A stretch of 16,517 nucleotides of DNA, taken from positions 1 through 16,517 of the forward strand of contig PDZT01000073.1 in NCBI GenBank assembly GCA_002753105.1, in the 5' to 3' direction. The DNA is from Deltaproteobacteria bacterium YD0425bin50 (lineage in GTDB: Bacteria > Desulfobacterota > Desulfobacteria > Desulfobacterales > YD0425bin50). A model generated the notes under the pieces. The model was not told where the DNA came from. It did not search any database and was given only the letters and a program-made list of their open reading frames with translations. Within the stretch, counting starts at the first letter, position 1. Each line of letters starts with the position of its first letter. This document shows positions 1 through 16,517 of this stretch, piece after piece. The translations under genes were made by a program, and so were the position numbers.

Positions 1-210
1 CATATTAAGATAAGATATAATGAAAACCATCTATAATAGCTATTCAAAATAAGTTCAATAGTTCAATTATTTTTTCAATGGACATTTCATGATCTATATT
101 TACAGATAATGAATACACAAATTGATCTTTAATGATGTTATTTTGTTTAATTAGATCGCTTTTCTATAAAAAATATAATAAAATTAGATAGATATCAATA
201 ATTACACGAC

Positions 211-226
211 TGGTATATCGTTTGCT
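211..226 (+). promoter_or_regulatory. Candidate sigma54 (RpoN) -24/-12 promoter upstream of pspA
   Basis: TGGTATATCGTTTGCT matches the TGGCACG-N4-TTGC consensus with exact GG-N10-GC spacing (GG 212-213, GC 224-225). It lies about 70 bp upstream of the pspA ATG at 295. E. coli pspA is sigma54/PspF-dependent. Confidence 0.4.
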
Positions 227-294
227 ATACTTTATATTCAACCTACAAAAAATGTACATGATATAAAATAATACTTAAAAAAGGAGAAATCATC

Positions 295-966
295 ATGACA
301 AGTTTTATGCACCGTTTACAGTATGTATTTAAAGCCAAACTTAACCAGTCTATTGAACGTATAGAAGACCCTGAATCCATTTCAAGTATGCTTATTCAAG
401 ACATGGAATGCGCTTTAGTAAAAACCAAATCAGATGTGGTTAATGCGATAGCTGCTGAAAAAAGAATTGAACGTGAGTTGAATCAGCATCAACTATTATG
501 TGGTAATTATAAGAAAAAAGCTGAAGAAATGCTTCATTTAGGTAAAGAAGAACTTGCACGAAAATCATTGTTACGAAAAAATGAGCATCAACAACTTGTG
601 GAAAAGCTTGAAATCGCATGGGAACATGCTAAAAAAAATAGCGATAACTTAAAGGAACGCTTAAAGAAAATTCAGAATCAGATGATTCAACTCAAGCATC
701 GTCAAAAAATTATTGTTGCACGTCAGCGGGCAGTTATGGCATGTGAACAATTGAATACTACATCCATGCCACTGGAAACGCTTCCAAGCCTGATCGATCA
801 ATTTAATCGCATGGAAGATCGGGTTGAAGGAATGGAAATGCGTATTGAGGCCTTAAATGAATTGGAAAATGAAACCGAATCGCTGGATATGGATATCGCT
901 CATGAGCAAGAACAGTATCGCGTAGAAATGGAATTGGCTGAAATGAAAAAAGCGATGAATTCATAA
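295..966 (+). CDS. pspA: Phage shock protein A / IM30 family (PspA/Vipp1/LiaH-like) coiled-coil protein
   Basis: 223 aa. The N-terminal region DPESISSMLIQDMECALVKTKSDVVNAIAAEKRIEREL aligns with the E. coli PspA region [34 protein letters not shown]. The rest is predicted coiled coil. A strong RBS AAAAGGAGAAATCATC precedes the ATG. Confidence 0.85.
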   Translation: MTSFMHRLQYVFKAKLNQSIERIEDPESISSMLIQDMECALVKTKSDVVNAIAAEKRIERELNQHQLLCGNYKKKAEEMLHLGKEELARKSLLRKNEHQQLVEKLEIAWEHAKKNSDNLKERLKKIQNQMIQLKHRQKIIVARQRAVMACEQLNTTSMPLETLPSLIDQFNRMEDRVEGMEMRIEALNELENETESLDMDIAHEQEQYRVEMELAEMKKAMNS

Positions 967-1022
967 ACTTATTGTAACCAACCCAATAGAAAAATGGCAT
1001 TGATCTTCGTTTCGGCCACAAT

Positions 1023-1080
1023 GTAGGGGCGATGCTTGTCATCGCCCTTTTGGAGGGCGAACACAAGGTTCGCCCCTACA
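1023..1080. repeat. GC-rich REP-like palindromic element, dimer form (GTAGGGGCGA...TCGCCCCTAC family)
   Basis: An outer stem GTAGGGG/CCCCTAC encloses two hairpins, GGCGATG-cttgt-CATCGCC and GGCGAAC-acaag-GTTCGCC, whose loops are reverse complements of each other. A single unit of the same family recurs at 7926-7952. Confidence 0.6.
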
Positions 1081-1158
1081 ATTCTGTCACGGCACGAATA
1101 ATGTCTGGCAGAAACGATGATCAATGCCAAAAAAATGATACCTAAAAAGGAGATAGAC

Positions 1159-1440
1159 ATGGAAAACTATGGCATTCAACGAGATTCTGCATCGTGGATA
1201 TTATTTGTAAAGCTCTCATTTGTTGCATCGGTGATGGCGATGCTATGCGGCATTTACTTTTTACCAACAGATTTTTGGGTTAAAGGCTATATGACAATGG
1301 GTATGATTTTTTTAATTGGCTCATCCATAACGCTTTCCAAAACACTTAGAGATGAACATGAAGCTCAAACACTGATTAAAAAAATAAGCTCAGCAAAAAC
1401 TGAAAAAATACTTAAAGAATATGATCAGGACATTTCATAA
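1159..1440 (+). CDS. YiaA/YiaB two-helix domain inner-membrane protein
   Basis: Two hydrophobic helices carry the WxL...KGY...SKTLRDE pattern of the YiaAB domain (compare E. coli YiaA ...EKGYY...QKTVRD). The RBS AAAAAGGAGATAGAC precedes the ATG at 1159. The ORF tracker's upstream start at 1117 lacks an RBS. Confidence 0.6.
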   Translation: MENYGIQRDSASWILFVKLSFVASVMAMLCGIYFLPTDFWVKGYMTMGMIFLIGSSITLSKTLRDEHEAQTLIKKISSAKTEKILKEYDQDIS

Positions 1441-1474
1441 TCGGCCGTTCGGCTATAAGCGGAATTTTGGAGAT

Positions 1475-1500
1475 GCAGGCCTTTTACCTGCCTGCTTTTA
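1475..1500 (+). terminator. Possible weak rho-independent terminator after the yiaAB-like gene
   Basis: The stem GCAGGC (1475-1480) pairs with GCCTGC (1490-1495) and is followed by TTTT. Confidence 0.3.
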
Positions 1501-1609
1501 CAAAAATACTTAGATAATTGCTTGACATAAAGACAAATGAAGGCATAAAAGATTAATTCTTGAAATTCATCAATTCAAAATTTTTTAAATGAAGAGGAGA
1601 AATAGTTTA

Positions 1610-2428
1610 ATGAAACGCGTAACTTTGTTTTTTGCTCTATGGATCATCATGTTTTTGTTTTCTCAGAACATGATTTATGCAACTGAAATATCAATGGATG
1701 AAAAAGCCTTAAAGGAGTTCATTATTCAAGTCATCAAAGACAATCCTGAACTGATTTATAAAACCGCAAATGAATATGTTAAACAAATGCGTGAAAAACA
1801 ATTAATTCAGAAAATTGATGAGAGTTTTAAAAACAGAGTTATTGATGAACCGAGACCCAATAACCCGGTTAAAGGGCCTGCCAATGCGCCTATTACTATC
1901 ATTGAATATACTGATTTTCAATGCCCATATTGTTCCAGAGGGGCGATTACCATGCATTCTGTTCTTCAAAAATATTCTGACAAGGTGAAACTGGTGTTTA
2001 AAAACTTGCCATTGAGTTCCCATCAATTAGCGATGATGGCTTCACAGGCCAGCCTTGCAGCTCATAAACAGGGAAAATTCTGGGAATATCATGATATCCT
2101 GTTTCAAAATTCAACTATGCTTAAAGAACCCATGTTTGAAGAATTTGCAAAACAATTAGGACTTGATCTTGTCCAATTTAATGCAGATCGGCAATCTGAA
2201 GCCATTCAAAAACAAATTGAAGAGGAAAAAGCTCAGGCTAATAAACTTCAATTCACAGGAACGCCTGTATTTATTGTGAATGGTGTGGTTGTCCAAGGTG
2301 CTCAAGACCTCAATTATTTTAGTTTAATCATCGATAGATTGCTATCTGAAATATCAAGTACACCGCCTACGCCTACGCCATCATCACCACCATCACCTAC
2401 GCCTACTCCGATACCTACTAAAGAATAA
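1610..2428 (+). CDS. Periplasmic DsbA-family thiol:disulfide oxidoreductase (DsbA_Com1-like) with a C-terminal Pro/Thr-rich tail
   Basis: Thioredoxin active site APITIIEYTDFQCPYCSRG (CPYC). N-terminal signal peptide ending in IYA. The RBS GAGGAG lies 10 nt before the ATG at 1610, whereas the ATG at 1589 has none. The C-terminus is STPPTPTPSSPPSPTPTPIPTKE. Confidence 0.8.
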   Translation: MKRVTLFFALWIIMFLFSQNMIYATEISMDEKALKEFIIQVIKDNPELIYKTANEYVKQMREKQLIQKIDESFKNRVIDEPRPNNPVKGPANAPITIIEYTDFQCPYCSRGAITMHSVLQKYSDKVKLVFKNLPLSSHQLAMMASQASLAAHKQGKFWEYHDILFQNSTMLKEPMFEEFAKQLGLDLVQFNADRQSEAIQKQIEEEKAQANKLQFTGTPVFIVNGVVVQGAQDLNYFSLIIDRLLSEISSTPPTPTPSSPPSPTPTPIPTKE

Positions 2429-2467
2429 AAAGGATAAAATGATCTGCTATATGTTAAGGAATAAGGC

Positions 2468-4543
2468 ATGAAAATATTAATTGTTGATGATGATCCCATT
2501 ACGTTGGATGTTTTAGATAATTTTTCCGAAACGCTTGGCTTTGAAGTACTCAAAGCCAACAATGGGAAGGAAGCATGGGAACTATGGCAGAATCATAAAA
2601 CAAGCATCGTTATCACAGATATTTTAATGCCTGAGTTGGATGGTTTTTCTCTATGTCAACATATCCGAAATAATGAAATTGGCGTTTATACCTACATTAT
2701 TATTTTAACCATAGCGAATTCGTCTGAATCCATAGCAAAAGGTATGCAAATTGGTGCAGATGATTATCTAATCAAGCCGGTTGATTTTGAAACCTTGCAT
2801 TATCGATTAAAAGCCGCAACACGAATCGTTAACTTAATCTCTGAATTAAAAAGAACCAAGAATGATTTAATCAAAAAACAGATAGAACTAACCTTTATTA
2901 CTGAAAGACAACACGTTGAATTGATCCAAGCCAAACAAGTTGCCAATATTGCCAATTTGGCAAAAAGAGATTTTCTGGCAACGATAAGCCATGAACTCAG
3001 AACACCGATGAATGGTATTATTGGAATTGCAAGCCTGTTACAGGAAACAAGACTCAATGAAACACAAATAAAATATACAACGATTCTAAACAACAGTGCC
3101 AATGAATTATTAAAACTGATCAATGATATCATTAATTTTACACGAATTGAATCAGGAGACTTACTTGTAGAATATTCGAATTTTGATTTACAGATGTTGA
3201 TTGACGATTTAATGAAGCAGTTTTTACCTAAATCCAACAAAAAAAACATAGAATTGACTTGTGACATCAAAGAAAACGTGGAGTTACAGCTCTGCGGAGA
3301 TTCAGGTAAATTATTCAATATTCTCCAGCAATTATTGGATAATGCAATCAAATTTACCCATCAGGGTAAAATAACGATGAATGTGTTCACAAATCCTCTT
3401 CATGATAACTGTATTAAACTCAATATATCCATCTCTGATTCCGGGATTGGCATATCAGATGAGAATTTACAGAAACTCTTCCAGCTATTTTATCGCGCAG
3501 ATACTTCTTTAACCCGAAAATATCCGGGGCTTGGTATTGGACTGGCTACGTGTCAGCGTTTAATAGAGATGATGGGAGGAAATATTCATGTAAAAAGTAA
3601 ATACGGTGTTGGTACAACCGTTTGGCTTTCGTTGATATTTGAAAAGCAATCCCATAAAGAGCCTGTTACAGACCAAATCAATAGGGTACCTGTTGTGCAA
3701 CATCATAAACAACCCAGTTCAAAGTCTTCTTCTGGATTACAAGCCCATATACTCGTTGTAGAGGATACATATGAAACTCAAATGATTGTACAGGCAATAC
3801 TTGAAAAAGAGAAATACAATGTGGATTTTGCATCGAATGGAAAAATTGCAATTCAAATGCTTGAGTCAATTCCCTATGACTTAGTTCTCATGGATATTAT
3901 GATGCCGGATATGGATGGATTAGAGCTTACAAAAAAAATTAGAAATCAGGAAATCCAACTTCATACCCAAGATATTCCGATCATTGCCATGACTGCATAT
4001 GGGTTAGATGGTGATAAAGAACGTTTTTTAAAATCTGGAATGAGTGGTTACTTATCAAAACCCTTTACTGCTGATGACTTAAGGCAGACAGTCGAACAAG
4101 CACTCTTTTTAAGAACGTTGAACCATCCAACGATCTCTGAACATCAATCGGAGAAGTTAGAAAAAAAACAACCATCTGAAACTGAAATCAATGATACCCC
4201 CATTTTTTTTAATCATCAGGAATTGTTGGAACGAACGAATAATAACCCCGAACTTATAAAACAACTCATACACCGTTTCTTATCAGATATCCCCAATAGA
4301 ATTAAATCGATTAAAGATGCTTGCCAAACGAATGAGTTAGATAGAATCGAAATGCTTGCACATACAATTAAAGGTGCGTCAGCCAATTTATCACTAAAAT
4401 CAATGCAAAAAGCAGCAGACCGATTAGAATCATTCGCGCATAAAAAAGAACAAACGCTGATGCCCCACCTTATTCTTGAACTTGAACATCAATTTTTTAT
4501 CTTACAATCCATTCTATCGGAATATATAGCTGATCAGAAATGA
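2468..4543 (+). CDS. Cytoplasmic hybrid histidine kinase, domain order REC-HisKA-HATPase_c-REC-Hpt
   Basis: N-terminal REC (VDDD...ITDILMPELDG...IKP). H-box LATISHELRTPMNGIIG. N-box LLDNAIKFT. G-boxes DSGIGI and GLGIGLA. Second REC (ILVVEDT...LMDIMMPDMDG...SKPF). Hpt motif HTIKGASANLSL. No transmembrane or sensor domain. Confidence 0.85.
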   Translation: MKILIVDDDPITLDVLDNFSETLGFEVLKANNGKEAWELWQNHKTSIVITDILMPELDGFSLCQHIRNNEIGVYTYIIILTIANSSESIAKGMQIGADDYLIKPVDFETLHYRLKAATRIVNLISELKRTKNDLIKKQIELTFITERQHVELIQAKQVANIANLAKRDFLATISHELRTPMNGIIGIASLLQETRLNETQIKYTTILNNSANELLKLINDIINFTRIESGDLLVEYSNFDLQMLIDDLMKQFLPKSNKKNIELTCDIKENVELQLCGDSGKLFNILQQLLDNAIKFTHQGKITMNVFTNPLHDNCIKLNISISDSGIGISDENLQKLFQLFYRADTSLTRKYPGLGIGLATCQRLIEMMGGNIHVKSKYGVGTTVWLSLIFEKQSHKEPVTDQINRVPVVQHHKQPSSKSSSGLQAHILVVEDTYETQMIVQAILEKEKYNVDFASNGKIAIQMLESIPYDLVLMDIMMPDMDGLELTKKIRNQEIQLHTQDIPIIAMTAYGLDGDKERFLKSGMSGYLSKPFTADDLRQTVEQALFLRTLNHPTISEHQSEKLEKKQPSETEINDTPIFFNHQELLERTNNNPELIKQLIHRFLSDIPNRIKSIKDACQTNELDRIEMLAHTIKGASANLSLKSMQKAADRLESFAHKKEQTLMPHLILELEHQFFILQSILSEYIADQK

Positions 4544-4553
4544 CCAAAATGGA

Positions 4554-5780
4554 TTAAGCTGGTTTTTTGACCTGTGAAGGCAATAATACTCGAAAACACG
4601 ATCCTTTTTGAGGAGTGCTTTCGATTAAAATAGTTCCGCGATGTCCTTGCACTATTCCAAGAACCATTGTTAATCCAAGCCCTCTGCCAATAAATCGTGT
4701 GGAGAAAAAAGGATCAAAAATTTTTAACATCGTATTATCGTCCATACCATGTCCAGTATCCTGAACTTCAAAATACGAAAAAAATCCTTCTTGGAGTTTC
4801 ATTTCAATGTGAGCATTAAACAATTCTTCTTTTGAAAAATGTTTTGCATGGGTTCGGATGGTAATTAGTCCGGACTGATTGCCTATGGCTTCATCTGCAT
4901 TGGTCACAAGGTGCATAATGACTTTTTCAATTTGCGCGGTATCTGCTTTGACATCAGGTAACTCTTTTTCTAATTCATAATTCACGATAATATGAGGTGA
5001 TACCGTTGAATCAATGATCGGTTTTAATTCTTTAAGTACCTGATTAAAATTAAGAAAATTGGCAATGATTTTAGATTTGCCAGTATAGTCTATAAGCTGC
5101 TTGGTTAAATCGGCTGATTTTAATGTAGCTTGCTGAATTTTATCCACATATTTGATTAAAGTTGAATCTTGTGGGACGAGTTGTTTTAATATTGATGCAT
5201 TGCCAAGAATCCCCATCAATTGGTTGTTGAAATCATGTGCAATTCCTCTTGTTAAAACACTAAGGCTTTCTAATTTTTGAGCACGTAACATTTGAGCCTG
5301 AATTTTTTCTTTTTCTTTTTCTGCCAATTCGCGCTGTTTGATTTCATTTAATGCTTTGTCTCTCATTTGCCTGTATTCAAAAACGCGCTGGGTGAGCTCA
5401 GTTACATTTTCAATTGCAATTAATGCGTAATGTCCATTTCCATCAAATGAAGGAAACGCCGATATTGTTGTATTCTGATTCATCCATTGACCATTTGAAA
5501 GCAAACATGGAATAAAATACTGATGAAGATGTGTAGAAAATAAGACGGGTGGGCCGCCTTCAAAGATTGTTTCTATTCGGCTTAGATATCGGTCTGTATT
5601 CAAATGAGAGTAGTGTGATAACAGGGAGGTGCCAAGAATTTCATTACTGTGTTTATTTGACCAATATTCAATACATTGGTTCCAAAACAGAACTTGATAT
5701 TCACTGTTGATAACCACCATACCAACAGGAGTATGGTTTAGTACATCGAATTTTTCCAAAGCTAATTTAAAAATGTCCAT
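4554..5780 (-). CDS. PAS-domain sensor histidine kinase (HisKA + HATPase_c), cytoplasmic
   Basis: N-terminal PAS-like region. H-box GIAHDFNNQLMGILG. G-boxes DTGHGMD and GRGLGLTMV. No transmembrane segment. Confidence 0.8.
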   Translation of the reverse strand: MDIFKLALEKFDVLNHTPVGMVVINSEYQVLFWNQCIEYWSNKHSNEILGTSLLSHYSHLNTDRYLSRIETIFEGGPPVLFSTHLHQYFIPCLLSNGQWMNQNTTISAFPSFDGNGHYALIAIENVTELTQRVFEYRQMRDKALNEIKQRELAEKEKEKIQAQMLRAQKLESLSVLTRGIAHDFNNQLMGILGNASILKQLVPQDSTLIKYVDKIQQATLKSADLTKQLIDYTGKSKIIANFLNFNQVLKELKPIIDSTVSPHIIVNYELEKELPDVKADTAQIEKVIMHLVTNADEAIGNQSGLITIRTHAKHFSKEELFNAHIEMKLQEGFFSYFEVQDTGHGMDDNTMLKIFDPFFSTRFIGRGLGLTMVLGIVQGHRGTILIESTPQKGSCFRVLLPSQVKKPA

Positions 5781-5800
5781 GAATATTATATTATTTTAAC

Positions 5801-6412
5801 TTAAACCTGTGAAAAATATTGATCAATCCTATGAATTAGGACATCCATAGATGGCACTTCAAACAAGAGCACAATATCGCCATGAATTGAAAGTTTTTCA
5901 ACTGAAAATTGTGTTTTTGCAAGAAGGATTGCTGTATTTTTTTCAACCATTTTAAAATAAAGATTCGAAGCATAATCCTCAATATAACCCGGTACAACAA
6001 AATGAAGAGGCAAAGACAGCATATTCGAAAATGTTCCCATAACACTGTTCAATACAATATTACCAATTTCAGAAAGTGTCCCTGAACGCATAAAACTAAT
6101 ATCATCCATAGACAAATTATGTATATCTTCACCCGTAACCGTAGCAACGAGTTCAGACGCATTTTCAGATGAAAAAATTAACTGTGCTGTGCCATACAAT
6201 GTGCCTTTAAACCCTAAATTCACTGATGAAAGTTTGTCGTTACCCATTTCTTTTAATTCATTGATTAACTCAGTAGAATCTAAAATCTTAACTAATGGTA
6301 CCCGTAATTGAATATGTGAATTTAATATCTTATTTAATACTGCTGCGCCTTTACCTACTCCGATATTAATGATCTCTGAAAGCGCGTCCATCTGGATACG
6401 TGTTAATTCCAT
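5801..6412 (-). CDS. CheC/CheX/FliY-family CheY-P phosphatase-like protein
   Basis: Two CheC-type active-site motifs, DALSEIINIGVGKGAAVLNKIL...RVP and SGTLSEIGNIVLNSVMGTFSNML...VVP, each with the E-x2-N pattern and a downstream Pro. Confidence 0.65.
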   Translation of the reverse strand: MELTRIQMDALSEIINIGVGKGAAVLNKILNSHIQLRVPLVKILDSTELINELKEMGNDKLSSVNLGFKGTLYGTAQLIFSSENASELVATVTGEDIHNLSMDDISFMRSGTLSEIGNIVLNSVMGTFSNMLSLPLHFVVPGYIEDYASNLYFKMVEKNTAILLAKTQFSVEKLSIHGDIVLLFEVPSMDVLIHRIDQYFSQV

Positions 6413-6429
6413 GATTTAATTTCCAAAAA

Positions 6430-6789
6430 TTAAGAATTGATGAAGCGATGAACTAATGATCTAATGGTCTTTTCATCGGCAGGTTTGTTGATGTAATCCG
6501 CAGCACCTAATTGAAAACATTTTTCTTTTGCTGTATCCTGAATATCGGCAGTTAAAATAATCACTGGAAAATGATATCCCTTATCTTTAATGAGCTTTAA
6601 TGTTTCATAACCGTCCATATCTGGCATTAAAAGATCAAGAAGCATACAATCAGGAGGCGTTTGTTGTATAAGGGATAGTGCTTGAATCCCCCCATTGGCT
6701 TCAATGATTTGATAACCATCTAATTTAAGTATGTTAGCTAATACGCGTCTTGTTAACCATGAATCATCCACAATCATCACTATAGCCAT
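6430..6789 (-). CDS. Single-domain CheY-like response regulator (REC only)
   Basis: 119 aa. IVDD near the N-terminus, phospho-acceptor context LLDLLMPDMDG, conserved T (ILTAD) and K (NKP). The RBS AGGTGA precedes the ATG. Confidence 0.85.
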   Translation of the reverse strand: MAIVMIVDDSWLTRRVLANILKLDGYQIIEANGGIQALSLIQQTPPDCMLLDLLMPDMDGYETLKLIKDKGYHFPVIILTADIQDTAKEKCFQLGAADYINKPADEKTIRSLVHRFINS

Positions 6790-7038
6790 ATACGATCACC
6801 TGTTATTTTTTTTCTTTTATCTTATAGCTATCCTGTCTCTTTTAATTTTTTTACCTTAAATGCTAAATTTTTAAATGTCAATCGATCATTGATAAATTGT
6901 TAATTGTTCAGCGTTCAGAAAAATTAATTATTTTTTATCTTGCTTAGAAATGTTTCTATTTGATATTATTATAATAATTGATCATCAAGAGATTATCATA
7001 TGTAAACAGTAAACAGTTAATTGAAACAAAATAAATAG

Positions 7039-7929
7039 ATGTCTTTAATCGATATTACGATTATTATACCAGTTCATTCTGCTAGTAATTCTCTGTTAAA
7101 CCTGTTTTATTCATTAAACAAACAGAATTGTCACAATTTGAAAGCAGAATTTATCTTTATTATTGATCAATGCCCAGAGAATGTGTTTCAATTTGTTCAA
7201 CACTGGTGCATCTCTCAAGAAAAGCATTCGTGGAAATGTTATGCTGTATCCTATGGAAATTCGGATCAATCAAGAGAATTTGGACGTCAGGCAGCACATG
7301 GAAACATTTTAGCATTTCTTGATGATGATTGTCGTCCTTGTCAGGATTGGTTATGGACAGGATGGCACATGATGATATCTCATTCTTATCTTGTTGCTGT
7401 TACCGGGCCGGTTTTACATCAAGACAACCTGATTGGCACTTGTTTGGCAGTAGCTAATTTCGGTGAATTTCAAGATAATCGCATAAAATTTTTAAAAAAT
7501 GCTCCGGGATGCAATCTGTTTGTACGCTCATCAGCCATCAAGTCATATCCATCTATTCAGGAATGCGGATATGCGGGTGATCGGCTTTTAGCTTCACAAC
7601 TTGCACATCAAGGTAAAATTGCATTCATCCCAACATTAAACGTTTTCCATGATCATGGGCAAACATGGAAAAAAATCCCGATGAGAGAATTTCGATATGG
7701 ACAAGTTGCATGGCTTTCCCGAAAAATAGACCCTTCATTACCGGGGAGCCGAATTTTAAATTTAGGAATAATTGCACCTTTCGTTATATCCACAGCTCGA
7801 TTTGCCATAGATATAAAACGTCTCTGGTCTGGATCATGGCGATTATGGCATCAATGTGTGTTATCCCTTATGTTTATCCCATTTCGCATAGCCTATGGTT
7901 TGGGTGTATGGAAATCAAAATTCCCGTAG
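7039..7929 (+). CDS. Family 2 glycosyltransferase (GT-A fold)
   Basis: The N-terminal ITIIIPVHSA and the FLDDDC (DxD-like) motif are typical of GT2. The stop codon TAG lies inside a REP hairpin. Confidence 0.65.
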   Translation: MSLIDITIIIPVHSASNSLLNLFYSLNKQNCHNLKAEFIFIIDQCPENVFQFVQHWCISQEKHSWKCYAVSYGNSDQSREFGRQAAHGNILAFLDDDCRPCQDWLWTGWHMMISHSYLVAVTGPVLHQDNLIGTCLAVANFGEFQDNRIKFLKNAPGCNLFVRSSAIKSYPSIQECGYAGDRLLASQLAHQGKIAFIPTLNVFHDHGQTWKKIPMREFRYGQVAWLSRKIDPSLPGSRILNLGIIAPFVISTARFAIDIKRLWSGSWRLWHQCVLSLMFIPFRIAYGLGVWKSKFP

Positions 7930-7952
7930 GGGCGAGGCATGCTCGCCCCTAC
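7926..7952. repeat. REP-like palindromic unit GTAGGGGCGAG-gcatg-CTCGCCCCTAC
   Basis: Perfect 11-bp stem with a 5-nt loop. Same family as 1023-1080. It overlaps the GT2 stop codon and may act as a terminator or mRNA stabiliser. Confidence 0.6.
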
Positions 7953-8006
7953 AATCGTGCACCTTTGCATTTATTTCTGATTCTAAAGGATTTTGTGGTC
8001 GACGAA

Positions 8007-8192
8007 AACCCCGAAGGGGTTAAACATACCAGCCCAGGGCAGAGCCCTGGGATAGGAACATATTGAGATAAGCCCTGAAAGGGCGTTACATAATGATGAA
8101 TATATCACGCCCTTTCAGGGCTAAGATGTACTTTGCCAATATCCCAGGGCGGTTGCCCTGGGCTGGTATGTAACGCCCTTTTCAGGGCTTAT
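8007..8192. repeat. Composite array of GC-rich palindromes (BIME/MITE-like) between the convergent GT2 and MVP genes
   Basis: Hairpin AACCCC-gaa-GGGGTT at 8007-8021. Module B (CCCAGGGC-loop-GCCCTGGG flanked by ACCAGCC/GGCTGGT) occurs at 8026-8056 and inverted at 8141-8170. Module A (ATAAGCCCTGAAAGGGCGTTA) occurs at 8068-8088 and inverted at 8107-8125 and 8171-8192. The arrangement B+ A+ A- B- A- forms a large imperfect inverted repeat. Confidence 0.7.
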
Positions 8193-8275
8193 CAAATACA
8201 CAACAAAATCCGTTAGAACCAGATTTATTTATCTGAAAATTTGTATTATTGGGTATATTATTTATTTTGACATAC

Positions 8276-16437: not shown

Positions 16438-16466
16438 CATTCCCGCGAAAGCGGGAATCCAGTAAA
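16438..16466. repeat. GC-rich hairpin repeat ATTCCCGC-gaaa-GCGGGAAT (ATTCCC-N8-GGGAAT pattern)
   Basis: Perfect 8-bp stem with a GAAA tetraloop in an AT-rich context. The ATTCCC-N8-GGGAAT layout resembles the Neisseria dRS3-type small repeat pattern. Confidence 0.5.
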
Positions 16467-16517
16467 ATCAAGCAGGGTGTGTCCCACCTTTTACACAAAG
16501 GGTAAAAAAAATCTCCA

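Follow-up and report, generated by a model that had tools for sequence, protein, structure and literature searches.

The minus strand of the 16,517-nucleotide stretch of Desulfobacterales DNA analysed here (hereafter, the window) carries three adjacent genes encoding a single-domain receiver (REC), a predicted CheC-class phosphatase and a PAS-bearing histidine kinase. In this arrangement the constant third partner of REC and CheC is not the kinase as such but its N-terminal PAS domain. We found the cassette in at least 515 species genomes, spread over cyanobacteria, Nitrospirota, Desulfobacterota, six further bacterial phyla and one archaeal metagenome-assembled genome (MAG). This widespread signalling cassette is apparently unstudied: our literature search, in a limited collection, found no paper on a REC-CheC-PAS or REC-CheC-kinase module. 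Since the PAS domain of the window has a complete HisKA/HATPase transmitter fused to it, the most likely reading (to which we give a probability of roughly 0.5) is a self-contained kinase-receiver-phosphatase circuit that would be coupled through the PAS domain and possibly also fed by an adjacent Hpt domain. The features of the locus are:

6790..7038 (no strand): divergent, AT-rich intergenic region of 249 bp, 5' of the REC gene; presumably holds the promoter of the three-gene operon
6430..6789, minus strand: single-domain receiver (REC), first gene of the cassette, 119 aa (Pfam Response_reg, 7e-30)
5801..6412, minus strand: predicted CheC-class aspartyl-phosphate phosphatase with two active sites, 203 aa (Pfam CheC, above cut-off)
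5361..5780, minus strand: cassette-specific N-terminal PAS domain, kinase residues 1-140 (phmmer iE 1e-32 to 1e-45)
5046..5303, minus strand: DHp/HisKA domain with phospho-acceptor H182 in H-D-F-N-N (Pfam HisKA, residues 175-232)
4557..4973, minus strand: HATPase_c ATP-binding catalytic domain (Pfam HATPase_c, 2.1e-16)
2468..4543, plus strand: convergent hybrid kinase, REC-HisKA-HATPase-REC-Hpt (Pfam domains)

The open reading frames of the trio (6430-6789, 5801-6412 and 4554-5780, the last of 408 aa) are separated by 17 and 20 bp as measured on the ORFs, confirming the tight linkage and the spacing given in a preliminary description of this DNA. These short gaps, and the lack of any convincing terminator between the genes in a terminator scan, fit a single transcript. 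The REC gene is preceded at a distance of 7 nt by a Shine-Dalgarno motif, AGGTGA, and the divergent intergenic region presumably holds the promoter; promoter-like hexamers are present there, but their frequency is not above that of shuffled sequence, and the promoter and terminator scan gave counts equal to those of shuffled sequence. Pfam searches found no CheA, CheW or MCP in the window, and neither che genes nor CheD occur in the 20.6 kb read of the 23-kb source contig (JADGCZ010000052.1 of GCA_015228675.1, a Desulfobacterales MAG), so the absence of CheA, CheW and MCP remarked on earlier holds for the window and for this length of contig.

We defined the cassette as same-strand genes for REC, a CheC-like protein and a protein starting with a PAS domain of the form FWNxC...GGPPxxFSSQLH, in that order, and all three are present in the window. 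About 160 independent loci share this order, and they come from nine or more bacterial phyla and from one archaeal MAG; because it is kept in nearly all of the 166 independent loci compared, the arrangement goes far beyond what chance would produce. The subfamily comprises 207 clusters (50% identity, E ≤ 1e-30). Loci chosen by CheC carried the family PAS in 82 of 86 cases, and PAS-selected metagenome loci a CheC-like ORF in 77 of 80 (with one real exception only), while under strict criteria REC lies directly 5' of CheC in 148 of 163 loci. Natural REC-CheC fusions also occur (P0120, 13 of the top 150 cluster representatives and six loci).

What stands behind the PAS domain varies: a hybrid kinase, a plain kinase, a GGDEF cyclase, a DHp domain without ATPase, or nothing. 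Hybrid kinases with their own C-terminal receiver are the third protein in 59/86 and 28/80 loci, and stand-alone PAS proteins (205-295 aa, without an output domain) are common. The kinase/phosphatase pair envisaged in the preliminary description therefore fits the window but is not the logic of the family, in many lineages of which GGDEF takes the place of the kinase part, only a DHp without ATPase is left of it, or it is missing altogether; its guess of a cyclic-nucleotide output, meanwhile, is realized in relatives whose third gene ends in GGDEF. Searches of a 5.8-billion-protein index returned one match with the PAS alone and 63 with the PAS alignment, all of at most 251 aa. Evidently the word index was biased towards short proteins, and it thus allowed no valid census of architectures, for which metagenome loci were used instead.

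The PAS domain of the window matches the third genes of all locus types at phmmer iE values of 1e-32 to 1e-45, whatever output domain follows, and its conservation across phyla (40-50% identity) equals that of REC and CheC. It carries the motifs FWNxC, GGPPxxFSxxLH, QxTT and AL..xxVTELTxR, with W33, N34, R68, P78, S82 and H86 invariant, and its AF2 model (pLDDT 93.5) has a generic PAS fold without a close solved relative. A LOV/flavin reading was considered because the best fold matches were short LOV proteins, and was rejected: these matches reach a TM of only 0.60-0.67 at about 16% identity, and the matches to heme and FAD PAS domains are about as good. The LOV cysteine sits in the E-alpha GxNCRFLQ motif, and the conserved Cys36 lies not there but at the B-beta/C-alpha junction of the PAS model.

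Behind this PAS, the kinase core of the window is, judged on its sequence, complete. It has the phospho-acceptor H182 and the N (N294), G1 (D341xGxG: D341-G343-G345), F (FDPFF) and G2 (GRGLGL: G365-G367-G369) boxes of a two-component kinase, and H182 and the N, G1 and G2 box residues are invariant in 71 relatives with a kinase core. The HATPase_c domain scores 60.8 bits, above the Pfam cut-off; HisKA (24.5 bits) falls under its cut-off of 26.9, and PAS_4 (22.1 bits) is 1 bit short of its 23.1.

The REC protein has the acidic pocket (D8, D9), phospho-acceptor aspartate (D52) and Thr/Ser and Lys switch residues (T80, K102) of a two-component receiver. Among 148 cassette receivers, D9, D52 and K102 are invariant, position 8 is D or E and position 80 is S or T. 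Its best PDB relatives are Spo0F, RR468 and CheY, all equally close, which by sequence comparison makes it a generic single-domain receiver; the earlier label of CheY-like REC was thus right about the domain, but CheY is no closer than Spo0F or RR468.

The second protein exceeds the Pfam cut-off for CheC (PF04509, 27.9 bits against 22) and falls under that for CheX (PF13690, 24.7 bits against 27). Its residues 1-196 align with the NCBIfam model CheC_Thtogales (NF041093) at 1.7e-20, with 73.8 bits against an equivalog cut-off of 250, which is not reached, and a sequence search matched it to Thermotoga maritima CheC (PDB 1xkr) at 5e-10. Its AF2 model (pLDDT 84.9, pTM 0.85) has the CheC alpha/beta fold with internal two-fold pseudo-symmetry: Foldseek matched it to 1xkr (E 4.9e-17, TM 0.79), to FliY 4hyn (1.2e-16) and to 3qta (TM 0.81), and CheX matched only half of the protein (TM about 0.5-0.56). 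Measured against the consensus (D/S)-x3-E-x2-N-x22-P, which occurs twice in CheC and FliY, site 1 reads D9-x3-E13-x2-N16-x22-P39 and site 2 E115-x2-N118-x22-P141, with G111 in place of D/S and S110 adjoining. The site residues are kept in 152-158 of 158 family members. Fold, active sites and Pfam score place the protein in the CheC/FliY/CheX phosphatase superfamily (Pfam clan CL0355). It does not qualify as a canonical chemotaxis CheC, scoring below the equivalog cut-off and having no cheA, cheW, mcp or cheD in the window or in the 20.6 kb of contig read. The preliminary description had correctly assigned the CheC family (by Pfam and by fold) and the PAS-HisKA kinase (by Pfam), and had named loss of the E-x2-N sites as grounds for abandoning its proposal; with both catalytic sites intact, that objection fails.

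In the proposed circuit, the PAS-controlled kinase would autophosphorylate on H182 and pass the phosphoryl group to D52 of REC, and the CheC-like enzyme would hydrolyse the aspartyl phosphate through E13/N16 and E115/N118. The PAS domain would physically couple the transmitter to the REC/CheC pair, coordinating phosphate input and removal, and phosphorylated REC would act on its target through protein contact. The convergent hybrid kinase, whose stop codon is 10 bp from that of the PAS kinase, may through its Hpt domain offer a second phosphate route into or out of REC, making it a possible additional phosphodonor or acceptor; Hpt-bearing neighbours recur among the cassette loci. Gene order, domain identities, intact catalytic residues and the company that REC, CheC and this PAS keep throughout the family are shown directly, and from them we infer the direction of phosphate flow, the contact of PAS with CheC or REC, the role of Hpt and the output. 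Specific phosphotransfer from kinase to REC is suggested by the adjacency of their genes, in a family where the kinase core is dispensable. Against such a circuit, the third protein of many relatives cannot phosphorylate (PAS-GGDEF, PAS-DHp without ATPase or PAS alone), which implies that the ancestral role of the third gene was not simply that of a kinase for REC, and most relatives have a hybrid kinase with a C-terminal receiver, which points to a relay rather than to direct transfer to the small REC.

REC, CheC and PAS might together form a portable three-protein input module in which CheC, more than a drain for phosphate, is a REC-phosphate-dependent adaptor that docks on PAS and gates the fused enzyme, a tentative reading; the enzymes so gated could be a histidine kinase, a hybrid kinase or a diguanylate cyclase. 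If this were true, it would represent an unrecognized wiring of CheA arrays or Hpt relays to phosphorelay and c-di-GMP outputs, with a taxonomic reach from cyanobacteria to Desulfobacterota and some archaea. A rival reading, which we regard as rather doubtful, makes REC and CheC the input of the PAS protein instead of its substrate: another donor (the Hpt of the convergent hybrid kinase, or a CheA elsewhere) would phosphorylate REC, and the complex of REC~P and CheC would dock on PAS and switch the attached kinase toward a different regulator. The likeness would be to Bacillus subtilis, in which CheY-P/CheC captures CheD, and the PAS effector would take the part played there by CheD; this precedent (2f9z is among the structural matches) is joined by the N-terminal input position of PAS in every output type (kinase, hybrid kinase or GGDEF), by a PAS as conserved across phyla as REC and CheC and almost never found without them, and by recurrent Hpt or CheA neighbours. 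Of the domains in 122 immediate neighbours of the cassette, only one is more frequent than Hpt (9 members). The nearest Desulfobacteraceae relatives (loci L004 and L048) have an orphan CheA, also Hpt-bearing, where the window has the Hpt hybrid kinase; L004 combines PAS-DHp-REC-GGDEF with this CheA, and L113 has a stand-alone Hpt. Yet the common stand-alone PAS proteins are hard to explain as effectors, and the window operon offers no other cognate regulator for its kinase.

The neighbours also raise the question of chemotaxis. A che cluster beside the CheC family is a mixed trait: a cheA-cheW-mcp-cheB-cheR cluster adjoins the cassette in all 57 cyanobacterial loci with enough flank read, and in most other phyla the flanks read contain none. 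The cassette could accordingly be an accessory branch of a CheA pathway elsewhere in the genome, with REC as its CheY, the CheC-like protein as its phosphatase and the PAS kinase as a secondary input. In the Pfam-annotated genes of two Nostoc loci (L082 and L083) the che cluster has no other single-domain receiver, at L086 the cassette is embedded in a che cluster, the orphan CheA of L004 and L048 adjoins the cassette, and the Arthrospira genome paper gives cheC inside a che cluster (PMC2853384). We nevertheless consider this unlikely for the window, given its complete kinase, 20.6 kb of contig without a che gene, and the finding of no CheA in the flanks read (up to 8 kb per side, less on short contigs) of Nitrospirota, Verrucomicrobia, Spirochaetota, Anaerolineae, Acidobacteriota and archaeal loci; no CheD was seen among the annotated neighbours of cassette loci. 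The earlier placement of the trio outside CheA-based chemotaxis therefore holds locally but does not extend to the cyanobacterial loci or to L004 and L048. We consider it very improbable that the CheC-like protein serves as a scaffold without catalytic activity, in the manner of the FliM middle domain (with which Foldseek shows a common fold), or that the adjacency is fortuitous: the score below the NCBIfam equivalog cut-off would agree with a scaffold, but both E-x2-N-x22-P sites, which FliM is not known to have, are conserved in 155-158 of 158 family members, and the gene order recurs across phyla.

Several known systems share features with the cassette. Class I CheC of T. maritima and B. 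subtilis (1xkr, 2f9z) has the same fold and two pseudo-symmetric E-x2-N-x22-P sites, and acts on a single-domain receiver, as would the window protein by analogy. The third, non-substrate partner of CheC in these species is CheD; the window protein is about 20% identical to them, and its constant partner is PAS, not CheD. The Rhodospirillum centenum Che3/CheS3 and Myxococcus xanthus Che3/CrdS systems, where a CheA cluster and a PAS/HisKA kinase both feed into one small set of receivers, resemble the cyanobacterial version of the cassette, but neither is known to have a CheC-type phosphatase, and no che cluster adjoins the cassette of the window. The M. xanthus Dif system, in which the CheC homologue DifG acts on DifD/EpsW, likewise joins a CheC-type phosphatase to single-domain receivers with a non-flagellar output; unlike the window, it has CheA (DifE), CheW, MCP and CheD and lacks a dedicated PAS protein or HisKA kinase (PMC2577667). 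Dif-like clusters are also reported for Geobacter (PMC4671073). REC-CheC fusion regulators (the "CheC-like" census class, e.g., the Pseudomonas protein Psyr_0886) join receiver and CheC in one protein (PMC2222644, PMC5654926), whereas the window has two separate genes, though such fusions also arise within the cassette family. In the Bacillus sporulation phosphorelay, dedicated phosphatases (Rap and Spo0E, on Spo0F and Spo0A) drain a small receiver (PMC3035606); their folds are unrelated to that of CheC. Among solved receivers none resembles the REC of the window more than Spo0F does, and this REC may take part in a His-Asp-His-Asp relay (compare L004 and L113), in an order that we infer.

CheC-family phosphatases are seen in databases and reviews as parts of chemotaxis, and MiST classes any CheC-domain protein as such (PMC2808908). 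The broad subfamily described here pairs instead with REC and one PAS, with histidine kinases and diguanylate cyclases among its outputs; in annotation, flagellar chemotaxis should not be deduced from genes of the cassette. Should the proposed mechanism hold, the cassette would be a new case of auxiliary-phosphatase control in ordinary two-component signalling and would give a defined function to a highly conserved orphan PAS subfamily. It would also provide a link from the Che-like clusters of non-flagellated cyanobacteria to downstream kinases, which would be testable in the genetically tractable Nostoc.

The three genes lie head to tail on the minus strand, and ORF coordinates reproduce exactly the gaps of 17 and 20 bp reported in the preliminary description. 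The trio and its downstream neighbours are as follows:

6430-6789, minus strand: receiver (REC), 119 aa (Pfam Response_reg, 7e-30)
5801-6412, minus strand: CheC-like protein, 203 aa (Pfam PF04509, 27.9 bits; cut-off 22)
4554-5780, minus strand: PAS kinase, 408 aa, with PAS_4, HisKA and HATPase_c matches
2468-4543, plus strand: hybrid kinase REC-HisKA-HATPase-REC-Hpt (Pfam), convergent with the PAS kinase
1589-2428, plus strand: DsbA-like thioredoxin-fold protein
1117-1440, plus strand: YiaAB two-helix membrane protein
295-966, plus strand: PspA/IM30 protein

Within the PAS kinase, HATPase_c (60.8 bits) is the sole domain above its Pfam cut-off, with PAS_4 (22.1 bits, cut-off 23.1) and HisKA (24.5 bits, cut-off 26.9) slightly under. 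Its stop codon is just 10 bp from that of the hybrid kinase, too close for a terminator hairpin to fit between the two. Together, the DsbA-like (with a C-terminal tail rich in Pro/Thr/Ser), PspA/IM30 and YiaAB genes look like an envelope-stress neighbourhood. Upstream of the trio is a divergent GT2 glycosyltransferase gene, whose 3' end is overlapped by a 133-aa ORF of odd composition (7665-8066, plus strand) that is probably not a gene.

Two other minus-strand genes lie further along the window. One (8276-10789) encodes 837 aa and is a bacterial homologue of eukaryotic Major Vault Protein (Pfam MVP_shoulder 3.5e-27, Vault_3 5.7e-8); it matches PDB MVP chains over aa 488-804 at 1.6e-11 and no NCBIfam model, and G+C around it, at 7.5-11.5 kb of the window, is 0.40-0.42, higher than the 0.32-0.36 elsewhere. 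A 285-aa protein near the cassette (12153-13010) carries a HisKA/DHp domain (7e-9) and no ATPase domain, recalling the PAS-DHp third genes of the homologous loci L003 and L048, and its ~190-aa N-terminal region matches no family.

By fold, motifs and Pfam score, the CheC-like protein belongs to the CheC/FliY/CheX superfamily. An NCBIfam model, Thermotogales CheC, covers it from end to end (1.7e-20; residues 1-196 of 201 model positions), and a PDB search matched it to T. maritima CheC at 5e-10. An AlphaFold model built with 27 homologues (pLDDT 84.9, pTM 0.85) finds its best PDB fold matches in CheC (1xkr; E 4.9e-17, TM 0.79), FliY (4hyn), the CheC-CheD complex (2f9z) and a Haloarcula CheC-like protein (3qta, TM 0.81). 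CheX structures overlap just about half of it (TM 0.52-0.56). Loss of the E-x2-N active sites, which the preliminary description had named as grounds against its reading, is not what alignment reveals: the catalytic motif is present in two copies (D9-x3-E13-x2-N16-x22-P39 and E115-x2-N118-x22-P141), and site residues are kept in 152-158 of 158 near-full-length relatives. Judged from its sequence, the protein is thus a predicted two-site, CheC/FliY-type enzyme. This protein and canonical chemotaxis CheC are not orthologues, since its 73.8 bits fall far under the NCBIfam CheC equivalog cut-off of 250 and neither che genes nor cheD accompany it here.

The receiver and the kinase also appear intact. 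D8, D9, D52, T80 and K102 are all present in the receiver, and D9, D52 and K102 are invariant among 148 cassette receivers. Its similarity to Spo0F (1e-17), RR468 (1.4e-17), T. maritima CheY (1.4e-17) and E. coli CheY (~1e-12) points to a generic single-domain receiver. The kinase retains H182 (HDFNN), N294 of the N box, G1 (D341xGxG), F (FDPFF) and G2 (GRGLGL), and its assignment is supported by the invariance of the H, N, G1 and G2 residues in 71 relatives with a kinase core.

Relatives of the CheC-like protein are widespread, with many homologues at 45-53% identity. An exhaustive HMMER search of 1.84 billion cluster representatives returned 207 clusters at E <= 1e-30, 1,308 at <= 1e-10 and 2,909 at <= 1e-3, and with GTDB sampled at one genome per species, at least 515 genomes proved to hold relatives. 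The 80 best loci comprised 57 from cyanobacteria (mostly Nostocales, also Oscillatoria, Phormidium, Pseudanabaenales, Leptothoe, Hydrococcus and Xenococcaceae) and 23 from Nitrospirota/Thermodesulfovibrionia, Desulfobacterales, Prolixibacteraceae, Spirochaetota, Verrucomicrobia, Planctomycetota, Anaerolineae, Acidobacteriota and three unclassified bacteria. One cassette member is on a Halobacteriota archaeal contig, adjoined by proteasome, prefoldin and exosome genes; in this MAG (L084, 4678-16618) the cassette sits inside a run of at least ten receiver/PAS/kinase genes, including two REC-PAS-DUF835 proteins. In the fetched loci, ORFs were called mechanically and domains assigned by single-sequence phmmer probes, spot-checked with Pfam.

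At essentially all loci, a same-strand receiver of ~120 aa, which matches the window REC at E 1e-23 to 1e-38, ends about 10 bp or less from the CheC start, and strict criteria recovered the module receiver in 148 of 163. The two genes are also naturally fused, as in the 325-aa homologue P0120, at six loci and in 13 of the 150 best cluster representatives (317-340 aa, CheC part at about residues 127-320). By classical Rosetta-stone reasoning, such fusions are evidence that the CheC-like protein has the receiver as its partner.

The constant third partner of the cassette is a PAS domain, not a kinase. The gene 3' of CheC has the same N-terminal PAS domain throughout: aa 1-140 of the window kinase match third-gene N-termini from any phylum (iE 1e-32 to 1e-45, ~36-48% identity), sharing the motifs FWNxCLExWT, IFxGGPPxIFSSQLH, QHTTVT and YAL..DVTDLTxR..YRxMRD, and both PAS alignments keep W33, N34, R68, P78, S82 and H86 without exception. 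The domain is modelled confidently (pLDDT 93.5); a PDB search found no sequence relative, and its fold neighbours are generic PAS domains only (short LOV, DosP, FixL and NifL; TM <= 0.67, ~16% identity).

What follows the PAS domain varies, as confirmed by Pfam scans. In the 86 CheC-selected loci, mainly from Nostocales, it is most often a DHp-CA-REC hybrid kinase (59), with the window type, DHp-CA, in three (a contig end truncates one more), HATPase behind a DHp too divergent for the single-sequence probe in four, GAF/PAS-GGDEF in five, PAS-DHp with no ATPase in two, PAS-DHp-REC-GGDEF in one and PAS alone in four. Stand-alone PAS proteins (205-240 aa) sit on long contigs and are not truncation artefacts. 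Loci L010 (Spirochaetota) and L018 (Verrucomicrobia) hold a bare REC-CheC-PAS triad with unrelated metabolic genes on either side.

A reciprocal metagenome scan seeded with the PAS alignment alone found at least 387 relatives. Of 80 loci fetched, 28 encode PAS-DHp-CA-REC, 16 plain kinase forms, 15 a GGDEF-containing third gene, five complete PAS-only proteins and three C-terminal Hpt forms, and a CheC-like ORF is present in 77. The others are a contig-edge fragment (L104), a locus with no upstream room (L122) and one real exception, L163 (4983-6728), which alone among the PAS-selected loci has neither a CheC-like nor a REC gene despite ample flanks and is possibly a decayed or rewired cassette member. 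Conversely, the family PAS occurs in 82 of the 86 CheC-selected loci; three of the remainder meet contig ends (L008, L036 and L058), and in L047 the 1.2 kb 3' of CheC holds no PAS match. A few cyanobacteria have another order (PAS-kinase, REC, REC-kinase, REC, CheC) with all parts in one cluster.

The preliminary description had portrayed an operon with no CheA, which holds at the window but not for the family. The window corresponds, in reverse complement, to contig JADGCZ010000052.1 (23,163 bp) of the Desulfobacterales MAG GCA_015228675.1. CheA, CheW, MCP and CheD are absent from the window and from the 20.6 kb of this contig with Pfam-annotated genes, but che clusters adjoin many relatives: CheA is found in 55 of the 86 CheC-selected loci, CheW in 49, MCP in 48, and CheB and CheR in 43 each, the che-positive loci being essentially all cyanobacterial loci with sufficient flank. 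In Nostoc sp. NIES-3756 the cassette divergently adjoins cheA (Hpt, H-kinase_dim, HATPase_c and CheW domains), cheW, MCP, cheB and cheR genes, and its REC is the sole single-domain receiver of the cluster. In this strain and a near-identical one (L082/L083, 1017-10261), cheR-cheB-mcp-cheW-cheA diverges from REC-CheC-PAS hybrid kinase, with an 89-aa ORF of no family match in between. It is established that cyanobacteria have no flagella, so this context is not flagellar chemotaxis. At another locus (L086), cheA-cheR-HDOD-cheB-cheX-cheX-REC-kinase precedes both the cassette and an Hpt-bearing hybrid kinase.

The closest relatives of the window cassette, in two Desulfobacteraceae, have third genes without an ATPase domain (L004, 3009-4688, PAS-DHp-REC-GGDEF; L048, 8596-9411, PAS-DHp). 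A convergent orphan CheA, near which neither CheW nor MCP is encoded, occupies the exact place of the window's Hpt-bearing hybrid kinase, a layout that suggests a relay from CheA through REC and DHp to REC-GGDEF. Over flanks of up to 8 kb per side (less on short contigs), no CheA was found at Nitrospirota, Verrucomicrobia, Spirochaetota, Anaerolineae, Acidobacteriota or archaeal loci. Among 122 immediate cassette neighbours, counted only at loci without the Nostoc-type cluster, the top Pfam domains were Response_reg (20), Hpt (9) and HATPase_c (8), with CheW and H-kinase_dim at three each; at L113 a stand-alone Hpt protein lies directly upstream of the triad. Since Hpt domains are rare in genomes, we read the nine as enrichment for Hpt-bearing phosphodonors.

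We favour, at a probability of about 0.5, a self-contained circuit in the window, its phosphate flow and protein contacts all inferred. The PAS-regulated kinase would phosphorylate D52 of the receiver, the CheC-like enzyme would strip this phosphate, and the PAS domain would tie the transmitter to the receiver/phosphatase pair, with the Hpt of the convergent hybrid kinase as a possible second phosphate entry or exit. Relatives that lack a kinase core still keep REC, CheC and PAS, so the ancestral logic must be an interaction between REC/CheC and PAS. Its direction may be that PAS modulates the phosphatase, by analogy with the action of CheD on CheC. The opposite direction, in which phosphorylated REC with CheC is an input gating the PAS-linked enzyme, has a parallel in B. 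subtilis, where CheY-P/CheC captures CheD, and we consider it unlikely, if plausible, at this locus. Less likely again is that the cassette is a branch of a distant Che pathway, the arrangement that the che-adjoining relatives bring to mind. The trio is co-oriented and tightly spaced with intact catalytic residues, three-way co-occurrence is near-obligate, REC-CheC fusions exist and outputs vary behind a constant PAS. Scaffold or chance readings are effectively excluded.

We class the cassette as a two-component or phosphorelay module that includes an auxiliary phosphatase of the CheC class along with a dedicated PAS partner. Functional analogues include Che clusters that work with classical kinases, such as R. 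centenum CheS3 and M. xanthus CrdS. Others are the REC-CheC fusion regulators of response-regulator censuses (PMC2222644, PMC5654926) and the Rap and Spo0E phosphatases, which drain Spo0F/Spo0A (PMC3035606). The M. xanthus Dif system (DifG/DifD) employs CheC for a non-motor output, yet is CheA-based (PMC2577667). MiST places every CheC-domain protein under chemotaxis (PMC2808908), and the Arthrospira genome paper merely notes cheC within a che cluster (PMC2853384). Full-text search of a limited literature set found no description of a REC-CheC-PAS cassette, which, within those limits, looks undescribed. Though the parts of the window instance are ordinary, the family-level pattern is robust, broad and open to experiment.
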